Position numbers and translations under genes: made by a program
The notes under the pieces: model-generated
What the model was told of the DNA's origin: nothing
Seen by the model: only the letters and a program-made list of their open reading frames with translations
The model's database searches: none
Shown here: positions 1 to 64,000 of the stretch, one piece after another
How positions within the stretch are numbered: position 1 is the stretch's first letter
Layout of the letters: every line of letters starts with the position of its first letter
From: an uncultured Pseudomonadota bacterium
GTDB taxonomy: Bacteria > Pseudomonadota > Alphaproteobacteria > Rs-D84
DNA: 64,000 nt
Direction of reading: 5' to 3'
Assembly: GCA_900321105.1 (NCBI GenBank)
Contig: OOHL01000001.1
Coordinates: forward strand, 121,617-185,616

Positions 1-1413
1 ATAAAATTAGGCCATTATGATAATGAAATAGAAAAATTCAAATTAGATCCAACACTTGATAATGATGCGTGGCACCAACAAGTGGAAGCAGTGCATCCGT
101 ATGTAATTGCGCATATCTTTTCCAGCGAAGGTGTTATTTTGGATGTTTATGATGATAATGGGGGAAGGGGTACGCCAACTGTCGGTGCAGGATTTATATT
201 AAGTGATGATATTCATATAAAATTTGCAGAACGCATTCTTCAAAGACCAGTATCTGCATCAAATTTTCATTTAACAAAAAGTGAGGCACGTCTTGTATCT
301 GATGCATGGCTGCGCGAAAAAATTTATCCAGGAATAAAAAAACAATTTAAAACATCTATTGATTCCAAGTTGTTTGTAAGTTTAGCTGTTGCTGCATATA
401 ACAAAGGTCACAATATATACAACGATGGCAACAGTGGTCAAATTGTTCGTGATGCAGTTAATAAAAAACTAACAAATGAAGAAATTTTGCATGCATATAT
501 AAAGGCCTTTGGTGCAACAAAAAAAACACAATGGAGTGGTCTGGCAAATAAATATGCAGTATGTGCAATGTATTATAGTGGCAATGTTCAAGATTCTGTA
601 ATATTAAAAGCAATTGCAGAGGCGCCGTATGCTTTAGATGCTTATGTGAAAGAATATCAAAAAGATACAATTATACCGGGATCTGTACCGGGAAGACTTT
701 TGACATATGGTAACGATGGTCGTGCAAACGGACTTATCGTACCAGAAAATATAGATGAAATGTTATTAAAAACAAAATACAGAAAAACACAAGGGACAAT
801 ACAAGAACCTGTGATGAATTATTTATCTGAAGACGAAGTATACAGAATTATGCACGGACATCTTTTTGATGTGCAATCTGATTTAATAATTCATCTTAAA
901 TCTGATGATGCTGTAAAAGATATCAAAGTTGATAAAAACAAAGTTTTTGAATTAATGTATAATAAAGCACTGGATTTATATAAACAAAATAAATATGAAC
1001 AAGCGGCTGTTGCATATGAACAATTAATAGCTTTATATCCAGATAATGCTTTGCTGCACAACGATTTGTCTGCAACATATAATAAATTAGGAAGGTATGA
1101 CGATGCGATATTACAAGCACAAGAAGTTGTTAGACGAATTGGTGATAAATCTCAATATGGTGCAGCACAATATAATGCTGGTTATGCATATGAACAAAAA
1201 GGCGATTTGAAAAAGGCATTACAGAATTATAAATTAGCATTATCAAATGGTAACAATGCAGCAAAGACAGCATATAAACGTGTAAAAGGAAATATTGCTA
1301 AACAAAAATCAAAAACAACAGCTTTTAATGATGGTATCTTGAAAATCAAAGAAAAACAAAATTATCAAATAGATACAATAGATTTTATAAAAGATAACGA
1401 ATATACAGCATAA
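1..1413 (+). CDS. GH24 (phage-type) lysozyme-like domain fused to C-terminal TPR repeats; 5' end lies outside the window because frame 1 is open from nt 1
   Basis: EG..LDVYDD..G..T.G.G lysozyme catalytic-region pattern; C-terminal YPDNALLHNDLSATYNKLGRYDDA TPR-like repeats; no in-frame stop upstream of the annotated Met. Confidence 0.5.
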   Translation: MKLGHYDNEIEKFKLDPTLDNDAWHQQVEAVHPYVIAHIFSSEGVILDVYDDNGGRGTPTVGAGFILSDDIHIKFAERILQRPVSASNFHLTKSEARLVSDAWLREKIYPGIKKQFKTSIDSKLFVSLAVAAYNKGHNIYNDGNSGQIVRDAVNKKLTNEEILHAYIKAFGATKKTQWSGLANKYAVCAMYYSGNVQDSVILKAIAEAPYALDAYVKEYQKDTIIPGSVPGRLLTYGNDGRANGLIVPENIDEMLLKTKYRKTQGTIQEPVMNYLSEDEVYRIMHGHLFDVQSDLIIHLKSDDAVKDIKVDKNKVFELMYNKALDLYKQNKYEQAAVAYEQLIALYPDNALLHNDLSATYNKLGRYDDAILQAQEVVRRIGDKSQYGAAQYNAGYAYEQKGDLKKALQNYKLALSNGNNAAKTAYKRVKGNIAKQKSKTTAFNDGILKIKEKQNYQIDTIDFIKDNEYTA

Positions 1414-1423
1414 GGAAAATAAA

Positions 1424-3412
1424 ATGCAAGTTTATGTGAATATCGAAAATAAAAGTTGGAAAAAATATAAAATTGATTTCGAAAAAATCGCAAATGCGGC
1501 GGTTTTGCCCGTGCACAAGAATTCAGAAGTTTCGATAACTTTGATCGATGATAAACAAATACATAAACTTAATAAACAATATCGTGGTATAGATAAGCCG
1601 ACAAATGTTTTATCTTTTGAACTGGGTGATGATGTTTTGTTGGGGGATATTTTTATATCGTTGGATACAGTTAAACGCGAAGCAAAGGCCGCGCATATTT
1701 CGGTCGAAGAACATACTGCGCATATGATTGTTCACGGCATGTTGCATTTGCAAGGATATGATCATATAAAAGACAAAGATGCAAAAATAATGGAATCTAA
1801 AGAAATAAAAATATTAGAGAAACTAGGATATAAAAACCCATATAAAGATGAAGAATGTGACATATCTTGTTGTCGTCATAATATCTTTTATAAATTACAG
1901 AATATAAAAATTCGCGAAAACAGTTTTGGGTGGTATTTTACCGCTGGCTTGTTGGGTATTATAACTTCATTTGGTTTTGCACCATTTAATTTATGGATGC
2001 TTTCGGTGTTTGGCATTGGATTTATGTATTATTTAGTAACACGGCAAAACAATCATATAAGTTTTTTGAAATCTTATTTGTTGGCATTTCCGTTTGGCGC
2101 TTTTTACGGAATCGCAATGTTTTGGTGGGTACTGAATTCGATATATGTGATGCCTGAACTAGCGGCTCAATTTGCAATATGGACAATTCCTGCATTGATA
2201 GGCATTGGTTTGTTGTGTGGTTTTATCTTGCCATTGCCGTTTGCGATTATTCGATATGTTCACAGAAATTCTGCACAAAGGGTAATTTTGTTTGCTGTGC
2301 TCTGGGTGCTTGTTTTATGGGGACGTGAATGGTTTTTAACAGGTTTTCCATGGAACCCAATTTCCAATATCACAATGAATATTCCAATGGTGGTTAATTC
2401 TATGTCATTGTGGGGTGCAATCGGATTAAGTTTTGTTATAATCGGTGTCATCGCATCATTTGTTGAATTATGCAGAAAAAACAGAATATCAAATTGGTTT
2501 GTTTTTGTTATGTACATTGTTTTGTTTTTAATTGGTTGTGCATTTGGTTATCACAATATGAGATTATCTGATAATATAATAAATAAATCCCCACTAATAA
2601 GAATTGTGCAGCCGGCACAATCTGCCGTATACAAGATTCCGTCTAGTAGGGAAGAAGCGCAAAATATTGCAAAGCAAAAGATACGCGATTTATTTGTTTG
2701 GGCTACAAATGATAAAGATGAAAATCCATCCATAATAGTGTTCCCAGAAACAGCATATCCATATACTGTTGTTGATAATGTATTTCCGTTGTCACGTATT
2801 TTAAACACAGATGTTATAATGGGTGCCAATTCATATAGTGATGGTAATACATATAATTCAATGGTTGTTGCAGATAAAAATGGAATAATTCAAAAATTAT
2901 ACAGTAAATCACATTTAGTGCCATTTGGTGAATATCGTCCGTTTGGTGATATTATCCCAACACCAGGCGAATTAACTGCTGGAAATGGCAAGGAATTGAT
3001 AAGTATCGGCGAATTTTCTTTTGCACCTGCAATTTGTTATGAAATTATATTTTCAGATTCTTTGGTGCCATATGGTACACATCCTGATGCGATTATCAAT
3101 ATAACAAACGACACATGGTTTGGGATGACGCCTGGTGTGTTCCAGCATCTTGATATGGTTCGCAGATATGCAATAGAATCTGGTTTGCCAATTATTCGTG
3201 CAAATTATTCGGGTATAAGCGCGTTTGTTGGGGCTGATGGGAATGTTATATCTATGATGCCAGTTGGCGAAACAGGAAGTTTAGACGGTTTTGTCTGGGG
3301 GGCACATAATACACCATACAGAATAATAGGACGAGATATGTGGATGGCGTTTATTTTGATGTTTTCAATATTTGCTTCAATATCCATATCCTTGTTTCAG
3401 AAGAAAGATTAG
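1424..3412 (+). CDS. ybeY/lnt: YbeY endoribonuclease domain (N-terminal ~150 aa) fused in one ORF to apolipoprotein N-acyltransferase Lnt
   Basis: HGMLHLQGYDH metal-binding motif of YbeY; then multi-TM region and carbon-nitrogen hydrolase domain (VFPETAYPY, ICYEIIF) typical of Lnt; a single uninterrupted 662-aa ORF. Confidence 0.7.
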   Translation: MQVYVNIENKSWKKYKIDFEKIANAAVLPVHKNSEVSITLIDDKQIHKLNKQYRGIDKPTNVLSFELGDDVLLGDIFISLDTVKREAKAAHISVEEHTAHMIVHGMLHLQGYDHIKDKDAKIMESKEIKILEKLGYKNPYKDEECDISCCRHNIFYKLQNIKIRENSFGWYFTAGLLGIITSFGFAPFNLWMLSVFGIGFMYYLVTRQNNHISFLKSYLLAFPFGAFYGIAMFWWVLNSIYVMPELAAQFAIWTIPALIGIGLLCGFILPLPFAIIRYVHRNSAQRVILFAVLWVLVLWGREWFLTGFPWNPISNITMNIPMVVNSMSLWGAIGLSFVIIGVIASFVELCRKNRISNWFVFVMYIVLFLIGCAFGYHNMRLSDNIINKSPLIRIVQPAQSAVYKIPSSREEAQNIAKQKIRDLFVWATNDKDENPSIIVFPETAYPYTVVDNVFPLSRILNTDVIMGANSYSDGNTYNSMVVADKNGIIQKLYSKSHLVPFGEYRPFGDIIPTPGELTAGNGKELISIGEFSFAPAICYEIIFSDSLVPYGTHPDAIINITNDTWFGMTPGVFQHLDMVRRYAIESGLPIIRANYSGISAFVGADGNVISMMPVGETGSLDGFVWGAHNTPYRIIGRDMWMAFILMFSIFASISISLFQKKD

Positions 3413-3563
3413 ATTCTGGATTGCGTGATTCATCAATACTTTTAATAATTGATGCAATTGATACATCGCGTGATAGGGCTATTTGTTGTAATACTTCAAA
3501 AAATTCTTGTTCAATAGATATACTGGTTTGATGTCCAGACAAAGATACAGATATTTTATGCAT
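3351..3563 (-). CDS. ribbon-helix-helix DNA-binding protein (COG4321-like)
   Basis: KISVSLSGHQTSISIEQEFFEVLQQIA resembles the conserved alphaproteobacterial RHH family; last gene of a tightly packed minus-strand cluster. Confidence 0.45.
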   Translation of the reverse strand: MHKISVSLSGHQTSISIEQEFFEVLQQIALSRDVSIASIIKSIDESRNPESNLSSETRIWILKQILKTSK

Positions 3564-3564
3564 T

Positions 3565-3999
3565 TTATATTTTCCCAACAATTAAACAATCCAACATTGC
3601 CCGATATGGATCATCGTATTTACGTAAAACGGATAATGTTAAATTATCCAACATAAAACAAGTTCCAGACGCATCAAAAGCGAACCAAAACAAATCGTTT
3701 CGTCCAAAAACAGTTTTTCCGAAAAGATTTTTATTGCCGACCATATCTTTGTTAATTTTTATTATAGATGGTAATGGATATTTTATGCCACGTTCAATTT
3801 CCAACGGCCCAAACACACATGCAGAGCCAATTGTTACACCAAAACATGTTGTATAAAAATCTTGTAAAAATGACGGAAACATTGCAGCGCGCATATCTTG
3901 CAAGTTGGTGTTTGCAATCTTTATCGCGGTTAATTCGCGGGCAGGGTAAATTTTTGCACCACGTGATTTTATCAAAGATAAAAATTCTGTTTTATTCAT
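3565..3999 (-). CDS. hypothetical protein; its start codon overlaps the stop of the upstream gene (ATGAATAA)
   Basis: ORF in track; start taken at MNKTEF; translational coupling with 3992..4498. Confidence 0.4.
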   Translation of the reverse strand: MNKTEFLSLIKSRGAKIYPARELTAIKIANTNLQDMRAAMFPSFLQDFYTTCFGVTIGSACVFGPLEIERGIKYPLPSIIKINKDMVGNKNLFGKTVFGRNDLFWFAFDASGTCFMLDNLTLSVLRKYDDPYRAMLDCLIVGKI

Positions 4000-4498
4000 T
4001 TCCGCGCCCCGCCATAAAATTAGATGCAATTTGACTTAATCTGTCGGATGTTGCGTTTCCGCCATCGCCGCCGCCGCCAGTATGGGATGTCACATATATC
4101 TTTTTTTCTGGGTTAGGCAAGAAAACAGTTGTGGCATCGCTTTGTTCAATTATAAATCTGTCCAGATTGTGCGCGTGTGGAAATGTCAAACACAGAAATA
4201 TATTTGATATATCTAAATCACCGCCCCAAATCAAAGGTATTCTGAATCTGATTGATAAATTATCAGGCAATGATTTCCCCATTACCAGATTTATAAAATC
4301 TTCCTGGGGTAAATTCATAAATGCAATTTCTTCAAAAGAATCAGTTAACGATTCTAAAAATTTGCGACGCAAAATAGAATACTTTTTAAACCAGTCAGGA
4401 TCCAATGAACATTTTTTTGGTTCGTATGCCATCACCGGCATATCGTCCATGCCTAACATTGAAAGCCTTTCCATTGCTGAATGTTCATTTAATTGCAT
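3992..4498 (-). CDS. hypothetical protein with a Gly-rich segment (HTGGGGDGGNATSD)
   Basis: 168-aa ORF, codon usage consistent with neighbours. Confidence 0.4.
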   Translation of the reverse strand: MQLNEHSAMERLSMLGMDDMPVMAYEPKKCSLDPDWFKKYSILRRKFLESLTDSFEEIAFMNLPQEDFINLVMGKSLPDNLSIRFRIPLIWGGDLDISNIFLCLTFPHAHNLDRFIIEQSDATTVFLPNPEKKIYVTSHTGGGGDGGNATSDRLSQIASNFMAGRGNE

Positions 4499-4513
4499 TT
4501 TATTTTTTGTCCT

Positions 4514-5398
4514 TTATAGGTTCTTTATATATTGAATAATTGTGTCGATATATTCAGAATATGAAGAGAAACTTTCTTTATCTGATTCATCAATTGCATC
4601 GGCAGGATGTTTGTTTATAAATTCTTTTAATTCATCAATTGATTTAAATATCAATAAAGATTCGTTCGTGCCGTATTTGTTCATTGTGTCCAGTATAAAT
4701 CCATTGATATGTATTGGTATATCATCCAATGTTTCTTTGAATACAGAATCCAGTTTTTGCAGTGCAGATATCATTTTATCTGGTTCGCAATCTACACCCC
4801 CAACCCAAACGATTTCATTATTACCAATTGCAAAAAGATTTGGGGTAAATCCAGATATTTTTGGATTTGGTTTTACAACATATCCTGCTGCGCTAAATGA
4901 ATCTGCAATTATCGAATTATAAGGATTTGTTTCGGGCGATTCTTTTTTTGTTATCTCAGTATGTGATGTATGTTGTTTTTCTGCGATTTGTGCCATGTTT
5001 TTTGGCAGATTTAAACGTGGTGGTCGCGCAACAGAAATAGCAGGTTCTGTTATTTTTATTTCCTCGTTTTCTTCAAGTGTTTTCGATGGAATTGATGTTG
5101 TCTGTTGCACAGTAACAGATTCTTTTTCTGGTTTCATTTTTTGGATTTTTATACGCCGGATTTCTTGTCGATATATCAGGTAAAGCCCAATCATAAAAAC
5201 AAATATCGCAATCGCAAAAGAAATATAAAAACCAGTGCTTATTGGGGTATGTGATGCCTGTAATTTAGATAATTCATTCCAATGTTCGTTGCAAAAAATA
5301 TTGAAATTAAAAATAGTATTTAACCAAAAGGATAACCCCAACAGCACAGTTAATCCCAAAAGGACGGATAATAAAATATCTTCAAGTTTATTTCTCAT
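4514..5398 (-). CDS. hypothetical membrane protein (2 N-terminal TM helices and a C-terminal soluble domain)
   Basis: hydrophobic N-terminus, 294 aa. Confidence 0.45.
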   Translation of the reverse strand: MRNKLEDILLSVLLGLTVLLGLSFWLNTIFNFNIFCNEHWNELSKLQASHTPISTGFYISFAIAIFVFMIGLYLIYRQEIRRIKIQKMKPEKESVTVQQTTSIPSKTLEENEEIKITEPAISVARPPRLNLPKNMAQIAEKQHTSHTEITKKESPETNPYNSIIADSFSAAGYVVKPNPKISGFTPNLFAIGNNEIVWVGGVDCEPDKMISALQKLDSVFKETLDDIPIHINGFILDTMNKYGTNESLLIFKSIDELKEFINKHPADAIDESDKESFSSYSEYIDTIIQYIKNL

Positions 5399-5422
5399 TT
5401 CGTTTTTATTATATCATATTTT

Positions 5423-6112
5423 GTGGTAAACTGGAATCAAATGATTGATATAAACGAAATTTTTTCTGATTCGGATAAAAGGATTGCCATTTGGTGCGAA
5501 CCTGTTGCGGACACCAATGATTTGGCGATAATGTGTGAAAATATAGTTAATAATAATGTGCATTTGATATCAGTTGCACCAGAAATGGTTTCAAATGTTT
5601 GGATGTATCTTGAAAAGAAAAAGATTAAAATATTAACACGATATAATTTTAACCCAGCACCAAAGAATCTGGATAAAGATATGTATGAATTGGCAGAAAA
5701 TATAACAAGTGTGTGTAAATCTGGGGCAGATGGTGTTCAAATATTCTTGCATATGCACGATTTTGAAAATTTTATAGATATGCTGAAAATCGTTAGGGAC
5801 GATTTATTCTTTGGTCATGATTTAGCCATAGCTTTGGATATCCAAGATATAGATATTTGTAATCTTGATTTCCTTTTTCAAAGATTAAGGGATATTCGTG
5901 CTAATATTTTAACTTTGACTTTAAATGAAGATATGGGGAATCGGTCTGACTTTGTTGGACGTGTTTATGGTTTGTTTCAAAATTGGGATTTTGATGGTGA
6001 ATTACATTTTGTGTTGGGAAATAATTTTGACAGAATAGACCAGGTTATTCGCTTGGCTGAAATTTTACGTCCAGAAATATCGGATAAAATAAAATTCTTT
6101 TTGGATTATTGA
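5423..6112 (+). CDS. hypothetical protein
   Basis: 229-aa ORF, no recognisable motifs. Confidence 0.4.
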   Translation: MVNWNQMIDINEIFSDSDKRIAIWCEPVADTNDLAIMCENIVNNNVHLISVAPEMVSNVWMYLEKKKIKILTRYNFNPAPKNLDKDMYELAENITSVCKSGADGVQIFLHMHDFENFIDMLKIVRDDLFFGHDLAIALDIQDIDICNLDFLFQRLRDIRANILTLTLNEDMGNRSDFVGRVYGLFQNWDFDGELHFVLGNNFDRIDQVIRLAEILRPEISDKIKFFLDY

Positions 6113-6777
6113 TTAAGTGACAACACCAGATATTTTGGATTTGTTGTGTTTGCTTTGTTTTTCAATTGATATCTTGTTTGTATGATTTTTAAGTCAGTCG
6201 ATATAACTTTCAGATTTGTTTGTTTTAATTGTTCTACAATCCAATCATAATATTCCCAATGGTCTGTACCGATTATAATTTTGCCACCATTTTGAATATG
6301 TGTTGATAAAATATTCAAAAAATCATGGCTTAAAAGTCTGCGCTTTTCATGTCTGGCTTTTGGCCAAGGATCTGGATGTAGAACCCAAATTTCATCGAAA
6401 TAAGTATTTTTTAAATCTTTCAGCAATAAACGAACATCGTCAGGCCAAACGCGAATATTTTTATATTCGTCCATTAAAATATTATCCGATTCGGTAGTAA
6501 TTGCTGAAAGCAGGGCGGCCACACCGTTTGCAAAAGGTTCTGCACCGATAATCATTTTATTTGGGTTGTTTATCGCCAAATCACGTAAATGTTCCCCGTT
6601 TCCGAATCCTATTTCTAAAATAAGCGGTTTTTCGCCAAAATCAGCGGTATTTGGTGCGATTTTGGGCAATAAGTTATCCATAAGCCACTGTTTTCGGTTT
6701 GATAATTTTTTACCGTGTCTGCGACCAAATGTTCGCAGATTTTGGTTTTCAAAATGTTTTAATTCTTGTTTTTCCAT
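6106..6777 (-). CDS. trmB: tRNA (guanine-N7)-methyltransferase
   Basis: LEIGFGNGEHL SAM-binding motif and HPDPWPKARH motif. Confidence 0.8.
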   Translation of the reverse strand: MEKQELKHFENQNLRTFGRRHGKKLSNRKQWLMDNLLPKIAPNTADFGEKPLILEIGFGNGEHLRDLAINNPNKMIIGAEPFANGVAALLSAITTESDNILMDEYKNIRVWPDDVRLLLKDLKNTYFDEIWVLHPDPWPKARHEKRRLLSHDFLNILSTHIQNGGKIIIGTDHWEYYDWIVEQLKQTNLKVISTDLKIIQTRYQLKNKANTTNPKYLVLSLNQ

Positions 6778-6823
6778 ATAATTAGTATAAAATCAGTTTG
6801 TTATAAAGACAAGGATAAATAAA

Positions 6824-8398
6824 ATGCGTAACGGATTATCAAAAGATTTAATAGCACGCGTATTGGGTGGTGCACCAAAATATACACTTGATGAACTGGA
6901 AACTAAATTCCCAGCAAGAAACTTGCCAGAAGGCGCAATGGTGACACGTTTTGCACCAAGTCCTACGGGTTATATGCATTTGGGTAATTTGTACAGTTTT
7001 TTAATTGATTACAAATTGGCACAACAATCTAATGGTATTTTCTTGTTGCGTATAGAAGATACAGATACAAAACGTGAAATTAAAGAAGCTGTTAATGTTG
7101 TTATAAAAGCATTATCGGATTTTGGCATTAAATATAATAATGATGAACAATATGGTCCATATTATCAATCACAACGTAAGGATATTTATCATTCTGTTGC
7201 TGCTTATTTACTTGAAAAAGGTTTGGCGTATCCTTGCTTTTTAACCCAAGAAGAAATGGATGATATTCGTGAAAAACAGGGTCTTGCGGGTATAGCAACT
7301 GGTATTTATGGTGAATTTGCACGTGATCGTGATATGAGTGAAGAAGACATAATCAAACATCTTGATAATGGCGAAACACCAACGATTCGTTTGTATTCAA
7401 TGGGTGATCCAAATAAAAGAATTTATTTTAAAGATTTTGTGCGCGGTTCTATATCTTTGCCAGAAAATAATGAAGATATTGTTTTAATAAAATCTACGGA
7501 CAGATTGCCAACATATCATTTTGCGCATTTGTGCGATGATCATTTTATGCGTATAACACATGTTGTGCGTGGTGAAGAATATTTTGGAACAGTTGCTTTG
7601 CATATTCAAATGTTTCGTATGATGGGTTGGCAATTACCAAATTATATCCATACGGCAACATTGGATAAAATCGATGAAGAAACTGGTAAACAAAGAAAAA
7701 TGTCTAAACGTAAAGATCCAGAAAATAATATTGCGTTTTTCTTACAAGAAGGTTGGCCAACAGAATCAGTTGTAGAATATTTGGGTAATATTTTGGCGCC
7801 TGGTTATGAAGAAGCAAAATTAAAAGGTCAGGTAAGATGTTTCTGGGATTATGAATTAAAACCAAAGAAAATACCTGGGTCTGGTTCTTTGTTTGATATG
7901 AAGAAACTGGAATGGTGGGCCAAGGAATATATTGCAACATTGCCTGTTTCTGAATTGGTAAAAAATGTTGTTGATTGGGCAAATGAATATGGAAACGAAG
8001 ACAATAAAAAACAAGTTGCAGATGTGCCATATTTAACATCTGTGTTGTCTATTGAACGTGACAATCCAAAACGTATTCGCAAAGATTTTATTACATGGCA
8101 ACAAACATTAAGCGAGGTTTCTTATTTCTGGGATTTCTTGTTCAATGCTAACAAAGAATATGAATATAACAAAGATGTTTTGCGCGAATTTTTGGCGACA
8201 TATAACGCAAATGACGATAAAGATTCTTGGTGGAATAAGATTGTCGCAGTCGCTGAAAAATGCGGTGTTAAACCAGGCGAAGTTGCAATGAATTTGCGTG
8301 TTGCGATGACAGGTCGTACAAACACACCTGATTTGTATTCGGTGATGCAAGTACTTGGCGGTGAACGTGTCAAAGAGAGAGTAAATATGATTTTATAA
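6824..8398 (+). CDS. gltX: glutamate--tRNA ligase (probably non-discriminating, since gatCAB is present)
   Basis: FAPSPTGYMHLGN HIGH motif; KMSKR KMSKS motif. Confidence 0.9.
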   Translation: MRNGLSKDLIARVLGGAPKYTLDELETKFPARNLPEGAMVTRFAPSPTGYMHLGNLYSFLIDYKLAQQSNGIFLLRIEDTDTKREIKEAVNVVIKALSDFGIKYNNDEQYGPYYQSQRKDIYHSVAAYLLEKGLAYPCFLTQEEMDDIREKQGLAGIATGIYGEFARDRDMSEEDIIKHLDNGETPTIRLYSMGDPNKRIYFKDFVRGSISLPENNEDIVLIKSTDRLPTYHFAHLCDDHFMRITHVVRGEEYFGTVALHIQMFRMMGWQLPNYIHTATLDKIDEETGKQRKMSKRKDPENNIAFFLQEGWPTESVVEYLGNILAPGYEEAKLKGQVRCFWDYELKPKKIPGSGSLFDMKKLEWWAKEYIATLPVSELVKNVVDWANEYGNEDNKKQVADVPYLTSVLSIERDNPKRIRKDFITWQQTLSEVSYFWDFLFNANKEYEYNKDVLREFLATYNANDDKDSWWNKIVAVAEKCGVKPGEVAMNLRVAMTGRTNTPDLYSVMQVLGGERVKERVNMIL

Positions 8399-8422
8399 TC
8401 TGTGTATGAAAGGAAGGGAAAA

Positions 8423-9199
8423 ATGACAAAAACTAAAAAAGTTATAAAGCAAAAATTGCGTGCGGTTAAAAAAGACAAGCATGCATATGGTCTTTTAAGG
8501 GTTTTGCAAGCAACAGGACTTTTCCGTTGGGAACGCCCGTCCACGCGTGCAGAAGAAGCAATTAATATTTTAACACATGGTATTGGAATTGGTTTGGCAA
8601 TGGCTGCACTTTGTTTGTTGGTTGCTTTTGCAGTCGTTCATCATAATGTGTGGGCAACAGTTGCATGTTCTATATTTGGTGTCACAATGTTCACTTTGTA
8701 TTTTGGTTCAACAATGTGTCATGCAACAATAGGCGATAAAAGCGAATGCTTTTTCGAAGTATGGGACACTATCGCAATATATGCTTTGATAGCTGGAACA
8801 TATACACCATTTTTGTTGGTTAATTTGAATCGTTGTGGACATACTGCGTTGGGGTGGACTATATTTGGAATTTTGTGGGCGATTGTTATATTTGGTGCAG
8901 TTATGAAAATAGTTAACCCGCATAAGCAACCCAAATGGATGGTTGCTTTGTATCTTGTTATGGGTTGGGCGTTGATATGGATTTTGCCGGCGATGATACA
9001 CACAATTTCAGCACGCGGTATGTGGTTCATATTAGCGGGCGGATTGTCTTATTCTGTTGGTGTTATTTTCTATTTGTGGCGCAAATTAAAATTTGCACAT
9101 GCGTTTTGGCATCTGTTTGTTATCGGTGGCAGTGTGTGTTTCTTTTTCGCGGTGCTTTATGGTTCAATAATAGATTTTGCGGCAAAATGTATTGCATAA
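8423..9199 (+). CDS. hemolysin III / PAQR family membrane protein
   Basis: 7-TM profile with conserved His-rich motifs (HLFVIGG, HATIGD) typical of HlyIII family; start taken at MTKTKK. Confidence 0.65.
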   Translation: MTKTKKVIKQKLRAVKKDKHAYGLLRVLQATGLFRWERPSTRAEEAINILTHGIGIGLAMAALCLLVAFAVVHHNVWATVACSIFGVTMFTLYFGSTMCHATIGDKSECFFEVWDTIAIYALIAGTYTPFLLVNLNRCGHTALGWTIFGILWAIVIFGAVMKIVNPHKQPKWMVALYLVMGWALIWILPAMIHTISARGMWFILAGGLSYSVGVIFYLWRKLKFAHAFWHLFVIGGSVCFFFAVLYGSIIDFAAKCIA

Positions 9200-9200
9200 A

Positions 9201-9228
9201 AAAACACCGGCAAATGCCGGTGTTTTTA
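9201..9228. terminator. bidirectional rho-independent terminator
   Basis: caccggc-aaat-gccggtg hairpin flanked by A-run and T-run between convergent genes. Confidence 0.55.
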
Positions 9229-10557
9229 ATCATTATCAAAAGGATTTTCTGATTTTTGATATTCTATAATTATTGGCAAATGTTCCATCTTTAATGCCGT
9301 TGCGATACCGCGACGCAGATATCGTGTATAAGATTCAGGAATATCAGATGCGCCACCAACATTGATAGTAATTTTAATTGGATGGTGTCCGGTTTGACGT
9401 GCAAACTTAATTTTCATTGGACGTTTCAAACGCGACATAGGTGGTTGACGATCCGCTACTAATTTTTCAACGATACGATTTATTAAACTGGTCGGGGCAT
9501 CGGTATTTGATACGTCCCATTGTTCATAGATACGTTTAAAAAGATTTTGAACACCGGTTCCTTTTTCAGCGGATATTGCAAGTATAAGTGGTTTAATAAT
9601 TTGATGAAAAGAATTAGTAAATTGATGTTTTAATTTTAATAATTTTTCATCCCTTTCAACTTCTTCGACCAAATCCCATTTGTTAAGTGCGACACATAAA
9701 ATCTTGCCGGCATTATAAACACGTGCCGCGATGGACAGTGCCTGATTTTCAATGTTCTTGGTTGCATCGACTATCAAAATTACAATGTCAGATTTTTCAA
9801 TCGCATCCAAAGATTTTAATGCAGATAATGTTTCAACATCATCTGTGACCCCAGCCTTGCGACGAAGACCTGCGGTATCCATAATTACAATATCACGACC
9901 ATAAAAACGTGTTGGGATTTTTACAGTATCGCGTGTGATTCCCGGTGCATCCATAACGATTTGGCGATTTTCACCCAGGACGCGATTTACAAATGTGGAT
10001 TTCCCAACATTAGGTTGACCCAGAACTGCAACCTTTATTGTTTTGTCTTCGGTTTCGTTTTCTGTATTTTCGATTCCACCAATTTTATCAATGAATTCGT
10101 ATATTTCATCAAATCCGCGTTTGTGTTCTGCAGATATTAAAACAGGTTCGCCAAATCCCAGTTTATAGAAATCATGAATATCAGATAATCTTTTTGCAGA
10201 TTCAGATTTGTTTACCAAAAGCAGGGCAGGCGCTTTGCTTTTTTTATGAACCAGTTTTGCCCATTCTAAATCCATAGGGTTTAATCCAATGCGACCATCG
10301 ACAACAAATAAAATAGCATCAGCGTTTTCAATAGTTTTAATTGCCATATCTGTTGAATTTTGTGCAATACCAGATTTGGCATTTTCCAGACCCGCAGTAT
10401 CAAATACAGTCCATGGACGATTTGGAATTTTTCCAGAAATTGTATCGCGTGTGACACCTGGGCGATCGTGGACCAGTGCATCGCGTGAATTTGTTAATCC
10501 ATTAAAAAGCGTTGATTTGCCAGTGTTTGGTCGACCAACGATAACTATGTTTTTCAT
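9226..10557 (-). CDS. der: GTPase Der (EngA), two tandem GTP-binding domains
   Basis: GRPNTGKSTLFN and GQPNVGKSTFVN P-loops; start taken at MKNIVIVG (an alternative upstream Met is at 10569). Confidence 0.85.
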   Translation of the reverse strand: MKNIVIVGRPNTGKSTLFNGLTNSRDALVHDRPGVTRDTISGKIPNRPWTVFDTAGLENAKSGIAQNSTDMAIKTIENADAILFVVDGRIGLNPMDLEWAKLVHKKSKAPALLLVNKSESAKRLSDIHDFYKLGFGEPVLISAEHKRGFDEIYEFIDKIGGIENTENETEDKTIKVAVLGQPNVGKSTFVNRVLGENRQIVMDAPGITRDTVKIPTRFYGRDIVIMDTAGLRRKAGVTDDVETLSALKSLDAIEKSDIVILIVDATKNIENQALSIAARVYNAGKILCVALNKWDLVEEVERDEKLLKLKHQFTNSFHQIIKPLILAISAEKGTGVQNLFKRIYEQWDVSNTDAPTSLINRIVEKLVADRQPPMSRLKRPMKIKFARQTGHHPIKITINVGGASDIPESYTRYLRRGIATALKMEHLPIIIEYQKSENPFDND

Positions 10558-10625
10558 ATCTTTTTCCATTGATTTTTTATAATTATAAAGCAAAAATATA
10601 AATAATCAAACATTGGGGGTAAAAA

Positions 10626-11228
10626 ATGAAAGCAAAGAAAAAGAATTGGTTTTCGAAATTGTCTGATATATTCTTTCGTCCTAAATACTTTTTTTCACGC
10701 ATTGTCGCCGATGGTAAAATGGAAGACGCGATGTTAAAGGCTTTCCTTTGGGGGTTTGTTGGTGGAATATTGATTTTGATTATCAATTTATTTCGTGACG
10801 GACTGGCTGCATTTACAGTGTTTTCATTTTTCAAATCAATAATTATCTATCCGGTGTTGGCGGTTATGTTGCTGTTTATTACGGCGGGTTTGATGATGTT
10901 AGTGTCTGAAATCACAGGTGGTGAACGCGATTGGGAAATTGCAGTCAAAGGTATCGCATCAATTTTCTTTGTATATCCATTGGCGTTGTTGTTGAATGTG
11001 TTGGCATTTGATTGTCAATCGATTTGGGCGGTCAGTTTGCTGACAGATATATATATGGCATTTTTACTTTATAACATTGCGGTATATTGCATGCATGGCA
11101 AACGCATAAGTGTTTTATTTGTTGTAATGGTATGCTTCGTTTTGTTGGCGTGTTTGTATGTGTCAGATTACAAAACAGTTTGGTTTATGGTTAAAAACAT
11201 AGATGCAAATTCAATTTGTGTATTCTAG
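10626..11228 (+). CDS. Yip1-like multi-TM membrane protein
   Basis: 200 aa, 5 predicted TM segments. Confidence 0.4.
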   Translation: MKAKKKNWFSKLSDIFFRPKYFFSRIVADGKMEDAMLKAFLWGFVGGILILIINLFRDGLAAFTVFSFFKSIIIYPVLAVMLLFITAGLMMLVSEITGGERDWEIAVKGIASIFFVYPLALLLNVLAFDCQSIWAVSLLTDIYMAFLLYNIAVYCMHGKRISVLFVVMVCFVLLACLYVSDYKTVWFMVKNIDANSICVF

Positions 11229-11339
11229 GGAATATGAATACATACATATAGTTTTTATTATCTGTATTATATAAAATTAAGCACAGAATTTTTTTGTTTA
11301 CAATACAGCACAAGATGTTTTACACTGATTTTGAACCTG

Positions 11340-11530
11340 ATAATTGGGTTCGGGGCTGTCGAAAGCCTTGGTACATTCGGTGCGAAAGCATCGTTAAATG
11401 ATGTTGTGCGGTGTTTTTGCACCGATTCATATCCCCTGCGATTATGGTTGGGGGGCCGCGTACGTATATATAAATGTCGCGGAATCACCAATGTACTGAT
11501 TTTCGAACCCCCCGACCGCCCAATTGGTAG
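11340..11530. ncRNA. GC-rich structured noncoding element, candidate small RNA of unknown class
   Basis: about 50% GC in a roughly 33% GC genome; nested long-range pairings GGGTTCG/CGAACCC and GGTACATT(C)GGTG/CACCAATGTAC enclose three local hairpins; no plausible ORF. Confidence 0.25.
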
Positions 11531-11552
11531 CGTTTTTTATATTGGGGATAAA

Positions 11553-12500
11553 TTGTTTAAAATATTAAAGTATTTTTATTTAATTTATTTTGTATTTGTT
11601 ATCGCAAATACAGCGTATGCTGCGTCTTGCGCAACAGATTACGGTGTTGCGGTTCATCCTGTTGATCTGGATTTTAATATTAACAATCCTGAATATCCTG
11701 ATGAAATTACATTGACGGACAAAGGATTAAATACAGGTACATTTGTATTATCGGATGATGGAAATTGTTATTCGGGATATGAACCATACACGCGCGGTGG
11801 CGGTGATGTTTATCCATTAATAGAAGATTCAGATTTATGTGCGGATGGTTATTATCGTTCTGCTGGGAATTGTGTTGCGTTTACGGATGGTGGTTGTCCA
11901 ACAGGTCGTTATAATTCGGCGGTAAATATTGCGACATTTGTTGCATCAGAAGATGGTAATTGTTATTCCGGATTTGATGTTTATACGCGCAGCGGTGACG
12001 ATATATATCCATTGGTAGATTCGTCAAATTCGATATTGTGCCCGGCAGGTCAATATATGGCGAACGGAACATGTACGGCATATCCAATTGGCACATGTCC
12101 AGAAAATATGAAAAACACAACAACGAATTCTGCGACATGGTCGGCGATGACAAACGGTGTATGCCCATCTAATTATACAGAATATACAATATCAACCATT
12201 GAATACGCGTGTGACACGTATGTCAGTCACATAACATCCGAAACGCCGGCATGTTTGCTGATGTGTACAAATGGGCAAACTTTCTCGGAAGTAAATTCAT
12301 GTTCCGCGTTATGTGCCGATCATCATCAATTGATGACAGATACAGGTTTGGAATTCCCGATGTACACAACAAAACAAATCACGCCATCGTTGAATATACA
12401 GGTTGGGAATAATGTATGTTATGTGAATTTGGTCAGCGGTGCATCAGATGATGCGATAAATATAAAGTATAACAACACAACCTATCATACGGTGAAATAA
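11553..12500 (+). CDS. secreted Cys-rich protein with internal tandem repeats (TTG start)
   Basis: in-frame TTG preceded by GGGGA; signal peptide LFKILKYFYLIYFVFVIANTAYA; repeated DGNCYSGxxxYTRxGxDxYPL units; the annotated upstream extension covers the structured RNA-like region and is rejected. Confidence 0.5.
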   Translation: MFKILKYFYLIYFVFVIANTAYAASCATDYGVAVHPVDLDFNINNPEYPDEITLTDKGLNTGTFVLSDDGNCYSGYEPYTRGGGDVYPLIEDSDLCADGYYRSAGNCVAFTDGGCPTGRYNSAVNIATFVASEDGNCYSGFDVYTRSGDDIYPLVDSSNSILCPAGQYMANGTCTAYPIGTCPENMKNTTTNSATWSAMTNGVCPSNYTEYTISTIEYACDTYVSHITSETPACLLMCTNGQTFSEVNSCSALCADHHQLMTDTGLEFPMYTTKQITPSLNIQVGNNVCYVNLVSGASDDAINIKYNNTTYHTVK

Positions 12501-12557
12501 AGGATGAAAAAGGAAGAAGTAATTTTATAAAAAATTGCCCTGGTGGAAGAACCTTAT

Positions 12558-12735
12558 AAGTTCCGCCCCCGTGGGGGGGAGAATTAAAAGTTCTCCTCCT
12601 TTGGAGGAGTCCCCGCAGGGGGAGGTGGTAAGAGAGTGCAAATACTTGGAAAGACCACCCCGTCACTTCGTGCCACCCCTCCATAGAGGGGAACTAAGAA
12701 ATTCCGCCCCCGTGGGGGGGGAGAATATAAAAACT
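12558..12735. repeat. composite intergenic hairpin repeat, copy 1 (units A, B, C)
   Basis: ctcctcc-ttt-ggaggag, ccccc-gtg-ggggg and cccctc-cata-gagggg hairpins; unit C is repeated nearly verbatim at 13869..13947. Confidence 0.7.
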
Positions 12736-12742
12736 TTTATGC

Positions 12743-12783
12743 GGTGATGTTTTTTCCTCTTCCGTAAAAAAAATAACATCACC
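12743..12783 (+). terminator. long-loop hairpin (ggtgatgtt ... aacatcacc), possible terminator or processing site
   Basis: 9-bp perfect inverted repeat with a 23-nt loop. Confidence 0.35.
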
Positions 12784-12817
12784 GCGCCCGAGATAAAAAA
12801 CAAAGGAAGGAACAACA

Positions 12818-13226
12818 ATGAAACGCATAATGATATTTTTGATAATGATAATGGGAATATATTCAAACAAATACCGCGGTTGCGGTGTTAAATAAATTGG
12901 TTGGGGGCAGTGTTGATAATTCAACAACTGGACATCGATGGCAGGTTAACATGACGGATACCACCGCCGTCAAAGGCAAATCGTTATGTACAGGTATGCC
13001 TGGGGATTTTGCGGTTGTGAATACCGGTGTCGCCGATACAACCGATACCGGTTATCATTGCTATTGCAAAATGATGGCACCGGCAACATCGTATTGGGTA
13101 AATGCCAGTGGTTCATCGCCGTATGCGACTGAATCTGAATGTGAAAGCGGGTGTAACAGTGCATGTGCGAATTATATGGCAACAAATACAACATTTCGCA
13201 GCGCCGTATACGAAGCAGTGTGGTAA
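12818..13226 (+). pseudogene. frameshifted paralog of the DGR target gene
   Basis: a signal-peptide ORF MKRIMIFLIMIMG stops after 26 codons; the +1 frame (open from 12852) continues into a 113-aa ORF whose C-terminus (HCYCKMMAP..SYW...C.S.C..C.NY) parallels the active target (RYCWCKMTHP..SLW...C.S.C..C.NY). Confidence 0.5.
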
Positions 13227-13228
13227 GG

Positions 13229-13270
13229 GTTCTCCTCCTTCGGAGGAGTCCCCACAGGGTGAGAATAAAA
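13229..13270. repeat. composite hairpin repeat, short copy (unit B plus the tail of unit C)
   Basis: ctcctcc-ttc-ggaggag hairpin followed by gagaataaaa, as in the other copies. Confidence 0.6.
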
Positions 13271-13285
13271 CAAAAGGAAGAAAAA

Positions 13286-13756
13286 ATGAAAAAGATATGG
13301 ATATGTGTGTTAATGATAATGGTGTTTGTAATACCAGCGTTGGCTGTGTCGGTCTGTGCCAAAGACAGTGTTGTTACGGTTGTATTGGATCCATCAATCG
13401 GTGGTAATTCATATACATATAATAACAGCACAGGCGTGTGGAAAACGGTGTTTTCGTACGGCAATGTGTCGGGGGTCAGCACATGTTCAACCGTCGCCCC
13501 AACGGGTGGCAGGGGTTCAACCAATACCAGTGCAGGCACCCCATTGGATGCCGTTGCAGGCGATACATCGGGACGATATTGTTGGTGTAAAATGACACAC
13601 CCAATGTCTTCGCTTTGGGCGTTCCTCTACGACTACGGGTTTGCTTCGAATTGCGCTTCGAACTGTGCGACCATCTGCGGTAACTACGTCCGGAACGGCG
13701 GCGATTTGCGCGGCGGGCTGTTCGGTTCGGTCGCCGCTGCGAATGCAGCGTATTGA
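13286..13756 (+). CDS. DGR target (variable) protein: small secreted Cys-rich protein with the VR at its C-terminus
   Basis: AAGGAAG RBS; signal peptide MKKIWICVLMIMVFVIPALA; the last ~45 codons align with the TR except at TR adenines. Confidence 0.8.
   Translation: MKKIWICVLMIMVFVIPALAVSVCAKDSVVTVVLDPSIGGNSYTYNNSTGVWKTVFSYGNVSGVSTCSTVAPTGGRGSTNTSAGTPLDAVAGDTSGRYCWCKMTHPMSSLWAFLYDYGFASNCASNCATICGNYVRNGGDLRGGLFGSVAAANAAY
13605..13734 (+). repeat. DGR variable repeat (VR)
   Basis: 130 bp; 116/130 identical to the TR at 14065..14194; 13 of 14 mismatches lie at TR adenines, 1 is C to G. Confidence 0.85.
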
Positions 13757-13802
13757 TGTAACGCAAGGGCCGTGGCACGAACACGCGTGACACGATAATG
13801 CG

Positions 13803-13829
13803 CCCGACACCACGGCAAGTGGTGTCGGG
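13803..13829 (+). promoter_or_regulatory. GC-rich 10-bp stem-loop about 45 nt downstream of the VR (candidate DGR homing-enhancing hairpin or terminator)
   Basis: cccgacacca-cggcaag-tggtgtcggg perfect inverted repeat. Confidence 0.5.
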
Positions 13830-13837
13830 AATTAAAA

Positions 13838-13947
13838 TTTCTCCTCCTTTGGAGGAGTCCTTGGAAATACACCCCGTCACTTCGTGCCACCCCTTCATAG
13901 AGGGGAACTAAGAAGTTCCGCACCCGCGGGGGGGAGAACATAAAAAA
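13838..13947. repeat. composite intergenic hairpin repeat, copy 2 (units B and C)
   Basis: near-identical to 12591..12735. Confidence 0.7.
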
Positions 13948-14064
13948 CAGGAATAAAAACGAATCTTTGACAACAGGGTGTGATAAGTTGTATTGTTATG
14001 TTCAAGGGTATATCGCCGTATCGGTTGTGCGGTAGCTGATTCGTGGGGCGTGGCTGGGTTGTCG

Positions 14065-14194
14065 TGTCTTCGCTTTGGGCGTTCAACAACGACAACGGGA
14101 ATGCTTCGAATTGCGCTTCGAACTGTACGAACAACTGCGGTAACAACGTCCAGAACAACGCCGATTTGCGCGGCGGGCTGTTCGGTTCGGTCGC
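14065..14194 (+). repeat. DGR template repeat (TR), noncoding
   Basis: adenine-rich (about 28 A, many AAC/AAT triplets in the VR reading frame); matches the VR except at adenines. Confidence 0.85.
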
Positions 14195-14596
14195 TCCTTT
14201 GCAAGGTTATAACTTTGAATGCAAAGACAAAGTTTGGCTAACCTGTGGGACAAAGTGGTAAAACACTTTTCAGATGCGGATGTATCTGTTTATATATGCC
14301 TTGTCACATCAAAGGCGGGGCGGTATATCCTGTCCGAATACAAAGGACCAAACACAATACACAGGGGACATCTGGACTGGTAGGGTTTTTAACCTGAACG
14401 CCCTGGATGTCCAATACAAGTAGATTCGGGAACGAAGTGTATCGGAATCGTCACGGTATGCGCGCAGACACATAGTGTCGAGCGAATACGAGAATACATA
14501 ATTAGAAAAATCATAAAAACGGAGCTGTTTGATATGAGTTTTTATAGATTTTTATTATTGTGTATCGAGGAAAAAAATAAAACGAAGAGATAATAA

Positions 14597-14923
14597 ATGA
14601 CTTTAGATGAAATTAAAAAATTAGATGCAACATCTTGTCCAAGATTTTCGGCGTTCGCTAAAAATCAATTACCAATGCCGGGAAATAAAAAACGCCTTGA
14701 TGATATTTTAAACCGCGAAATTACTGTTATTGATTATCGAATTCGTAAATCTACGAAACGTGATGGCACCGAATGTTTACAAATGCAATTTTTACTGGGT
14801 GATGAAGTCTGTGTTGTTTTTACCGGCAGCAGCGTTTTAATCAACCAAATCAAAGAATCCAAAGATAATATTCCTTTTACTGCAACTTTGGTCAAAATGG
14901 ACAGATATTATTCTTTTTCTTGA
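14597..14923 (+). CDS. DGR accessory protein (not obviously Avd-like), 108 aa, ends 4 nt before the RT start
   Basis: position between TR and RT; beta-rich composition rather than a basic helical bundle. Confidence 0.45.
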   Translation: MTLDEIKKLDATSCPRFSAFAKNQLPMPGNKKRLDDILNREITVIDYRIRKSTKRDGTECLQMQFLLGDEVCVVFTGSSVLINQIKESKDNIPFTATLVKMDRYYSFS

Positions 14924-14927
14924 AACG

Positions 14928-15956
14928 ATGAAACGTTATAAAAATCTTTGGGATAAATTTATTTCTATGGAAAATCTGGAATTAGCAGCAAAAAAAGCAG
15001 TTAAATCCAAAAAAAATAAACCAGAAACAAAACTGTTTTTAGAACATAAAACAGAATTCTTGCTGAAATTACAACAAATGTTAATTGATGGGAATTTTAA
15101 TACATCCCAATATAAAGTTCGCAGAATTTTTGAACCAAAAGAAAGACTGATTTATATTTTACCCCTTTATCCAGATCATATTGTGCATCATGCGTTGATA
15201 AATATTCTGGGACCAATTTGGCAAAGTGGTTTTATTCGTGATTCTTATGCCTGTATCCCAGGCAGGGGATTGCATGCCGCATCAACCGCGATAATGAAAT
15301 TTATTCGTCGAAATAAATATGTTCTGCAATGCGATATTCGCAAATTTTATCCGTCCATAAATCATGATGTAATGTTTAATATAATAAAAAAGAAAATTGG
15401 CGATAAACGATTGTTGAATTTGTTACATAATATTATATGGTCATGTGGTGACGAAACAAATCTGCCAATTGGTAATTTAACATCACAATGGATGGGAAAT
15501 GTTTATATGAACGAATTGGATCATTTTGTAAAAGAACAATTACGATGCACGGACTATATTCGTTATTGTGATGATTTTTGTTTGTTCGCAAATGATAAAA
15601 AAACTTTGCATGAATATGAAAATAAATTGCATCAATTTGTGCGTGATAAATTAAAATTGGTATTTTCTAAATCTGTAATTCGAGTTGTTGCAAATGGGGT
15701 TGCGTTTATTGGTTATCGGCATTTCAAAAAATTTATATTGTTGCGAAGATATGGTGCTAAAAAAATGCGAAAACGTATTCTGCATATTGCAAAATACAGG
15801 GATAAATCTGATTTGGCAATTGGACAATTAGCGGCATATCATGGTTGGGCTAAATGGTGTTGCAGTCATAATTTTCTGACAGACGTTTGCAATCGTGCAA
15901 AAGAAATATCTGAAAAAACAGGTCAATTTATTTTTTGCAATTTGTTCAAGAATTAA
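14928..15956 (+). CDS. DGR-type reverse transcriptase
   Basis: RT motifs QCDIRKFYPSI, LPIGNLTSQ (the DGR-specific SQ motif) and YIRYCDDF (YxDD); 342 aa, typical DGR RT size. Confidence 0.85.
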   Translation: MKRYKNLWDKFISMENLELAAKKAVKSKKNKPETKLFLEHKTEFLLKLQQMLIDGNFNTSQYKVRRIFEPKERLIYILPLYPDHIVHHALINILGPIWQSGFIRDSYACIPGRGLHAASTAIMKFIRRNKYVLQCDIRKFYPSINHDVMFNIIKKKIGDKRLLNLLHNIIWSCGDETNLPIGNLTSQWMGNVYMNELDHFVKEQLRCTDYIRYCDDFCLFANDKKTLHEYENKLHQFVRDKLKLVFSKSVIRVVANGVAFIGYRHFKKFILLRRYGAKKMRKRILHIAKYRDKSDLAIGQLAAYHGWAKWCCSHNFLTDVCNRAKEISEKTGQFIFCNLFKN

Positions 15957-15962
15957 CTGATT

Positions 15963-16997
15963 TTAAAATCCAGTTTTTATACCAACTGCAAAAAATGGTG
16001 TTGTGTCGGTTATGCCGCCTGACATAAATATCGCCGTATGTTCGGTGTATTTATAACGAAACGATGCGATAAGTGTATGCAAATAATCGCCTTCCATTTC
16101 TGCGCCTGTTATTTCGTCATGATGTGTGAATAAATTTGTGTCTGAATATATATAGTTTAATGAAACACTGCTTTGCAGGAAATCATAACTGACCCCCGTG
16201 CCAAGAACCAATCCATCTGCTGTTTTCATAATTGGTTTTTCATCATAAATCAAACGCGATGATAATCCAAAAACCCAACTGTTATATTGCAGGTTTGCAC
16301 CCAATGCAACCTGACCGCGCCAATCGGCAGTGACCGGTGGTGTAAATGAATTTTCTTCATATCCATCTGGTTTGTCCATATATGAAAGTGCGATGGAATA
16401 GGCGGCCTTTAATTTTCCAAATGGCTGTTTGAATTTTGCCGCTGTATCAATCGCAAAATCAAAATCACCACCAGGACCCGCAACAGAAATTCCATATTGA
16501 CCGTATTCTGTTGATATCGTCGCCAGGTTTAATCGCAATGCATCGTGGCCTGTTGTTGCGGTTGTATCAGATATCAAAACCTTGTCCAAATCTAACTTGT
16601 CCTGCAATATTGATTTATTGTTTATACGCAAATAACCAACGTCTGGTAAACCCAATCCCATTTTACGTGCGATGGAATATGTTAAACCAAATTCAGCACG
16701 TCCAACGGTTCTGTCTTCGAATAATACAAATGCATCGTGGACATATTCGTCATCGTCAACGCATGCGGCATCAATTGAATAAACCGCACCAATTCTTTGT
16801 GATTGATTTAAACGATAAAGTGCCGTTGCCTTGATGTCCCAATCGTCAATAAACATTGGTTTGTCATCACGCGTTTCCAAGAACCCGACCATACCATCGG
16901 CATCTAATTTGAATTTCCAATTATCAACCGTATAATCCAACGCGTATGCGTTCGTTGCGAATAAAGATGCCAATGCAATCAAAGATATTTTTTTCAT
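15963..16997 (-). CDS. outer-membrane beta-barrel (porin-like) protein
   Basis: signal peptide MKKISLIALASLFATNAYA; alternating amphipathic strands; C-terminal ...GIKTGF. Confidence 0.55.
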   Translation of the reverse strand: MKKISLIALASLFATNAYALDYTVDNWKFKLDADGMVGFLETRDDKPMFIDDWDIKATALYRLNQSQRIGAVYSIDAACVDDDEYVHDAFVLFEDRTVGRAEFGLTYSIARKMGLGLPDVGYLRINNKSILQDKLDLDKVLISDTTATTGHDALRLNLATISTEYGQYGISVAGPGGDFDFAIDTAAKFKQPFGKLKAAYSIALSYMDKPDGYEENSFTPPVTADWRGQVALGANLQYNSWVFGLSSRLIYDEKPIMKTADGLVLGTGVSYDFLQSSVSLNYIYSDTNLFTHHDEITGAEMEGDYLHTLIASFRYKYTEHTAIFMSGGITDTTPFFAVGIKTGF

Positions 16998-17002
16998 ATA
17001 TA

Positions 17003-17929
17003 CTAATCCTTGGTTATTTTTCGTGGTTCGCTTTCGCTTAATATCGCATCGCGTAATTTTTTAAATGCGCGTTCTTCGATTTGACGAACGCGTTCGCGTG
17101 AGATTCCGTATTTCTGTGATAATGTTTCCAATGTCATTGCAGGCTCTGAAAGTCTTCTTGCCTTTAATATTTCGCGGTCGCGTTCTGGTAATTCATTAAG
17201 ATGCTTTTTTAATAATTCATATCCTTTGCGCTTGAATTCCAGTTGTTCCAGGCCATCTGCGATATTGATTCGTGTGTCCGCCATGTTTGATAAAATATCC
17301 TTGGCATCAGAATCTGTATTAAGCGGTGAATTCAACGAAACATCGCGTGCCGACATGCGATTTGCAATGCGTTCAACATCGTTTTCTGGAACCGATAAAT
17401 ATTCTGCGATTTGTTTGGTCTGTTCATCAGACAGCGAATTATCCATAATTCCCAATGCGCGTTTTGCACGTGTTAAATTAAAGAATACGCGTTTCTGATT
17501 TGCGCTGTTTCCCAATTTCACAATTGACCAATTGTTAAGAATTGTTTCATAAATTTCCGCCTTGATCCAAAACATCGCGTATGTTGAAAAACGAAAGCCT
17601 TTTTCAGGATCAAATTTTTGTAATGCCTGCATCAATCCCATATTGCCGCTGGCAATCAAATCAGACACGGGCAGGCCATAATTCTTGAAATCGTATGCCA
17701 CCGACACAACCAGGCGCAAATGTGACGCAACTAATTTTTCAGCCGCGATATTATCATGTTCGTTTGCCCATTTTGTGGCATATTCATATTCTTGTTCGGC
17801 AGAAAGTATCGGGAATTTTTGAATTTCATTTATGTATTTAGCAAGGCTGGCATCATCGCCCGCGCCGATATAGGCACCAACGGCAGAAGATTTTGTTGCT
17901 GGTAAAGTTGTCTTGATTTCCTTGCTCAT
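17003..17929 (-). CDS. rpoH: RNA polymerase sigma-32 factor
   Basis: sigma-70 regions 2-4 and an RpoH-box-like QKRVFFNLTRAKR. Confidence 0.85.
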   Translation of the reverse strand: MSKEIKTTLPATKSSAVGAYIGAGDDASLAKYINEIQKFPILSAEQEYEYATKWANEHDNIAAEKLVASHLRLVVSVAYDFKNYGLPVSDLIASGNMGLMQALQKFDPEKGFRFSTYAMFWIKAEIYETILNNWSIVKLGNSANQKRVFFNLTRAKRALGIMDNSLSDEQTKQIAEYLSVPENDVERIANRMSARDVSLNSPLNTDSDAKDILSNMADTRINIADGLEQLEFKRKGYELLKKHLNELPERDREILKARRLSEPAMTLETLSQKYGISRERVRQIEERAFKKLRDAILSESEPRKITKD

Positions 17930-17980
17930 AACTTTTATAGTATAGCAAGAAAATAGAATTTATCAAGACAGGAGTATATT

Positions 17981-18634
17981 ATGACAACTATCCTTGCAAG
18001 AAAGAAAAATCTTAAACCAGTCGAAAAGAAAACACGTGAAGAATACGCCGAAGATGCGCTTTATCGTGAAGTCTGGGAAGACGTGAACAATGAAAAAACC
18101 CAGGAATTTTTGAAAAAATATTGGCGTTATATTGTTGGGGCTGTTCTGGCAGTGATGATTGTTGTTTGCGGAATTCAAATTGGTGTTCGTATGTATAATT
18201 CATCACGTATGGCGCGTGCAGTTGTTTATGAAACAGCGCTTGCAAATGTGGATGCAAATGCGCTGGCTAATTTTGCAAAAGATACAAGTGGCGCAACATC
18301 AGATTTGGCTTTGTTCCAATCTTATTTAATCAGTAATGATATTACAAAATTGGAAGATTTGGCAAAGTCCGGACATACACGCGATTTCAAAGATTTAGCA
18401 AAATTGCATTTGGCTGCAATCAAGGGCGATGGTATGGAAACAGATGAATTTGTTAAATATATGTCATCTATGGATACAAAAAGTTCTCCTTTCTTTTATA
18501 CGTCACGTTTAATGGTTGCACAAAAATATTTGGCATCTGGTGATAAAGATTCGGCTGATAAAATATTGGATAAAATTATAAACGATAAAAATGCGCCTGC
18601 ATCAATTTCTGCAACCGCACAAACATTGAAATAA
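17981..18634 (+). CDS. YfgM-like membrane-anchored helical protein
   Basis: single TM after a charged N-terminus, then a helical repeat domain; lies directly upstream of the BamB-like gene, mirroring yfgM-bamB synteny. Confidence 0.4.
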   Translation: MTTILARKKNLKPVEKKTREEYAEDALYREVWEDVNNEKTQEFLKKYWRYIVGAVLAVMIVVCGIQIGVRMYNSSRMARAVVYETALANVDANALANFAKDTSGATSDLALFQSYLISNDITKLEDLAKSGHTRDFKDLAKLHLAAIKGDGMETDEFVKYMSSMDTKSSPFFYTSRLMVAQKYLASGDKDSADKILDKIINDKNAPASISATAQTLK

Positions 18635-18637
18635 AAA

Positions 18638-19369
18638 ATGAAAAAAACGATTGCTTTTTTGTTGTGTATGTTTGCAATATCTGCATGTTCAAAACGTGAC
18701 CCGATATTGCCTGGTGTACGCAGCGATATTTTTGACAGCAATGAGGTTATTGTTCAAAATAAAGATGTGCCGGATTTATCAGAATCAGTGACTAATATAT
18801 CTGGGGATACAAATTGCGAATACAGACAAGATGCCATGAATGTTATTTGGTTGGCTGATAAAAAAGTATGGTCTGGTTTTGCAACAAATACCGCGGTAAA
18901 AAGCAACCAATCGCCAATTTGTAATGGAAACTTTATTTATACCGGACTTTCAACTGGCGAAGTAATCAAAATAAACACAAATACAAAAAAGCCAATCTGG
19001 GTAAGCGATGTTTATCGTGCAAACAATTTAACAGGTGGGGCATCTGTTGTTGATATTGTTGCGCATGTCGGATTAGATGGCAGGTATGTTTATGCAGGCG
19101 GACTGGGGGATGCATTTTGTAAATTAAATGCTAATAACGGCAACATTGTTTGGTGTTTGAATATATCGGTGCCTGTTGATTTTATCATGGTTGATGATTT
19201 TATTTTTGTTGTGGGAACTGATAATAACCTGTATGCAATAAATAAAAATGATGGGGATGTTTATTGGAAAACAGAAATTAAAAAACAAGTTAAACCAATT
19301 TATGAAAAAAACATTATAACAGTCGGTAAACAGCAAATAAATTATAAAAACGGTGAAATAATAAAATAA
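18638..19369 (+). CDS. bamB: PQQ beta-propeller lipoprotein, BamB-like (short, 243 aa)
   Basis: lipobox FAISAC; repeated xYAxNxxDGxxxW propeller blades. Confidence 0.5.
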   Translation: MKKTIAFLLCMFAISACSKRDPILPGVRSDIFDSNEVIVQNKDVPDLSESVTNISGDTNCEYRQDAMNVIWLADKKVWSGFATNTAVKSNQSPICNGNFIYTGLSTGEVIKINTNTKKPIWVSDVYRANNLTGGASVVDIVAHVGLDGRYVYAGGLGDAFCKLNANNGNIVWCLNISVPVDFIMVDDFIFVVGTDNNLYAINKNDGDVYWKTEIKKQVKPIYEKNIITVGKQQINYKNGEIIK

Positions 19370-19370
19370 T

Positions 19371-19402
19371 AAAAAACACCGGTATGAACCGGTGTTTTTT
19401 TG
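19371..19402. terminator. bidirectional rho-independent terminator
   Basis: caccggt-atgaa-ccggtg hairpin followed by a T-run. Confidence 0.55.
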
Positions 19403-19413
19403 TTTGTATTTTT

Positions 19414-20019
19414 TTACCAAGTTGGTGCATCTTTGCCTTCCTTGATAATTGGTTGTTCATCTTCCCAAAGGGATAATCCTGTTTTCAAATCAGTCAATGT
19501 TAATTGCAAATAATATTCAACGCGTGTATCAACAGACGAAAACCATCCGGATTCCAATTTCAAATTTCTTTGCAACATTTTTCCAGACAGTGACATATTC
19601 GGTGCAACCAATGTTCCAGATTTTACGATTGTGTTTTGATCGTATTCATTATTGCTGCGCAGATTGCGAACAGTGTTTGATGTTGCATCTTCGCCTGAAA
19701 AGTTGGTTGCAATTTGAGCTGTTCCTGATTTCAACAATGTTGTCCGAATCTTTTTTGTTAATACATCGGTATCAAATCTTTGTGTTGTGTCGTTGACAAT
19801 ATTGCCAATTGCAATGACCGGTTTCTTTTCAGATTTTAATGCGCCACTGGCCAGCATGGATTCTGTCATTTTTTCGGCAGTGTTTGTCCAATCGCGATAT
19901 TCCAATTCCATAACATGTTGCATGGCGGCAACTTCGGCTTTGTCGGTTGTGTCAACAACACGCGTTCCACCACATGCGCATAATGCCAAACAAAGTGCCA
20001 CAGGTATCATTCTTTTCAT
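19414..20019 (-). CDS. lpoB: penicillin-binding protein activator LpoB-like lipoprotein
   Basis: lipobox LALCAC; size and conserved IAIGNIVNDT region. Confidence 0.5.
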   Translation of the reverse strand: MKRMIPVALCLALCACGGTRVVDTTDKAEVAAMQHVMELEYRDWTNTAEKMTESMLASGALKSEKKPVIAIGNIVNDTTQRFDTDVLTKKIRTTLLKSGTAQIATNFSGEDATSNTVRNLRSNNEYDQNTIVKSGTLVAPNMSLSGKMLQRNLKLESGWFSSVDTRVEYYLQLTLTDLKTGLSLWEDEQPIIKEGKDAPTW

Positions 20020-21212
20020 TTGTGTTCTCCTTTTTGTAATTTTATATTCTTGTTATCTATTATTTTTCCATTTATTTCACGATTGTAAATCAAATTATTT
20101 ACATTGTCGTTATTTTTATATCTTTCCACATAAATATATTTAGGCAATGTTGCCCATGTCCGAACGTCTGCATTTGAAGATGCAGCGGTATAAACAGATG
20201 ACATGATACCAAGCAGCGGGGCATAATCAGAACGAGAATTATAAAGCGTTGCCTGGGCAACCGTCTTTGAAACCGCAGATGCATATGAACGCAAAATTTC
20301 ATTTATTCTGTATTCGTTATATTCAGTCATAAACAGTGCATCAACATTTGCCAGCATTTCTGAATTTTGTGGGATTGTATAATTTGGCATTTGATATGCG
20401 TCTGCAAAAGTAAATTGAACAAGTCCGATATTAAATAAATAAATAGATGCATTTTCTTCGCGCAGACGTGGTGCAAAACCAGTTTCTATAAATTTCCAGG
20501 TCATGTTTGTTGGGCGAATTCTTTTTTGTGCCAATTCCAAATCTTGTTTAATGTATTTATTATCCGGCATCATACCATTGGCGCGCTTAAGGTATAAAAT
20601 TGCATTATCAAAATCGCCATCGTTTAAAAAGTATATTCCGGACAAGTACATCAAAGCAGGGTTCATAATATCGCGAAATGCCAACCAATCATTTGAATTT
20701 TTATCAATAAATTCTGCGATTTGTGAATCTTTGATAATTTCTTTTTTATTATTTTCAATTAACTTTTTATATTCAGACGACATATTTTTTTGTCGTTCAT
20801 ACGATTGATTTATAACAACACGCGCATTTGCAAAATCTTGCATTGCCAATAAATCCAATATCTGATAATAAGATACAAAAAGCGAATCCATCATATATGG
20901 TTTATATGAATTAACGCTTTGTCCAAATAATAACCCGGTTGCTTCGCGGGAAACAGATGACGATGTTTCAGATAAATTTCTTTTATTAAATTCTTCAAAT
21001 ATTTTATCGCTTTGTTCAAAATCGTTCGCATGGAAAAGGGCGGTTCCATTTATCAATAAATCCAGATTATTTTGTTCATCGATATTTTTATCTGTTGTTG
21101 TTTCAAAATTAGAATTTGCAAAATTGTTTTGAACATCATTCAAATGTGATTGCATTGTTGTTGCGCAACCACACAAGAAAAGATATGTCATAAAATAAAG
21201 AATCTTTCGCAT
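20016..21212 (-). CDS. hypothetical lipoprotein (398 aa)
   Basis: lipobox FLCGCA; its stop overlaps the lpoB start (ATGA). Confidence 0.45.
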   Translation of the reverse strand: MRKILYFMTYLFLCGCATTMQSHLNDVQNNFANSNFETTTDKNIDEQNNLDLLINGTALFHANDFEQSDKIFEEFNKRNLSETSSSVSREATGLLFGQSVNSYKPYMMDSLFVSYYQILDLLAMQDFANARVVINQSYERQKNMSSEYKKLIENNKKEIIKDSQIAEFIDKNSNDWLAFRDIMNPALMYLSGIYFLNDGDFDNAILYLKRANGMMPDNKYIKQDLELAQKRIRPTNMTWKFIETGFAPRLREENASIYLFNIGLVQFTFADAYQMPNYTIPQNSEMLANVDALFMTEYNEYRINEILRSYASAVSKTVAQATLYNSRSDYAPLLGIMSSVYTAASSNADVRTWATLPKYIYVERYKNNDNVNNLIYNREINGKIIDNKNIKLQKGEHK

Positions 21213-21227
21213 AAGTGTTATTATAAA

Positions 21228-23501
21228 TTAATTATGCAATGGTTCCAATACTTTTATTTCATTGGTGTTTGGATTCAAAACGCGTGGCACACCATCGTAT
21301 CCCATAATTGCATGATGCGATGGGATTAAAAATTCAGGTAATGGGGATGCTTCGCCCATCAAGACTTTTTCATGCAATTTCTTTTGAACAGGGGTTTTAT
21401 TAAGGAAATGGAATTCTTGGTCTGCTTCGATTGGACGATGATACCATCCTTGATAAATAACCAATTGTTTGCCTGGTTTTAATCTCATAATATCGTATTC
21501 GCTGTAAAGAGGTTCTTCTTTTGGTGTTTCGACTTCTTTGCCGTCTTTATCGGTTTCGACTTTCTTAGTCTTTTTCTGACCAATCATATCTGAAAATCTG
21601 CGTGCAGTATCCGGGTCGTTTTGACGCATAACAACTTTTGCCGCAGTTGTTGAAATAATTGTTGATGCGGCATCATTTCCATATTTTTCACTTATCTGGT
21701 GAATATCTTGACCGATGATTAAATAAGATACTTTTTGTCCGCGTCCCAAATCTGGTCCCTGAATAACAGCATCCAATTTTTGCATTTTTGGCATTTCATC
21801 CAAAACAAACAACACTGGACAAGGTCCCATTTTTACACCGTCAACAACCTGGTCCACATTGTGTGCCAATAAATAATTAGACATCAATTCAATGAATATC
21901 GCGGTTATTGGATTCAAAGCCTGGGCATCAACCATATTAATAGAAAGATATACCGTCACAGGTTTAATTTTTCCATCCCTTGGATCCATCATGCCACGCA
22001 TATCCTTGAAATGAAAATCAGAATGTGATGTTCTGTTTCTAACTGCAGCATTACGGAATATTGCCAGGCCTTCCATCATGGTGGAAAGAATTGATCCGCG
22101 TTCTTTATCAGGTGTATTTGCCAATTGCGTTAATTCAGAAACAGCACGATTTGCATACGCGTAACGGCGTGCTTCTTCAACCGCATCCAAAAGCAAATTT
22201 TTCATAGGATCTGCCATCATAACCATTTGATCGCCTTGCTTGCGACGTTCTTCCATTTCTTCGGCGATGGCAACCTGGGAAGATGTTAACCAATCAAGAA
22301 TCATGGAAAATGAAGCCTCGCGGCCACGCCATGAATCTGGGATGTGTGCCCATGTTCCAACATGGACATAATTGTTAATATTTAATTCGCCCTTATTCAA
22401 AATAGAATAGGCGGCATACGCGTTCGGATCGTTCATCATTGATAAATAATAGTCGCCCAACACAGCTGCATCGTCGCTGTTAAATGTCCCGTTGTTTATA
22501 CGTGCATAGAAATAGTCATCGGCGCGTGCGCGTTCAACCTTGGATACAATAAAGTTAATAAGTCCAGATAATCCGGCGCGACCAGTATTTGCCCAGTGCG
22601 GATCCGCAGTTGAAGATTTGCTGTCTGGGACCAAAACCTTGGCCATGGAATCGATATACAAATCACGTTGTTCTGGATTGTATGGAATATGGTCTGGCGA
22701 TAATGGATTCCAAGATGGATAATATATACCACGTGCTGGATCGTCCTGACCTGCCCAATTCATAATGAACACTGGTCCAATCGTTGAACGATAACCAGAT
22801 GTGTCTTGTTTTAATTCTGGTTTCGGGTCGTTAATAATCATTGAAACATTATCACAATCTAAAATTGTCGGTAAAACAACACCTTGGGTTTTACCGGTTC
22901 CTGGGGGTGCAACGCACAATGTTGATAACGCTTCATCCATCATAAGTGGTGTTTGTTTTCCTTTGTATTTGAAATAACCCAATACCATCATAAAACCATG
23001 GAAAAGACCTTCCTTGTTTTTGGGGTCTTGACCCATTTTTACGATATCTTCGGCGGTTGCCTTGCGCGCAGATTTTTCATCGTATTTATCTTTGCTGTGT
23101 GGATTGAATTCAGATTTAAATGTGGAATCGGCCAAGAAGTAATATCCCAAAATCGGTAATAATGGTGTAATTGATGCAAAATCTGGATGGTTTAATGTGC
23201 GAATTATCCAATAAGGAACTTCTGCAATTGCGGAAAGCCCAAACGTCATAAACAAATTTTTTATATAAATCAGTGTCCAATGTTCACTGGCCGGACCCCA
23301 TCCATATCGCCATATATGTTCAACCGCAAAAGACATACCAAACATTAATGCGCATATCAACCAAATACCAACATCCCAACGCAATTCCCAGAATTTGCGC
23401 GCCATTGGTGTTTGTTCGTGTTCCTTGTATGCGCTGGATTCAAAAATTTTTAATCCTTTGCCGGAACCACTGGATGATAAAATGTTGAACTTTATTGCCA
23501 T
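21228..23501 (-). CDS. virD4: type IV secretion coupling protein (VirD4/TraG family) with an N-terminal membrane extension
   Basis: Walker A VAPPGTGKTQGVVLPTIL; Walker B VLFVLDEMPKMQKL; N-terminal TM helices. Confidence 0.75.
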   Translation of the reverse strand: MAIKFNILSSSGSGKGLKIFESSAYKEHEQTPMARKFWELRWDVGIWLICALMFGMSFAVEHIWRYGWGPASEHWTLIYIKNLFMTFGLSAIAEVPYWIIRTLNHPDFASITPLLPILGYYFLADSTFKSEFNPHSKDKYDEKSARKATAEDIVKMGQDPKNKEGLFHGFMMVLGYFKYKGKQTPLMMDEALSTLCVAPPGTGKTQGVVLPTILDCDNVSMIINDPKPELKQDTSGYRSTIGPVFIMNWAGQDDPARGIYYPSWNPLSPDHIPYNPEQRDLYIDSMAKVLVPDSKSSTADPHWANTGRAGLSGLINFIVSKVERARADDYFYARINNGTFNSDDAAVLGDYYLSMMNDPNAYAAYSILNKGELNINNYVHVGTWAHIPDSWRGREASFSMILDWLTSSQVAIAEEMEERRKQGDQMVMMADPMKNLLLDAVEEARRYAYANRAVSELTQLANTPDKERGSILSTMMEGLAIFRNAAVRNRTSHSDFHFKDMRGMMDPRDGKIKPVTVYLSINMVDAQALNPITAIFIELMSNYLLAHNVDQVVDGVKMGPCPVLFVLDEMPKMQKLDAVIQGPDLGRGQKVSYLIIGQDIHQISEKYGNDAASTIISTTAAKVVMRQNDPDTARRFSDMIGQKKTKKVETDKDGKEVETPKEEPLYSEYDIMRLKPGKQLVIYQGWYHRPIEADQEFHFLNKTPVQKKLHEKVLMGEASPLPEFLIPSHHAIMGYDGVPRVLNPNTNEIKVLEPLHN

Positions 23502-23536
23502 GATTGTTATTATATCACAAAAAGAAGATTAAAAAA

Positions 23537-24196
23537 ATGCAAAATATACCAAGATTATATATAGATGAAATTTTAAATACCGGTAAAACAATCACGGCTG
23601 ATAAAGATATTGTTCATTATTTGCGCCGCGTTATGCGTACTGCCGCTTGTTTGGTCTTTAATGGTGGCGATGAATATGCCGCTGAATTATCCACGGACAA
23701 TAAAAATATTATTGTTGGTGAAAAAACATCACATATTGACCCAAGTAATAATTTAACACTTTACTTTGCGCCAATTAAAAAGATTGATGAACTGGTGAAT
23801 ATGGCAACACAAATGGGGGTTGGGACTTTTGTTCCGGTGATAACAAAACGCACGGTTGCAAATCATATAAATTGGACGCGTGTAAAAAAGATAATGATAG
23901 AGGCATCCGAACAATCAAATCGCAACAGTATTCCAAAATTGATGGAACCAATTAAATTTGATGAATTGGATTTGAATAATATGATTGTTGCAGATGAAAG
24001 ATTCGCACATAACAAACCAGATACGAAATCAAAAATTTCTGGGACACGTTTGTTGATTGGTCCAGAAGGTGGCTTTGCACCAGAAGAATTTGAAAAAATG
24101 GATAAATCAAATGTTTGCAGTGTTGCACTGGGTAAAACAATTTTGCGTGCAGAAACCGCGGCGATTGTTGCAATAGCAAAGGTATTAAATCAATGA
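23537..24196 (+). CDS. rsmE: 16S rRNA (uracil1498-N3)-methyltransferase
   Basis: LLIGPEGGFAPEEF motif. Confidence 0.75.
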   Translation: MQNIPRLYIDEILNTGKTITADKDIVHYLRRVMRTAACLVFNGGDEYAAELSTDNKNIIVGEKTSHIDPSNNLTLYFAPIKKIDELVNMATQMGVGTFVPVITKRTVANHINWTRVKKIMIEASEQSNRNSIPKLMEPIKFDELDLNNMIVADERFAHNKPDTKSKISGTRLLIGPEGGFAPEEFEKMDKSNVCSVALGKTILRAETAAIVAIAKVLNQ

Positions 24197-24891
24197 CGGT
24201 AAGGCTGGCTAAATTTATTGCTGACTGTGGGGTTGCATCACGTCGCGGTGCCGAAGATTTAATTGCGAAAGGCGCGGTATCTGTAAACGGTAATGTAATT
24301 GAAAGTCCTGTATTTTTCGTTGGTGATAATGACATCGTTTGTGTAAATGGTAAAAAGATAGATTTAAATAATGATATAAAATTATATGCGTTCCATAAAC
24401 CGATTAACACAATGACAACAAGTCGCGATCCAATGGGACGAAAGACTATATATGATGTATTGGATAAAAAATATAAAAATTTAAAATACATTGGTCGTCT
24501 TGATTATAAAACAACAGGATTGTTGTTATTAACAAACAATGGTGATTTTGCACGCAAAATGTCTTTGCCACAAAATCATATTGAACGAACATATATCGCA
24601 ACTGTTAATAAATATTCTGATAATGCATTAAATATAGCGCGCAAAGGTGTTTGTATTGATGGAATAAATTATCGCCCGATGAAGATAGAAAAAATTGATG
24701 AACATAATCTAAAGGTGACAGTTGTCGAAGGTAAAAAAAATGAAATCAGGATTGTTTTAAAACATATTGGTTCGCCGGTATGTTCTTTACATCGTATTTC
24801 GTATGGACCAATAAAGTTGGAAAAATTAGGTGTCGGAAAAATTTTAGAAATAGACAAGAAAACAGTTGACCTGATTTTGAAAAATTTCTAG
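24193..24891 (+). CDS. RsuA-family pseudouridine synthase (S4 domain plus catalytic domain)
   Basis: S4 motif ASRRGAEDLI; catalytic YIGRLDYKTTGLLLLTNNG. Confidence 0.75.
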   Translation: MTVRLAKFIADCGVASRRGAEDLIAKGAVSVNGNVIESPVFFVGDNDIVCVNGKKIDLNNDIKLYAFHKPINTMTTSRDPMGRKTIYDVLDKKYKNLKYIGRLDYKTTGLLLLTNNGDFARKMSLPQNHIERTYIATVNKYSDNALNIARKGVCIDGINYRPMKIEKIDEHNLKVTVVEGKKNEIRIVLKHIGSPVCSLHRISYGPIKLEKLGVGKILEIDKKTVDLILKNF

Positions 24892-24920
24892 AATCAAACT
24901 ATCAGGGAAGGGAGATTTTT

Positions 24921-25880
24921 ATGAAAAAAGTAAAAACCACAAAAAAAGTTAAAACAACAGCATCCGCAAAAAAGGCTGAAAGTGTTGCTACTTGCGCCAA
25001 TGTTTGGTCTTGGTCAATCTATGCATATTGGTTCATAATTTTGTTCTTTATTGCATCTACATTTTATATCTTGGGACGCAGTCACGAATTTATGCACCCA
25101 CAATCTAATGTAGTTGTCACCGAAGAAGCATTGGTTCAATCAGAAGATTATATTGCCGATGCAAAAGAACAATTGCTTGCCGGCGATATGGAAAGCGCAA
25201 TTGCAAGTTTAAATGCTGCAATTGATGCAAATGCGGCATCTAATACTTATACTTTGCGTGGCGAAGCATATATGCAAATGGGTGATTATCAAAATGCATT
25301 AAATGATTTTGATTCTGCATTACAAGTTGACGGAATGAATGCGGTTGCATTTTATGACAGATCTTTGTTGAATACGCGCCTTGAAAATTATGATGCGGCA
25401 TTGGCGGATATCAACAATGCGTTGGCTGCACAATCTATGAAACCAACAGATGTTTTGAATTTGCGTAATTTATACGCGAAACGCGGTCAATTGAATTTGT
25501 GGTTAAAGAATTGGCAGGGCGCAGTTGCCGATTATACAAATTCTTTGGCACGTGCCGAAGGCAGCGTTTCTGCAAATGTATATGCCGAACGTGCAGAAGC
25601 ATACACTGCATTGGGTGAATATGAAAATGCAATTAACGATTATACATCCGCAGTTCGCGTAATCAGTGAACAAATTCAGGCGGCGCCAAGTCAAGACGAA
25701 CGCGAAGCTCAATCCAGCAATGCGATGTCTTACTTTGAAAAATCTGCGGCTTTGAATTTGAATATCGGAAATACAGATGCGGCAAAAAGCGATTTGGAAT
25801 CTGCATTTGCCATCGCAGTCGCACTTAATGACGAAGAAAGTATGTCACGAATTCAAAACCTGTTAAGTGGTTTGAATTAA
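24921..25880 (+). CDS. TPR-repeat protein with an N-terminal TM anchor
   Basis: repeated AxxxYxxRGxAYxxxGxYxxAxxD TPR units. Confidence 0.5.
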   Translation: MKKVKTTKKVKTTASAKKAESVATCANVWSWSIYAYWFIILFFIASTFYILGRSHEFMHPQSNVVVTEEALVQSEDYIADAKEQLLAGDMESAIASLNAAIDANAASNTYTLRGEAYMQMGDYQNALNDFDSALQVDGMNAVAFYDRSLLNTRLENYDAALADINNALAAQSMKPTDVLNLRNLYAKRGQLNLWLKNWQGAVADYTNSLARAEGSVSANVYAERAEAYTALGEYENAINDYTSAVRVISEQIQAAPSQDEREAQSSNAMSYFEKSAALNLNIGNTDAAKSDLESAFAIAVALNDEESMSRIQNLLSGLN

Positions 25881-25892
25881 AGATAAAAATTA

Positions 25893-25923
25893 AAAAATCC
25901 GCCGAAACGGCGGATTTTTTTTG
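25893..25923 (+). terminator. rho-independent terminator
   Basis: atccgccg-aaa-cggcggat hairpin followed by a T-run. Confidence 0.55.
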
Positions 25924-25949
25924 ACTTTTATATTTAAAGGTATTACAAT
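25921..25949 (+). promoter_or_regulatory. candidate sigma-70 promoter for thrS (TTGACT, 17 nt, TACAAT)
   Basis: near-consensus -35 and -10 hexamers with 17-nt spacing, about 145 nt upstream of the thrS start. Confidence 0.35.
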
Positions 25950-26095
25950 AACAAGCATGATTTATAAATTATTCATTTTGACATTGACTACTACAACCCC
26001 TTTGGGGGTCTAGATTTCTATTTGCGCAAAAATATCGCGCGTATTATAATAAGCAAGCAATTAAAAATAAGAATATATAAAAAAGAAGGTAAATT

Positions 26096-27829
26096 ATGTC
26101 TTATCCAATAGAAACGGTTCGTCATTCACTGGCACACGTAATGGCGGCAGCAGTTCAAAAATTATACCCAGATGTTAAATTCGCAGGCGGTCCTGCAATT
26201 GAAAATGGTTTTTACTATGATTTCGATACAGAACATCGTTTCAGCGAAGAAGATTTCGCGGCAATTGAAAAAGAAATGAAGTCTTTGATTAAAAGTGATG
26301 GGCGTTTTGAAAGACGTGAAATATCACTGGATGAAGCCAAAGAAATATTTAAAGACCAACCATATAAAATGGAATGGTTAAATGAATACGATGCAAATGG
26401 CGAAGTGTTATCCATTTATACTTTCCGTGATTTTACAGACCTTTGCAAGGGACCTCATGTTGCATCCAGCAAAGATTTGCCACGTGATGGTTTTAAAATC
26501 CGTAATGTTGCCGGCGCTTATTGGAAGGGTGATTCAAAAAATAAAATGTTGCAACGTATTTATGTTGACGCATTTGAAAGTGCGGAAGCTCTTGAATCTT
26601 TCTTGAAAATGCAAGAAGAAGCCGCTGCACGTGATAATCGTAAATTGGGTAAAGATATGGATTTGTTCCATTTTGAACCTGAATTTGCACCTGGGGCGGT
26701 GTTCTGGCATGACAAGGGTTATCGTATTTATCGTAAATTAATTGAATACATTCGTGCGCGCCAAGAAAGGGCAGGTTATCAAGAAATTTCCACGCCTTCC
26801 GTTATGGATAGATGTTTGTGGGAAAAATCTGGACACTGGGCAAAATATGGTGCACACAACTATTCCGGTACAACCCAAGATGGTAAAGTTTTCTGTGTGA
26901 AACCTATGTCTTGTCCGGGTGGTATGTTGGTGTTCGGTAACGGTATGAAATCTTATAAAGATTTGCCGTTATATTTGGCTGAATTTGGTAAAGTTAATCG
27001 TTATGAAGCCGCTGGTGCTTTGGCGGGGCTGATGCGTGTTCGTGAATTTACCCAAGATGATGCGCATATTTTCTGCACAGAAGAACAATTGGAAAGCGAA
27101 GTGGTTAAAATCTTGCGCTTTATCAAAGATATTTATGGAAAATTCGGTTTTGAAAAAATCACAATGAAATTGGCAACGCGTCCATTATCTGAATTTCGTA
27201 TTGGTTCTGACGAAGTTTGGGATAAAGCCGAAGGTGCTTTGCAACATGCTTTGGATGTGAACGATATTGAATATGAAATTGCAGAACATGATGCTGCGTT
27301 CTATGGTCCAAAGATAGATATTTATCTGAAGGATTCTATGGGGCGTGTATGGCAGTGTGGTACAGTGCAACTCGATATGAATTTGCCAGAAAGATTTGAT
27401 TTGTCTTATGTCGGCGAAGATGGCGAAAAACATCGTCCAATTATGTTGCATCGTGCATTATTAGGTTCTATTGAAAGATTTATGGGGGTATTATTGGAAT
27501 CAACTGGTGGTAATTTGCCATTATGGTTGTCCCCAGAACCAGTTGTTGTTGTTCCTGTGTCCGAAAAATACAAAGACTATGCAAACGAAGTTGTCGAATC
27601 TTTGCACAACAACGGTGTAATTGCGCGTGCAGACTTGCGTGATGAAAAGGTTAATTACAAAGTTCGCGAATTGTCGTTATCTAAAACACCAATCATCGCG
27701 GTTGTTGGTGAAAAAGAAATGGCGGATAAATCTGTGACATTGCGTTATTTGGGTAAAGAAGGACAAGAAGTAAAACCATTGTCTGAATTTGTCGAATATA
27801 TGGAAAGCGCAGTTAAAATGCCATTATAA
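26096..27829 (+). CDS. thrS: threonine--tRNA ligase (577 aa; appears to lack the N-terminal TGS domain)
   Basis: HxxxH editing-domain motif RHSLAHVMAAAV; class II catalytic core; C-terminal anticodon-binding domain. Confidence 0.85.
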   Translation: MSYPIETVRHSLAHVMAAAVQKLYPDVKFAGGPAIENGFYYDFDTEHRFSEEDFAAIEKEMKSLIKSDGRFERREISLDEAKEIFKDQPYKMEWLNEYDANGEVLSIYTFRDFTDLCKGPHVASSKDLPRDGFKIRNVAGAYWKGDSKNKMLQRIYVDAFESAEALESFLKMQEEAAARDNRKLGKDMDLFHFEPEFAPGAVFWHDKGYRIYRKLIEYIRARQERAGYQEISTPSVMDRCLWEKSGHWAKYGAHNYSGTTQDGKVFCVKPMSCPGGMLVFGNGMKSYKDLPLYLAEFGKVNRYEAAGALAGLMRVREFTQDDAHIFCTEEQLESEVVKILRFIKDIYGKFGFEKITMKLATRPLSEFRIGSDEVWDKAEGALQHALDVNDIEYEIAEHDAAFYGPKIDIYLKDSMGRVWQCGTVQLDMNLPERFDLSYVGEDGEKHRPIMLHRALLGSIERFMGVLLESTGGNLPLWLSPEPVVVVPVSEKYKDYANEVVESLHNNGVIARADLRDEKVNYKVRELSLSKTPIIAVVGEKEMADKSVTLRYLGKEGQEVKPLSEFVEYMESAVKMPL

Positions 27830-27831
27830 AA

Positions 27832-27862
27832 ATATCGGGGCGAATTTTTTTGCCCCTTATAT
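27832..27862 (+). terminator. weak terminator-like hairpin (ggggc ... gcccc)
   Basis: 5-bp GC stem with a 10-nt loop followed by T/A-rich sequence. Confidence 0.3.
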
Positions 27863-27878
27863 ATAAAGGAAAGGAATA

Positions 27879-28019
27879 ATGAAGAAAATAGCAATTTTAT
27901 TGGCACTTTGTTCACTGGTTGTTTGTGTTGCAGGCTGTTGCAAATGCGAAAATGAACCAATTATTGAATCTAATCATAAACTGATTGTTCCGCCTAATTT
28001 TGGAGATATGCCAAAATAA
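27879..28019 (+). CDS. small lipoprotein (46 aa)
   Basis: AAGGAAAGGAA RBS; signal peptide plus lipobox VAGCCKC. Confidence 0.3.
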   Translation: MKKIAILLALCSLVVCVAGCCKCENEPIIESNHKLIVPPNFGDMPK

Positions 28020-28081
28020 TTTGGTTATGTGCTTTTTTTGTGATATAATATTCATATCATGAAAAAAAATAGGGGGATATT

Positions 28082-28825
28082 ATGGACCAAGATCAAGAAT
28101 TGGATTTATTAGACCTGGAAGATGATGCGGCATCGGTTGATGCATTGCCAGAGGCAACGCCTTTTTCCAGCCCACGTCCAAAAAAGCCATGGCTTTTGAT
28201 GGGATTGGGTGTCGCGATTATTATATTGGCGACATGGATAATAATTGCACGTGTAAGCAGTGATTCGGGGACATCTGTTAATATTGATTTAGATGCACCG
28301 GTTCAAAAAGCCGATGTCGAACCACAGCCGATGGCGGATTTAAATGTTCCAGCCAAACCGGTCGATGTTGCACCAAAGGTGGAACCAAAACCGGCACCGG
28401 AAGTAAAACCAGCGCCAGAGGTAAAACCTGTTGAAACAAATGGTGCACCTGTTCGTGTTGTTAGTGACAGAAAAAATGTGACATTTAATCCTGATAAAGA
28501 ATCCAAACCTGTGGCAAAGCCAGTTGCGAAACCGGCGGCTAAACCTGCACCAAAGGCGGCACCAAAACCAGTTGCCACATCAAATGGCAGTATTTATGTC
28601 CAATTTGGTTCATATGGCACACGTGCAGCAGCCCAGGCAGCAGAACAAAAATTGCGTGCATCACATTCTGGATTATTCAGTGGTAAACAATTTGTTATAT
28701 TGGCTGCAAATGTCAAAGGTCAAACAACATATCGTTTACGTGTCGCGTTCCAGAATGCAAATGATGCGAACGGATTTTGCAGAAATGCTAAATCTGACGG
28801 ATTGGATTGTTATGTGACAAAATAA
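28082..28825 (+). CDS. SPOR-domain cell-division protein (TM anchor, Pro/Lys/Ala/Val-rich linker, C-terminal SPOR)
   Basis: KPAPEVKPAPEVKP linker; C-terminal YVQFGSY...YRLRV...GFC...GLDCYV SPOR pattern. Confidence 0.7.
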   Translation: MDQDQELDLLDLEDDAASVDALPEATPFSSPRPKKPWLLMGLGVAIIILATWIIIARVSSDSGTSVNIDLDAPVQKADVEPQPMADLNVPAKPVDVAPKVEPKPAPEVKPAPEVKPVETNGAPVRVVSDRKNVTFNPDKESKPVAKPVAKPAAKPAPKAAPKPVATSNGSIYVQFGSYGTRAAAQAAEQKLRASHSGLFSGKQFVILAANVKGQTTYRLRVAFQNANDANGFCRNAKSDGLDCYVTK

Positions 28826-28841
28826 ATCAAAGGGGTAAATC

Positions 28842-29030
28842 ATGCGTGGTGGTATTTGGGAAATAATTTTAATTGTTCTTTTGATTTTGATATTGTTTGG
28901 TTCGGCAAAGATTCCAGCAATGGCAAAAAATATTGCAAATGGAATAAAGACCTTTAAAAGCGAGGTCAAAGAAGAACCAAAGAAAGCGCCGGTAAAGAAA
29001 AAAGCAGCGCCTAGAAAGAAATCGAAATAA
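28842..29030 (+). CDS. tatA: Sec-independent translocase subunit TatA/E
   Basis: MRGGIWEIILIVLLILILFGSAKIP, followed by a Lys-rich tail. Confidence 0.8.
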   Translation: MRGGIWEIILIVLLILILFGSAKIPAMAKNIANGIKTFKSEVKEEPKKAPVKKKAAPRKKSK

Positions 29031-29042
29031 GATTAGTTGAAA

Positions 29043-29076
29043 TAAAAAAAACCGCCGTTTCGGCGGTGTTTTTTTG
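29043..29076. terminator. bidirectional rho-independent terminator
   Basis: accgccg-ttt-cggcggt hairpin flanked by A-run and T-run between tatA and dksA. Confidence 0.6.
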
Positions 29077-29084
29077 TATACAGT

Positions 29085-29516
29085 TTAATGTTTGCGTTGT
29101 TCGTATTCTTCTTGTTCTTCGACTGTCATTGTTGCCAATGGACGTGCCAACATACGTTGCAATCCGATTTCATCACCGGATATTACACTGTATCCAAACG
29201 TCCCGTTTTCAATGCGTTGCAAAGCGGCATTTACTTTTTCCAATAAATTCGCATTACGTTCAGACATACGCAAATTCATAGTGATTTCTTGTTCGGCAGA
29301 TGCCTGGTCTTGTTCGTCACCAACCCCAGCAGTTTCATTTTTTTCAGCCATACGAACATCATTCAAAACGTCTTCGCGGTCGTGCATGATTTCTTCGCGT
29401 TGTGCGTTTAACAACTGATAAAAATATGCCAATTGTTCATCGCACATATATGGTTCTGATTTTTTTGGGGTGTATTTTGCATCCAAAACAATATTTTTAT
29501 AATTCTTTTTTGCCAT
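29085..29516 (-). CDS. dksA: DksA-family RNAP-binding transcription factor (no Cys4 zinc finger)
   Basis: coiled-coil with acidic tip; C-terminal domain lacks the CxxC pairs. Confidence 0.65.
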   Translation of the reverse strand: MAKKNYKNIVLDAKYTPKKSEPYMCDEQLAYFYQLLNAQREEIMHDREDVLNDVRMAEKNETAGVGDEQDQASAEQEITMNLRMSERNANLLEKVNAALQRIENGTFGYSVISGDEIGLQRMLARPLATMTVEEQEEYEQRKH

Positions 29517-29520
29517 TGAA

Positions 29521-29838
29521 CTAGCCTTTTAATTCTTCTATCCATTGGATAAGTGTTTCTTCATCCATTAATCCAGTACGTGCTTCTTTTAATTCGCCGT
29601 TTACGAACGCCAGGACACTTGGAATACTGCGTATACCGAATTTTGCAGGTGTTCGTCGGTTAACATCATCAATTTCGAATTTTACAAAATTAACATCGCT
29701 GCGCTGGTCAGATACGCTTTCAAAAATTGGACCAAACATTTGGCAAGGACCACACCAAGAAGCCCAAAAATCTACCAAAGTTAAACCGTTTGAAATCATT
29801 GAATCAAATGTTTCATCATTAGCGTGTTTAAGTGCCAT
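29521..29838 (-). CDS. trxA: thioredoxin
   Basis: WCGPC active site; AAGGAG RBS upstream of MALKHAN. Confidence 0.85.
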   Translation of the reverse strand: MALKHANDETFDSMISNGLTLVDFWASWCGPCQMFGPIFESVSDQRSDVNFVKFEIDDVNRRTPAKFGIRSIPSVLAFVNGELKEARTGLMDEETLIQWIEELKG

Positions 29839-29913
29839 CTTTTTTCTCCTTATGTTATTGATATTTCGATTTAGTTTATTATAATCATAGCAAAAAGCAA
29901 GAGAAAAACACAC

Positions 29914-31098
29914 ATGAAAAAATTCGTCTATATGGATGCGGCGGCCAGTTGGTTGAAACCTGATTCCGTGATTGAAACAGAGGCTGATTTTTTAACAAAT
30001 TCGTATGCGAATTCTGGTCGCGGTATATGCGCCCGTGCGGGTCATGTCGACGAATTAATTGATGATGCGCGTGTAACGGTTGCTGATTTTATAAATGCGG
30101 ACAAAGATTGTGTTGTTTTTACATCGGGGGCAACGGACGGGTTGAATCGTATTGTTAATATTTTAACAAGACAACCTTGGTACAGTGGAATTGCAACATT
30201 TGCGGTGTCTGATCTGGATCATCACAGTGCGCGTTTGCCATGGGAATTTTTATTGCATGATGGTAAAATCAGAAAAGAATTTGTTATTGATTTAGATGAA
30301 AATTTGAATATAAAAATTGATTCAATTCCAAAGACTGATTTTTTAATCATAACGGCAATGTCTAATGTTATCGGAATGCCACAAGATGTTGAATCGATTA
30401 TTCGCGCGGCGCGTTCAAAAAATCCAGATGTAATAACCATTGTTGATGCATCACAATATGTCGTTCATAAAAAAATAGATGTAAAAAAATGGGATTGTGA
30501 TTTTTGTGTTTTTTCTGGTCATAAGATTGGTTCTGATACAGGTGTTGGCGTAATGTATATCAAAAATCCGGATAAATATTTTCCTGATAAATTCGGTGGT
30601 GGTATGATAAATAAAATTATTGATGGTGATGTTAAATACAAACCTGATAATTTTGGCGGTAAAATGGCATATACAGACCAAACTGGAAAAACATCAACAT
30701 GGTTGTTAAATAAATCACCTGAAAAATTCGAAGCCGGCACATTACCAATTACACAAATCATTGGATTAAAAAGCGCAATTGATGAATTAAAAAAATGGAA
30801 TGGTTCGCGCGATATTCATGAATTCATTTACGATGAATTATCACAAATTAAAAATATAAAAATATTTACGCCACGTGATTCGTCGTTGATATCTTTTACA
30901 ATTCAAAATATGCATGCGCTGGATTTTGGTGCATTGCTTGGTGCGCATGATATCTGTGTTCGTGTTGGTAATATGTGCGCGACATGGATACATAAATATT
31001 TAAACATTGATGCATCAATTCGTATATCAATTGGACCGTGGAACACAATGGCGGATGCACAATATGTTGTTGATGTAATAAAGGGCTTGGTTAAATAA
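29914..31098 (+). CDS. sufS: cysteine desulfurase, class V aminotransferase (SufS-like)
   Basis: PLP-lysine motif SGHKIG; suf neighbours downstream. Confidence 0.75.
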   Translation: MKKFVYMDAAASWLKPDSVIETEADFLTNSYANSGRGICARAGHVDELIDDARVTVADFINADKDCVVFTSGATDGLNRIVNILTRQPWYSGIATFAVSDLDHHSARLPWEFLLHDGKIRKEFVIDLDENLNIKIDSIPKTDFLIITAMSNVIGMPQDVESIIRAARSKNPDVITIVDASQYVVHKKIDVKKWDCDFCVFSGHKIGSDTGVGVMYIKNPDKYFPDKFGGGMINKIIDGDVKYKPDNFGGKMAYTDQTGKTSTWLLNKSPEKFEAGTLPITQIIGLKSAIDELKKWNGSRDIHEFIYDELSQIKNIKIFTPRDSSLISFTIQNMHALDFGALLGAHDICVRVGNMCATWIHKYLNIDASIRISIGPWNTMADAQYVVDVIKGLVK

Positions 31099-31413
31099 AT
31101 GTCAGATATTCGTGAAAACATTATTAACGAAATCAAAAAGGTTTTTGACCCAGAAATCCCTGTGAATATATGGGATTTGGGATTGATTTATAATATTGAA
31201 ATAAAGGATACAGAAATAGAAATAGAAATGACATTTACATCGCCAACATGTCCAATGATGGAAGATATTTTAAGTCAGGTTAAATCAAATGTTGAATCCG
31301 TTGCAGATGGAAAAAATGTTAATGTAAAATTGGTTTGGGATCCAGCATGGGATTTGTCCAGAATGAGTGACGCGGCGCGCGTCGAATTGGATTTAACAGA
31401 GCAGGGATGGTAA
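31099..31413 (+). CDS. sufT: DUF59/SufT-like Fe-S assembly protein
   Basis: DPEIPVNIWDLGLIY and TSPTCPM motifs of the MIP18/DUF59 family. Confidence 0.6.
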   Translation: MSDIRENIINEIKKVFDPEIPVNIWDLGLIYNIEIKDTEIEIEMTFTSPTCPMMEDILSQVKSNVESVADGKNVNVKLVWDPAWDLSRMSDAARVELDLTEQGW

Positions 31414-31419
31414 ATCAAA

Positions 31420-31782
31420 ATGAAATATGATGATATAAAAAAATCTTTGTTATTGATTGAAAATCCAGTTGATAAACTGGAATTTGTTATGGATTTGGGA
31501 AAATCTTTGCAACAGATTCCAGATGGTGCAAAATGCACAGAAATATTTGGATGTACTTCGTTTGTAGAAATATGTGAAAAGGATGGACATTTTTATGGAC
31601 GTGCAGATTCAATGATGGTGCGTGGGATTGTCGCAATAATTCTGTCTTTGGTTGATGGAAAAAACGTTGATGAAATTAAGGAAATGGATTTAGTTGGCGA
31701 ATTTAATTCACTGAATTTGAATTTTGGTGCAGGGCGTTTAAACGGTATTCAATCTATGATTAGTTTTTTTAAGAATTTATGA
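31420..31782 (+). CDS. sufE: SufE-like sulfur acceptor
   Basis: size and conserved Cys in FGCTSFV. Confidence 0.6.
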   Translation: MKYDDIKKSLLLIENPVDKLEFVMDLGKSLQQIPDGAKCTEIFGCTSFVEICEKDGHFYGRADSMMVRGIVAIILSLVDGKNVDEIKEMDLVGEFNSLNLNFGAGRLNGIQSMISFFKNL

Positions 31783-31814
31783 TACAATGTATCATAACAA
31801 GGAAAGGAATATTT

Positions 31815-32105
31815 ATGCGCGACGATGAAAAAATGTTTAATATTGGCTTTGTTATGCTGATGGGTGTGGTGTTGCTTATAGTGTTTTTACAAGTTTGTTA
31901 TCGTGTGCAAAATTCTAATCTGGAATCTGTGCGTCGTAATATGGATGAAACAAGACATGAATACAGTATTGCTGATACAAGATTTTCGGCACTAAAATCC
32001 GCGGATTCATTGCGTGGATCTGTGGTTGGTGTAAATCCAAAAGCAGAAACGGTATCATTCAGCAAGACTGTGCATATTGATGATATACCAATGGTGGCTG
32101 AATAA
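31815..32105 (+). CDS. ftsL: FtsL-like small bitopic division protein
   Basis: single TM followed by a short periplasmic tail; lies immediately upstream of ftsI; RBS AAGGAAAGGAA. Confidence 0.4.
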   Translation: MRDDEKMFNIGFVMLMGVVLLIVFLQVCYRVQNSNLESVRRNMDETRHEYSIADTRFSALKSADSLRGSVVGVNPKAETVSFSKTVHIDDIPMVAE

Positions 32106-33769
32106 TGCGGTTTACAATCGGCAAAGATATTTTACCACACGAATACAAAGGTGCTGTCTTTAATACAGAAAGCGCCGATCGTTTGCATTGGGTTCGTGTC
32201 GCATTTTCAGTATTGTTTGCTGTATTTATTGTGCGTACTTTGCAACTGGGACTACAAAGCAACGATTACAGAAAATATAATATGAACGACAGACAAATAG
32301 AAAGTCGTGCAGATGTCGTTGACAGAAATGGTGTGGTTTTGGCAAAAAGTGTAAAGTCTGGAAATATTAAATTGTTCCCGCCACGTGTTAAAGAAAAAGA
32401 TGTTAATAACGTCGCAAATGTTATTCATGAAATTGCGCCAATGGATTACAGTGTTGCGGATGCATTAAATATAATTCGTTCAAATCGTCGTGGGCTTTAT
32501 ATTAAGAAGAATGCCACAGAAGAACAGATGAAGTTGATTAAATTAGCACATAAAAAATACGATTGTTTTGAAATAGAACAATTTACACAAAGACGTTACC
32601 CACAAAGAAATGTATTTGCACATGTTGTCGGCTTTGCTGGCAAAGACGAAGGGTTAGAGGGTGTCGAATTTACGTATGATAAATATTTACGCGAAAACAA
32701 AGACCCACTTAAACTATCAATTGATTCACGCGTACAAAATATTTTCCATGAACAATTAACCGTGGCTATGAATAAATATAATGCCAAGGGTGCAATGGGT
32801 ATGTTGATGAATTCATCAACCGGTGAAATGATTGCGATGGTGCAATTGCCTGATTATGATCCAAATAATATAAATGCGATTCCTGTTAATACACGCCGTT
32901 TCAAATTGATGCGCGATAACTTTGAAATGGGGTCTATTTTTAAAATATTTAATACGGCATTGGCGTATGAAAATGGTTTGCAAAATAAAGATTACAAAAT
33001 TGATGAACCGTTGATGATATATGATAAATTTGGTCGTCCTGCGATGCGTAAACCAATTGATGATGTTTCTTCTTTTAAACGTGATGTTGTTAAAAAAGGC
33101 GGACATAAAACATTGAAAGCTCCGGAAATAATGTTGTATTCTTGCAATGTTGGCAGTGCGCGTATCGCGCTGGATTTGCCAGATGGTGCACAAAAAGAAT
33201 TTTTCGAACGTATTAATTTTAACAAACCTTTGCAATTAGAATTTGGAAAAACAGAACGGGCAATAACATATAAAACATGGGGACCAACAGAACGTGCCAC
33301 AGCTGCATTTGGACATGGTATTTCTGTCACGCCGATGCATCTATTGTTGGCTGTCAATGCAATGACAAATGGCGGCATATATATTTATCCTACATTATTA
33401 AAGAGAAACATAGGCGCAGTTCGTGGCGAAAGGGTTTTAAGTTCCGAAATATCTGCAAAATTGCGTGATATAATGTTTCATATTGCCGAAGAAACAACCG
33501 CCAAAAAAGCGCGTGTTAAAGGAATTGAGGTTGGTGGTAAAACAGGAACAGCCGAAAAGAGAAACAGGGATGGAACAACTGATAAAAACAGAAATTCAAC
33601 CGTGTTTACTGGGATATTCCCGGTTTCTGCACCACAATATATAATAATTGTTATGCTGGATGAACCCCAGGGTACAAAAGAATCGGGTGGGTGGAAAACA
33701 GCGGCCTGGAATGCCGTGCCGACAGCTGGTGCAATACTGGACGGAATCATGCCATTGCTATTTGAATAA
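32105..33769 (+). CDS. ftsI: peptidoglycan D,D-transpeptidase FtsI (PBP3)
   Basis: SIFK (SxxK), SCN (SxN) and KTGT motifs. Confidence 0.8.
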   Translation: MRFTIGKDILPHEYKGAVFNTESADRLHWVRVAFSVLFAVFIVRTLQLGLQSNDYRKYNMNDRQIESRADVVDRNGVVLAKSVKSGNIKLFPPRVKEKDVNNVANVIHEIAPMDYSVADALNIIRSNRRGLYIKKNATEEQMKLIKLAHKKYDCFEIEQFTQRRYPQRNVFAHVVGFAGKDEGLEGVEFTYDKYLRENKDPLKLSIDSRVQNIFHEQLTVAMNKYNAKGAMGMLMNSSTGEMIAMVQLPDYDPNNINAIPVNTRRFKLMRDNFEMGSIFKIFNTALAYENGLQNKDYKIDEPLMIYDKFGRPAMRKPIDDVSSFKRDVVKKGGHKTLKAPEIMLYSCNVGSARIALDLPDGAQKEFFERINFNKPLQLEFGKTERAITYKTWGPTERATAAFGHGISVTPMHLLLAVNAMTNGGIYIYPTLLKRNIGAVRGERVLSSEISAKLRDIMFHIAEETTAKKARVKGIEVGGKTGTAEKRNRDGTTDKNRNSTVFTGIFPVSAPQYIIIVMLDEPQGTKESGGWKTAAWNAVPTAGAILDGIMPLLFE

Positions 33770-33811
33770 ATTTATATTATAATAGCACTGATAATAAAAA
33801 AAGAGTGAACA

Positions 33812-35566
33812 GTGCGTAAGATAGTGGAAAAGTCCATGCTGGGTAAAGTGTGGGCTGTGTCGGATGATTATAATCTGAATTCAGATTTAAACGATACAAA
33901 AAATTTGGTTAAAAATATTTTGGCATCTCGCGGGATTGTTGGCGATGATGCGGTGGAAAGATTTTTAAATCCATCAATAAAAGAATATATGCCAGACCCA
34001 TCTGTGCTGAAAGACATGGATCGGGCTACATCTGTTATTGCGGATTCAATATGCAATGGTGAAAAAATTGCCATATATGGTGATTACGATGTTGATGGCA
34101 TAACGTCAACGGCAATTTTTGTGAAATATTTACAGAGCATTGGCGTAGATGTGTCCTGGCATTTGCCGACCAGGGAAGGCGAAGGTTATGGCTTGAATAT
34201 AGCAGCCGTCGAACAAATTGCACAAAATGGCATTTCTCTGATGATAACTGTTGATTGCGGAATAAGTGGTAACGCAGAAGTTGACCGGGCAAAAGAATTA
34301 GGTCTTAAAGTTGTTGTGACAGATCACCATTCGCCAGATAATGTTTTACCAAATGCAGATGCAGTTGTTAATCCAAAACGCAATGACGATGATTCAGGAT
34401 TATCTTATTTAGCGGGTGTTGGTGTCGCGTTTTTAACATTGGTTTCTTTGAATCGTGAATTAAAAAATAGAAAATTTTTTGATGAATCAAAACAATCAGT
34501 TAATTTATTAAATTATATGGATTTTGTCGCCTTGGGAACAATATGTGACACGATGCCATTGATTGGTTTAAATCGTGCATTTGTTTCAACCGGGCTGAAA
34601 GTTTTGGGACTTCGTCAAAATCTGGGACTTAGAACTTTGATGGATTTAGCCGGTATAAAAACACCGTCGGTATATGCCGCAGGTTTTGCAATTGGACCGC
34701 GCCTTAATGCCGCGGGTCGTCTTGATTCTGCGGCGCCAGCATTAGAATTATTGTTAACTGATAATCCGTTAATTGCCAATGACTTGGCTAATAAATTACA
34801 TCATATGAATCAGGAAAGAATTGATATTCAAAATGCAATTATGTTGGATGCAACCGATATTGCGGACAAATGTTGCAAGGATGGTAAATGCAGTTTATTT
34901 GTTTGTGGTGATAATTGGCATGGTGGCGTTATGGGGATTATTGCCGGACGATTAAAAGATAAATATAATTTGCCAACATGTGTTGCAACACGTGGTGATG
35001 GAATTATAAACGGTTCCGGACGTTCAATACCTGAAATAGATTTGGGAAAAATTATTCATGATGCTTTGTCCATTGGTATTTTGTCTGAAGGAGGTGGACA
35101 TGCTGCTGCTGCTGGATTCACATTAAGTGCAGATCGCGAAAAAGACTTTTGTGAATTCTTGGAAAAATCTGTTAACGAACAATTGGGTGGTCAAAAGCCA
35201 AATCCAGAAATATTTGTTGATGCACAAATTGATGCAGGCAGTGCCGATATGAAATTGGTTGAAAAATTATCTAATCTTGCACCTTTTGGTCAATGCAATC
35301 CAGAACCGACATTGGTGTTAAGGGATGCAACATTAAAATTTGCAACTGTTATGGGTAACGGTGCGCATTTGCGTGGTGTGGTTCGTTGCAGTAATGGTTC
35401 ACAATTATCGTTTGTTGGGTTTAATTTGGTTGGTACACCAGTAGGTGATTTTTTACTAGACGACGTGAATACAAATACTACAATAATGATGTTAGGTAAG
35501 TTGAAAGAAAACGAATACAATGGTCGTGTAAGCGCACAGTTTACAGTGGAGGATATTGCATTATGA
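33812..35566 (+). CDS. recJ: single-stranded-DNA-specific exonuclease RecJ
   Basis: DHH motifs (YGDYDVDG, VVVTDHH) and GGGH DHHA1 motif. Confidence 0.85.
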   Translation: MRKIVEKSMLGKVWAVSDDYNLNSDLNDTKNLVKNILASRGIVGDDAVERFLNPSIKEYMPDPSVLKDMDRATSVIADSICNGEKIAIYGDYDVDGITSTAIFVKYLQSIGVDVSWHLPTREGEGYGLNIAAVEQIAQNGISLMITVDCGISGNAEVDRAKELGLKVVVTDHHSPDNVLPNADAVVNPKRNDDDSGLSYLAGVGVAFLTLVSLNRELKNRKFFDESKQSVNLLNYMDFVALGTICDTMPLIGLNRAFVSTGLKVLGLRQNLGLRTLMDLAGIKTPSVYAAGFAIGPRLNAAGRLDSAAPALELLLTDNPLIANDLANKLHHMNQERIDIQNAIMLDATDIADKCCKDGKCSLFVCGDNWHGGVMGIIAGRLKDKYNLPTCVATRGDGIINGSGRSIPEIDLGKIIHDALSIGILSEGGGHAAAAGFTLSADREKDFCEFLEKSVNEQLGGQKPNPEIFVDAQIDAGSADMKLVEKLSNLAPFGQCNPEPTLVLRDATLKFATVMGNGAHLRGVVRCSNGSQLSFVGFNLVGTPVGDFLLDDVNTNTTIMMLGKLKENEYNGRVSAQFTVEDIAL

Positions 35567-36513
35567 TGGAAAAAATACAAGTTTTTATAGAAAAAGTTAG
35601 AAACGCAAAATCAATTGCTATATCCGGTCATAAGAATCTGGATGGTGATGCGCTTTGTTCTGCGCTGGCTTTGATGAAATTGATTGAATTAAATTTTGGT
35701 AAAAAAGCAACGGTTATATTTGATGGTAATGTTCCGCGCGATTTGGACAATGTGCCATTGCGTAAAGAGGCTGTATTTCATAAGAGTTTACCAGAAAATT
35801 CAAAATATGATTTATATATTTTGGTTGATTATGGGACCAGAAAGAATTTGGGCGAAATTGAAAAATATGTTGATGCTGCAGATTTTGTAATTGAATTTGA
35901 TCATCACTTTAATGATGATTTGGTCGGGAATTTATGTTTTGATGACGATGAAAAAGTTGCAACAGCGCAAATAATTTTAGATATGATAAAGGTTGTTAAC
36001 TTTAATATTGATAAAGATATTGTTGATTTGTTGACACTTGCGATCATCACAGACAGTGGAAATTTCAAATTTGTTCGTTACAGTGATGTTTTCAAAGATG
36101 CTGCACTTTTGGTTGAAAAAGGTGCAGATATACCACATCTTGTTAATTCGCTGAATAACAAAGATAAAAAAACAGTTTTGGTTGAATCCAAAGTTGTATC
36201 AGAAGCTGAATTCTTTATGAAAGGACGTTTAGTAATCGCCACAATAAATCATGCAGATTATAAAAAACTGGATGGTCGTGGTGATATTGTTTTATCATTG
36301 TTGGCTCAAATACGTGGGGTGCAATTTGTCGTGTTATTAAAGGAACACAAAGAAGACCAAATTGGAATATCTATTCGTTCGCGTGAAATACCAATAAATG
36401 AAATCGCAGAATCTTTGGGCGGGGGTGGCCATTTGTGTGCCGCTGGCGCTGTTGTTGGGGACACTTTAAAAAATGTTCGCAGTTTAATAATAAACCTTTT
36501 CAAGGGAATGTAG
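35563..36513 (+). CDS. nrnA: DHH/DHHA1 phosphoesterase, NrnA-like (oligoribonuclease/pAp phosphatase)
   Basis: ISGHKNLDGDALCS, FDHHFND and GGGGH motifs. Confidence 0.65.
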   Translation: MMEKIQVFIEKVRNAKSIAISGHKNLDGDALCSALALMKLIELNFGKKATVIFDGNVPRDLDNVPLRKEAVFHKSLPENSKYDLYILVDYGTRKNLGEIEKYVDAADFVIEFDHHFNDDLVGNLCFDDDEKVATAQIILDMIKVVNFNIDKDIVDLLTLAIITDSGNFKFVRYSDVFKDAALLVEKGADIPHLVNSLNNKDKKTVLVESKVVSEAEFFMKGRLVIATINHADYKKLDGRGDIVLSLLAQIRGVQFVVLLKEHKEDQIGISIRSREIPINEIAESLGGGGHLCAAGAVVGDTLKNVRSLIINLFKGM

Positions 36514-36515
36514 AT

Positions 36516-37130
36516 ATGAAAAAAATATTATTTGTATTTTTATTGTGTTTATCAGTTTTTAATGCAAATGCAAAGGTTGATAATAGTTTAGTGGTCAGCG
36601 CAGAAAAGTATCTTAATTCTGTAACCGGATTACATGGTGCATTTACACAGATTTCAAATGGGAAAACAGAAAAAGGTATTTTTTCTATGTTGCGTCCTGG
36701 TCGTGTCAGATTGGATTATAAAAATGCGCCAATTCAATTAATTTCAGATGGTAAAGATTTGTATTTTTATGATAAATCATTGGATCAAATTACAACTGTT
36801 CCGTTAACCAGTACACCGGCCGGCATTTTGGTTCGCAATAAAATAGATTTACAGAACGCAGATATAAATGTTTATGAAACATCTTCTGATAAAAACACTT
36901 TTACGTTAAAAATGAATTTGAAAGGCCAGGAAGGGTTGGGACATATGGATGTGGTCTTTGATAAGTCCCCTGTAAAATTAAAATCATGGTCTGTGGTTGA
37001 TGCGACATCAACCAAGACGGATGTTGTGTTTAACGATTTAAAAACGAAAACAGATTTTGGTAAAAATTATTTTCAATTATCGCGTCATAAAACAACATCT
37101 ACAAATGACGGTGATGATTTTTACGATTAA
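36516..37130 (+). CDS. lolA: outer-membrane lipoprotein carrier protein LolA
   Basis: signal peptide; F.Q...G...SG.L...RPG..R..Y..P....L.SDG..L..YD pattern. Confidence 0.65.
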   Translation: MKKILFVFLLCLSVFNANAKVDNSLVVSAEKYLNSVTGLHGAFTQISNGKTEKGIFSMLRPGRVRLDYKNAPIQLISDGKDLYFYDKSLDQITTVPLTSTPAGILVRNKIDLQNADINVYETSSDKNTFTLKMNLKGQEGLGHMDVVFDKSPVKLKSWSVVDATSTKTDVVFNDLKTKTDFGKNYFQLSRHKTTSTNDGDDFYD

Positions 37131-37138
37131 GGTTTGAT

Positions 37139-37408
37139 ATGTTCGGAATAAGTTGGACCGAATTTTTAGTAATCTTGTTAATCGCAATTTGTGTTGTGCC
37201 TGCAAAATATTGGCCTGATGTTGCAAAATTTTTTGCACGTGTTTTTAAATATGTCCGTAATATAGTGTGGAAAATAACTGATTTTTCGGAAAGTTTGCAA
37301 CAAAGAATAGACCTGGAAAAACCAATTGATGATTTGTTGGAAAATGCGACAAATGATATTTTTGCAACGCCAATAAAAAAGCAAATAAAAAGAAAGCACA
37401 AGAAATGA
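37139..37408 (+). CDS. tatB: Sec-independent translocase subunit TatB
   Basis: MFGISWTEFLVILLIAICVVPAKYWP N-terminal TM plus amphipathic helix. Confidence 0.75.
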   Translation: MFGISWTEFLVILLIAICVVPAKYWPDVAKFFARVFKYVRNIVWKITDFSESLQQRIDLEKPIDDLLENATNDIFATPIKKQIKRKHKK

Positions 37409-38106
37409 AAATGACATTGATGCAACATTTTACCGAATTGCGTAAACGTATATTGTGGTGTGCGTTTGTGTTCTTGTTATCTTTTGCATTTGGTTGGGTT
37501 GTTTCTGATTATGTTGAATTGTTTTTAAGTGCGCCACTGATGAATGTTTGGGATGATGCGGCATTGCTTTATACAGAAATAAGCGATGGTTTGATGATAC
37601 AGTTTTCATTGGCGACATTGGTAGCATTGATTGTGACGGTACCTGTTTTTATGTGGAATGTTTGGGCATATATTGCGCCAGGATTACATAAAAACGAAAA
37701 ACAATTTTTAATACCTATATTTTTATTTTCACCATTGTTGTTTGTAATGGGGGCGGCATTTGCGTTTTATATTTTGTTTCCGTTTGTTTTTAAGTTCTTT
37801 ATTGAATTGAATGAATCTGCGTCGATACCGACAGTATTATTACCATCGGTCAAGGGATATCTGGCTTTTGCAATTGGAATGTTAAAAGTATTTGGAATTG
37901 CGTTTCAATTGCCTTTGGTTTTGGTTGGATTAAACAGGGTGGGGTTGCTTTCTAAACGATCGGCAATCAAAAGCCGCAGATATGTAATTATTGGTGTTTT
38001 TGTTTTGGCGGCAATGTTAACGCCCCCCGACATTTTATCGCAAATTTTATTGGCGGTTCCGATGTTGCTGCTTTTTGAAATAAGTTTGCTTTTTATGCGC
38101 GATTAG
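37405..38106 (+). CDS. tatC: Sec-independent translocase subunit TatC
   Basis: 6-TM profile; conserved HFTELRKRIL N-terminus. Confidence 0.85.
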   Translation: MKMTLMQHFTELRKRILWCAFVFLLSFAFGWVVSDYVELFLSAPLMNVWDDAALLYTEISDGLMIQFSLATLVALIVTVPVFMWNVWAYIAPGLHKNEKQFLIPIFLFSPLLFVMGAAFAFYILFPFVFKFFIELNESASIPTVLLPSVKGYLAFAIGMLKVFGIAFQLPLVLVGLNRVGLLSKRSAIKSRRYVIIGVFVLAAMLTPPDILSQILLAVPMLLLFEISLLFMRD

Positions 38107-38125
38107 TCTGCATAAGTGTTTTATT

Positions 38126-39562
38126 TTGCACCTGTTTTATGATATAATTCAAAGGATGGGAATATATAAATCTTTCTTGAAAAGTGCAATATTGTGTGCG
38201 CTGGGGCTTGGCGCATGTGATTTGCAACCAAAAATATCATCAATTCCAGACAGTATCGGTATGTTTATCGAAGACAGATATCCTGCATTATTAGCGGACC
38301 CATACGCACAGCCTGAAATTTATAATTCTGCGGTGACGGATTATGGTGTGTACGCATCACCTGAATTATACGGGTCTGCAAACATTAATGATTATGTTTT
38401 GTATGCCAGTGTTGATGATTATGTTTTGGTGCCTGAAAATAATGAAAATGAAATCGCAAAATCAGAACAACAAATTGAACAAGAAATCGCAGATGATTAT
38501 TTGATTGTCCCACTTTATGGAACACCAGAAATTGCAGAAAACACAAAGTCAAATGATGCGCCAACCACAAAATCATCAAATGAAATAATTGTTGTGCGCG
38601 GTGATACCGTCTATTCATTGGCACGCAAAAATAATATGAGTGTTTCTGAATTTGCAGCAATAAATAATTTGCATGAACCGTATACTTTGTCTGTGGGACA
38701 AAAATTAACAACGGCGCGCGTTGTATCAAAAAAAGATGTTCCAAATTTAATATCAAAAGAAAAAGTGGCAGAAATAAAATCTGAAAAAATTATTGTCAAA
38801 GAAGAGGTTAAACCAAACACAACAACGCGTGTCGATTTGCAAGAAATAACAGTTGCCCCGGGTGATACTTTGTATTCACTTTCGCGTAAATATGAAATTC
38901 CGGTTAATGATTTGGCGGTTATGAATAAAATATCAAGTCCGTTTAATTTATCAGTTGGTCAAAAATTAAAAGTTCCAAAATTAGATAAAGTTCAAACACG
39001 GTCTTCGTCTGAAATAAAGACAGCCGCAAAGACACCGGCTAAGATTACGCCGGCAAAAACAAGTGTCAGTGCCAAAACAACAAGTACGCAAAATGCGCCA
39101 GTACAAAATGCAAAGCAAACGCAACCAAAACAAAAGATTTCTTCGAATCCAAAACAACAATTGCCAAAGATTACTGCGCGTTCTGCATCCAAGTTTTCGT
39201 GGCCATTGCGTGGAAAGATTTTGTCTGCATATGGCGCAAAAAACAATGGTTTATTTAATGATGGTATTAACATCGCGGCGGCGTTGGGCACAACGGTTAA
39301 GGCGGCTGAAAACGGTGTTGTTGCGTATGCTGGGAACGAAGTCAAGGGTATGGGAAATTTAGTTATTATTCAACACAGTGATGGTTGGATGACAATTTAT
39401 GCACACCTGGATTCGATGTCTGTTAAACGCGGGAATAAAGTTATTGTCGGACAACAAATTGGCCGTGCCGGTAAAACAGGCAAGGTTGATAAACCGCAAC
39501 TTCACTTTGAAATTCGCAAGGGAACCAAGGCGTATAATCCGACACAATATTTGAAAAAATAA
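38126..39562 (+). CDS. nlpD: LysM-domain M23 peptidase lipoprotein (NlpD-like)
   Basis: lipobox LGLGAC; two LysM repeats (VRGDTVYSLAR, APGDTLYSLSR); C-terminal M23 motif HLHFEIR. Confidence 0.75.
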   Translation: MHLFYDIIQRMGIYKSFLKSAILCALGLGACDLQPKISSIPDSIGMFIEDRYPALLADPYAQPEIYNSAVTDYGVYASPELYGSANINDYVLYASVDDYVLVPENNENEIAKSEQQIEQEIADDYLIVPLYGTPEIAENTKSNDAPTTKSSNEIIVVRGDTVYSLARKNNMSVSEFAAINNLHEPYTLSVGQKLTTARVVSKKDVPNLISKEKVAEIKSEKIIVKEEVKPNTTTRVDLQEITVAPGDTLYSLSRKYEIPVNDLAVMNKISSPFNLSVGQKLKVPKLDKVQTRSSSEIKTAAKTPAKITPAKTSVSAKTTSTQNAPVQNAKQTQPKQKISSNPKQQLPKITARSASKFSWPLRGKILSAYGAKNNGLFNDGINIAAALGTTVKAAENGVVAYAGNEVKGMGNLVIIQHSDGWMTIYAHLDSMSVKRGNKVIVGQQIGRAGKTGKVDKPQLHFEIRKGTKAYNPTQYLKK

Positions 39563-39564
39563 AA

Positions 39565-39592
39565 ATAGGGCGCACATGCGCCCAGTTTTTTA
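39565..39592. terminator. bidirectional rho-independent terminator
   Basis: gggcgca-cat-gcgccc hairpin flanked by A-run and T-run. Confidence 0.55.
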
Positions 39593-39605
39593 TATGTGTT
39601 TTTTA

Positions 39606-40181
39606 TTACTGATTTAATGTTCCCCATGCGGCTTTATGTCCGCCGTCACGTGTCAGAATTATTTTAGCATTGTTTAATTGTGCCGCTGTTAAACCACGAA
39701 CAATATAAGATTGTTGCAGGCGACCAACGCGATCTATTTTTAATTTAGGTAATTCAATTGCCATTGCTTCTGTATCACAGCAAATACTGTTTTCGTTGCA
39801 TGTTTGGCATTGATAAACCTGGGCTGTATAAACTTTTCCTGGTCGAAGATGTTCCAAATCTACCTTCATTTTTAATCCGTTATCTGTTTCTTTGAATTTG
39901 ATTGTGCCCATCGCAGATTCACCGCCTTTGGCATTGTTTGTGTACATGTTTGCACTTACATTATTTATGTCAGATGCATCGTATGTTTGATAAAAGACTA
40001 CAGTTTCACTTGCTTGTACAAATTCGTCTTGTGATTGTGGTTTATGCGGACCATCTTTGTGTTGTCTTTTATATTGGTGTTCGTGATGGTCGTATTTATG
40101 TGTTGGGCACATTGTGCAGCCTGCGGTTAATATAGATATTGCACAAAGCGATGTTAATAAAATAGCGGTTTTTGATTTCAT
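39606..40181 (-). CDS. Cu/Zn-superoxide-dismutase-like lipoprotein, apparently lacking the metal-ligand histidines
   Basis: lipobox LTAGC; MGTIKFKETDNGLKMKVDLEHLRPGK resembles the SodC Greek-key N-terminus; no HxH or HFNP motifs. Confidence 0.4.
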   Translation of the reverse strand: MKSKTAILLTSLCAISILTAGCTMCPTHKYDHHEHQYKRQHKDGPHKPQSQDEFVQASETVVFYQTYDASDINNVSANMYTNNAKGGESAMGTIKFKETDNGLKMKVDLEHLRPGKVYTAQVYQCQTCNENSICCDTEAMAIELPKLKIDRVGRLQQSYIVRGLTAAQLNNAKIILTRDGGHKAAWGTLNQ

Positions 40182-40343
40182 AGATATCTCCTTTTAGGTT
40201 TGGGTTACGAAATAAATTTTATATTAAAAATCACACGATATCCCCAAGTTTGAATCCCTAGGAACCAAAGGAAAAATGGGACAATAACAATCTTTGATAA
40301 AAACTTGCATTTATATAAAAAAGCATATACAATGCAAGTCACT

Positions 40344-40419
40344 GGATGCATAGCTCAGTTGGTAGAGCAACTGACTCTTAATCAGTGGGTCCAGGGTTCG
40401 AGTCCCTGTGCGTCCACCA
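40344..40419 (+). tRNA. tRNA-Lys (anticodon CUU), with encoded CCA
   Basis: cloverleaf with 7-bp acceptor stem (one G-U pair); anticodon loop CUCUUAA; T-loop GGTTCGAGTCC. Confidence 0.9.
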
Positions 40420-40428
40420 AAATAAACA

Positions 40429-40452
40429 AACCACCAACGGTGGTTTTTTTAT
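40429..40452 (+). terminator. rho-independent terminator after tRNA-Lys
   Basis: aaccacc-aac-ggtggtt hairpin followed by a T-run. Confidence 0.5.
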
Positions 40453-40562
40453 TTTGTCGCACAAGCGGACGAGAATCCCTTTGTTCGACTATGAGTAAGC
40501 GAAAACGAGCGCAGAGAAGTTTGAGCGCTAACGAATGCGGCGCAGGCATTTTATGCCGAGCC

Positions 40563-40578
40563 AGTCCCTGTGTGTCCA
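40563..40578 (+). repeat. direct repeat of the tRNA-Lys 3' end (15/16 nt), att-like
   Basis: agtccctgtgtgtcca versus tRNA agtccctgtgcgtcca at 40401..40416. Confidence 0.55.
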
Positions 40579-40697
40579 GATTTTTTATTGTTGTAGAAAA
40601 TTTTTGTAACTTATTGATATTAACATTTTTTTTTGCGCTTGTATGGTCCCATCGTATATGACATAATATAAAAGAAAGTAATACCAAGGAGAATGAT

Positions 40698-41849
40698 ATG
40701 AAAAAACTTACAATATTAACATCAGTTTTAGCATTAGCTGCGTGCGGTGGTGGTTCTGGTGGTGGCGCTGGCGTTGCACCAATGGCAAATGTAACACCTA
40801 TGAATTTAGGATCACAGTATTCAAGGATTGCATGTAATTCAGATAGAAGCGAATGCAGAGGTGTGACAGTAGATTCAAATGGTAACACAACATTGTCTGA
40901 AGCAAGATTCGCCTCTAAAAGACTATCCAGAGCAGCATCAACACATGGTAATATTGCGGTTGGAAACGAACAATGGGATTTATTCTATGCAGATGATATT
41001 GATATGAATGTTATTTATTCTCCAGGGGAAGATAAAGTCGCGACACAAACATTTATTCTTGATTCCAAAGGAAATATAACAGGATTAAAATGGTCTGGGG
41101 ATGAAGAAGTTGCAGAGTTTGTACCAGGAGTTGTGTTATCTGGTATGAAATATATCGGTGATAATAAATTTAGTTTAAAATCTTCTGAATCAGACGGTAC
41201 ACTTGATTTTGAAAACTATGGTGATTTAAATTTTGCTAATTTTGGTGTTGTAAAAATACAAAATATGAAATGGACTGGTCACGATGTTGGCGAGGGTAAT
41301 ATGGATATACCTTTTGCTGGTGGATATAATGTTTTAAAACAAAACCCAACTGAAAATTTGGCGGATCAAACCATTACATATACAGGAACAGCGCGAGGTA
41401 TGGTTGAATATGCTGGTACAAAGACAAGTGATGCAGCACAAGATTATTTGAACATAACCGCAAATAATGCAACATTAACTTTGGATACAACTGGTGCAAA
41501 TGTAGTAGAAACTTTTGCTGGTAATTTTGTAAAAACAGAAAATCCATCTAAACACTGGTACACGATAACAGCAATAAACGATAATGGTGCTATAAATTAC
41601 GTATTTACTGGTAATAATGAAACAGAAAGCGATAGATTTGATATTGCGGGTACAAATCATACTGTTCAAATGTTTAAGACAGGGTATTACAGTGATAAAA
41701 AAGATACTGCGTCAGAAGCATCCGGTTTGTTCCAATATCAGGAAATTATAGACCCTGCATTAAAAGAACATCCAGGGGATGAATCACCTATGATACAAGA
41801 AAACAATAAAACCATATATTTTGGATTTGGTGGAAAGGTGACAGAATAA
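40698..41849 (+). CDS. surface-lipoprotein (SLP)-like lipoprotein 1
   Basis: signal peptide MKKLTILTSVLALAACGGGSGGG, a Neisseria/Pasteurellaceae-style SLP lipobox with a Gly/Ser linker; paralog of 41956..43125. Confidence 0.45.
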   Translation: MKKLTILTSVLALAACGGGSGGGAGVAPMANVTPMNLGSQYSRIACNSDRSECRGVTVDSNGNTTLSEARFASKRLSRAASTHGNIAVGNEQWDLFYADDIDMNVIYSPGEDKVATQTFILDSKGNITGLKWSGDEEVAEFVPGVVLSGMKYIGDNKFSLKSSESDGTLDFENYGDLNFANFGVVKIQNMKWTGHDVGEGNMDIPFAGGYNVLKQNPTENLADQTITYTGTARGMVEYAGTKTSDAAQDYLNITANNATLTLDTTGANVVETFAGNFVKTENPSKHWYTITAINDNGAINYVFTGNNETESDRFDIAGTNHTVQMFKTGYYSDKKDTASEASGLFQYQEIIDPALKEHPGDESPMIQENNKTIYFGFGGKVTE

Positions 41850-41867
41850 TCGTAAAACTTACAACAC

Positions 41868-41899
41868 GGATCCCCTGTCACAACAGGGGATTTTTTTTA
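41868..41899 (+). terminator. rho-independent terminator between the two SLP-like genes
   Basis: gatcccctg-tcacaa-caggggat hairpin followed by a T-run. Confidence 0.5.
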
Positions 41900-41955
41900 T
41901 GGTAATGTTCCTAGTATTGTACTAGGATATATTTATCGAAAGAAAAGGGGGCGTT

Positions 41956-43125
41956 ATGAAAAAACTTATAATATTAACATCTGTATTGGCATTGGCTGCA
42001 TGTGGCGGCGGTTCCGGTGGTCCAGACGAAAGATTTGTAGTAAGATCATCTTCCCCATACGCATATGTAACACAAAGCGCAGCAGAATCGAACAAAGATA
42101 TCACGTCAATTGCATCTGAAGTTCGCAAATGTGTTGATGATAATTGCGCAAAGAATACACACAATGGCAATGGTACGAATTTGCCAACGGTGACACCACG
42201 TATAAGCTCATACAGTGATAATACAGGTAATTGGAATGTGTACAATTTGTCAGATGTTAAATTTAACATGGCAGACGAGGGGTTGGAACCAGGCGACGAA
42301 AGTTTTAATTTTGTTGTCGATGACAAAGAAGGCAGTGCAACACGTGGCAAAATCATTGGTATTGATATGGGATTGCGAGATTCAGAAACACATCCACAAC
42401 ATGGTAATACAAATGTCAAGGCGGATTTTGTGCGTAACGATGATAACAGTTTTTCTGGGTATGTAAAACACAATGGTGAACATGCTGATGCAAATGGATG
42501 GACATATGTGGAAAAGGCGAATTTTGAATCATTGGGCAAAGGTTTGACTAATAAACTTACATATTCTGATTTTGGGCAATTGGATTTAAGTGAAGCGAAA
42601 GAATACTGGAAACCTGTATTTATTGGCGGTTATGATGTGAAGAAAATATCCCCAGCGGATGTTAATGTTAAAAAAACATCAAAAGATGACGTGTTTTCTG
42701 GAAAGGTAGTTGGTTATGTTGCGTCAAATGATGGACATGGTAATGTTGAAACTTTCGCATTAGAATCTAACAACGCAACATTGACTTTTGATAAAGACAA
42801 TAACAAAACAACAACATTGAATGCAAGTTTTACAGACTGGTACAATATGGTGTACACAGAAAATGACACAACAAAATCTGTTGTATTGTCTGGGTATAAT
42901 GGTGACCATCAGATGTTAACAACACCAGAAGATGGTAAAGTGACGATTGAAAATACCGGGATATTATCAGATATACGATATTTTGGTGATAATAATGTTC
43001 CAATTGAATCTGTCGGTTTAATTCAAATTCGTGATTGTGGAGGAACCGAATGTCCAGAACACTTTGACAGCGAGGAAGTTCGTGTTGATGTTGGTTTTGG
43101 TGTCAGCAGAAAGATTACTGATTGA
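41956..43125 (+). CDS. surface-lipoprotein (SLP)-like lipoprotein 2
   Basis: signal peptide MKKLIILTSVLALAACGGGSGG; its stop overlaps the downstream Slam-like gene start. Confidence 0.45.
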   Translation: MKKLIILTSVLALAACGGGSGGPDERFVVRSSSPYAYVTQSAAESNKDITSIASEVRKCVDDNCAKNTHNGNGTNLPTVTPRISSYSDNTGNWNVYNLSDVKFNMADEGLEPGDESFNFVVDDKEGSATRGKIIGIDMGLRDSETHPQHGNTNVKADFVRNDDNSFSGYVKHNGEHADANGWTYVEKANFESLGKGLTNKLTYSDFGQLDLSEAKEYWKPVFIGGYDVKKISPADVNVKKTSKDDVFSGKVVGYVASNDGHGNVETFALESNNATLTFDKDNNKTTTLNASFTDWYNMVYTENDTTKSVVLSGYNGDHQMLTTPEDGKVTIENTGILSDIRYFGDNNVPIESVGLIQIRDCGGTECPEHFDSEEVRVDVGFGVSRKITD

Positions 43126-44477
43126 AAAAAATATTACTGATTTTATGCGTTGTGATTTCGCCTATGTTTTCATTGGCTGAACCTGATGTGAAACAAAATG
43201 GCAAAACAACAGAAATCACAATGTCTGCGCTGGATGCTGTAAAGCTGGCTGGCAATTTAATAGACAAGGGTGATTACGAGCATGCAAGTCAAATTCTTAC
43301 CATGATGCCAAAGACAGACAGTTTGCCTGTGGAAATAGAAAGATGGTTTCTTTTGGCACAAATGGAACAAAGAAAAGGTAATTACGAAGAAGCCATTAAA
43401 ATTTATCGTAAAATTCTTGATGATCAACCAGATTTGGCACGTATTCGTTTTGAATTGGCATTATGTTATATGAAAATGGGTCGTTGGTATCGTGCCGATT
43501 ATCATTTGCGTCTTGCCATGGCTGGAAAAGATTTACCAGATAATGTCAAACAAATGATGGCGTATTATCGTTATATTGTTCGTCAAAATAAACGTTGGAA
43601 TGTTTGGTTTAATTTTGGTGCGGCACCTGATTCTAATATAAACAATGGTAATGGTGGTGAAGAGTGTGTCGTAAATGGTTGGGGACGTTTTTGTCGTAAT
43701 CTTAAAGAACCAGAATCTGTGGTTGGTGCAAATTTAACATTGGGTGGAAATTACGAATTTGTATTATCTGATCATTGGCGTTGGAAAAGTGATGCAAACA
43801 TTTATTCCAATACTTATAACAACCACGATTATGATGATTTGTATTTGTCTTCATCAACCGGACCTCGATATATTTGGTCACGGGGGGACGTTTGGTTGGC
43901 GGCGATAGGCGCACGTCGTTGGTATGGTTGGGAAAAGTATAATTATTCATATGGTGCAAAACTGGACACGAATTATGACTTTACACGTAAATTGTCAGGT
44001 GGACTGACTTTGCGTTATATGGAAAATAAATATGATGAATATGGACCATTTTTAAATGGGCAAACATATTCAACAAGTTTCAGTTTGTATTATTCATTTA
44101 ACGCACGTTTGTATACGGTATTAAGAACTGGTTTGATACGTGAAGATACTGTTGTTCCAACTTATTCATATTGGCAGCCAAATTTTGCCATAGGATTGGG
44201 GATAGAATTGCCTGCTGGATTTCATGTATATGCAGAACCTTCGTTCTATATGTCTAAATATGATGATGCACAATGGGTTGTAAAAGATTTTGATTACACC
44301 CAAATCACAGAACGCGATTTTGTTCAAAGATATGCATTGTCTGTTTCTAATAATAAATTTGATGTGTGGGGTTTTGTGCCAACGTTTACAATCTCTTATA
44401 TGCGCCGCGATTCAAATATCTGGCAAAGGGAATTTGATAAAACAACACTTGAATTTACAATGCGGCAAAGATTTTAA
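43122..44477 (+). CDS. Slam-like (DUF560) outer-membrane protein: N-terminal TPR domain plus C-terminal beta-barrel
   Basis: signal peptide; TPR-like GNYEEAIKIYRKILDDQPDLARIRFELALCYMKMGRW; Trp/Tyr-rich barrel ending EFTMRQRF; lies immediately downstream of the two SLP-like genes. Confidence 0.45.
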   Translation: MKKILLILCVVISPMFSLAEPDVKQNGKTTEITMSALDAVKLAGNLIDKGDYEHASQILTMMPKTDSLPVEIERWFLLAQMEQRKGNYEEAIKIYRKILDDQPDLARIRFELALCYMKMGRWYRADYHLRLAMAGKDLPDNVKQMMAYYRYIVRQNKRWNVWFNFGAAPDSNINNGNGGEECVVNGWGRFCRNLKEPESVVGANLTLGGNYEFVLSDHWRWKSDANIYSNTYNNHDYDDLYLSSSTGPRYIWSRGDVWLAAIGARRWYGWEKYNYSYGAKLDTNYDFTRKLSGGLTLRYMENKYDEYGPFLNGQTYSTSFSLYYSFNARLYTVLRTGLIREDTVVPTYSYWQPNFAIGLGIELPAGFHVYAEPSFYMSKYDDAQWVVKDFDYTQITERDFVQRYALSVSNNKFDVWGFVPTFTISYMRRDSNIWQREFDKTTLEFTMRQRF

Positions 44478-44518
44478 TGCATGTTGCAAAACGCTTTTTT
44501 TATGCTTAAATATAATTT

Positions 44519-45184
44519 ATGAAAATTATAGATGCACATTCTCATATTGATTATATAACACACAATTATCAATCTGATGTTGTGAGGACGATTTGTTGCG
44601 CAACGAATGAATCTGAATGGGATAAATTGACCGACATGATTACGCGTGATAAAAATATTTATGGCGCATTTGGCGTTCATCCTTGGTTTGTTGATGAAGC
44701 ACAATTCGGATTTGAAAAACGATTATATGATTTATTACAATCAAATGATGATTTTATGGTTGGTGAAATTGGCCTCGATAAATTCAAACCAAATATGGAT
44801 AATCAAATAGATGTTTTTTGCAGGCAAATGAATATCGCTGTTGAATTGAACAGAACTGTCTTTTTACATTGTGTTGGCGCATGGGATAAGATTTTGCATA
44901 TATTAAAATCTTACAAAAAATTACCAGCAATTGTTGCACATGATTTTAACGGCAGTATTGATATCTTGAATACATTGATTAAAAACTATGATATTATGTT
45001 TTCATTGCACAGAATAAATGCAGACCTAATCGGTGCAACACCAATCGATAAAATTATGGTTGAAACGGATGGAAAAAATAATATTATCTTGCAAGATATA
45101 ATTGATAAAATATCAATAATAAAAAATGAACCAGATGCAAATGATATAATATATAAAAACACGCAAAGGATTTTAAATAAATGA
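44519..45184 (+). CDS. tatD: TatD-family metal-dependent hydrolase
   Basis: MKIIDAHSHIDY N-terminal His pair; HCVGAW motif. Confidence 0.7.
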   Translation: MKIIDAHSHIDYITHNYQSDVVRTICCATNESEWDKLTDMITRDKNIYGAFGVHPWFVDEAQFGFEKRLYDLLQSNDDFMVGEIGLDKFKPNMDNQIDVFCRQMNIAVELNRTVFLHCVGAWDKILHILKSYKKLPAIVAHDFNGSIDILNTLIKNYDIMFSLHRINADLIGATPIDKIMVETDGKNNIILQDIIDKISIIKNEPDANDIIYKNTQRILNK

Positions 45185-45858
45185 ATAAACGATTAAACAG
45201 AATTACTTTGTTATTGGGTGATGATGCGGTTTCAAAATTAAAAAAATCAACAGTTATGGTTGTCGGTTGTGGTGCGGTTGGTTCGTTCGCAATTGAATCT
45301 TTGGCGCGTTGCGGGCTGGGGCATTTAATTCTGATTGATTTTGATAATGCGGAAGAATCAAATATAAATCGTCAATTATTTGCATTGGATTCAACATTGG
45401 GTAAACCAAAGGTGGAAATTGCAAAATCGCGAATTCATGATATCAATCCAGAAATAACTGTGGATGTGTTTAATATGTTTTTTGATGATAAAACACAACT
45501 GGATGTAAAACCAGATTATGTGATTGATGCGATAGATTCTGTTCAATCTAAGATAGCGCTTTATAAATGGTGCTTTGAAAATAATATTCCTTTTATTTCC
45601 AGTATGGGCGCGGCGCGTAAAACAGACCCATCAAAAATTAAAGTAAGTAAAATTTCTAAAACAACAGTATGTCCATTGGCTGCAAAAATTCGTCATATTG
45701 TGCGTGACGAAAAATTAAAAGATTTCCCAGTTGTTTATTCTGTTGAAGAATCTGTCCCACAACCAAATGGTGGACGCGAATTTGGTTCGATTATAACCGT
45801 GACCGGGACATTTGGTTTGTTGCTGGCTGATTTTGTTATCAGAAAATTGGTTTCATAA
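45181..45858 (+). CDS. tcdA: tRNA threonylcarbamoyladenosine dehydratase (ThiF/MoeB fold)
   Basis: VMVVGCGAVGS Rossmann motif; about 225 aa. Confidence 0.6.
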   Translation: MNKRLNRITLLLGDDAVSKLKKSTVMVVGCGAVGSFAIESLARCGLGHLILIDFDNAEESNINRQLFALDSTLGKPKVEIAKSRIHDINPEITVDVFNMFFDDKTQLDVKPDYVIDAIDSVQSKIALYKWCFENNIPFISSMGAARKTDPSKIKVSKISKTTVCPLAAKIRHIVRDEKLKDFPVVYSVEESVPQPNGGREFGSIITVTGTFGLLLADFVIRKLVS

Positions 45859-45986
45859 ATATTCTGTATATGGCGGATTTGTTGGTTTGTGACGTGTGTC
45901 CTATGGATACATGCCTATATAAATATGGTATGTTGTCTGATAGAATACAAAGTGTTGAGATTAATCAGCAACAAAAGGAGAAACTT

Positions 45987-46589
45987 ATGAAAAAACTTAT
46001 TGCCACATCAATGGCAGTATTAATAGCAGCCCCAGCATTTGCAGGTGGTCGTGCCTATGAACAACAAACATCCAGCTTTTTAGGTTGGGATATTTTGCCA
46101 TATGTTGCATTACGTGGTGGTGCCACATACGGTAATTTAAATTATAAATACAATGATGTCAAAGAAAGCATAACGCAAAATTTATATCAAGCGCGTGCTG
46201 CACTTGGTTTGTCTTTGTATGAAAAAACACGTGTTGAAATCGAAGGTTCTTTCTTCACAAAAGGCAATAAAACTAAATCATTTGGCGACATTGAAAATGT
46301 TGGTGTTTCATCAAAGAATATTGAATTGATGGCAAACGCATATTTGGATTTGTGGCATTTCCATTATATTCAACCATTCGCCGGTATCGGTGCAGGTATG
46401 GCATTTATTGACACCAAAGCAGCAGATGCCAGCAGTGACGGAACAAAGTTTTCTATGATGGGAACTTTGGGATTGGCGATGCCATTTGGTTGTTTTGATG
46501 TTGAAGTTGCCGCACGTTATAACTATATCGATGTTCAATCTGGAATGCATAATTTCAGTGGTGATGTTGGTATCCGTTATAAGTTCTAA
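45987..46589 (+). CDS. small outer-membrane beta-barrel (Omp25/OmpA-like porin family)
   Basis: AAGGAG RBS; signal peptide MKKLIATSMAVLIAAPAFA; C-terminal GIRYKF. Confidence 0.6.
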   Translation: MKKLIATSMAVLIAAPAFAGGRAYEQQTSSFLGWDILPYVALRGGATYGNLNYKYNDVKESITQNLYQARAALGLSLYEKTRVEIEGSFFTKGNKTKSFGDIENVGVSSKNIELMANAYLDLWHFHYIQPFAGIGAGMAFIDTKAADASSDGTKFSMMGTLGLAMPFGCFDVEVAARYNYIDVQSGMHNFSGDVGIRYKF

Positions 46590-46610
46590 ACTTTCCTCGT
46601 TTCGCTTTGT

Positions 46611-46639
46611 AATCCCGTTTTTTAACGGGATTTTTTTAT
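46611..46639 (+). terminator. rho-independent terminator
   Basis: aatcccgtt-tttt-aacgggatt hairpin followed by a T-run. Confidence 0.55.
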
Positions 46640-46691
46640 AAATATTTATTGATTGTTTTATGAAATATCATTGTGCTAGCATAACAATGTT

Positions 46692-47969
46692 ATGAATAAA
46701 TACCTATTATTTTTGTTGTCTTTATTTGTATGGTTTCCAGTGTATGCCGGTATACTTGTTGATGAATTTGGAATTGCAACAATAAAAGATTGCGATAATA
46801 TAAGTATCAATGACATAACGTCACTGACAGCCAATACGTTTCAAATATCCAATTCAACAATTGTCATAGATAATTTTTCTGATTGGCAAAATTGGACTGC
46901 CACAGATGTTGAATTATCTAATGTGACTTTGCAGCTTGGCGATATAGAAAATGTCCCACAGAATATAAAGTTGGAACATGTCTCTGATGCAAGTTCTGTT
47001 GTTGTCACCGCAAAAAATCAAAGCAGTTTATATAAAACAGATTTAAAGGCATTATATGACGATGTGTTTCTGTCTTGGGTGCGCGAAACAAATTATGTGC
47101 AGGTTTTTGATGATACGGATACACGTGGCGATTTTGTTGAGAATATTCGTGCAAATCATCCAGATGATAAAATGATTGTTGCCCTAGATGGTGCAAACAC
47201 TGAATCTGAGATAAATTCGCTTATGAATTCTTCGTATCATTTTAATCCGATGATTTTGATGAATCCGATAAAAACAATAAATCGTGCAACATTGATGGAT
47301 ACCGAATTCAATACAGATAATGTTGGCGCAAATGTAGATTATATTATATCAAATAAAATGACGGATTTTTCAGGACATGTTTATTTGGGTGGAAAATACA
47401 ATAATTCTTATTTGAATATAGGTATTAATGTAAATAAATTTTCTTATAAAGATTCTTTAAATGAATTTGATGGTTTTGCATATGGTCTTGATTTACGGGC
47501 CAGACAATATTTATATGATTTTTGGATTGATGGTTTGATTGGTTTTAATCGTGCACTGTTTGATGCAGATGACGTATATCAAAACGAAACAACATCCCAT
47601 AATCCAAAAGGAATATCAGAATATGCGCGCATTAATATTGGATATGATTTTACAAAATTTGCAGATTTTGTAATTTCTCCATTTGTCGGTGTTATATTTC
47701 AAAGATCTGAAATTATGAATATGTCTGATACAGATACAAATTTATTGATAGGTACAAATGCTAAATATAATTTTGTGTTGGACGGAATAAAATACGAATA
47801 TGTTGTATCAATTGCCAGTGATGAAAATATAAATTGGTATATTAGTGGAAAAGTTGGTTTCACAAGTATCGTTGACAGTGTCGGTGCATCAATAGCTGTT
47901 AACGCTTTAAAGGACGAATTTGATAATATCAATTACAAATTATCTTTAAACGCAAAATTGCAATTTTAA
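46692..47969 (+). CDS. secreted / outer-membrane protein with a C-terminal beta-barrel-like domain (autotransporter-like)
   Basis: signal peptide; C-terminal ...LSLNAKLQF. Confidence 0.4.
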   Translation: MNKYLLFLLSLFVWFPVYAGILVDEFGIATIKDCDNISINDITSLTANTFQISNSTIVIDNFSDWQNWTATDVELSNVTLQLGDIENVPQNIKLEHVSDASSVVVTAKNQSSLYKTDLKALYDDVFLSWVRETNYVQVFDDTDTRGDFVENIRANHPDDKMIVALDGANTESEINSLMNSSYHFNPMILMNPIKTINRATLMDTEFNTDNVGANVDYIISNKMTDFSGHVYLGGKYNNSYLNIGINVNKFSYKDSLNEFDGFAYGLDLRARQYLYDFWIDGLIGFNRALFDADDVYQNETTSHNPKGISEYARINIGYDFTKFADFVISPFVGVIFQRSEIMNMSDTDTNLLIGTNAKYNFVLDGIKYEYVVSIASDENINWYISGKVGFTSIVDSVGASIAVNALKDEFDNINYKLSLNAKLQF

Positions 47970-47971
47970 TA

Positions 47972-49282
47972 TTATTTTATTATTTCACCACGCAGGCATG
48001 ATTTATTTGCATCGGTGATTTTTATTTTCTGTAATGGTGTAATTTCAACAGATGGCTTTTCAACGATACATTGTTGCATGTACGGCGTTCGAAATACTAT
48101 ATTATGTCCAGTTTTATCTGTGCCTTCCATTAAACAAACCATTTCTTTCCCAATGCAAGCCATATTAAATTCGCGTTGGTTTTCGTTTAACTGTAAATCA
48201 AGTCTTTGCAAACGAACAGATTTTATTTGTTCACTGATTTGATTGGGCATCAATGCCGCAGCTGTATGCGGGCGGGGTGAATATTTAAAAGAATATGAAT
48301 TGATATATTTTATTTCGCGTGCGATATTCAAAGTTTGTTCAAAATCTTCATCGCTTTCACCAGGGAACCCAACAATAAAATCAGAAGATATTTGAATGTC
48401 TGGACGAACTTGCTTTAACTTTTGAACTATTGTTTTATATGCATCCAAATCATCAGGGCGATTCATTTTCTTTAATATATTTGGTGAACCGCTTTGTATG
48501 GGCATATTTAAAAATGGTAATAATTTTGGTTCAACACCAAACATTTCAATCAAATCATCACTCATTTCTGTTGGATAACTGGATGTGAAACGTATGCGTT
48601 GAATTTCGGATAATTTAGCGGCTTCTTTTATTAAATCAGATAATTTATATAATTTGCCGTTTTCATCTGTATATTTATAACCATTTACATTTTGTCCCAA
48701 AAAACAGATTTCAATTGCACCAGTTTTTGCAGCGTTTATTGTGTCCTTTATAACATCGTCAAATGGACGCGATAATTCGCGACCGCGGGTGTATGGAACG
48801 ATGCAGTAAGTGCAACAATGATTACAACCTTCTTGAATTGGAATATATGCAACCAGTGGGGACTTTTCCATTTTTGGTAATTCATCAAATTTTTCAAGAC
48901 CGCCTAAATCAATATTTAATAATTTTGTATCTGGGGTTTTGATAATTTCTGGTAATTTATGATAACTTTGTGGACCCAAAACAAAATTTAATTCTGGGAT
49001 TCTGCGAAAAGCGTCCGCCCCAGATTCACGTGCAACACACCCAACAATCCCAAGCAGGGCAGATTCTTTCTTTGCGCGTCGTATTCTGCCCAATGCAGAA
49101 TAAACTTTATCAGTTGCCTTGGCACGAACAGAGCAGGTGTTTAAAATAATTAAATCTGCATCTGCTATATCATCAGTTTGTGAAAATCCGTGTTTTTCAA
49201 GCATGGCGGCAATCCTTTGTCCGTCATACACATTCATTTGGCAACCAAAAGTTTGTATAAAAAATTTCTGCATTTTTGACAT
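47972..49282 (-). CDS. miaB: tRNA-2-methylthio-N6-dimethylallyladenosine synthase
   Basis: radical-SAM CxxxCxxC (CNHCCTYC); TRAM domain; N-terminal MTTase Cys triad. Confidence 0.85.
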   Translation of the reverse strand: MSKMQKFFIQTFGCQMNVYDGQRIAAMLEKHGFSQTDDIADADLIILNTCSVRAKATDKVYSALGRIRRAKKESALLGIVGCVARESGADAFRRIPELNFVLGPQSYHKLPEIIKTPDTKLLNIDLGGLEKFDELPKMEKSPLVAYIPIQEGCNHCCTYCIVPYTRGRELSRPFDDVIKDTINAAKTGAIEICFLGQNVNGYKYTDENGKLYKLSDLIKEAAKLSEIQRIRFTSSYPTEMSDDLIEMFGVEPKLLPFLNMPIQSGSPNILKKMNRPDDLDAYKTIVQKLKQVRPDIQISSDFIVGFPGESDEDFEQTLNIAREIKYINSYSFKYSPRPHTAAALMPNQISEQIKSVRLQRLDLQLNENQREFNMACIGKEMVCLMEGTDKTGHNIVFRTPYMQQCIVEKPSVEITPLQKIKITDANKSCLRGEIIK

Positions 49283-49286
49283 TTTT

Positions 49287-49592
49287 TTATCTTCGTCTTG
49301 TTGTACTAAACATCATTTTATGATTTTGTTTTATTTTATTAACATAGTGTTTAATTTTTTGTTTCGGTATAATTGGCATTTCTATTGGATATGCGACGAG
49401 TTCATAGGGTTTTGAATTTAATTTTTCAAAAATTTTCTGAATGCTTTCTTCAATATCTTCTTGTTGTATTATAAGATTTGCACAATTTATATCGGGTGTT
49501 ATTTCAATATGATTCAGGGATAAAACATGTGCTATTTTATCCCGCATCATATAATCTATGTCTGGTGAAATAAAGACAATGACATCTCGCAT
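49287..49592 (-). CDS. small hypothetical ORF between gatB and miaB
   Basis: 101-aa ORF; overlaps the gatB stop region by 37 nt; weak support. Confidence 0.2.
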   Translation of the reverse strand: MRDVIVFISPDIDYMMRDKIAHVLSLNHIEITPDINCANLIIQQEDIEESIQKIFEKLNSKPYELVAYPIEMPIIPKQKIKHYVNKIKQNHKMMFSTTRRR

Positions 49593-51088
49593 ATTTTTTT
49601 TGGGTTTGCCTGGCCATGTGTTGCCTTCATAACATTACCAACAAAGAAGCCGAGTAATCCAACCTTGCCAGATTTATATTGTTCAACCTGGGACGGATTG
49701 TTTTTGATAACTTCGTCAACAGCACTTTCAATTGCACCGGTATCGGTGATTTGTTTCATACCATATTTATCGGCAATTTCATGGATTGTTCCGCGTTCAC
49801 CATCAAGCATCTTGATAAATATTTCTTTGGCCTGTTTACCATTGATTTCGTTCGCGGCAATCATATCAACCAATTCCGCAATGTTTTCAGGTGTGATAAT
49901 ACGTGGTGCATCTGGGTCAGAATTTTCTTTGATTTGATTTTCAATATCAAAGTTTTCTGGGTGAGCAAACAATTCAGAAATCATCCAGTTAGCAACTGGT
50001 TTTGCACGTTCTTTTTTACCGTCTACTGCTGCATCATACCAATGTGAAATATCAACTGTCTCTGTTAAACGATTCGCATCATATTCTGATAAACCATATT
50101 CATTAATATATCTTGCACGTGTTGCAGATGGTAATTCAGGCATTGTTTTACGAATGCGTTCAATATCGTCATCGGTGATTTCCAATTCCAACAAATCTGG
50201 ATCTGGGAAGTAACGATAATCAAGTGCATCTTCTTTACTGCGCAATACAGATGTTGTTCCATCATCTTGGTGATAACGCATAGTATCTTGTGAGACAGTG
50301 CCACCGTTTTCCAGGATTTCTACCTGACGTTTTGCTTCATATTCAATGGCAGCTTTGATAAATTTGAAAGACACCATGTTTTTGGTTTCTGTACGTGTAC
50401 CAAATGTTTTTGAACCCACAGGACGAACAGATACATTAACGTCTGCACGCATTGAACCTTCTTCCATATTTGCTTTTGAAACGCCAAGTGCACGTGCAAT
50501 TTCGCGAATTTCACGCAGGTATCTTTCGGCTTCGTCAGGCGATGTTATATACGAATTATTTTCAGGATTTTTAGTGTCCAAAAATGTTACGATTTCCAAT
50601 AACATAACTCCACAACGATTATAATCAACGAAAGATTTCATTGGGTGCATATCGTGTTTGTTTTTAGCGGCATCTTGTTCCATATGTGCGCGTTCGATTA
50701 AAATCTTTTTTGGATTTCCGTCATCACCCATAATTTCAACCCAACCACGTCCAACCACTGGTGGTTCTTCTGCCGGTTGTGAAATCTGATAACCTTGGGG
50801 CAGGTCAGGGTAAAAATATTGTTTACGTGCAAATTTAGAATGATGTGAAATTTCAGCGTTGATACCTAAACCAAATTTAATAGCCTGTTCGACACAGTAT
50901 TTGTTCAATACTGGCAACATCCCTGGCATTGCGACATCAATCATGCAAGCCTGGGTATTAGGGGCAACCGTTGGATTATAATCAGCGGATGCACCACTGA
51001 ATAATTTACTGTTGGATAAAACTTCGATGTGAGTTTCCAATCCAATAACTACTTCCCAATCTGTTGTTTTGCCTTTTATAGTAAACAT
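49556..51088 (-). CDS. gatB: aspartyl/glutamyl-tRNA amidotransferase subunit B
   Basis: conserved GatB N-terminus MFTIKGKTTDWEVVIGLETHIE; C-terminal YqeY-like domain. Confidence 0.85.
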   Translation of the reverse strand: MFTIKGKTTDWEVVIGLETHIEVLSNSKLFSGASADYNPTVAPNTQACMIDVAMPGMLPVLNKYCVEQAIKFGLGINAEISHHSKFARKQYFYPDLPQGYQISQPAEEPPVVGRGWVEIMGDDGNPKKILIERAHMEQDAAKNKHDMHPMKSFVDYNRCGVMLLEIVTFLDTKNPENNSYITSPDEAERYLREIREIARALGVSKANMEEGSMRADVNVSVRPVGSKTFGTRTETKNMVSFKFIKAAIEYEAKRQVEILENGGTVSQDTMRYHQDDGTTSVLRSKEDALDYRYFPDPDLLELEITDDDIERIRKTMPELPSATRARYINEYGLSEYDANRLTETVDISHWYDAAVDGKKERAKPVANWMISELFAHPENFDIENQIKENSDPDAPRIITPENIAELVDMIAANEINGKQAKEIFIKMLDGERGTIHEIADKYGMKQITDTGAIESAVDEVIKNNPSQVEQYKSGKVGLLGFFVGNVMKATHGQANPKKICEMSLSLFHQT

Positions 51089-51139
51089 TTTTCTTTTTCC
51101 TTGCTTTTTTGTTTTTTGTATCTTATTATATCGTCCGTT

Positions 51140-51215
51140 GGCTAGATAGCTCAGTTGGTAGAGCAAGGGACTGAAAATCCCTGTGTCAGTAGTTCGATTC
51201 TACTTCTAGCCACCA
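51140..51215 (+). tRNA. tRNA-Phe (anticodon GAA), with encoded CCA
   Basis: cloverleaf; acceptor GGCTAGA/TCTAGCC; anticodon loop CUGAAAA; T-loop AGTTCGATTCT. Confidence 0.9.
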
Positions 51216-51219
51216 TTTT

Positions 51220-52698
51220 TTATTTCCCCATTATTTTTGTTGGACGATTATCAATTGCAGCGCAATCTTCAATATGCTTTGCGAGTTGTAATACACGCAT
51301 ATCGTCGAAGCGATGACCAACAACTTGCATGCCCAAAGGTAAACCGTTTTGTGCCAAACCACATGGAACACTGCATGCAGGGATTCCAGCCAAGTTCATG
51401 GCCACAGTGAACAAATCCAAAGCATAATATTCCAGTGGTGTTAAATCTGAATCAAGCGGTAATGCGGTTCCGGCGGAAGATGGGCAAACAATCAAATCGC
51501 ATTGTTCAAATGCCTTGGTAAAACTGTCCGCTATCATACGACGAACACGTGCGGCCTGCATGAAATATACTTCATAAGATTCAGATGATAACACGGCGGT
51601 TCCTATAATCATACGACGTTGAACTTCTTCGCCAAATCCGGCGGCACGTGTTTTTTTGTATGTATCATAAGGACCATCACCTTCAACACGCATACCATAT
51701 CTCATACCATCATAACGTGCTAAGTTTGAAGAAGCCTCGGCAGGTGCGATGATATAGTATGCCGCCAAAGCGTCCAAGATATTTGGAATTGATACTTCGA
51801 CTATTTCAGCACCCAAAGATTTCAAATCTGCGATACGTTTTTCAAACAATGTTTTCATATCATCAGAAATTTTTACATTGTTGAATTCTTTGATTACACC
51901 GATGCGTAATTTTTTACCGTCGCCCAATACAGGTTGCAAATTGCCATCGCTTTCAAAGTTTGCCTTTGGTGAAGATGTTGAATCTTTTGTATCGTGTCCC
52001 GCCATAGCCGATAACATCAATGCGACATCTTCAACTGTTCTTGCAATTGGTCCAGGTGTGTCTAAACTTGAAGCAAATGCAACACAACCCCAACGTGAGC
52101 ATAAACCGTATGTTGGTTTCATACCAACCAAACCAGTCATTGCGGACGGGAAACGAATTGAACCACCGGTATCTGTTCCGGTTGCCGCAATTGCAAGTCC
52201 AGCGGCAACGGCACTGGTTGAACCACCCGATGAACCACCGGCTGTTAATCTTTTTTCTATTTGCCATGGATTTACAGGCGCACCAAAGAAAGATGTCTTG
52301 GAAAATGTTCCCATTGCAAATTCATCCAAATTAGCCTTGCCAAGCAATACTGTTCCGGCATCAATGAATTTTTGTGAAACGGTTGATTCATATTCTGGAA
52401 CAAAATTTTCAAGCATACGTGATGCAGCGGTTGTACGAATACCACGCGTAGCAAACAAATCTTTCATTGCGATTGGCATACCGTCCAAAGGAAGCACATT
52501 GCCATTTGCATAACGTTCATCAGATGCCGCGGCGTCCGATAGTGCGCGTTCAGGTGTGATGGTGATATAGCAATTCAAATCGGTTCCAAACTGTTCAATA
52601 CGATTTAAATAGGCGCGTGTTAATTCAGTCGCACTTATTTCACGTGCTTTTAATTTTTCAAGTGCTTGTTTTATTGTTAAATTTATCATCTTCATCAC
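51220..52698 (-). CDS. gatA: glutamyl-tRNA(Gln) amidotransferase subunit A
   Basis: amidase signature GGSSGGS... Confidence 0.85.
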   Translation of the reverse strand: MMKMINLTIKQALEKLKAREISATELTRAYLNRIEQFGTDLNCYITITPERALSDAAASDERYANGNVLPLDGMPIAMKDLFATRGIRTTAASRMLENFVPEYESTVSQKFIDAGTVLLGKANLDEFAMGTFSKTSFFGAPVNPWQIEKRLTAGGSSGGSTSAVAAGLAIAATGTDTGGSIRFPSAMTGLVGMKPTYGLCSRWGCVAFASSLDTPGPIARTVEDVALMLSAMAGHDTKDSTSSPKANFESDGNLQPVLGDGKKLRIGVIKEFNNVKISDDMKTLFEKRIADLKSLGAEIVEVSIPNILDALAAYYIIAPAEASSNLARYDGMRYGMRVEGDGPYDTYKKTRAAGFGEEVQRRMIIGTAVLSSESYEVYFMQAARVRRMIADSFTKAFEQCDLIVCPSSAGTALPLDSDLTPLEYYALDLFTVAMNLAGIPACSVPCGLAQNGLPLGMQVVGHRFDDMRVLQLAKHIEDCAAIDNRPTKIMGK

Positions 52699-52701
52699 CC
52701 T

Positions 52702-52998
52702 TTAATCTTCATCCATGATTTTTGGAACCGCAAAATAGCCACGTGATACGCCGGCGGTATCTGGTGTGTTTGTCATGATTTTATCGCGCATGTTTGGTTC
52801 GGTTACAACATCTTCACGCAGTGGTAATTTATGTTCGGATGGATTTAACATAGGTTTGACACCGGTGGTATCAATTTGCTGTAATTTATCCAACCATTCA
52901 ATAACACCATCAATATTCATTTTTTCCAATTTCTCATCAGATATTTCAATTTTTATTAAATCTGCGAATTTTTGTAATTGTTTCTTGCTAAATGCCAT
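52702..52998 (-). CDS. gatC: glutamyl-tRNA(Gln) amidotransferase subunit C
   Basis: size and position upstream of gatA; conserved LAKLEISDEE-like N-terminus. Confidence 0.75.
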   Translation of the reverse strand: MAFSKKQLQKFADLIKIEISDEKLEKMNIDGVIEWLDKLQQIDTTGVKPMLNPSEHKLPLREDVVTEPNMRDKIMTNTPDTAGVSRGYFAVPKIMDED

Positions 52999-53035
52999 TT
53001 TGAATCCTATTATTTAAAACATAAAGGATTATACT

Positions 53036-53482
53036 ATGATTTTATCTGATTACAAGGATTTTCCGCGCAATGGACGCATATTATCTCTGGATTGGGGACT
53101 TCGTAGATGTGGGGTTGCCGTATCGGATGAAAATCGTAATTTTGTCTTTGTTCGACCACAGTTATATATCAAAACCCAAGATGAGTTAATTCAAAATGTA
53201 TTGGGTATTATAGCGGAAGATAAAATATCTGGAATAGTAATTGGTTTGCCGCTTTATTCAGATGGAACAGATTCTGATACAACCAAAATGGTTCGTGAAT
53301 TTGCTAAAATCTTGTCGAACAACACAGATTTACCGATAATTTTCATTGAAGAAAACCTTACCAGTGCGACGGCCCAGGAAGAAATAGGGCGCAAAAGCAT
53401 CACAAAAATCAAGCAAGAGCTTGATTCTGTGTCTGCAAAAATAATCCTTGAAAATGCAATCAGTATGCTACGACGAATTTAG
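53036..53482 (+). CDS. ruvX: Holliday-junction-resolvase-like nuclease YqgF/RuvX
   Basis: LSLDWGLRRCGVAVSD N-terminal motif. Confidence 0.75.
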   Translation: MILSDYKDFPRNGRILSLDWGLRRCGVAVSDENRNFVFVRPQLYIKTQDELIQNVLGIIAEDKISGIVIGLPLYSDGTDSDTTKMVREFAKILSNNTDLPIIFIEENLTSATAQEEIGRKSITKIKQELDSVSAKIILENAISMLRRI

Positions 53483-54522
53483 TCGTTTTGTGTTTCGTCT
53501 GGGATTTTGCCATCTGTTGACAACAATGTCGCAATCCAACGTGTTGATGAAAATTGTGCCGTTGTGATATATATTGCCACCAAAATTGGAACGCTGAAAA
53601 ACATTCCGGCGGGTCCCCAAATCATTCCCCAAAAAACTAAATTTATCAATATAGCCAGTGTTGAAATATTTAATGTTTTTCCAGTCAATTTTGGATCCAA
53701 AATATTTCCAAAAATAATTTCTAGACCGATTAATGAAATTGCGGTAAATACTGGTAAATGCCAGGTGTCGCCACTTATCAATGCATAAACAATAGGTAAT
53801 CCACAGGCCAGTATAGAACCAATTGTTGGAATATAATTTAAGATGAAGATTATAAATGCCCAAACCGATGCATATTCCAATCCTATGAAATGTAAAACTA
53901 TGTATGCACAAAGTCCAGTTGCAGCAGAAATAAATGTTTTTGTGAACAGATATTTTTTCATGTTTTCATCAATGCTGTTTAAAATAAAACGCAATTTTTT
54001 TGATTTAATACGACTTAATGGCATGGCATCGATTTTTTTATTGAACGAACTTTGTTCAACAAACATAAATATCAGATAGATTAAAACCATACCTGTTGAT
54101 GTGGCAATTCCAGCCAAAGATGAACCAATGTATCCGGCGATTTGTGGCAGATTTGGTATTAAATTTATATCAATATCAAAACCTATTTTTCTTGAAATAT
54201 ATTCAGAAAATATCAACAGTTTCTGTTGTAATACAGGTGTTGCATTATAAAGTTCAACCAACATAGGTTTAATTTGTGTAGCGAACAAAAATATAATAAA
54301 ACCGACACTAGCAAAAGATAACAGCACCGATAATACGGTATAAGATTTTGATAAATAAACATTGCATTTTTCTGATTTATAACATGGCATAATACGTCTG
54401 TAATATACGGCAATTGCATTTAATAAATACCATAAAAATGTTGCAAAAAGCAGTGGGATAAATATTGAACGTCCAATCCATAATATAAATATCAGCCCAA
54501 TGAAAAATACAATGTTATGCAT
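53479..54522 (-). CDS. AI-2E family transporter (PerM-like)
   Basis: 8-TM profile; conserved GLEYASVWAFIIFILNYIPTIG region. Confidence 0.6.
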   Translation of the reverse strand: MHNIVFFIGLIFILWIGRSIFIPLLFATFLWYLLNAIAVYYRRIMPCYKSEKCNVYLSKSYTVLSVLLSFASVGFIIFLFATQIKPMLVELYNATPVLQQKLLIFSEYISRKIGFDIDINLIPNLPQIAGYIGSSLAGIATSTGMVLIYLIFMFVEQSSFNKKIDAMPLSRIKSKKLRFILNSIDENMKKYLFTKTFISAATGLCAYIVLHFIGLEYASVWAFIIFILNYIPTIGSILACGLPIVYALISGDTWHLPVFTAISLIGLEIIFGNILDPKLTGKTLNISTLAILINLVFWGMIWGPAGMFFSVPILVAIYITTAQFSSTRWIATLLSTDGKIPDETQND

Positions 54523-54526
54523 ATCT

Positions 54527-55360
54527 TTATCCTATTGTTAAAAGCATTGCTAATAATATTGCAATGTTGATTCCGACTGCTGTTAATGCGTACCCATGAT
54601 TGATATCTTTTATAAAATCTTTTTTGTGTTTAACATACCAGATTGTATAAATAACCATTAATGCACATGTTAAAACTGTTGTTGAAAGTCCTGATATTAT
54701 GCATTTATACAATATCAAAAACATAAATACAAAAAGTATATTCGAAAAACTGGACATAACCCAATTATTAAAGCGATTATACCAATCTGATTTAATCAAT
54801 AAATTTGATTTCTTGCTTTTTTCTTCAATCAAATATCCAGGCATCCACATTAATAAAAACCCAAACGGCATTGATAATATTGTTTTCCATGGCGAAATAC
54901 CCATTGTTGTTGCGCGTTTGTATTTTGCATAAACCCCGGAAATCGCAAGTCCCAATAAATAAATACTAATCAGTGATATTATTGCAAATACAATCATGAA
55001 TATTGTTGTTTGTGATGAATACAGCATCAAAATTTTTTGTTGCGGATTGTCTCCTAGTAATTCAATACCAAATATTCCAATCAAAGAAGACATTATTGAA
55101 ATAATGTAGTTGCCGTTTGTAATCGCAATGAAATCATTTCGTGGCATTTTATCGTGCGGCAATTTCTTTATCATATAATATGCAGAAAATCCAAATGCAA
55201 AACCAATTATAAAATATGCAGGAAAATTTGATTCAAAATGAACAAACGTTTGAATTAATGAATAAAACAATCCCAGAATAATTATCATCCCAAAAAATAT
55301 TGCTGTAAATATAACTGGTTTATTAAAAAGCCATTGTTTTAATTGTGTAATATTTTTCAT
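54527..55360 (-). CDS. hypothetical multi-TM membrane protein
   Basis: 277 aa, highly hydrophobic; sits where sufD would be expected, downstream of sufC. Confidence 0.4.
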   Translation of the reverse strand: MKNITQLKQWLFNKPVIFTAIFFGMIIILGLFYSLIQTFVHFESNFPAYFIIGFAFGFSAYYMIKKLPHDKMPRNDFIAITNGNYIISIMSSLIGIFGIELLGDNPQQKILMLYSSQTTIFMIVFAIISLISIYLLGLAISGVYAKYKRATTMGISPWKTILSMPFGFLLMWMPGYLIEEKSKKSNLLIKSDWYNRFNNWVMSSFSNILFVFMFLILYKCIISGLSTTVLTCALMVIYTIWYVKHKKDFIKDINHGYALTAVGINIAILLAMLLTIG

Positions 55361-55386
55361 GTTATTTTCCTTTCCTTTGTCTTTAT

Positions 55387-56064
55387 TTATTCTATCACAA
55401 TTTCACCATTATCCAAAGTGGTTGTTTGTGTTATGTTGATTGATGATGAAAAAGTATCCTGGTGCGATATAAATAAAAATGTAGTGTCTTTCATTTCGTT
55501 TATTATTGATGCAATTTGTTTTTGTACGTCCGCATCAGCACCAGAATCTGGTTCATCAAGAATAGCAAATTTTGGATTTGTTAAAACAAGACGCAACAGC
55601 ATAACGCGTTTGCGTTCACCACCAGAAAAACCAACGTTTACGTAACGATTTAACCATTCTTTTGGAATGTCCAATTGTTCGCGCGCTGATTCTAATTTTT
55701 CTAAAAATTCGCCCATGGACAAATCTTTTCCTGTGTTAAAATGGGTGTGGGCAATCATTGAATGTTTAAGAAAAGATAACAATGTTAATCCTGGAATTTC
55801 CGGGACATTTTGTGCGCCAATAAATATTCCCATCAATGCGCGGGTTGTTGCGTTTTCATTTGTTATATCAACACCATTGAAAATTATCTTACCGCTATCA
55901 ATATGGTAAATTGCATCGCCAGCGATTGTATTTACTAATGTAGATTTTCCAGAACCATTATGTCCAGCAAGTCTGTGTCGTGCACCATCTTGCACAACCA
56001 TATTAATGTTTTTTAATAACGGTTTTTTATCCATTGATACACAAAGATTTTTTATTTCTAACAT
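55387..56064 (-). CDS. sufC: Fe-S cluster assembly ATPase SufC
   Basis: Walker A GHNGSGKST; ABC signature FSGGERKR. Confidence 0.85.
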   Translation of the reverse strand: MLEIKNLCVSMDKKPLLKNINMVVQDGARHRLAGHNGSGKSTLVNTIAGDAIYHIDSGKIIFNGVDITNENATTRALMGIFIGAQNVPEIPGLTLLSFLKHSMIAHTHFNTGKDLSMGEFLEKLESAREQLDIPKEWLNRYVNVGFSGGERKRVMLLRLVLTNPKFAILDEPDSGADADVQKQIASIINEMKDTTFLFISHQDTFSSSINITQTTTLDNGEIVIE

Positions 56065-56067
56065 TTT

Positions 56068-57408
56068 TTATTCTTTCTTTAAAGCCATTTGTATTAATTG
56101 TTTTGATTCTACCAAGAATTCCATCGGCAATCTAGAAATAATTGGTGATGCACTTGCACCTATAATCAATGCGATTGCTTCGTCTTCGCCCATGCCACTT
56201 TGCATCAGGAAAAGCAGCGCATCTTTATCGATAGCACCCGTGGTTGCTTCGTGTGATTGCTGATTTTTAGCATTTGTATGAACAACTGTTGGTATCGTAT
56301 TTGCTGTTGCGTTGTTCCCAATTATACGGCTGTCGCATTTGCAGGCATTTTTACCGTTTTGTCCAGAAAATGAAACCAGACTGCGAAATGTTTGTCGCGA
56401 ATAATCTGTTGCAACACCATAGGATACAATGTTTGATTTTGTATTATTTCCAATATGAATCATTTTTGTTCCGGTATCAGCCTGTTGTGCGCCGCGTGTG
56501 ATGGAAAGTGAATAAAAATCACTTGTTGAATTATCACCATGTAAAATAGTTGATGGATATTTCCATGTCATTGCAGAGCCAATTTCAACCTGGGTCCAAT
56601 CAAGTGATGCATTTTCAAAACATTTTCCGCGTTTTGTGACAAAATTTAAAATACCGTTTTTATTATTGTTTAATCCGTTATGTTTCGCGAAATCCCCCGC
56701 ATACCAATTTTGGACGGTTGAATATTTAACCGATGCATTATCGTGGACAATTATTTCTACGACCCCGCTGTGTAATTGATGATTTGGGCGACGTGGGGCG
56801 CTGCATCCTTCCATGTACGAAAGAGAAGAACCAGATTCAGCAATGATTAATGTGCGTTCAAATTGACCAATTTTTGCCGTTTCAATTCGAAAATAACTGG
56901 CCAAATCAATTGGGCATTTTACGTTCTTTGGAATATATACGAATGTTCCATCTGAAAACACAGACGCGTTTAATGCGGCAAAGAAATTATCATCATTTGG
57001 AACAACACTGCCCAGGTATTGTTTTACTAATTCTGGATGTTCAACAACCGCTTCGGATAACGGTAAAAATATTATGCCCAATTTCTTTAATTCATCACTG
57101 TATGATGTGTGAACGGATTTGCTGTCTATAACAGTATCTGTTGCCATACCGAGCAGGGCGCGCTGTTCGCTTTCTGGCAGGCCCATTTTATCATATGTTT
57201 TTTTTAGTTCGGAATTATCTATCTTTTCTGCGTTGTTATAATAATTAAGCGCATCATAATCAATTGGGGCATAATCAATTTCAGCCCAATGTGGTTCTTT
57301 CATTTTTTGCCATTTTTGGAAAGCATCAATCCGCCAATTAAGAAGCCAATCTGGCTCGTTACGCAACGATGATATTTCTTTGATAAGTTTTTCGTTTAAT
57401 GTCTTCAT
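56068..57408 (-). CDS. sufB: Fe-S cluster assembly scaffold SufB (less likely SufD)
   Basis: EGCSAPRR, DTGTKMIHIGNNTKSNIVS and RLPMEFLVE SufB-type motifs. Confidence 0.7.
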   Translation of the reverse strand: MKTLNEKLIKEISSLRNEPDWLLNWRIDAFQKWQKMKEPHWAEIDYAPIDYDALNYYNNAEKIDNSELKKTYDKMGLPESEQRALLGMATDTVIDSKSVHTSYSDELKKLGIIFLPLSEAVVEHPELVKQYLGSVVPNDDNFFAALNASVFSDGTFVYIPKNVKCPIDLASYFRIETAKIGQFERTLIIAESGSSLSYMEGCSAPRRPNHQLHSGVVEIIVHDNASVKYSTVQNWYAGDFAKHNGLNNNKNGILNFVTKRGKCFENASLDWTQVEIGSAMTWKYPSTILHGDNSTSDFYSLSITRGAQQADTGTKMIHIGNNTKSNIVSYGVATDYSRQTFRSLVSFSGQNGKNACKCDSRIIGNNATANTIPTVVHTNAKNQQSHEATTGAIDKDALLFLMQSGMGEDEAIALIIGASASPIISRLPMEFLVESKQLIQMALKKE

Positions 57409-57956
57409 TTATCTGTTGTTGCTAATGTTTGAGCCTGGGCAAAAAATGTTAACGATTGTCCCAAAAGACCGTCAGTAAATGTTGTTGATAAAATTCCATC
57501 TGTATCTGTTGACGCCATATGTTGTAAGAACATATTTGCACGATTAAGGTAATGCGACACGTTGTGCGCAATATTTGAATCAAGTTTTATTGCGCGACGC
57601 AATTTTTCCAATACAAATGGATTTTTTGCGTATTCGTCCATTATCCCGCCCAGTGCGCGCCAAAGCGGATGTTCAGAAGTATTGCGCGGCATTACATCCA
57701 TTGTCGCCATAATAGGAATCAAATCTTGCAGCAAGTCTTGATATATAATTTCAGCCTTGTCAGTTGTTTCATTAACGGAAAATTTGTTTTTCAAAACGTT
57801 TTTAATTTTTGCCAATAAATCGTATTGGTGTGTCAAAGTTTTCATGATATCGCGTATGTTTTTATTTGCATTAAAAGTAAAGAAAACCGATACTAAAGTT
57901 CCCAAGATACAAATACTAAGTAAAATCAATATAATTGTATTTTCCATGTTTTTCAC
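57405..57956 (-). CDS. hypothetical membrane-anchored protein; its stop overlaps the sufB start
   Basis: N-terminal TM; 183 aa. Confidence 0.35.
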   Translation of the reverse strand: MKNMENTIILILLSICILGTLVSVFFTFNANKNIRDIMKTLTHQYDLLAKIKNVLKNKFSVNETTDKAEIIYQDLLQDLIPIMATMDVMPRNTSEHPLWRALGGIMDEYAKNPFVLEKLRRAIKLDSNIAHNVSHYLNRANMFLQHMASTDTDGILSTTFTDGLLGQSLTFFAQAQTLATTDK

Positions 57957-58118
57957 CCTGATTTAGAAATTTCATGATTACCAGTATAACATGTTTTAGC
58001 GATTCGTGCGATTTTTTATGTGTTTTATTTTTTTGTGATTTTTATGTTTTTAAGTCTTGCACAGATTCGGTCAAATTGTTATAATCATATATAATAATTA
58101 AAAGGAAAGGAAAAAAAT

Positions 58119-59066
58119 ATGTTCCACAAATTTTGCGTATTTATGATGGCTGCTGGTCTGGTCGGCGTTGCTGGGGCTGCAACTGGTATTCCACAGGTTA
58201 TTACATCAGAGGTTTTTTATGATTCTGGTGAAAAAACAGAACAGTATGTTGCCGAAGAACAGGCCTTTGAACAAGAACAACCTGTTTATGAAGTCAGTGA
58301 ATATGACACTGTTGAAACTTTTGATGAAGTGCCTGTAACGCAAGATCAAGGTGTGCCAGTGTGGCCATTGGCTGGGTCAGAAGCAGATGTTGAAATAGCC
58401 TGTGGTGAATTGGGATGTGCAAATAATGAAGCCAAGGTTGTGTCCAAGGTTGGATCTGGTTTGGTTATCGAAAACAATATTGTCACAGACGGTGCGGGGT
58501 GGACTGGTGGCCCAAATATTATGAACGGAAATCAGATTCCTGCGGGTTTTGATTATGAATGTGCAAATGGTGCCGAAATGCCATTGATGCGTCGTGAAAT
58601 GATGGAAGATGATGGCGGCAGTGTTTTGGCAATGTCACGCAGTGGTCATAAGAATTGTAAAAAATCATCAGATTCTTATGCTGTGTTTGCACAACGTGCC
58701 GGATTTGCTGCAGAACCAACTTGCAACAAGACTGCCAATGCACAATCTTCTAACAAAGAAGTCAGTGTAAATGAATATGTTGATGAAGAAGCACCGAGTG
58801 CCGTTCAAGATCAAGTTCGTTCGTGGGTTGTCACAAATGGTCAAACTTTGCGCCAGGTTTTGCAATCTTGGTGTGATAAAGAAGGTTGGGATTTGGTTTG
58901 GACAACTTCGCGTGAATATCCAATTGAAGCAAGTGCTGTATTCAAGGGACGCTTTGTAGATGTGGCATCTGCATTGATACGTAATTTTGGACGTGCAACG
59001 CCAATTCCTTATGCTAAATTTTACAAAGGAAATCGTGTTGTAGTTGTTTCAACAACAGAAGAATAA
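58119..59066 (+). CDS. secreted protein with an acidic linker and a C-terminal TcpQ-like domain
   Basis: signal peptide; C-terminal W..GW.LVW......I......F.G.F.....L....P.....Y.GN.V pattern. Confidence 0.35.
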   Translation: MFHKFCVFMMAAGLVGVAGAATGIPQVITSEVFYDSGEKTEQYVAEEQAFEQEQPVYEVSEYDTVETFDEVPVTQDQGVPVWPLAGSEADVEIACGELGCANNEAKVVSKVGSGLVIENNIVTDGAGWTGGPNIMNGNQIPAGFDYECANGAEMPLMRREMMEDDGGSVLAMSRSGHKNCKKSSDSYAVFAQRAGFAAEPTCNKTANAQSSNKEVSVNEYVDEEAPSAVQDQVRSWVVTNGQTLRQVLQSWCDKEGWDLVWTTSREYPIEASAVFKGRFVDVASALIRNFGRATPIPYAKFYKGNRVVVVSTTEE

Positions 59067-59102
59067 TAAAAACCTTGGGACAAAATGGGACGGGGGACAA
59101 AT

Positions 59103-60701
59103 ATGAAAATTCGTTTTAATATCTGTTTAATAGGTTTGATGGTGGCATTGACAGGTTGCACACTGAAAGAATCTGCCAAGGTTTCTGAAAGTGTTGATAA
59201 TAATTTTGTTAATGCATACGAAGCCTTTGAAATGGCAAAAAATCCACGCGCCAAGGTTGCCAGTGGTGATACTGTTTCCATGTCCGAAGGTGTGTGGCTT
59301 GGAAATAAATCAACATTGTTAGAACACAAAAATAATTTGCCTTCTAAATTTGAAACAGATACAGGAATCACGATTTTATTAAATGAACCTGTCACATTAC
59401 AAGTATTGGCAAATGACATCAATTCAATCACGGGTATCCCTGTGAAAATTGACAGCCAGGTTGATGCCGAAAAATTAAGAAAGACAGTTGATGTTGCATA
59501 TACCGGAAAATTATCTGGATTGTTATCTCAAATCGCAACAGATTTAGATTTGCTTTGGTATTATGACAAAGATTCAATAGTTTTCTATGAAACGGAAACA
59601 CGCACATATACATTGTATGCATTGGGAACAGATGTGTCGTATCAATCATCTGTTCAAACAGATTCTGGAAACCAAGTATCTTTGGAATCTACATTGAAAG
59701 AATGGGATGAAGTAGAAGCAACCATAAATTCCATTATAAATAATTCCAAGAATGCACAATTTACCGTATCTCGCAGTTTGGGAACAATTACTGTGACGGC
59801 GACACCATCGATTTTGAATCGTGTTGGTGAATATATCGCAAAACAAAACAAACGTCTTTCACAATTGGTGACAATTGATGTAAAGGTTTTGCAAGTATCT
59901 TTATCTAATGAATCGGCGTTTGGTTTGAATTTGGCGGCGGCGATAAATTCTGCATCTGGATTGAACATCGTTGCGAATCCAAAGAATAATTTGGCATCAA
60001 CCGAAGCATCATCTATGAATGTTGCTGTGTTGTCAAATACTGTTGCGGATTCGGTGACTGGTTTAACAGGAACATATACCGAAGATCAAATTCGTAATGG
60101 TTCGTTATCGCGTATGGCGGGATCCAGTGCCTTGATAGAAGCCTTGGCAAAGCAGGGCAAGGTATCATTGGTCACAAACGTTGGTGTGACAACACGTAAT
60201 AACCGCGTTGCGCCTGTGACAAATACAAAATCAACCGGATATATTAAACGTTTTGAATCAAGAACATTTACAACCGTTGAATCCAGTACCGTTGACCAAG
60301 ACGATTTGGAAACAGGATTTTCAATGCAATTATTACCAAATGTTTTGGAAAATGGAAAAATATTGCTGTTGTTCAAAATGTCAGTTCGCGAATTGTTAAA
60401 GATGTCAACCCAAACAATTGGTGCGGTCACACTGCAATTACCAGAAGTTGAAGAACGTTCGTTTATGCAAGAAGTTATCATGGAATCTGGTCAAATGTTG
60501 GTTGTATCTGGATTTGAAAAACAAAAGAACGATGATACACGTTATGGTTTGGGTGATGCGGACTTTATGGCGTTGTCTGGTTCGCGTGAAACGGCGGCAT
60601 CGCGTGAAGTTTTGGTTGTTATCTTGACACCTCAGGTTTTGGTCAGCCCGATGGATGCAGAACGCAGCATTCAACAACATTGGGGTGCACCAATGAATTA
60701 A
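59103..60701 (+). CDS. lipoprotein secretin (TcpC/BfpB/PilN-like)
   Basis: lipobox ALTGC; C-terminal secretin signature VTNVGVTT...GLGDADFMALSGSRETAASREVLVVILTPQV. Confidence 0.6.
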   Translation: MKIRFNICLIGLMVALTGCTLKESAKVSESVDNNFVNAYEAFEMAKNPRAKVASGDTVSMSEGVWLGNKSTLLEHKNNLPSKFETDTGITILLNEPVTLQVLANDINSITGIPVKIDSQVDAEKLRKTVDVAYTGKLSGLLSQIATDLDLLWYYDKDSIVFYETETRTYTLYALGTDVSYQSSVQTDSGNQVSLESTLKEWDEVEATINSIINNSKNAQFTVSRSLGTITVTATPSILNRVGEYIAKQNKRLSQLVTIDVKVLQVSLSNESAFGLNLAAAINSASGLNIVANPKNNLASTEASSMNVAVLSNTVADSVTGLTGTYTEDQIRNGSLSRMAGSSALIEALAKQGKVSLVTNVGVTTRNNRVAPVTNTKSTGYIKRFESRTFTTVESSTVDQDDLETGFSMQLLPNVLENGKILLLFKMSVRELLKMSTQTIGAVTLQLPEVEERSFMQEVIMESGQMLVVSGFEKQKNDDTRYGLGDADFMALSGSRETAASREVLVVILTPQVLVSPMDAERSIQQHWGAPMN

Positions 60702-60717
60702 TATATATATAAGAATA

Positions 60718-60750
60718 AAAAAAACATCCGCATATGCGGATGTTTTTTTG
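60718..60750 (+). terminator. rho-independent terminator
   Basis: catccgcatatgcggatg palindromic hairpin followed by a T-run. Confidence 0.55.
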
Positions 60751-60804
60751 ATTATATACACAAAATATGATATAATATACGCATATTAAAGAGGGTGTAG
60801 TAAT

Positions 60805-61857
60805 ATGAAAAAACTGCCTTTGATGGTGTTTTGTTTGTTGCCTGGTATGGTTTGGGCAGATGCAGGCGCAGAAGTTGCATTAAATGATGCAATTGAAATT
60901 GTGCGAACACAATGCCGTGGCATATCCGCAAAAATGGAAGGTATCAAAAAAATGGCAGGCATAGGAACTGCTGTGAATGCTGTTGGTACTGTGGCTGGCG
61001 CTGGTGGTGTTGCGGCAGGGGTTGTTAAATATAACACTGATGTATCAATGGCAAAAACCATGGGCGAAAAAGCAGCAACTGATGAATTGTTACGCAAATT
61101 AAAAGAAAAAGAATTATCACCTGAAAATCAACTTGCATTGAAAAAAGACATTGTTTTATCACCCGATTTTGAAAAGAATCTGCAGGCGCTTGTTGATGAA
61201 CTAAATGCCGAAGAATCTGTGCAAGATAAACAAAAAACATTAACAGAACACAGTGCTGAATTACAAAACAAAATAAACGAACAACAGAAAAAATCTATAA
61301 CTGCAGGTAATGTAAGAACTGGTTTGTTTGCGGTTGATACGGTAAGTAATGTTACCGGGGCTGTTGTTTCTTCGAAAACAGTTGCTGATAAAGATTTCAT
61401 TGAACAAATTAAACTTTGTACCGAATCAATGGATGTGTTGCGTAATGCGCGCACACGTTTAAAGGTTGAAAATGGTGCAGATTCTGCACCGGCATCAATG
61501 GAACGCAGTCAAAAGATTTTGGATAAATGTAGCGAATATGAATATGTCAATGTTCAACAATTAAACAATTTGGGCAAGGGCGCAATGATTTCGAACTCAG
61601 TTGGTGCTGCAACCGGAACTGTTGCAACGATAACGAGCGCATTGGGTAACGACAAAAAATTATCCGAAATGGATTTCAAAACAGAAGATGGTATTAAACA
61701 AATAAATAAATATGAAAAAGTGAACGTGGCAAGTAATATTATTGGCGGTGTGACTGCGGCGGCATCTTTGTCTGGAACAGTATTAAATGCATCACAAATC
61801 AAAACCGCAAAACAAATATTAAATATCGCCCAAGAATGCGAGGAGGCCTTGCAATGA
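60805..61857 (+). CDS. secreted hypothetical protein (Gly/Ala/Val-rich N-terminal region)
   Basis: signal peptide MKKLPLMVFCLLPGMVWA. Confidence 0.4.
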   Translation: MKKLPLMVFCLLPGMVWADAGAEVALNDAIEIVRTQCRGISAKMEGIKKMAGIGTAVNAVGTVAGAGGVAAGVVKYNTDVSMAKTMGEKAATDELLRKLKEKELSPENQLALKKDIVLSPDFEKNLQALVDELNAEESVQDKQKTLTEHSAELQNKINEQQKKSITAGNVRTGLFAVDTVSNVTGAVVSSKTVADKDFIEQIKLCTESMDVLRNARTRLKVENGADSAPASMERSQKILDKCSEYEYVNVQQLNNLGKGAMISNSVGAATGTVATITSALGNDKKLSEMDFKTEDGIKQINKYEKVNVASNIIGGVTAAASLSGTVLNASQIKTAKQILNIAQECEEALQ

Positions 61858-62543
61858 TAAAACGTATATTAATTATATCTTTGTCATTGTTTATGCCAAT
61901 ATTCGTAAACGGTGAAACATTGGTTATCGGATCTGAAAATTCTTTAACGGAAAAAAATTTACCTTTTGTTTATGAAATAATGGAAGAAGTATATACAGAG
62001 AATCTTTATAATCGTGAGTGTTATACAAAAGGTAACCACAGTTTATATGAACCTTTTCTTGAAGGTGATGTAAGTATACCCTTTTCAGGGAAAGATTTAT
62101 TAAAGATTTGTCGTAAGTCAATCATAAGTTATTATAAAGACAGAAGCATAGATTATGTTACTGGTTTTGTTGATCTTACTGGTACGCAGATTTGTAAAGA
62201 AAAACTATGTGTGCATTTTGTTTTGAACTATGTTAAAGAAATATCACAAGTTGATTATATGGTTGATGCAAGCAAAAGGGATATTGCTTATAACTTCGAT
62301 AGCTTGAAATTAGCTGAACACAAATTTGTAGATGATTTTGATAATTGCGCAAAGAAGAATGGTGGGGTTGCAGCGTATATTAGTGAGCGTGTAATAGAAC
62401 AAGGTATAGAAAGTGTATCTTCAAAAGAATTATTAAAATATTGTAAAGATTTTTATTCGCAGTGGTCTTGGACTTGGTCTTGTAAAGATCATTGTTCGGA
62501 ATTTGTTGAAATGTATAAATCTGCTTTAAAACAAAAACAATAA
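61854..62543 (+). CDS. secreted hypothetical protein
   Basis: signal peptide MIKRILIISLSLFMPIFVNG; start overlaps the upstream gene stop. Confidence 0.4.
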   Translation: MIKRILIISLSLFMPIFVNGETLVIGSENSLTEKNLPFVYEIMEEVYTENLYNRECYTKGNHSLYEPFLEGDVSIPFSGKDLLKICRKSIISYYKDRSIDYVTGFVDLTGTQICKEKLCVHFVLNYVKEISQVDYMVDASKRDIAYNFDSLKLAEHKFVDDFDNCAKKNGGVAAYISERVIEQGIESVSSKELLKYCKDFYSQWSWTWSCKDHCSEFVEMYKSALKQKQ

Positions 62544-62545
62544 AA

Positions 62546-62575
62546 ACACCGCCCGATTGGGCGGTTGTTTTTTTG
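62546..62575. terminator. bidirectional rho-independent terminator
   Basis: accgccc-gatt-gggcggt hairpin followed by a T-run. Confidence 0.55.
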
Positions 62576-62585
62576 AGAAATTTTA

Positions 62586-62846
62586 TCAAGCAATCTTAGC
62601 AACTTTCTTTGTTAAACGAGAAACCTTGCGCGATGCTGCTTTCTTTGGCATTGTTTTACCAGCTGCTTTCATGATTTTGCTTTCTGCATTGCGAACTGCG
62701 GCAACTGCAGCGGCTTTATCGCCAGATTCAATTGCTTTCAATGCTTTCTTGGTTTCTGTTTTAACAGCGCTGCGACGTGCAGTGTTAATTGCATTCTTTT
62801 TTGCTGTCACTAAAATTCTTTTTTTACATGATTTATGATTAGCCAC
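62586..62846 (-). CDS. rpsT: 30S ribosomal protein S20
   Basis: MANHKSCKKRILVTAKKNAIN.. basic helical protein. Confidence 0.85.
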   Translation of the reverse strand: MANHKSCKKRILVTAKKNAINTARRSAVKTETKKALKAIESGDKAAAVAAVRNAESKIMKAAGKTMPKKAASRKVSRLTKKVAKIA

Positions 62847-62920
62847 TTTATTTTCCTTTTATTTTATATGGTTTTCTGTTATTTTATAGAAAAGAAACAC
62901 AAAATCAAGGGAAAATAACA

Positions 62921-63508
62921 ATGTCATACATTTTTTCTTTAATAATTTCTTATTTCTTGGGATCAATCCCATTCGGTTTAATTGTTGCGCGCATCTTTAA
63001 CAAGGGTGATTTACGCAAGGTGGGTTCTGGCAATATCGGCGCAACCAATGTTATGCGTGTCGGTGGATTAAGGTTGGCGGGACTAACATGGATTCTTGAC
63101 ATGGCCAAGGCGATAATTGCCGTTCTGATAGGTCGTTATGTCGGCGGTGAAAGTTTTGCGGCATGGTGTGGGTTTGTTGCGATAGTTGGACATTGTTTCC
63201 CTGTTTGGTTGAAATTCCATGGCGGCAAGGGTATATCTTCACTTTTTGGAATATTGTTGGCTGTAAATCCATTGTTGTTTGTAATCGAAGGTATTGAATG
63301 GTTAATCGTTGCATTGGGATTTGGTTATTCATCAGCCGGTGCATTGGTTGTGTTCACTTTGATGCCAATTTTTGGTTTCGTTATTGAGCCCGGTGTTGGA
63401 CTTGCGTTTTTAGCCATCGCGATACTTTGTTTTGTTCGTCATCGTGAAAATATATTACGTCTTTTTGCTGGCAAAGAATCTAAAATAGAATGGAAGTGGA
63501 AAAAATAA
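62921..63508 (+). CDS. plsY: glycerol-3-phosphate acyltransferase PlsY
   Basis: GSIPFGLI and SGNIGATNVMR motifs. Confidence 0.85.
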   Translation: MSYIFSLIISYFLGSIPFGLIVARIFNKGDLRKVGSGNIGATNVMRVGGLRLAGLTWILDMAKAIIAVLIGRYVGGESFAAWCGFVAIVGHCFPVWLKFHGGKGISSLFGILLAVNPLLFVIEGIEWLIVALGFGYSSAGALVVFTLMPIFGFVIEPGVGLAFLAIAILCFVRHRENILRLFAGKESKIEWKWKK

Positions 63509-63583
63509 CCGCTAGGTATTCTATTTGTATTTGTTTTTTTGTCGTTTTTATGATATAATAGTTGGCATAGAAAGGAAGATTTT

Positions 63584-64000
63584 ATGAAACGTTTCGTATC
63601 GATTTTTGTTTTGTCGTTGGTTTCTTTTGGTGCTTTTGCTGCAAATAATAGTCGCCCGGCTATGTCAAATAAAATTATGTCTGCACCACGTTATACAGCA
63701 TCTATAAACCAGTTAAATGGTACAGGGGCCGTAGTAAAAACAACCACTACAACAACTGTTGAAGAAGAACCAAAGGTTGATATGCGTGAAGAAGAACGTA
63801 ATGCGTGTATAAATAATAATATAGGTATAGGAAATACTTTTGTTTGGGCATCTCGTTACAGTGATACTTCTAATTATGCAACTATGATTGAAGATACGGA
63901 AAAACCTGAAAACAACGTTTGTTTCGTTCGTGTTGAATTAAAATCTGATGATACATCAAGAGTTTCTGTTTCTGATATTCCTGCAAAATACTTTATGTGG
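63584..64000 (+). CDS. secreted hypothetical protein, 3'-truncated by the window end
   Basis: AAGGAAG RBS; signal peptide MKRFVSIFVLSLVSFGAFA; Thr-rich linker. Confidence 0.35.
   Translation, partial: MKRFVSIFVLSLVSFGAFAANNSRPAMSNKIMSAPRYTASINQLNGTGAVVKTTTTTTVEEEPKVDMREEERNACINNNIGIGNTFVWASRYSDTSNYATMIEDTEKPENNVCFVRVELKSDDTSRVSVSDIPAKYFMW

Follow-up and report, generated by a model that had tools for sequence, protein, structure and literature searches.

The window analysed here, a stretch of 64,000 nt from an uncultured alphaproteobacterium, contains on its forward strand a 4.7-kb island (11228..15960) that carries a diversity-generating retroelement (DGR). This island is absent from close relatives, and in loci L001-L006 the genes that flank 11228-15960 adjoin, being only ~25-50 nt apart. 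The first gene of the island (11553..12500) encodes a 315-aa Cys-rich secreted protein with a TTG start and an N-terminal signal peptide, taken from the list of open reading frames, for which no Pfam family was matched. Further along the same strand are found the VR (13605-13738) and TR (14065-14198), an accessory ORF of 108 aa (14597-14923) and a reverse transcriptase (14928-15956; RVT_1, E = 1.9e-13). Of the 16 positions at which the VR departs from the TR, 13 are TR adenines. Small Cys-rich target genes are also present within the island. At its head, immediately upstream of the gene for the Cys-rich protein, lies a GC-rich stretch that is the subject of this work.

The GC content is 49.5% for 11335-11530 and 48% for the structured element, whereas the window as a whole has 36.5% and the flanks of 200 nt on either side have 27% and 31%. 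On the forward strand the region has a minimum free energy (MFE) of -88.1 kcal/mol (z = -6.25), which was equalled by none of 200 shuffled sequences; the reverse strand has a z of -3.06. A preliminary description had recognised a GC-rich, multi-stem noncoding element at 11335-11530, and this is borne out by the 49.5% GC, the z of -6.25 and a set of covarying homologues, with its background of ~33% for the genome now replaced by the measured values for the window and flanks. The stretch is a structured RNA and not an N-terminal extension of the ORF at 11331-12500. The RNA unit is predicted to be ~205 nt in length (11332-11538) and driven by a sigma-70-type promoter, for which a promoter scan identified a -35 box TTTACA (11297-302), an 18-nt spacer and a -10 box TACACT (11321-26), placing the putative transcription start at about 11332-33. 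In all 24 non-redundant homologues a TATAAT-like -10 box is found 6-8 nt 5' of a conserved GAAYCY that would form the start of the RNA. The promoter, transcription start, processing and termination discussed below are all read from sequence and should be regarded as predictions. A covariance model (CM) scan of the 64-kb window found no second copy of the element.

The fold consists of two domains, a 5' module (P0, P1, a single-stranded box, P3a and P3b) and a 3' three-way junction (B, P4 and P5), which are joined by two pseudoknots, one between the loop of P1 and the junction segment that precedes the 3' strand of B and the other between the single-stranded box and the loop of P5. The first hairpin, P0 (GAACCU 11333-38 with GGGUUC, spanning 11333..11351), is paired in 24/24 homologues with changes from U-G to C-G, and in the relatives it is longer and capped by a GNRA-type loop (GGGA or GAGA), with an inner extension that covaries (CCAAU/AUUGG, CCAUA/UAUGG and CCAUU/AAUGG). 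The second hairpin, P1 (GGGGCU/AGCCUU, 11352..11369), is paired in 95.8% of cells with one compensatory change from G-C to A-U, and its loop contains box a1 (UCGAAA, 11359-64). Next comes box b1, the single-stranded GGUACAUU (11370..11377), followed by two peripheral hairpins, P3a (CGGUGC-GAAA-GCAUCG, 11378-93) and P3b (CGGUG-UUUU-GCACCG, 11409-24), both of which are 93-100% paired. Two hairpins with changed sequences are found at the P3 position in L018, L101 and L137; a single long hairpin takes their place in L050 and is also what the MFE calculation gives for the window copy, and the fold given here for its P3 is therefore tentative.

The three-way junction (11446..11517) is recognised by the CM built from the family (R1, 74.2 bits), by covariation and by its match to the Rfam family sRNA-Xcc1. 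It is closed by helix B (GGUUGGGGGG, 11446-55, with CCCCCCGACC, 11508-17), which is 96% paired and at one position of which A-U, G-C, U-A and G-U are all found. Within it lie P4 (CCGCG...CGCGG, 11456-82), with compensatory changes at 6/7 pairs, and P5, whose covarying stem (AAUCA 11483-87 with UGAUU 11497-501) presents box b' in its loop (11488-96). Box a' (UUUCGA, 11501-06) lies in the junction, just 5' of the 3' strand of B, and a conserved AAC follows it. The first pseudoknot, PK1, pairs b1 (11370-77) with AAUGUAC(U) (11490-97), with two-sided changes at 7/7 pairs in the 24 homologues and 4-5 pair types at each of the seven pairs (with 11490-96); the second, PK2, pairs a1 with a' and also covaries. 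These results rearrange the long-range pairings first proposed for the element. A closing helix GGGTTCG/CGAACCC is not supported because both of its strands belong to better-supported helices, P0 (24/24) and PK2, and GGGTTCG in any case lies at 11346-52, two bases from where it had been placed. The second proposed long-range helix survives in its core, which is PK1, but its GGTG/CACC extension is restricted to the copy in the window. The local hairpins CCGCG...CGCGG and CGGUG-UUUU-GCACCG, now P4 and P3b, were correctly identified and covary in the 24 homologues.

The homologues, 24 non-redundant sequences together with a second subgroup, are from genomes of Candidatus Enterousia. Members of Candidatus Enterousia are gut Alphaproteobacteria with reduced genomes. 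With blastn only 2 homologues were detected among 80 related loci, nhmmer and the CM being needed to find the rest, and a pattern scan of metagenomes returned mostly chance matches, with ~19 of 120 being true members among the matches listed. The family is multi-copy, with 24 CM matches in 988 kb of related DNA. Across the 24 homologues 94.8% of cells are paired and 24 pairs show compensatory changes, confirming the conservation and covariation in related genomes by which the preliminary description proposed to check the element; none of 500 shuffles matched this level of pairing, and slid controls were 34-46% paired. The two pseudoknots together have a covariation score of 0.81, compared with 0.21 when shuffled. 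Strong covariation is seen in a1:a' as well as in b1:b', with each copy having its own version of the two pairings, and in a two-box test the cognate complementarity was 14-16 nt whereas the non-cognate mean was 6-10 nt. Cognate boxes also exceeded non-cognate ones in complementarity when the second Enterousia subgroup and four bona fide sRNA-Xcc1 loci were examined. This test used exact matching, an earlier test with long probes and duplexfold having been too noisy for the second subgroup. The offset from a1 to b1 is steady at 12-14 nt across the tested copies.

Between P3b and helix B there is a further feature, J (UCCCCUG, 11432..11438), which mimics the 3' strand of B and can pair with its 5' strand to form an alternative local hairpin. 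Over 43 copies the mean energy of this duplex is -14.0 kcal/mol, compared with -7.8 kcal/mol when shuffled, and the pairing is weakest in the window copy (-11.1 kcal/mol, against -8.4 kcal/mol for the control). J and B change together between subgroups, where CCCUGAC, CUCCAACC and CUCCUGACC are found. The element ends with a terminator-like hairpin and a run of six U (GACCGCC...GGUAGCG UUUUUU, 11514..11538), the 5' arm of which is built in part from the final 4 nt of helix B. In ~40/43 members of the family a U-run is preceded by a hairpin of -9 to -16 kcal/mol that begins at the GACC or AACC of the 3' strand of B. In the window copy the terminator is degenerate and weak, and a simple terminator scan made no call at 11514-11538; attenuation may therefore be weak here, or it may be replaced by occlusion of the Shine-Dalgarno sequence (SD). 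An alternative hairpin that would do this (CCCAAU 11519-24 with AUUGGG 11541-46; -6.4 kcal/mol) is predicted from the MFE fold of a 45-nt segment and would occlude the downstream SD (GGGG, 11544-47), and it is confined to the window copy. This SD begins 6 nt past the U-run, SD and start codon lying within 6-15 nt of it, and in most copies of the family the SD of the next gene is 6-40 nt past the U-run. There is no space for a separate promoter after the U-run and expression of the downstream gene must therefore cross the element.

None of the RNA families searched recognises the element at its threshold: an Infernal scan of the window against Rfam, another of the checks that had been proposed, returned only two tRNAs at gathering thresholds, but below threshold the sRNA-Xcc1 model (RF02221) aligned over its full length (1-87) to 11446-11525 with 27.8 bits (E = 0.0087; gathering score 53). 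Six relatives gave full-length matches of 37.5-46.4 bits, again below the gathering score of 53, whereas bona fide sRNA-Xcc1 copies score 69-73 bits. In the reverse direction CM R1 recovered five bona fide sRNA-Xcc1 copies in register (E of 3e-5 to 0.03), and the match is thus reciprocal, though sub-threshold. The two RNAs share a G-rich closing helix of 9-10 bp and two hairpins, in the first of which an AUA..AA/GAA internal loop surrounds an inner stem with a GNRA cap, followed by a UUxxxAAC junction that is rich in U and ends A(A/G)C, as seen from a column-by-column alignment of L137 to the model together with the covariation of B, P4 and P5.

The likeness to sRNA-Xcc1 extends beyond the 87-nt Rfam model, which omits the upstream boxes. 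As in Enterousia, the bona fide sRNA-Xcc1 copies have upstream a1 and b1 boxes that match the junction and the hairpin loop, with an a1b1 module present in 5/5 loci and second boxes (a2/b2) over the next SD clear in 3/5. In the loci L203, L204 and L205, the last from a Stx-type phage, a2/b2 overlie the SD of a gene for an antirepressor, a BRO protein or a hypothetical protein, and a hairpin with a U-run separates a1b1 from the junction. Across the five bona fide loci studied, sRNA-Xcc1 is only the 3' half of a C4-like unit. The Enterousia family differs from it in having no a2/b2, in carrying both modules in one leader and in ending with an intrinsic terminator. The setting differs too, sRNA-Xcc1 being found in integron cassettes, prophages and plasmids of Proteobacteria and the element in the chromosome of a reduced-genome gut alphaproteobacterium. 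The neighbours of sRNA-Xcc1 are symE, ORF6N/BRO and antirepressor genes on the same strand, and the element is 5' of a same-strand gene in an inserted island, with gene classes that are different. sRNA-Xcc1 is not included in the Rfam clan CL00128.

That clan holds C4 (RF01695) and c4-a1b1 (RF03163), whose consensus helices correspond one-to-one to the 3' and 5' modules of the element, P0 to the first hairpin of c4-a1b1 and hairpin P1 to the second, the loop of which is a1 in phage P1. The C4 RNAs of P1 and P7 and the element have a common layout, namely two hairpins, the second with a1 in its loop, a single-stranded b1, a gap of ~66-68 nt, a closing helix, two further hairpins, the latter with b' in its loop, and then a junction a' that ends AAC. 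The record of phage P1 annotates a1, b1, C4, a2 and b2, the spacing of a1 and b1 being 14 nt and that of b1 and C4 66 nt, compared with 68 nt here, and the box geometry that defines C4 and c4-a1b1 is found in the element, with b' in a hairpin loop and a' in a junction, both complementary to a1 and b1 at fixed spacing. In addition isrK (RF01394) in phage P1 comprises the a1b1 hairpins, the next hairpin and a U-run. The C4, c4-a1b1 and isrK models themselves gave no match to 11200-11650 at E<=10 or to 16 relatives at E<=1, and the score of CM R1 against the C4 of phage P1 (6.5 bits, E = 0.27) is not significant; homology to C4 proper is therefore architectural and not demonstrated.

There are also clear differences from phage P1, where the closing helix is 17 bp rather than the 9-10 bp of the sRNA-Xcc1 and element junctions, where no terminator overlaps it and where the gene controlled is an antirepressor and not a secreted Cys-rich protein and DGR. 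Phage P1 too has a J-like mimic of the 3' strand upstream but no intrinsic terminator, and J may therefore serve processing and not attenuation. In the immI operon of phage P1 (c4-icd-ant) a2 and b2 overlie the ribosome site of icd; Biere, Citron and Schuster reportedly found in 1992 that this repression is translational, with Rho-dependent polarity. The element has no a2/b2, as exact 6-7-mers within 900 nt downstream gave nothing beyond anecdotal matches and no second a-b box pair was found in the whole 64-kb window. Nor was there systematic complementarity to ribosome sites, the duplexes of b' being -3.65 kcal/mol for cognate and -3.30 kcal/mol for non-cognate sites and those of a' -3.32 and -3.33 kcal/mol, in a test where the positive control b'-b1 gave -8.37 against -1.66 kcal/mol. 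In the window copy b' pairs with -8.5 kcal/mol within the 52 nt around the start codon, the second-best of 22, an anecdotal match that by inspection of the sequence is AUAUUGG and overlaps the SD. The 5' strand of B begins GGU at 11446, which agrees with the GGW at which C4-like RNAs are cleaved by RNase P (PMC5320573), and cleavage here is putative. Group 1 C4-like sRNAs of Acinetobacter baumannii, which are cut from longer transcripts and have many chromosomal copies with variable boxes (PMC5320573), parallel the multi-copy chromosomal expansion in Enterousia. The C4 model itself recognises the Acinetobacter copies, which stand in another relation to downstream genes, whereas those of Enterousia are direct 5' leaders of genes.

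From this evidence we think it somewhat probable that the element is an antisense-RNA module of the C4 / sRNA-Xcc1 type embedded in a leader, a class that was missing from those put forward in the preliminary description. With no a2/b2 at the ribosome site, control is probably exerted at transcription. As in terminator/antiterminator leaders, J:B5', helix B and the terminator are mutually exclusive in a promoter-proximal leader, and the element could therefore act in the manner of an attenuator. It is unlike attenuator and riboswitch leaders in that there is no sign of a ligand, leader peptide or protein partner, and what is sensed would be RNA-RNA pairing within the locus. The 5' strand of B would choose between the upstream mimic J and its true 3' partner. 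Were it paired with J, the 3' strand of B would be freed, the terminator hairpin could be completed and a short RNA would be released. Docking of a1b1 with a'b', if it aids helix B, would sequester the terminator arm and allow RNA polymerase to enter the gene for the Cys-rich secreted protein and perhaps the remainder of the DGR island. The released junction RNA, possibly trimmed by RNase P, may also provide feedback by binding the a1/b1 boxes of transcripts still being made from that locus. The direction of this switch, and whether pairing is in cis or in trans, are offered as a proposal only. In satellite phage P4, termination dependent on an antisense RNA is brought about by the CI RNA.

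It is possible, though we think it doubtful, that the element is instead a free-standing trans-acting C4-like sRNA, with the junction as the product, a1/b1 serving to mask or mature it and the downstream gene expressed by leaky read-through. Such an sRNA would explain why every copy ends in a hairpin and U-run, it would fit a multi-copy family with hypervariable boxes like the Acinetobacter group (PMC5320573), and sRNA-Xcc1 is described in the literature as trans-acting. Against it, neither a second box pair in the window nor systematic complementarity at downstream ribosome sites was found, and the short distance from U-run to SD in most copies leaves the downstream gene without room for a promoter. 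A riboswitch for a metabolite or second messenger, with the pseudoknotted fold as aptamer and J, B and the terminator as expression platform, would suit the 5' leader position, invariant unpaired stretches, mutually exclusive helices, intrinsic terminator and many copies upstream of surface-protein genes. We consider this quite unlikely, as both tertiary pairings are hypervariable and copy-specific and therefore fit address codes and not a ligand pocket; the architecture and sequence tie the element to mobile-element antisense RNAs, the genes after the family copies have no common metabolic theme and no riboswitch family was matched in the Rfam scan.

The position of the element at the 5' edge inside the DGR island, and the DGR-target-like proteins downstream of the homologues L007, L113b, L002 and L050, could suggest a cis element specific to the DGR, such as part of a retroelement RNA or a homing signal. 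This is very unlikely since the TR and reverse transcriptase are 2.5 kb and 3.4 kb downstream, the phage and plasmid relatives have no DGR and most homologues head unrelated, non-DGR genes that include those for small HTH proteins, a GT2 glycosyltransferase, trypsin-like proteases and lipoproteins. Of the classes first suggested, a regulatory sRNA or a cis element of the cassette is in keeping with the promoter, terminator and position at the head of the island, and an element of the retroelement itself is not. The ORFs that overlap the region on both strands, and ends (GGGGCUG and ...ACCA-like) resembling those of tmRNA or tRNA, leave an extremely improbable reading in which it is protein-coding, as an extension within ORF 11331-12500 or a 74-aa ORF on the minus strand, or a housekeeping 6S, tmRNA or SRP RNA. 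Substitutions track base pairs and not codons, homologues are joined to unrelated genes at variable distances and the signal peptide of the downstream protein starts at 11553, and the ORFs are, as was first thought, unsupported. The early dismissal of tmRNA holds, given that ARAGORN and Rfam are both negative here, and no match to 6S, SRP RNA or tmRNA was found at E<=10 for what is in any case a multi-copy family. The suggestion of a 6S-like RNA was mistaken, there being no match to RF00013 at E<=10 and a double-pseudoknotted two-domain fold in place of a rod with a central bubble. SRP RNA, RNase P RNA, 6S, T-box, hammerhead and other ribozymes and ANTAR targets were each considered, and their defining motifs or matches were absent.

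What has been found is an unannotated structured RNA family with two covarying pseudoknots and no Rfam match at threshold, in an uncultured lineage of gut bacteria with reduced genomes. Judged by sequence and architecture, the family is a distant relative within the C4 / sRNA-Xcc1 class, whose members are antisense RNAs of mobile elements. The a1b1 modules and a2/b2 boxes of the bona fide loci would turn sRNA-Xcc1, a supposed trans-acting virulence sRNA, into an immunity-type cis/trans regulator of antirepressor-like genes. The Enterousia variant, with no ribosome-site targets and coupled to a terminator, would also offer a natural system in which to study the function of the enigmatic a1/b1 boxes. 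A bolder and improbable extension is that Enterousia has domesticated a phage-immunity RNA as perhaps 10-25 self-addressed switches per ~0.9 Mb genome, each with a separate a/b address code and each heading secreted/surface, HTH or DGR genes. Junction RNA, once terminated and processed, would bind nascent a1/b1 of its own locus alone and lock that locus OFF or ON, which would give surface proteins a heritable, DNA-independent bistable (phase-variable) expression over DGR hypervariation. More modestly, the element probably controls read-through into surface-protein and diversity-generating genes, and it may be an expression control point for the DGR island and many surface proteins of a host-associated bacterium.

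The GC-rich element heading the retroelement island is a genuine structured RNA. Its earlier characterisation as GC-rich and multi-stem proved real on two counts: GC is 49.5% at 11335-11530, compared with 36.5% for the whole window and 27% and 31% in the 200-nt flanks, and 11335-11545 folded as + strand RNA has a minimum free energy of -88.1 kcal/mol against -61.3 +/- 4.3 kcal/mol for shuffled sequences (z = -6.25, with 0 of 200 shuffles as stable). The - strand folds less well (z = -3.06), a sign of G-U pairs on the + strand. No Rfam family matches at the element at curated thresholds and ARAGORN found no tmRNA; in a permissive Rfam scan the sole listed match is sRNA-Xcc1 (RF02221) at 11446-11525, full-length and weak at 27.8 bits (gathering score 53).

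The neighbouring der gene marks the source as Candidatus Enterousia or near kin, and comparison was made, via 80 der loci, with this group, Alphaproteobacteria of the uncultured order Rs-D84 represented by rumen and gut MAGs; Enterousia-type genomes are ~0.75-1.0 Mb (PMC12306168). Homologues of the element were found by nhmmer in a few of these loci, at differing positions and orientations, and one metagenome pattern scan with an nhmmer filter raised the tally to at least 24 non-redundant full-length copies, the alignment used here containing 24. The preliminary description had proposed covariation in related genomes as a check, and it is found: the structure derived on this alignment has 94.8% of cells paired and 24 pairs changed on both sides, 0 of 500 shuffles equal it, and sliding the partners reduces pairing to 34-46%. 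The helices, with verified coordinates on the + strand, are four hairpins of the 5' module, P0 (11333-38/11346-51), P1 (11352-57/11364-69), P3a (11378-93) and P3b (11409-24), followed by a 3' three-way junction formed by closing helix B (11446-55/11508-17) and hairpins P4 (11456-60/11478-82) and P5 (11483-87/11497-501).

Two further pairings cross these helices as pseudoknots. In the first, GGUACAUU (11370-77), the strand after P1, pairs with AAUGUACU (11490-97) in the P5 loop; this is the long-range helix noticed previously, and it stands, with all seven core pairs compensatory and 4-5 pair types at each. In the second, the P1 loop UCGAAA (11359-64) pairs with UUUCGA (11501-06), just 5' of the 3' strand of B, and its three central positions show the pair types AU9/CG7/GC4/UA2, GC16/AU7 and AU11/CG6/UA5/GC1. 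P0 and the two pseudoknots account for both strands of GGGTTCG/CGAACCC, and the closing helix formerly drawn there is therefore unsupported.

Every aligned copy has a TATAAT-like -10 box 6-8 nt 5' of a conserved GAAYCY and a hairpin with a U-run 3' of the element end, and the Shine-Dalgarno sequence (SD) and start codon of a same-strand gene usually lie 10-40 nt further on. In the window copy the + strand promoter has a -35 box TTTACA at 11297 and a -10 box TACACT at 11321-26, a position from which the RNA would start at ~11332, and these are followed on the same strand by U6 at 11533-38, the SD GGGG at 11544-47 and a TTG start codon at 11553.

Scanned with a covariance model of the 3' domain, the window has a single copy (74.2 bits) and 988 kb of Enterousia DNA has 24 matches at E<0.1, with two apiece at several loci. 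Many of these belong to a second subgroup in which helix B is GGUUGGAGG/CCUCCAACC and the plan is the same: first a hairpin, then one with a loop matching the junction 5' of the second strand of B, next a strand that matches the loop of P5, and last a hairpin. In an exact test of the two boxes, a1 (the P1 loop) and b1 (the strand after P1), cognate pairs have 14-16 complementary nt against a non-cognate mean of 6-10, and b1 is always offset from a1 by 12-14 nt. Second-subgroup copies at L056, L037, L055, L068 and L045 represent one recurrent locus, where the element adjoins the end of a divergently oriented tRNA gene and lies 5' of the gene for a conserved HTH-like protein of 61 aa (M.I..IE.YR....P......L...E..Y......P..YQLIMFI), a layout that recalls phage immunity regions. 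A "short form" at L113 (5914-5999, - strand), which precedes a DGR-target-like protein on a contig that also carries a full-length copy 5.7 kb away, has a promoter, a hairpin like J (described below), the three-way junction and a terminator, with the a1/b1 module not recognisable.

The sub-threshold full-length match to sRNA-Xcc1 recurs in six relatives at 37.5-46.4 bits, and alignment shows that the closing helix, an inner stem with a GNRA cap inside an AUA..AA/GAA internal loop, the second hairpin and the UUxxxAAC junction are shared. Our sample of bona fide sRNA-Xcc1 (L201-L205) comprised four copies at 69-73 bits, one each from Neisseria, Aeromonas and plasmids of Nitratidesulfovibrio and Pseudomonas, and a fifth from a Stx-type phage (Shigella phage Ss-VASD) 5' of a putative antirepressor gene; the 3'-domain model recovers 5/5, correctly placed, with E of 3e-5 to 0.03. 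The kinship of the Enterousia element with sRNA-Xcc1 has reciprocal sequence support, below threshold. At all five loci, as quantified by the two-box test, a hairpin ~90-105 nt upstream has a loop that matches the junction and the next strand matches the second hairpin's loop; a further hairpin, its loop a conserved CCCGUCAG, often comes next together with a U-run. In three of them (L203, L204 and the Stx-type phage, L205) both boxes recur downstream, the second overlapping the SD of the next gene, which encodes a hypothetical protein, a BRO-family protein and the putative antirepressor respectively. The 87-nt Rfam model does not cover the upstream or downstream boxes; at these five loci sRNA-Xcc1 makes up no more than the 3' half of a C4-like unit.

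The phage P1 immI operon has the same plan, a1 b1/a' b'/a2 b2, as L203-L205, and the P1 record annotates a1, b1, the 77-nt C4 RNA, a2, b2, icd and ant. Rfam clan CL00128 holds C4 (RF01695) and c4-a1b1 (RF03163), with RF02221 outside it. The c4-a1b1 consensus (a hairpin, a hairpin with the a1 loop, single-stranded b1) and that of C4 (a closing helix, a hairpin, a hairpin with the b' loop, a junction ending AAC) correspond helix for helix to the 5' and 3' modules of the element. Spacing also agrees, a1 to b1 being 14 nt in P1 against 12-14 nt in the Enterousia family, and b1 to the closing helix 66 nt in P1 against 68 nt in the window copy. C4 is processed by RNase P at the GGW beginning its closing helix, and its boxes set target specificity (PMC5320573); helix B of the window element begins GGU. 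The C4 and c4-a1b1 Rfam models have no match in the window and our model gives P1 C4 only 6.5 bits; the kinship with C4 proper is architectural.

The element is best described as a divergent C4/sRNA-Xcc1-type antisense-RNA locus that includes its own a1b1 module and serves as a promoter-proximal leader in which an intrinsic terminator replaces the ribosome-site targets. Identification and structure are well supported; the mechanism is one that we infer. The second box pair, a2/b2, is absent from Enterousia copies: cognate and non-cognate duplexes at the ribosome site are alike for b' (-3.65 vs -3.30 kcal/mol) and a' (-3.32 vs -3.33 kcal/mol), the internal control b'-b1 gave -8.37 vs -1.66 kcal/mol, and exact-word searches and a search of the whole window were also negative. 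The P5 loop of the window copy (CCAAUGU, 11488-11494) is complementary to AUAUUGG (11539-11545) overlapping the downstream SD, at -8.5 kcal/mol the second-best of 22 in the cross test, and may be the vestige of a b2-like site or a chance match.

In ~40/43 copies the first bases of the terminator's 5' arm are the final four of helix B (GACC or AACC), so that helix B and the terminator are mutually exclusive. A segment termed J, 5-25 nt upstream of B (UCCCCUG, 11432-38, in the window copy), is a mimic of B's 3' strand, able to pair with the 5' strand of B at a mean of -14.0 kcal/mol against -7.8 kcal/mol for shuffled sequence, and it varies in step with B across subgroups (CCCUGAC, CUCCAACC, CUCCUGACC). 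In P1, just 5' of the mature C4 5' end (L206 3300-3345; P1 record 48299-48344), CGUUACGCCC can form 10 bp with GGGCGUGAUG, which belongs to the closing helix's 5' strand, giving an alternative precursor hairpin analogous to J and unannotated in the P1 record. A three-way, attenuator-type choice can be envisaged in which a short RNA would result from J pairing with the 5' strand of B together with the terminator, read-through into the downstream gene would follow from helix B, promoted by a1b1 docking on a'b', and the released RNA might act back on nascent transcripts as feedback; this choice, its direction and any feedback are offered as hypotheses. The terminator of the window copy is degenerate (GACCGCC...GGUAGCG and U6) and the minimum-energy fold of the segment, -6.4 kcal/mol, is another hairpin (CCCAAU 11519-24/AUUGGG 11541-46) that would hide the SD, so control there may be partly translational.

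In the six closest relatives, the genes on either side of 11228-15960 lie next to each other, and the element therefore heads a 4.7-kb insertion, a complete diversity-generating retroelement (DGR) island absent from those relatives. It holds two small Cys-rich proteins (12885-13226 and 13286-13756), VR (13605-13738), TR (14065-14198), with 16 mismatches to VR of which 13 fall on TR adenines, an accessory ORF of 108 aa (14597-14923) that matches no Pfam family and is not obviously Avd, and a 342-aa reverse transcriptase ORF (14928-15956) matching RVT_1. Between the island genes lie GC-rich repeated hairpin units (12553-12720, 13210-13251 and 13819-13934), namely GTTCTCCTCCTTTGGAGGAGTCC, CCGCCCCCGTGGGGGGG and a 65-nt repeat, 94% identical at 12656 and 13870; they may be REP-like or terminator-like elements, and similar units follow the RNA in Enterousia contigs L189, L148 and L031. 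Elsewhere, just downstream of tRNA-Lys (40344-40419), 40697-40763 and 41955-42021 encode paralogous lipoprotein-type N-termini (MKKLTILTSVLALAACGGGSGG-like), 85% identical over 67 nt.

The RNA family is not DGR-specific. Genes 3' of its copies include many whose products are orphan proteins with a signal peptide or carry Listeria-Bacteroides repeats. There are also two genes for trypsin-like proteases, one each for a GT2 glycosyltransferase and a TRL lipoprotein, and a set for HTH-like proteins of 61-77 aa, and DGR-target-like proteins are encoded downstream at several loci (L007, L113b, L002 and L050). The stretch from 11540 to ~14270 has no convincing + strand terminator, so that at least the first DGR-island genes may be under control of the leader.

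Follow-up and report, generated by a model that had tools for sequence, protein, structure and literature searches.

The locus described here raises the question of whether three consecutive genes for secreted, cysteine-rich proteins that precede a DGR are all paralogous targets of that DGR. The sequence-only reading of the window, i.e. the whole 64,000-nucleotide stretch of DNA that was analysed, proposed that they form a tandem array of paralogs in which only the last carries a VR, the others being drifted older targets or silent copies and the middle one being disrupted by a +1 frameshift that might act as a switch. The layout underlying that proposal is correct: the three consecutive ORFs on the + strand (~11553-12500, 12818-13226 and 13286-13756) have the coordinates and reading frames assigned to them, and each starts with a signal-peptide-like hydrophobic N-terminus, as judged by eye rather than with a predictor. 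Its interpretation needs revision. We regard it as probable that a DGR is combined here with a cassette in which genes 2 and 3 are ancient paralogs, gene 2 is constant, gene 1 is unrelated to both, the break in gene 2 is a 26-nt deletion, and the products may have a ligand-binding role. Judged from its sequence, the locus is a chromosomal DGR (TR, 108-aa accessory ORF and RT) adjoining a conserved cassette of three genes for secreted proteins, with the following features:

11553..12500, + strand: gene 1, secreted protein of 315 aa, assigned from ORF and sequence; first gene of the conserved triad
12553..12724, no strand: full-length copy of a G+C-rich palindromic intergenic repeat (repeat families D3-D5), with the hairpin CTCCTCCTTTGGAGGAG at 12593-12609
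12818..13226, + strand: gene 2, paralog of the DGR target that is not itself diversified, broken in this assembly; ATG at 12818, deletion junction at 12865/12866
13228..13263, no strand: gene 2/gene 3 intergenic region with a short copy of the palindromic, G+C-rich repeat, including CTCCTCCTTCGGAGGAG at 13232-13248
13286..13756, + strand: gene 3, DGR target of 156 aa; signal peptide, then beta-sheet, then C-terminal helices
13605..13734, + strand: VR, gene 3 codons 107-150; 130-nt repeat ending 22 nt before the stop codon
13735..13829, + strand: hairpins just downstream of the VR, at 13735-13750 (6-bp stem, loop GAAT) and 13803-13829 (11-bp stem, loop GGCAA)
13819..13938, no strand: third occurrence of the palindromic, G+C-rich repeat
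13967..13996, + strand: promoter-like site upstream of the TR (TTGACA, 18-nt spacer, TATTGT; a consensus match only)
14065..14194, + strand: TR, with 28 adenines and 16 adenine-containing codons (12 of them AAY)
14195..14415, + strand: non-coding stretch after the TR
14597..14923, + strand: accessory ORF of 108 aa, basic (pI 8.8)
14928..15956, + strand: DGR reverse transcriptase of 342 aa (Pfam RVT_1, 1.9e-13; phrog_1423, 2.7e-99)

The host is probably a Candidatus Enterousia-like gut alphaproteobacterium with a reduced genome, the name being drawn from the closest relatives, in which gene 3 is 85% and the RT 86% identical. The order gene 1, gene 2, gene 3 is kept in L003, which has a DGR, in L017, which has no adjacent DGR, and at about 40 of the 69 genome loci. 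The 17-mer palindrome of the G+C-rich repeat occurs only three times in the 64 kb, always within this cluster, where the expected number is 0. An Rfam scan of positions 10500-16100 returned nothing above threshold; the best candidate, sRNA-Xcc1, reached 27.8 bits where the gathering score is 53.

The comparison of VR and TR identifies gene 3 as the DGR target. Over the 130 nt the two repeats differ at 14 positions, 13 of which are adenines in the TR and one a cytosine (14161), and gene 3 alone matches the TR (VR 13605-13734 against TR 14065-14194), as had been proposed. Mismatches in relatives fall at TR adenines in the same way: 8/8 in L018, 12/12 in L019, 11/11 in L028, 13/13 in L042, 9/9 in L046 and 11/11 in L003. 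No stop codon can be reached from the TR codons, which allow ~10^16.5 protein variants, and hypervariability across the gene 3 homologs is confined to the TR-adenine codons; three near-identical assemblies all carry one and the same VR. The final ~32 nt of VR and TR (13703-13734 in the VR) are A-free, G+C-rich and identical in both, and are presumed to be the IMH. The hairpins that follow are candidate DGR target-recognition structures: the DNA fold of 13735-13870 has an energy of -39.2 kcal/mol (z = -6.8), and in the distant locus L017 the nucleotide sequence of the hairpin region is likewise conserved behind the VR. Finally, blastn of the intergenic regions of L018, L019 and L003 against window positions 14005-14415 demonstrates 89-95% conservation between species for a segment made up of ~60 nt upstream of the TR, the TR itself and the non-coding stretch at 14195..14415; this stretch is presumably part of the DGR RNA, as a spacer or priming region.

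The best PDB sequence match of the RT is the reverse-transcriptase chain of 8ub7 (2e-48 over 317 residues), which we take to be that of a Bordetella phage DGR. The accessory ORF lies immediately upstream of the RT in 11 of 11 RT-bearing loci; it gave no Pfam, NCBIfam, PHROG or PDB-sequence match and is not recognisable as Avd, whose genes reportedly show little conservation (PMC5758913). In common with the prototypical DGRs (Bordetella phage BPP-1 Mtd, Treponema denticola TvpA, Legionella LdtA and Thermus TaqVP), the element has a TR/VR pair differing at adenines, a secreted or surface protein whose C-terminal end carries the VR, a G+C-rich 3' end of the repeat that is free of A (the presumed IMH), with hairpins after the VR, a homologous RT, and AAY-rich TR codons with no route to a stop. 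It differs from them in its order (target, TR, accessory ORF, RT), in an accessory ORF that is not recognisable as Avd, and in the variable protein, which is a C-type lectin in those systems whereas gene 3 has no FGE-sulfatase, DUF1566 or Mtd match.

Multi-target DGRs, in which one TR serves several VR-bearing paralogs, have been reported (Wu et al. 2018, PMC5758913). The MAG of a horse-gut relative is similar, with one TR that matches six gene-3-type VRs on five contigs, and gene-3-type genes are multi-copy in many Enterousia MAGs; the idea of a multi-copy target family thus holds for gene 3 at the genus level. The present locus differs from such systems in that the adjacent paralog, gene 2, is not a second target and the 64-kb window holds a single VR.

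The supposed kinship of the three genes stands for genes 2 and 3 and fails for gene 1. Genes 2 and 3 are only ~30% identical as proteins, but they align by BLASTP (E = 7e-9) and over their full length by hhalign profile-profile comparison (99.7%, E = 1.3e-26, 146 columns), and both methods recover the C.CKM...W...C...C...C scaffold noticed earlier. Gene 1 against genes 2 and 3 yields BLASTP E values of 0.3 or worse and profile-profile probabilities of 2% and 6% that cover the signal peptide only, and these tests rule it out as a paralog of the pair. Its product is acidic (pI 4.2), has 16 Cys and contains one tandem repeat (11728-11835 and 11923-12030). Which start codon it uses is uncertain: TTG at 11553 is given here, and the gene callers chose TTG at 11331. 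The 27 homologs all come from the same lineage, including a syntenic ortholog in L003 that is 71% identical, and the AF2 model is unusable (pLDDT 37.5). By these sequence comparisons, gene 1 seems to encode a Cys-rich, acidic secreted protein with no relation to the gene 2/gene 3 pair that it accompanies.

Although gene 2 shares its domain with the target, it appears never to have been one. It has no VR, as had been noted: blastn and tblastn with the TR across the whole 64 kb found no further copy beyond the VR of gene 3, the 3' end of gene 2 does not align to VR or TR beyond ~65% column identity, and the IMH and hairpin that follow gene 3 are missing. Among relatives, 39 of 77 gene-3-type ORFs match one of nine TRs, compared with 0 of 43 gene-2-type ORFs for the same nine. 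The intact middle gene that the sequence-only reading proposed to look for in other genomes exists and is intact at nearly all loci; the 29 homologs are mostly 142-148 aa long, the intact orthologs 143-144 aa, and intact alleles have their own RBS, ATG and signal peptide (by eye). At ~40 fetched loci, mostly labelled Candidatus Enterousia, the gene-2 lineage sits between the gene-1 and gene-3 homologs. Its dN/dS values of 0.07-0.49 are rough because dS is saturated, and its VR-equivalent region is conserved, with low column entropy where gene 3 is hypervariable. These sequence data point to a distinct, orthologous lineage under purifying selection rather than a drifted older target or a silent copy, and the presence of expression signals, together with the lack of any sequence tract common with the VR, excludes gene 2 as a silent-cassette donor.

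Why, then, is gene 2 broken in this assembly? The frames were described correctly: that of the signal peptide ends at a premature stop (12893-12895), and that of the body, open from 12852 with a GTG at 12885, continues in the +1 frame up to the stop at 13224-13226. What was called a +1 frameshift is, however, a deletion: compared with intact orthologs and with one assembly that is identical elsewhere, 26 nt are missing after 12865, and a 26-nt gap appears in DNA alignments with L001, L003 and L007. The last of these has an intact 144-aa gene 2 and otherwise 0 mismatches to the window over 3.2 kb + 2.2 kb. The junction in the window reads ATATTC|AAACAAAT; the sequence at the break, ...GGGAATATATTC|AAACAAATACCGCGG..., has no homopolymer or short tandem repeat. 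Lost are codons 17-25 (AHAVTLCKK), which contain the signal-peptide cleavage site and an invariant Cys. An exact look-up of the truncated 113-aa ORF (P0115) found no record of it. In L008 the deletion has this left edge too but covers 55 nt, and both alleles shift the frame. The third palindromic repeat copy behaves alike, with 33 nt missing after 13860 compared with L007 and L009, and 40 nt missing from the same left edge in L008.

Since both deletion edges match the ends of blocks common to paralogous loci, we give real decay of the gene in this strain and an assembly-join error roughly even odds. That the organism has an intact 144-aa gene, from which bases were lost when contigs were joined at a repeat boundary, has close to an even chance of being true. 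L007, base-for-base identical apart from indels, retains the gene; the intact protein, P0143, is found on five contigs, making the intact allele the common one; and independent contigs break at 12853 and 13797. Moreover, the 55-nt deletion of a 222,568-bp contig has the same left edge as the deletion in the 223,769-bp contig, of nearly equal length, that carries the truncated gene 2 ORF; the gaps at the intergenic repeat (33 and 40 nt) are likewise nested on one left edge; and each of the two left edges falls where a block 93-98% identical to the paralogous locus L017 ends. Against such an error, two assemblies agree that bases are missing at both sites, and clean deletions without a shared k-mer are not normal for De Bruijn assemblers. 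The finding of AGCACACGCTGTCACATTATGTAAAA in reads would be a sign of an artefact or of a mixed population.

Only a little less probable is a real deletion, in which gene 2 was lost in this strain by one-off decay or by aberrant recombination at the edge of a shared block, with a further loss of 29 nt in the L008 lineage. The nested series in two assemblies (intact, -26 nt, -55 nt) and the out-of-frame state of both alleles would fit such a history, as would the mosaic identity between cassettes, which shows that junctions recombine or homogenise. Selection on gene 2 hardly explains the same nesting at a non-coding repeat, the intact allele is the commoner one, and the junction recurs in no independent sample, a scan of JGI metagenomes for the intact and the 26-nt-deleted alleles having given 0 matches. 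An AAA...AAA microhomology flanks the segment additionally lost in the L008 lineage.

Neither reading of the deletion leaves room for a switch. The DNA alignments rule out slippage or programmed frameshifting: no repeat tract lies at the break, the deleted alleles are 26 and 55 nt short, and slippage of the ribosome or polymerase could not bring back the nine missing codons, which include the cleavage site and the invariant Cys. Contingency loci are phase-variable genes switched by slipped-strand mispairing; gene 2 resembles them in an out-of-frame break just past the signal peptide and in the coexistence of in-frame and out-of-frame alleles in near-identical strains, and differs in the lack of a repeat tract and in the size of its 26/55-nt alleles. 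Because the deletion removes essential conserved codons, its break is not reversible, unlike theirs. Silent-cassette systems of antigenic variation, such as Neisseria pilE/pilS and Borrelia vlsE, likewise share paralog arrays with near-identical junctions around divergent gene bodies, but gene 2 is complete with expression signals, evolves under purifying selection, has ~30% identity and no VR tract, and the variation in gene 3 is wholly accounted for by the TR.

A cassette array of DGR-target paralogs, with genes 1 and 2 as drifted targets or silent donors and a reversible slippage switch in gene 2, is consequently very improbable. In its favour, genes 2 and 3 are adjacent paralogs, gene-3-type genes are multi-copy in relatives with several targeted by one TR, and the junctions between paralogous cassettes are 93-98% identical at the nucleotide level, as in recombining gene families. 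Against it, gene 1 is unrelated, relatives keep gene 2 intact and under constraint with an RBS, ATG and signal peptide of its own, none of the gene-2-type ORFs matches a TR, the break is a deletion without a repeat tract that costs invariant residues, and DGRs copy from the TR and not from paralogous genes, an established mechanism reportedly described by Guo et al. in 2011.

We return to the preferred explanation, in which gene 2 is the constant paralog of gene 3, and to the domain that the two share. The C-terminal domain had been suspected of being C-type-lectin-like; structure prediction gave a confident AF2 model of gene 3 (pLDDT 84.9, core >93) whose predicted fold is not a C-type lectin and has no match among solved structures. 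Sequence searches with gene 3 yielded no Pfam match at E up to 1 and no NCBIfam match, with none to FGE-sulfatase, DUF1566, DUF823, Fib_succ_major or Mtd; the family profile found no PDB sequence at E up to 10, and none of the 113 homologs has a Pfam domain. According to the model, the gene 2/gene 3 domain would consist of a five-stranded sheet followed by helices with Cys at i, i+4 and i+8. VR residues 114-140 map to the strand 112-116 and the helices 120-147, so that the variable residues are predicted to sit on the Cys-bearing helices; both the disulfide pattern and the helix display come from one AF2 model.

The invariant residues of gene 3 are C24, C67, C99, W100, C101, C123, C127 and C131. 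The invariant columns of the joint alignment, together with the hhalign result, place genes 2 and 3 in an uncurated family of extracellular domains, 'CWCK', with 2091 cluster representatives and W52, G63, C67, C99-x-C101, W111, C123, C127, C131 and R142 conserved; gene 1 has no match to it in profile-profile comparison. The domain is repeated 2-7 times in giant proteins beside Listeria-Bacteroides repeats, company that would be consistent with an extracellular role. One relative has 6218 aa.

To our knowledge, every experimentally solved DGR variable protein has the C-type lectin fold. A large survey likewise found annotated VR regions to be 'systematically' C-Lec (PMC8144416). It is tempting to propose, though on balance we would expect the proposal to fail rather than to hold, that the gene 2/gene 3 domain is an undescribed DGR scaffold other than the C-type lectin: a small beta-sheet stapled by three disulfides to a helix with a variable free face, in which an invariant paralog pairs with the variable chain and a Cys-rich third protein completes the module. 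Several copies of the module would exist in gut Alphaproteobacteria that have sub-megabase genomes and depend on partners, and a single DGR, with an accessory protein unrelated to Avd, would serve them, partly in trans.

By analogy with known DGRs, the TR RNA would be reverse-transcribed with adenine-specific errors, and the cDNA would replace the VR and thereby rewrite 16 codons, mainly on helices between fixed cysteines. Genes 2 and 3 would be ancient paralogs built on one small domain, with the signals of a DGR target (VR, IMH and hairpins) in gene 3 only, and gene 2 would be its invariant partner, with the same scaffold and fixed residues. Given the conserved adjacency of the three genes, their products may build or decorate a ligand-binding structure, at the surface or secreted, with gene 3 as the variable and gene 2 as the constant face.

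In the DGR literature searched, there is no mention of 'paralog' and nothing on the gene 2/gene 3 family or on DGRs in Enterousia, an absence that is no proof. The supposed frameshift switch turns out to be a deletion and may be an assembly error. A second scaffold unrelated to the C-type lectin, if true, would show how ~10^16 variants can be accommodated, and the gene 2/gene 3 domain would then offer a very small (~130-residue), disulfide-stabilised scaffold for engineering. A never-diversified paralog next to the target provides a natural comparison of fixed and variable forms, and the conservation of gene 2 beside gene 3 hints at a two-chain binding module. The host group is reported to have genomes of <1 Mb and a partner-dependent lifestyle (PMC12306168). 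The retention of five to seven loci of this protein family in genomes of this size suggests that the family is central to contact with the host or partner.

The genes listed below all lie on the + strand between 11553 and 15956 of the window, which has a G+C content of 36%; the coordinates and strand of the three secreted-protein genes had been read correctly from the sequence alone.

11553-12500, +, gene 1, 315 aa
12818-13226, +, gene 2, interrupted
13286-13756, +, gene 3, 156 aa
13605-13734, +, variable repeat (VR) at the end of gene 3, from repeat comparison with 14065-14194
14065-14194, +, template repeat (TR), 130-nt repeat copy
14597-14923, +, accessory ORF, 108 aa, basic
14928-15956, +, reverse transcriptase (RT), 342 aa

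The two repeats differ at 14 positions, 13 of which are adenines in 14065-14194; therefore this copy is the TR of a DGR whose VR forms the end of gene 3. The sole mismatch off the TR adenines (13701 in the VR, 14161 in the TR) is C in the TR and G in the VR, changing codon 139 from Ala to Gly. The 28 TR adenines are spread across 16 codons, of which 12 are AAY. No stop can arise from any of the 16 by mutation, and about 10^16.5 proteins are possible. The best PDB match of the RT is the reverse-transcriptase chain 8ub7 (2e-48), which we take to be the Bordetella phage DGR RT. The 108-aa ORF is found just upstream of the RT every time (54-89% identical in 11 loci). Searches of Pfam, NCBIfam, PHROGs and PDB sequences match it neither to the DGR accessory protein Avd nor to any other entry, and it may be either an Avd that has diverged strongly or another kind of accessory protein. 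The TR with ~60 nt upstream and ~220 nt of non-coding sequence downstream (14005-14415) is 89-95% conserved between species that share 72-86% protein identity; this stretch probably corresponds to the functional DGR RNA. The sequence at 13967-13996 resembles a promoter. No further TR-like or family-like sequence occurs within the 64 kb, bearing out the claim that only gene 3 matches the TR.

The sequence-only reading took all three genes for paralogs, which holds for genes 2 and 3 but fails for gene 1. Genes 2 and 3 align by BLASTP across their C-terminal 58 residues (E=7e-9), and profiles made with 18 and 38 of their homologs align over 146 columns (probability 99.7%, E=1.3e-26). Invariant in both are one Cys right behind the signal peptide, W52, G63, C67, C99-x-C101, W111, C123, C127, C131 and R142. 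By these alignments, the two are paralogs. Gene 1 gives E values of 0.3 or worse against either one, and profile-profile probabilities of 2% and 6% in which only the signal peptides align, indicating that it is not their paralog. Nonetheless, gene 1 belongs to the unit, judging from the comparison locus L003, where its ortholog (71% identical) lies upstream of those of genes 2 and 3. Gene 1 itself carries a tandem internal duplication (11728-11835 and 11923-12030, 71% nucleotide identity) with a repeat unit of ~65 aa and the motif DGNCYSG...YPL...LC..G.Y...G.C; its shorter homologs (235-250 aa) span only 62% of the protein, seemingly having one unit fewer.

Gene 2 had been regarded as an older target that drifted, or as a silent copy. 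Both ideas are contradicted by the relatives: gene-2-type genes have remained intact at almost every locus, dN/dS between orthologs is 0.07-0.49 (with dS saturated), the VR-equivalent region is conserved, and among the fetched loci none of 43 gene-2-type ORFs matches any of nine TRs, against 39 of 77 gene-3-type ORFs. In gene 3 homologs, hypervariability falls precisely on the TR-adenine codons. Only a short palindromic repeat follows the gene 2 stop codon; gene 3 is followed by an A-free end resembling an IMH, the invariant 3' end of a VR, and by hairpins at 13735-13750 and 13803-13829 (fold z = -6.8). Gene 2 is, on this comparative evidence, a conserved, never-targeted paralog beside the DGR target.

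The reading frames of gene 2 are as first described, with a stop at 12893-12895 in the signal-peptide frame and a body frame open from 12852 with a GTG at 12885. The lesion, however, is not a +1 frameshift. Relatives do possess the intact middle gene, and these orthologs (142-148 aa) carry GIYSAEAVTLCKKTNTAVAVL, including nine codons that the window lacks; the DNA alignment places a clean 26-nt gap after 12865. The junction, TATATTC|AAACAAAT, has no homopolymer or short repeat, and the deletion takes away the A-x-A cleavage site together with an invariant Cys; therefore neither ribosomal nor polymerase slippage could restore the normal protein, which disposes of a switchable site. The GTG is not preceded by a Shine-Dalgarno-like sequence, and a protein started there would have no signal peptide.

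The deletion may be real or an assembly error. L007 (ERZ27279860, a 251-kb contig) shows no mismatch to the window across 3.2 kb plus 2.2 kb and retains the 26 nt, so that its gene 2 encodes an intact protein of 144 aa, which is found on five contigs; in L008 (ERZ1051849, 222,568 bp), 55 nt are missing, starting at the left edge of the window's gap. A second site, in the intergenic G+C-rich repeat after 13860, is full length in L007 and in L009, another near-identical locus, and lacks 33 nt in the window and 40 nt in L008, again with a common left edge. The deletions are thus nested at both sites (12865/12866: 0, 26, 55 nt; 13860/13861: 0, 33, 40 nt) in otherwise base-identical assemblies. A scan of JGI metagenomes for the intact and 26-nt alleles gave no match. 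Each left edge coincides with the end of a block 93-98% identical in nucleotides to a different, paralogous cassette, L017, and contigs of another sample end at 12853 and 13797. We consider errors at contig joins on repeat boundaries and real stepwise deletions at recombination-prone block edges about equally probable.

G+C-rich palindromic repeats with the core CTCCTCCTTYGGAGGAG occur just three times in the 64 kb, one behind each gene (12553-12724, 13228-13263 and 13819-13938), and related elements flank the L003 and L017 cassettes. They may be terminators, RNA stabilisers or recombination sites.

Gene 3 has no match in Pfam, NCBIfam, PHROG or PDB sequences. Its AlphaFold2 model, built with 38 homologs (pLDDT 84.9; >93 for residues 41 to 150), shows five strands and, after them, helices 120-137, 139-147 and 149-155. 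The variable codons (114-117, 119, 122, 126, 128-130, 133, 134, 136-138 and 140) sit where the last strand ends and on the helices, interspersed with C123, C127 and C131, which we infer to tie the helix to C67, C99 and C101 in the sheet. A C-type lectin fold had been raised as one possibility, but Foldseek finds nothing similar in the PDB (best E=0.8) or among viral models (best E=0.95), so that the prediction is of a fold other than a C-type lectin; annotated DGR VR regions have been reported as systematically C-Lec (PMC8144416).

A family profile search returned 2091 cluster representatives (890 of them with E no higher than 1e-10), including giant proteins with 2-7 tandem copies beside Listeria-Bacteroides repeats, an arrangement that supports an extracellular role for this CWCK domain. 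Three of these giants (P0172, P0173 and P0179; 2382-6218 aa) have 5-7 copies, and one also ends in an Endonuclease I domain. The DGR target is a member of an uncurated extracellular domain family whose fold is probably new.

Scanning species-representative genomes gave 69 loci, nearly all belonging to Candidatus Enterousia or to alphaproteobacterial MAGs without a name (rumen, sheep, buffalo and horse gut); a single genome holds as many as five to seven family loci. For Enterousia (order Rs-D84), genomes under 1 Mb and a partner-dependent lifestyle are reported (PMC12306168). Genes resembling genes 1, 2 and 3 follow one another in this order at about 40 loci, and the accessory ORF and RT adjoin the cassette at only 11 of the fetched loci. 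In a horse-gut MAG (JAKSTC01, from faeces; L042, L045, L050, L053 and L055), one TR (L042 7690-7825) matches the adjacent VR, with 13/13 mismatches at adenines, and five remote VRs, six on five contigs in all (down to 13/23); most targets of this multi-target DGR are solitary, having no gene 1 or gene 2 neighbours. The distant L017 cassette, with 38-51% protein identity and no adjacent RT, has a VR whose non-adenine positions are those of the window TR, with the same hairpin region behind it. From these two cases, therefore, the DGR in relatives appears to act in trans on gene-3-type genes. Cassettes also appear to share homogenised junctions. The window resembles L017 7680-9151 as a mosaic (12353-12589, 12699-12865, 13212-13324 and 13571-13860), in which nucleotide identity is 93-98% for the gene ends, the intergenic regions and the part coding for signal peptides, and only the gene bodies diverge (38-51% protein identity). 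This suggests either that cassettes have undergone gene conversion with one another or that L017 is a second locus in a genome closely related to this one.

The sequence-only reading is hence confirmed in part as observation and upheld in part as interpretation, its switchable frameshift being a 26-nt deletion. The window holds a DGR with its target, gene 3, a never-targeted paralog, gene 2, and an unrelated secreted gene 1 accompanying the pair. Its interest lies not in the frame break of gene 2 but in the scaffold and in the pairing of a fixed with a variable paralog.

Follow-up and report, generated by a model that had tools for sequence, protein, structure and literature searches.

Palindromic G+C-rich repeats related to BoxC in a DGR cassette are probable selfish passengers and share their arms with DUF559 gene units

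Introduction

The repeats known as BoxC, PIT (potential intrastrand triplex) or TM_ECO can fold into hairpins or cruciforms, and they can form an intrastrand purine-motif triplex in vitro. To our knowledge, they have been unexplained since 1992. The three names, the last of which denotes the G/C-rich triplex motif, refer to the same repeat (Bergler 1992; Hoyne/Maher 2000; Holder et al. 2015, PMC4666352). It occurs in hundreds of bacterial genomes and is linked to local genome instability, no mobility function has been found for it, and partial deletions were reported in its palindromic pairs (PMC4666352).

Vsr, DUF559 and DUF2726 proteins belong to one clade, and Vsr-like (EDxHD) free-standing homing endonucleases, such as I-Bth0305I, have been described (PMC3424549). 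Here we analyse hairpin repeats that lie among the target genes of a diversity-generating retroelement (DGR) in a 64-kb stretch of DNA, referred to as the window. We consider it probable, at roughly 0.7, that the repeats are a selfish GC-rich palindromic element inserted in the spacers of a horizontally mobile DGR cassette, and not components of the retroelement.

Results

Anatomy of the repeats

The original prediction recognised three hairpin units, A, B and C, and searches of the window confirm their positions, with no matches expected by chance. Unit B (TTCTCCTCCTTYGGAGGAGTCC) has exact plus-strand matches at 12591, 13230 and 13839, where shuffled sequences give an expectation of zero. A 45-mer that forms the core of unit C is present at 12656 and 13870, and unit A (CCGCCCCCGTGGGGGGGAGAA, with up to three mismatches allowed) matches at 12563, 12704 and 13918. 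Units B and C had been described as separate. Together they form a single inverted doublet of about 105 nt at 12591-12694, with B as its left arm and C as its right arm. A covariance model of the arm (R1) detected five arms, all within 12586-13912, and at E<=1 it gave no others in the 64 kb. The window has a G+C content of 36%, and the repeat regions are nearly the only intergenic stretches in it with at least 80% G+C. The repeat regions fold much better than shuffled sequences, with z values of -6.0 and -5.5 for RNA and -3.4 for DNA.

The basic arm of about 40-50 nt consists of TT, a pyrimidine block, a loop, a complementary purine block, T and a small hairpin, and it ends with a mirror-image purine block (T opposite A) and TT. 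The left arm of element 1 (12591-12629, plus strand; R1 71.3 bits, E 4e-22), also identified by the three-block scan, contains the pyrimidine block CTCCTCC (12593-12599), the loop TTT, the purine block GGAGGAG (12603-12609), a T, hairpin 2 CCCC-GCA-GGGG (12611-12621) and the mirror purine block GAGGTGG (12622-12628). The alignment places an AT-rich variable spacer at 12630-12654 of the plus strand, followed by the right arm on the minus strand (12655-12694; R1 44.7 bits), which reads GTTCCCCTC-TAT-GGAGGGG-T-GGCAC-GAA-GTGAC-GGGGTGG. Two inverted arms around a short AT-rich spacer make up the complete element. Both the length and the sequence of the spacer vary in three loci outside the window (L001, L002 and L004), and its position is the site of a DUF559 gene in longer units. 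The same succession of arms and spacer occurs once in each of these three loci and is circularly permuted in L003. The two arms are homologues. The left arm, of GGAGGAG type, is consistently unlike the right arm, of GGAGGGG type, in the window, L001, L002, L004 and L010.

Element 3 (13839-13908, plus strand; R1 25.6 bits on the plus and 29.5 bits on the minus strand) is the element 1 doublet with an internal deletion of 33 nt, through which hairpin 2 and the third block are lost together with the greater part of the spacer. The sister assembly L043 contains a full-length copy of element 3, the left arm of which scores 68.2 bits with R1, and the window differs from L043 by two small deletions only, one of them the 33-nt deletion within element 3. 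The remaining copy, at 13230-13263 of the plus strand (R1 48.2 bits), is a single left arm, the third block of which is degenerate. This arm lies 4 nt past the stop codon of gene 2, directly upstream of the ribosome-binding site of the gene that carries the VR.

Unit A is a fragment, the first hairpin of an arm of a sister subtype. Its copy 1 (TTCCGCCCCCGTGGGGGGGAGAA, 12561-12583, plus strand) stands as a lone hairpin and aligns with hairpin 1 of the arms of the DGR locus L166 and with the hairpin located after the right inverted repeat of a DUF559 unit (L170). Copies 2 and 3, found by pattern matching on the plus strand, are located at 12702-12725 and 13916-13938. The 318-nt spacer between genes 1 and 2 also contains a 15-bp inverted repeat, GCGGTGATGTTTTTT / AAATAACATCACCGC (12741-12785, plus strand). 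An 11-bp hairpin, CCCGACACCAC-GGCAA-GTGGTGTCGGG (13804-13830, plus strand), has the same place before element 3 as unit A has before element 1, and it is not kept in the related cassettes L165 or L166.

Block design and subtypes

In an alignment of 14 arms, pairing reaches 93.5%, and hairpin 2 covaries at all five of its pairs, which was reached by none of 500 shuffles. Hairpin 2 covaries likewise in 99 arms from viral contigs. In the three-block scan, the third (mirror) block changes together with the hairpin from subtype to subtype: CCCCTCC/GGAGGGG/GGGGTGG (166 instances), CTCCTCC/GGAGGAG/GAGGTGG (29), CTCCCCC/GGGGGAG/GAGGGGG (19) and CCTCTCC/GGAGAGG/GGTGAGG (13). This rule also holds in repeats that were reached independently through DUF559 protein homology.

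Several other identities of the palindromes were considered. A self-cleaving ribozyme or multi-helix RNA was suggested by the circular permutation in L003, and this candidate was dropped because the halves are inverted copies of one module and arms occur in both orientations and within ORFs. The palindrome after each gene and a weak match to sRNA-Xcc1 suggested an integron attC site. This was rejected since the outer ends, inspected by eye, read GTTC...GAAC and not RYYYAAC...GTTRRRY, and no integron context is evident. Tn3-type inverted repeats were rejected because of the polarity of the ends. A G-quadruplex is possible for the GGAGGGG subtype and not for the left arm of the window, and hence it is not a general property. 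Neither the window nor 11 repeat-rich viral loci had an Rfam match at the gathering score, and the E-value mode returned nothing relevant for 11200-14650, where the overlapping hits were at chance level (CRISPR-DR37, 22 bits, E 1.2).

Comparison with known repeats

The arms share the block design of BoxC/PIT/TM_ECO, with pyrimidine, complementary purine and mirror purine blocks (T opposite A) on one strand (class II C-G-G). They are likewise G+C-rich, about 40 nt long and interspersed, with variable loops and conserved stems, and partial deletions occur within palindromic pairs to which no function has been assigned. As described for TM_ECO (type A and type B, PMC4666352), they form intergenic inverted pairs of two distinct types. 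The repeats differ from BoxC/TM_ECO in their host, here an AT-rich gut alphaproteobacterium, and in the abundance of their relatives in viral contigs and within ORFs; Holder et al., by contrast, reported intergenic copies only and no association with phages or plasmids (PMC4666352). The link to DUF559 is a further difference, as Holder et al. found no mobility genes (PMC4666352). The strict TM_ECO pattern, CCCTCNCCC N3-6 GGGNGAGGG N3 GGGNGAGGG, with 9-nt blocks and a 3-nt loop 2, matches E. coli loci only. In the window arms the blocks are 7 nt and loop 2 is 12 nt long, and in the family loop 2 measures 12-20 nt and includes the covarying hairpin, so the strict pattern finds no match among the window arms. 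The window elements are therefore a related variant and not TM_ECO itself.

The original prediction of REP-like elements named the right general class, since the repeats belong with the BoxC/PIT/triplex-motif family and form inverted doublets as REPINs or BIMEs do. REP, BIME and REPIN sequences are mobilised by RAYT transposases. Like them, the window repeats are short imperfect palindromes that can form long hairpins, occur as singlets and as inverted doublets with a short spacer, of which the doublet plausibly is what replicates, and are intergenic, often directly past stop codons. They do not have the GTAG-type head of REPs, and their candidate partner is a PD-(D/E)XK nuclease instead of the Y1 transposase RAYT. 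RAYT-associated REPs flank their cognate RAYT gene and number tens to hundreds per genome; the window has five arms in 64 kb. REPINs keep to a lineage, whereas the present family spans several phyla as well as phages.

Palindromic insertions of about 100-150 nt that are polymorphic in presence between close relatives also resemble Rickettsia palindromic elements and MITEs such as Correia and ERIC. In-frame copies inside ORFs, here found in viral contigs, are a further likeness. As in MITEs, the terminal inverted repeats are common to a longer gene-carrying element (L170, L173, L175 and L178). The differences are that the terminal repeats are two-hairpin mirror-repeat modules, that the family has no known DDE transposase parent, and that target-site duplications are absent at the boundaries described below.

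Occupied and empty sites in related DGR cassettes

The DGR setting that had been proposed for the locus is borne out by a reverse transcriptase gene (14928-15956, plus strand; RVT_1, E 2e-13) and by a template repeat (TR, 14065-14197, plus strand) with 89% identity to the variable repeat (VR, 13605-13737, plus strand), in which 13 substitutions are at TR adenines. The VR, which is outside the repeat family, lies in the target gene at 13286-13756, and the paralogous genes 1 and 2 have no VR. A 108-aa accessory gene without a Pfam match (14597-14923, plus strand) precedes the reverse transcriptase, and this pair of genes is also present in L165, L166 and L168.

The repeats are polymorphic in presence at orthologous sites. 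The cassette of L165 encodes a reverse transcriptase with 86% identity and agrees with the window in its three target genes, its TR and its accessory gene, but no arm was found at E<=1 in it or in L168, the reverse transcriptase of which is 75% identical. The spacer between genes 1 and 2 measures about 12 nt in L165, against the 318 nt in the window. Relative to L165, the solo arm is a clean insertion of about 37 nt (TAA|ATAAAAAAAGGAAG in L165, TAA|GGGTTCTCC...GGGTGAG|AATAAAACAAAAGGAAG in the window). At the same post-stop site L166 (reverse transcriptase 80% identical) carries two tandem arms of another subtype, and four more are within its cassette, so that the cassette has six arms and the remaining 19 kb has none.

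A different hairpin is shared by all three cassettes. The imperfect hairpin CGTGGCACG / CGTGACACG (13771-13794, plus strand), identified by sequence comparison, is contained in a stretch of about 37 nt that follows the VR gene and is conserved between the window, L165 and L166. From published DGR biology, this hairpin, which is outside the repeat family, is a candidate target-recognition hairpin of the DGR itself.

Occurrence outside DGRs

The original prediction that the repeats occur only around DGR target paralogues holds within the 64-kb window and in L166. Elsewhere, the family is present without a nearby DGR in L001-L004, in further assemblies of Alphaproteobacteria and in numerous viral contigs, and no homologues of the reverse transcriptase or of the targets were found in L001-L042. 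Scattering irrespective of context, which had been named as the sign of generic REP elements, is observed across genomes, though within the window the arms keep to the cassette. The copy number of the repeat looks low: the exact left-arm 22-mer is present once per genome in both representative genomes that hold it. The genome and metagenome scans, which used the exact 22-mer of unit B only, returned four loci, and a looser pattern might give more.

More than 120 viral contigs carry arms. Ninety-nine viral arms in 910 kb show no strand bias, and a crude gene call places 46 of them inside ORFs, in either orientation; two arms are in frame within a single portal-MuF ORF. Phage genomes thus commonly contain motifs of the triplex type, and ORFs can harbour them. 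Heptanucleotide tandem repeats adjoin many of the viral arms. BLAST comparison of the short, GC-rich element with plasmids and phages gave no informative matches. A search of the literature full text for the literal repeat sequences returned nothing relevant except a 30-mer of a PB1-like phage, which corresponds to hairpin 2 and the tail.

Association with DUF559 genes

Arms of the repeat family are associated with DUF559 genes. A 115-aa DUF559 (Vsr-like) gene is located between inverted arms at every gut or viral locus examined, and this arrangement is found in L166, L066 and L090. Arms flank DUF559 in all 20 loci examined for three gut DUF559 proteins. The arm subfamily to which the right arm of the window belongs also adjoins DUF559 genes in L170, L173 and L175 and flanks the one in L178, where the 55-nt inverted repeats of the unit are 98% complementary. 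Among ten DUF559 loci from a plasmid collection, at least five have inverted arms and three have no clear flanking repeats. Inverted TM-type repeats flank DUF559 in Deinococcus (a 495-nt unit between paaD and paaZ), S. meliloti, Sphingobium, Pseudanabaena and Sphingomonas; those at the Azospirillum and Picosynechococcus loci are partial or weak. In E. coli strain KE47 a strict TM_ECO copy overlaps the stop codon of ycjD.

The DUF559 protein matches PDB 3HRL (E 3e-16) and is a predicted PD-(D/E)XK nuclease. A tblastn search detected no DUF559 gene in the 64-kb window, and no transposase or RAYT gene was noticed there. The units resemble those of homing endonucleases in that a small gene for a PD-(D/E)XK nuclease, its activity being predicted, is inserted between or within host genes. 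However, they are bracketed by inverted repeats of 36-114 nt, which is not normal for homing genes, and have no intron or intein context. The copy-2 insertion and five DUF559 units were found to have no direct repeats at their boundaries. This absence of target-site duplication makes classical DDE-type transposition unlikely.

Discussion

The placement of the repeats invites the explanation that they are functional RNA structures of 3' UTRs, recruited by the cassette as protection against 3' exonucleases, as processing sites or as insulators between the target transcripts and the TR promoter. Every copy in the window is on the coding strand and follows a stop codon at a distance of 4-90 nt, and element 3 separates the VR gene from a promoter-like site (13967-13996) upstream of the TR. 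The full-length copies of L001, L002, L004 and L033 are co-oriented with the upstream gene, and the same holds for all six independent full-length bacterial or Bacteroidales-like copies. This co-orientation is a hint of a constraint on one strand, at the level of RNA, and a model of purely selfish repeats would not lead one to expect it. Strong folds are predicted, and compensatory changes are present in hairpin 2, but such changes in a DNA palindrome cannot separate an RNA from a DNA function. We regard a role in 3' UTRs as rather unlikely, because the L165 and L168 cassettes do without the elements, no Rfam family matches, and the viral arms have no preferred orientation and lie inside ORFs in nearly half of cases. 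A role as terminators, which had been suggested for the units, does not agree with the sense strand: the hairpins are followed by A-rich or mixed tails and not by a U-tract, and in the pattern scan hairpin 1 is terminator-like on the minus strand only. PIT elements have no promoter or terminator activity in E. coli, according to the summary of earlier work by Holder et al. 2015 (PMC4666352).

The cassettes differ in the number of target paralogues, and the repeats could be substrates of homologous recombination that duplicates, deletes or shuffles these genes, kept because the variation is useful. The composites W1 (12553-12735) and W3 (13795-13947) are direct repeats of about 150 nt that flank genes 2 and 3, with 94% identity in an aligned 65-nt core, and in L183 and L184 the DUF559 segment occurs in both orientations between long inverted repeats. 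Triplex-motif loci of E. coli are also more rearranged than controls (PMC4666352). Instability is, however, expected as a by-product of any repeat and does not require selection. Recombinational shuffling of the paralogues, as raised in the original prediction, may occur as a side effect. Since L165 keeps the same three paralogues without repeats, and no W1/W3 recombinant was seen in the comparison with L043, maintenance for the sake of recombination is distinctly unlikely. It is still far less probable that the repeats are cis-acting parts of the DGR, as the original prediction allowed. They would then supply a GC-rich hairpin or cruciform that marks the VR for mutagenic homing, or they would mark the paralogues. 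Such a part is reportedly needed in the Bordetella phage DGR, as GC-rich inverted repeats downstream of the VR. The confinement of arms to the cassette in the window and L166, and the arm 4 nt after gene 2, a paralogue without a VR, were the observations in its favour. The empty-site cassette of L165 largely refutes this explanation: 9 of its 14 TR/VR differences are at TR adenines. Furthermore, gene 1, after which one of the composites is located, has no VR, the hairpin conserved after the VR in all three cassettes is a different one, and the family is abundant without any DGR.

We therefore return to insertion of a selfish palindromic repeat as the preferred explanation. The most likely source would be units of about 500-700 nt in which inverted arms bracket a DUF559 (Vsr-like PD-(D/E)XK) gene. 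The presence of inverted arms around DUF559 genes makes the window copies look like gene-less, MITE-like derivatives of such units, although they may instead be unoccupied target palindromes. We infer that DUF559 mobilises the repeats. The inverted copies around DUF559 genes in gut Alphaproteobacteria, Deinococcus, Sinorhizobium, cyanobacteria and at E. coli ycjD provide a candidate route of spreading.

We tentatively extend this to BoxC/PIT/triplex-motif repeats in general, which may, as a possibility that we hold with some doubt, be the terminal repeats and gene-less derivatives of unrecognised small mobile elements with a DUF559 nuclease as the sole gene. The nuclease of about 115 aa would recognise or cleave structured ends (hairpin, cruciform or triplex) or, alternatively, it would home into the centre of a palindromic doublet. 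The proposed class of elements would span Alphaproteobacteria, Enterobacteria, Cyanobacteria, Deinococcus and phages, and the DGR cassette would be one colonised locus. This would provide a possible function for the very large family of "endonuclease domain-containing" proteins.

The effect of the repeats on the DGR is probably incidental, through local instability or recombination, and not functional. In the search for cis-requirements of the DGR they can be disregarded as passengers, and a better candidate for target recognition is found in the short conserved hairpin at 13771-13794. Roughly 30% of the intergenic DNA of the window is within the DGR cassette; the concentration of arms there is only modestly significant, and local duplication could explain several of the copies. 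The repeats mark the cassette as a hot spot of small insertions and deletions, such as the 33-nt deletion in element 3, and perhaps of gain and loss of paralogues.

Palindromic repeats around the DGR target genes

The GC-rich repeats surrounding the small cysteine-rich target genes of the diversity-generating retroelement (DGR) were matched in the window at positions 12591, 13230, and 13839 of the + strand (unit B, an exact 22-mer), 12656 and 13870 (unit C, a 45-mer), and 12563, 12704, and 13918 (unit A). None of the units is expected in dinucleotide-preserving shuffles, and the original observation is real. The G+C content of the window is 36%, and hardly any other intergenic stretch in it reaches 80% G+C. 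Exact matches to unit B, searched for in representative genomes and metagenomes, were found at four loci: a Rickettsiales MAG (L001), a sheep-gut alphaproteobacterial MAG (L002), and two metagenome contigs (L003 and L004). L001, L002, and L004 contain one element each. In it, unit B and a small hairpin precede GGAGGTGG, an AT-rich stretch that varies, and CCACCCC; then come a second small hairpin and, from unit C, the hairpin CCCCTCC...GGAGGGGAAC. The same parts are circularly permuted in L003. On the opposite strand, the right half of the element is laid out like the left half. Therefore, the element is an inverted doublet of a single arm of about 45 nt, and units B and C, previously listed as separate, are the two arms of one element.

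The arm is formed by TT, the pyrimidine block CYCCTCC, a loop, the purine block GGAGGRG, T, hairpin 2, a second purine block GRGGTGG, and TT. When 14 arms are aligned, pairing in the two hairpins amounts to 93.5%, and hairpin 2 exhibits compensatory changes at five of its five pairs, which was reached by none of 500 shuffles. A covariance model built from the 14 aligned arms was run on the whole 64-kb window and identified arms at 12586–12635 (+), 12648–12698 (−), 13225–13274 (+), 13834–13871 (+), and 13862–13912 (−). There were no matches elsewhere in the window, in agreement with the earlier observation that the repeats lie only near the DGR targets. The arms belong to a full doublet (copy 1, 12591–12694), a solo left arm (copy 2, 13230–13263), and a doublet lacking 33 nt (copy 3, 13839–13908). 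Copy 3 is intact in L043, a second assembly of this organism (sister assembly) reached via its identical reverse transcriptase (RT). The two composites around copies 1 and 3 are paralogous (alignment A4), with the order hairpin, GAATTAAAA, doublet, TAAGAA, and unit A. Unit A aligns to hairpin 1 of the CTCCCCC/GGGGGAG sister subtype and to a hairpin beyond the right end of a DUF559 gene unit in locus L170 (alignment A7). Six full-length copies in bacteria are independent of one another, and each of them has the same orientation as the gene upstream of it.

Gene 2, a DGR target paralogue without a variable repeat (12819–13226 in the window, 7832–8266 in L043), carries a frameshift in the window, caused by the loss of 26 nt after position 12864. 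It is intact and encodes 144 residues in L043, which is otherwise identical to the window.

The repeats are dispensable for the DGR architecture

The retroelement is a genuine DGR. Its variable repeat (VR, 13605–13737) lies within the gene 13286..13756, its template repeat (TR) spans 14065–14197, and the differences between the two include 13 substitutions at TR adenines. A gene for a 108-residue accessory protein and an RVT_1 reverse transcriptase follow downstream. Related cassettes were fetched via RT homologues from L165 (86% identical), L166 (80%), and L168 (75%). Gene 1, gene 2, the VR gene, TR, accessory gene, and RT of L165 were all matched to the window, and nine of the 14 TR/VR differences in L165 are at TR adenines. 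The housekeeping genes flanking the cassette differ among L165, L166, L168, and the window, which indicates that the cassette itself is horizontally mobile. A short hairpin at 13771–13794, distinct from the repeats, is conserved 3' of VR in the cassettes of the window, L165, and L166.

The original prediction considered the repeats as possibly DGR-specific or as cis-elements of the retroelement. This reading fails at orthologous sites, which are empty in L165. The spacer between genes 1 and 2 is about 12 nt long in L165, compared with 318 nt in the window; the TAA of gene 2 is followed by ATAAAAAAAGGAAGAAAAAATG in L165 and by GGGTTCTCCTCCTTCGGAGGAGTCCCCACAGGGTGAG and then AATAAAACAAAAGGAAGAAAAAATG in the window; and L165 has ordinary hairpins in place of the composite 3' of the VR gene. 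A search with the arm model found no arms in L168. Conversely, the family is present without a DGR: no RT or target homologues were found in the comparison loci L001–L042, one of which (L033) is a DGR-free Bacteroidales-like prophage or integrative element with the repeat. The L166 cassette contains six arms of the CTCCCCC subtype, none being present in the remaining 19 kb, and two of the six are in tandem after the stop of gene 2, at the site that is also occupied in the window. Thus, the repeats are not part of the DGR and are dispensable for its architecture; they constitute a widespread palindromic family of inverted doublets with mirror repeats, which is insertion-polymorphic at orthologous sites. 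The cassette holds roughly 30% of the intergenic DNA of the window, and the concentration of repeats in it may reflect the available intergenic space, local duplication, or co-transfer with the mobile cassette.

Other parts of the cassette are also conserved. The 108-residue accessory protein (14597–14923, between TR and RT) has no Pfam match and is kept alongside RT in L165, L166, and L168; its gene is in an Avd-type position, and the accessory factor of this DGR lineage may thus be an uncharacterised one. A non-coding stretch of about 210 nt 5' of gene 1 (11300–11530; 1296–1512 in L165) contains the long-range complementarity GGTTGGGGGG...CCCCCCGACC, the direct repeats CTGATTTTGAACC / CTGATTTTCGAACC, and a weak match to Rfam sRNA-Xcc1 (27.8 bits, E 0.067; the gathering score is 53). 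This stretch may act as a structured leader or mark the left edge of the mobile cassette. About 220 nt 3' of TR are strongly conserved in three cassettes (14200–14420 in the window, 3850–4075 in L165, 9265–9510 in L166), include ...ACAAAGTTTGGCTAACCTGTGGGACAAAGTGGTAA...GGGGACATCTGGACTGGTA..., and probably form the structured spacer of the DGR RNA. Directly after this stretch, L166 has an insertion of repeat arms.

Kinship with triplex-motif repeats

The second purine block of the arm is a mirror image of the first, with T replacing A: GGAGGAG is paired with GAGGTGG, GGAGGGG with GGGGTGG, GGGGGAG with GAGGGGG, and GGAGAGG with GGTGAGG. Judged from the sequence, this three-way block correspondence is a signature of potential intrastrand purine-motif triplexes. 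Exactly the same three-block mirror design is present in the BoxC repeats of E. coli, which were renamed PIT elements and later TM_ECO (PMC4666352). The TM_ECO pattern is CCCTCNCCC N3-6 GGGNGAGGG N3 GGGNGAGGG, with 23 copies in MG1655 and 3610 across 262 genomes (Holder et al. 2015, PMC4666352). Five inverted pairs were described, each combining two motif types; triplex formation by an isolated strand was demonstrated in vitro but not in vivo; and local variability was raised at TM loci, including partial deletions inside palindromic pairs (PMC4666352). Neither mobility genes nor a link to phages or plasmids was found in that study (PMC4666352). In contrast to strict TM_ECO, the window arms have 7-nt blocks and a loop 2 of 12–20 nt with a covarying hairpin. 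Since they share the triplex-motif (TM) logic but fail the strict pattern, the window elements are classified, by sequence, as a new variant among BoxC/PIT/triplex-motif repeats rather than as TM_ECO itself. "REP-like", as they were initially called, is the right class. The suggested terminator function is not supported; promoter and terminator activity were absent in earlier work on the E. coli repeats (summarised in PMC4666352).

Repeats in viral contigs

More than 120 viral contigs, with G+C contents of 36–75%, carry the right-arm pattern among the matches listed. The covariance model identified 99 arms in 910 kb of viral contigs, and hairpin 2 covaries again. Crude gene calling places 46 of these 99 arms inside ORFs (21 on the same strand, 25 on the opposite one), and the intergenic arms are without strand bias (16 versus 18). 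Two arms are in frame inside a 990-residue portal-MuF ORF of a Mu-like contig, which contradicts a purely RNA-level role and resembles the in-frame placement of Rickettsia palindromic elements. A single long ORF spans the portal and MuF domains in the GC-rich Mu-like viral contigs L014 (797–3766, −) and L008 (11561–13036, +), where arms are in frame at the domain boundaries and their translation would be KLSSFSRRSPRLRRGRWFP.

Many viral arms are directly preceded, and sometimes followed, by three to six tandem copies of a contig-specific 7-nt unit (AGCTGTT, GTTAGAC, GTTAGGG, CAGAAGT, TCCAAAG, or CCAAAAT), as in L078 (1840–1875), L128 (3410–3460), L049, L052, L063, and L066. The 30-mer GATGCCCCGGCGAACCGGGGCGGGGTGGTT of the Pseudomonas PB1-like phage Ab27 has the form of hairpin 2 and the third block of the arm. 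It was reported to match P. aeruginosa CRISPR spacers (PMC4482731), which suggests that the repeats may be CRISPR targets or may confound the matching of spacers.

Coupling of the repeats to DUF559 genes

The L166 cassette contains a gene for a 115-residue DUF559 protein (PF04480, Vsr-like) between arms. In two viral contigs, DUF559 homologues likewise have inverted arms on both sides, and in the viral contig L066 the DUF559 stop codon is in the loop of the first hairpin of the right arm. A protein search identified more than 1200 DUF559 relatives. The best 120 of these are 72–86% identical and mostly on very short contigs, as expected if flanking repeats break assemblies. In 20 of 20 loci fetched for three gut DUF559 proteins, the upstream arm is on the + strand and the downstream arm on the − strand. 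In locus L178, 55-nt inverted repeats, 98% complementary and 403 nt apart, delimit a 513-nt unit. The right arm of the window belongs to the same subfamily as the arms adjoining DUF559 in loci L170, L173, and L175 (alignment A6).

For a wider survey, ten loci were fetched after a tblastn search of plasmid records. DUF559 lies between inverted 56-nt triplex-motif repeats in Deinococcus psychrotolerans and between 114-nt inverted repeats with a strict TM inside in Sinorhizobium meliloti. Inverted triplex-motif repeats also flank it in Sphingobium, Pseudanabaena, and Sphingomonas; the repeats are partial in Azospirillum and weak in Picosynechococcus; and clear flanking repeats were not seen at the Synechocystis, Photobacterium, and Neisseria loci (three of the ten). 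A DUF559 protein is also encoded by E. coli ycjD. In strain KE47, a strict TM_ECO overlaps the ycjD stop codon, and a second BoxC follows about 170 nt 3' in the opposite orientation, whereas in K-12 the overlapping TM_ECO is partly deleted. These results show that the repeat family is physically coupled to DUF559 genes. Within the literature that could be searched, no paper linking BoxC/PIT/TM repeats with DUF559 was found, which is not proof of novelty. The association is the most interesting outcome of the analysis. Through it, the repeats gain an origin that can be tested, after three decades without one.

We infer that DUF559 is a putative enzyme supplying the nuclease step for the repeats, and that structured DNA (a hairpin, cruciform, or triplex) would be what it recognises. 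The DUF559 protein matches PDB 3HRL (E 3e-16), and a homing endonuclease of a group I intron is among the members of the Vsr/DUF559/DUF2726 clade (PMC3424549). No target-site duplication was found at the DUF559 units examined, which favours cut-and-repair or a homing-like route over DDE-type transposition. The window copies may derive from DUF559 units and lack the gene, or they may be vacant palindromes that serve as targets for homing by DUF559 genes; both fit the data. Predicted targets of programmed inversion are enriched in DUF559 proteins (odds ratio 14; PMC9881135), as flanking inverted repeats would produce.

A clean example of insertion within an operon is found on the D. psychrotolerans plasmid NZ_CP034185.1 (298328–298822; L191), where a 495-nt unit, a DUF559 gene enclosed by inverted repeats, separates paaD from paaZ in the phenylacetate operon. 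In locus L183 (2015–3292), the inverted repeats on either side of a DUF559 unit are 439 nt long and 82% complementary, and they reach into two convergent large genes. Comparison with L184 shows that assemblies differ in the orientation of the DUF559 segment with respect to the flanking DNA, and the segment may be invertible, swapping the 3' ends of the genes.
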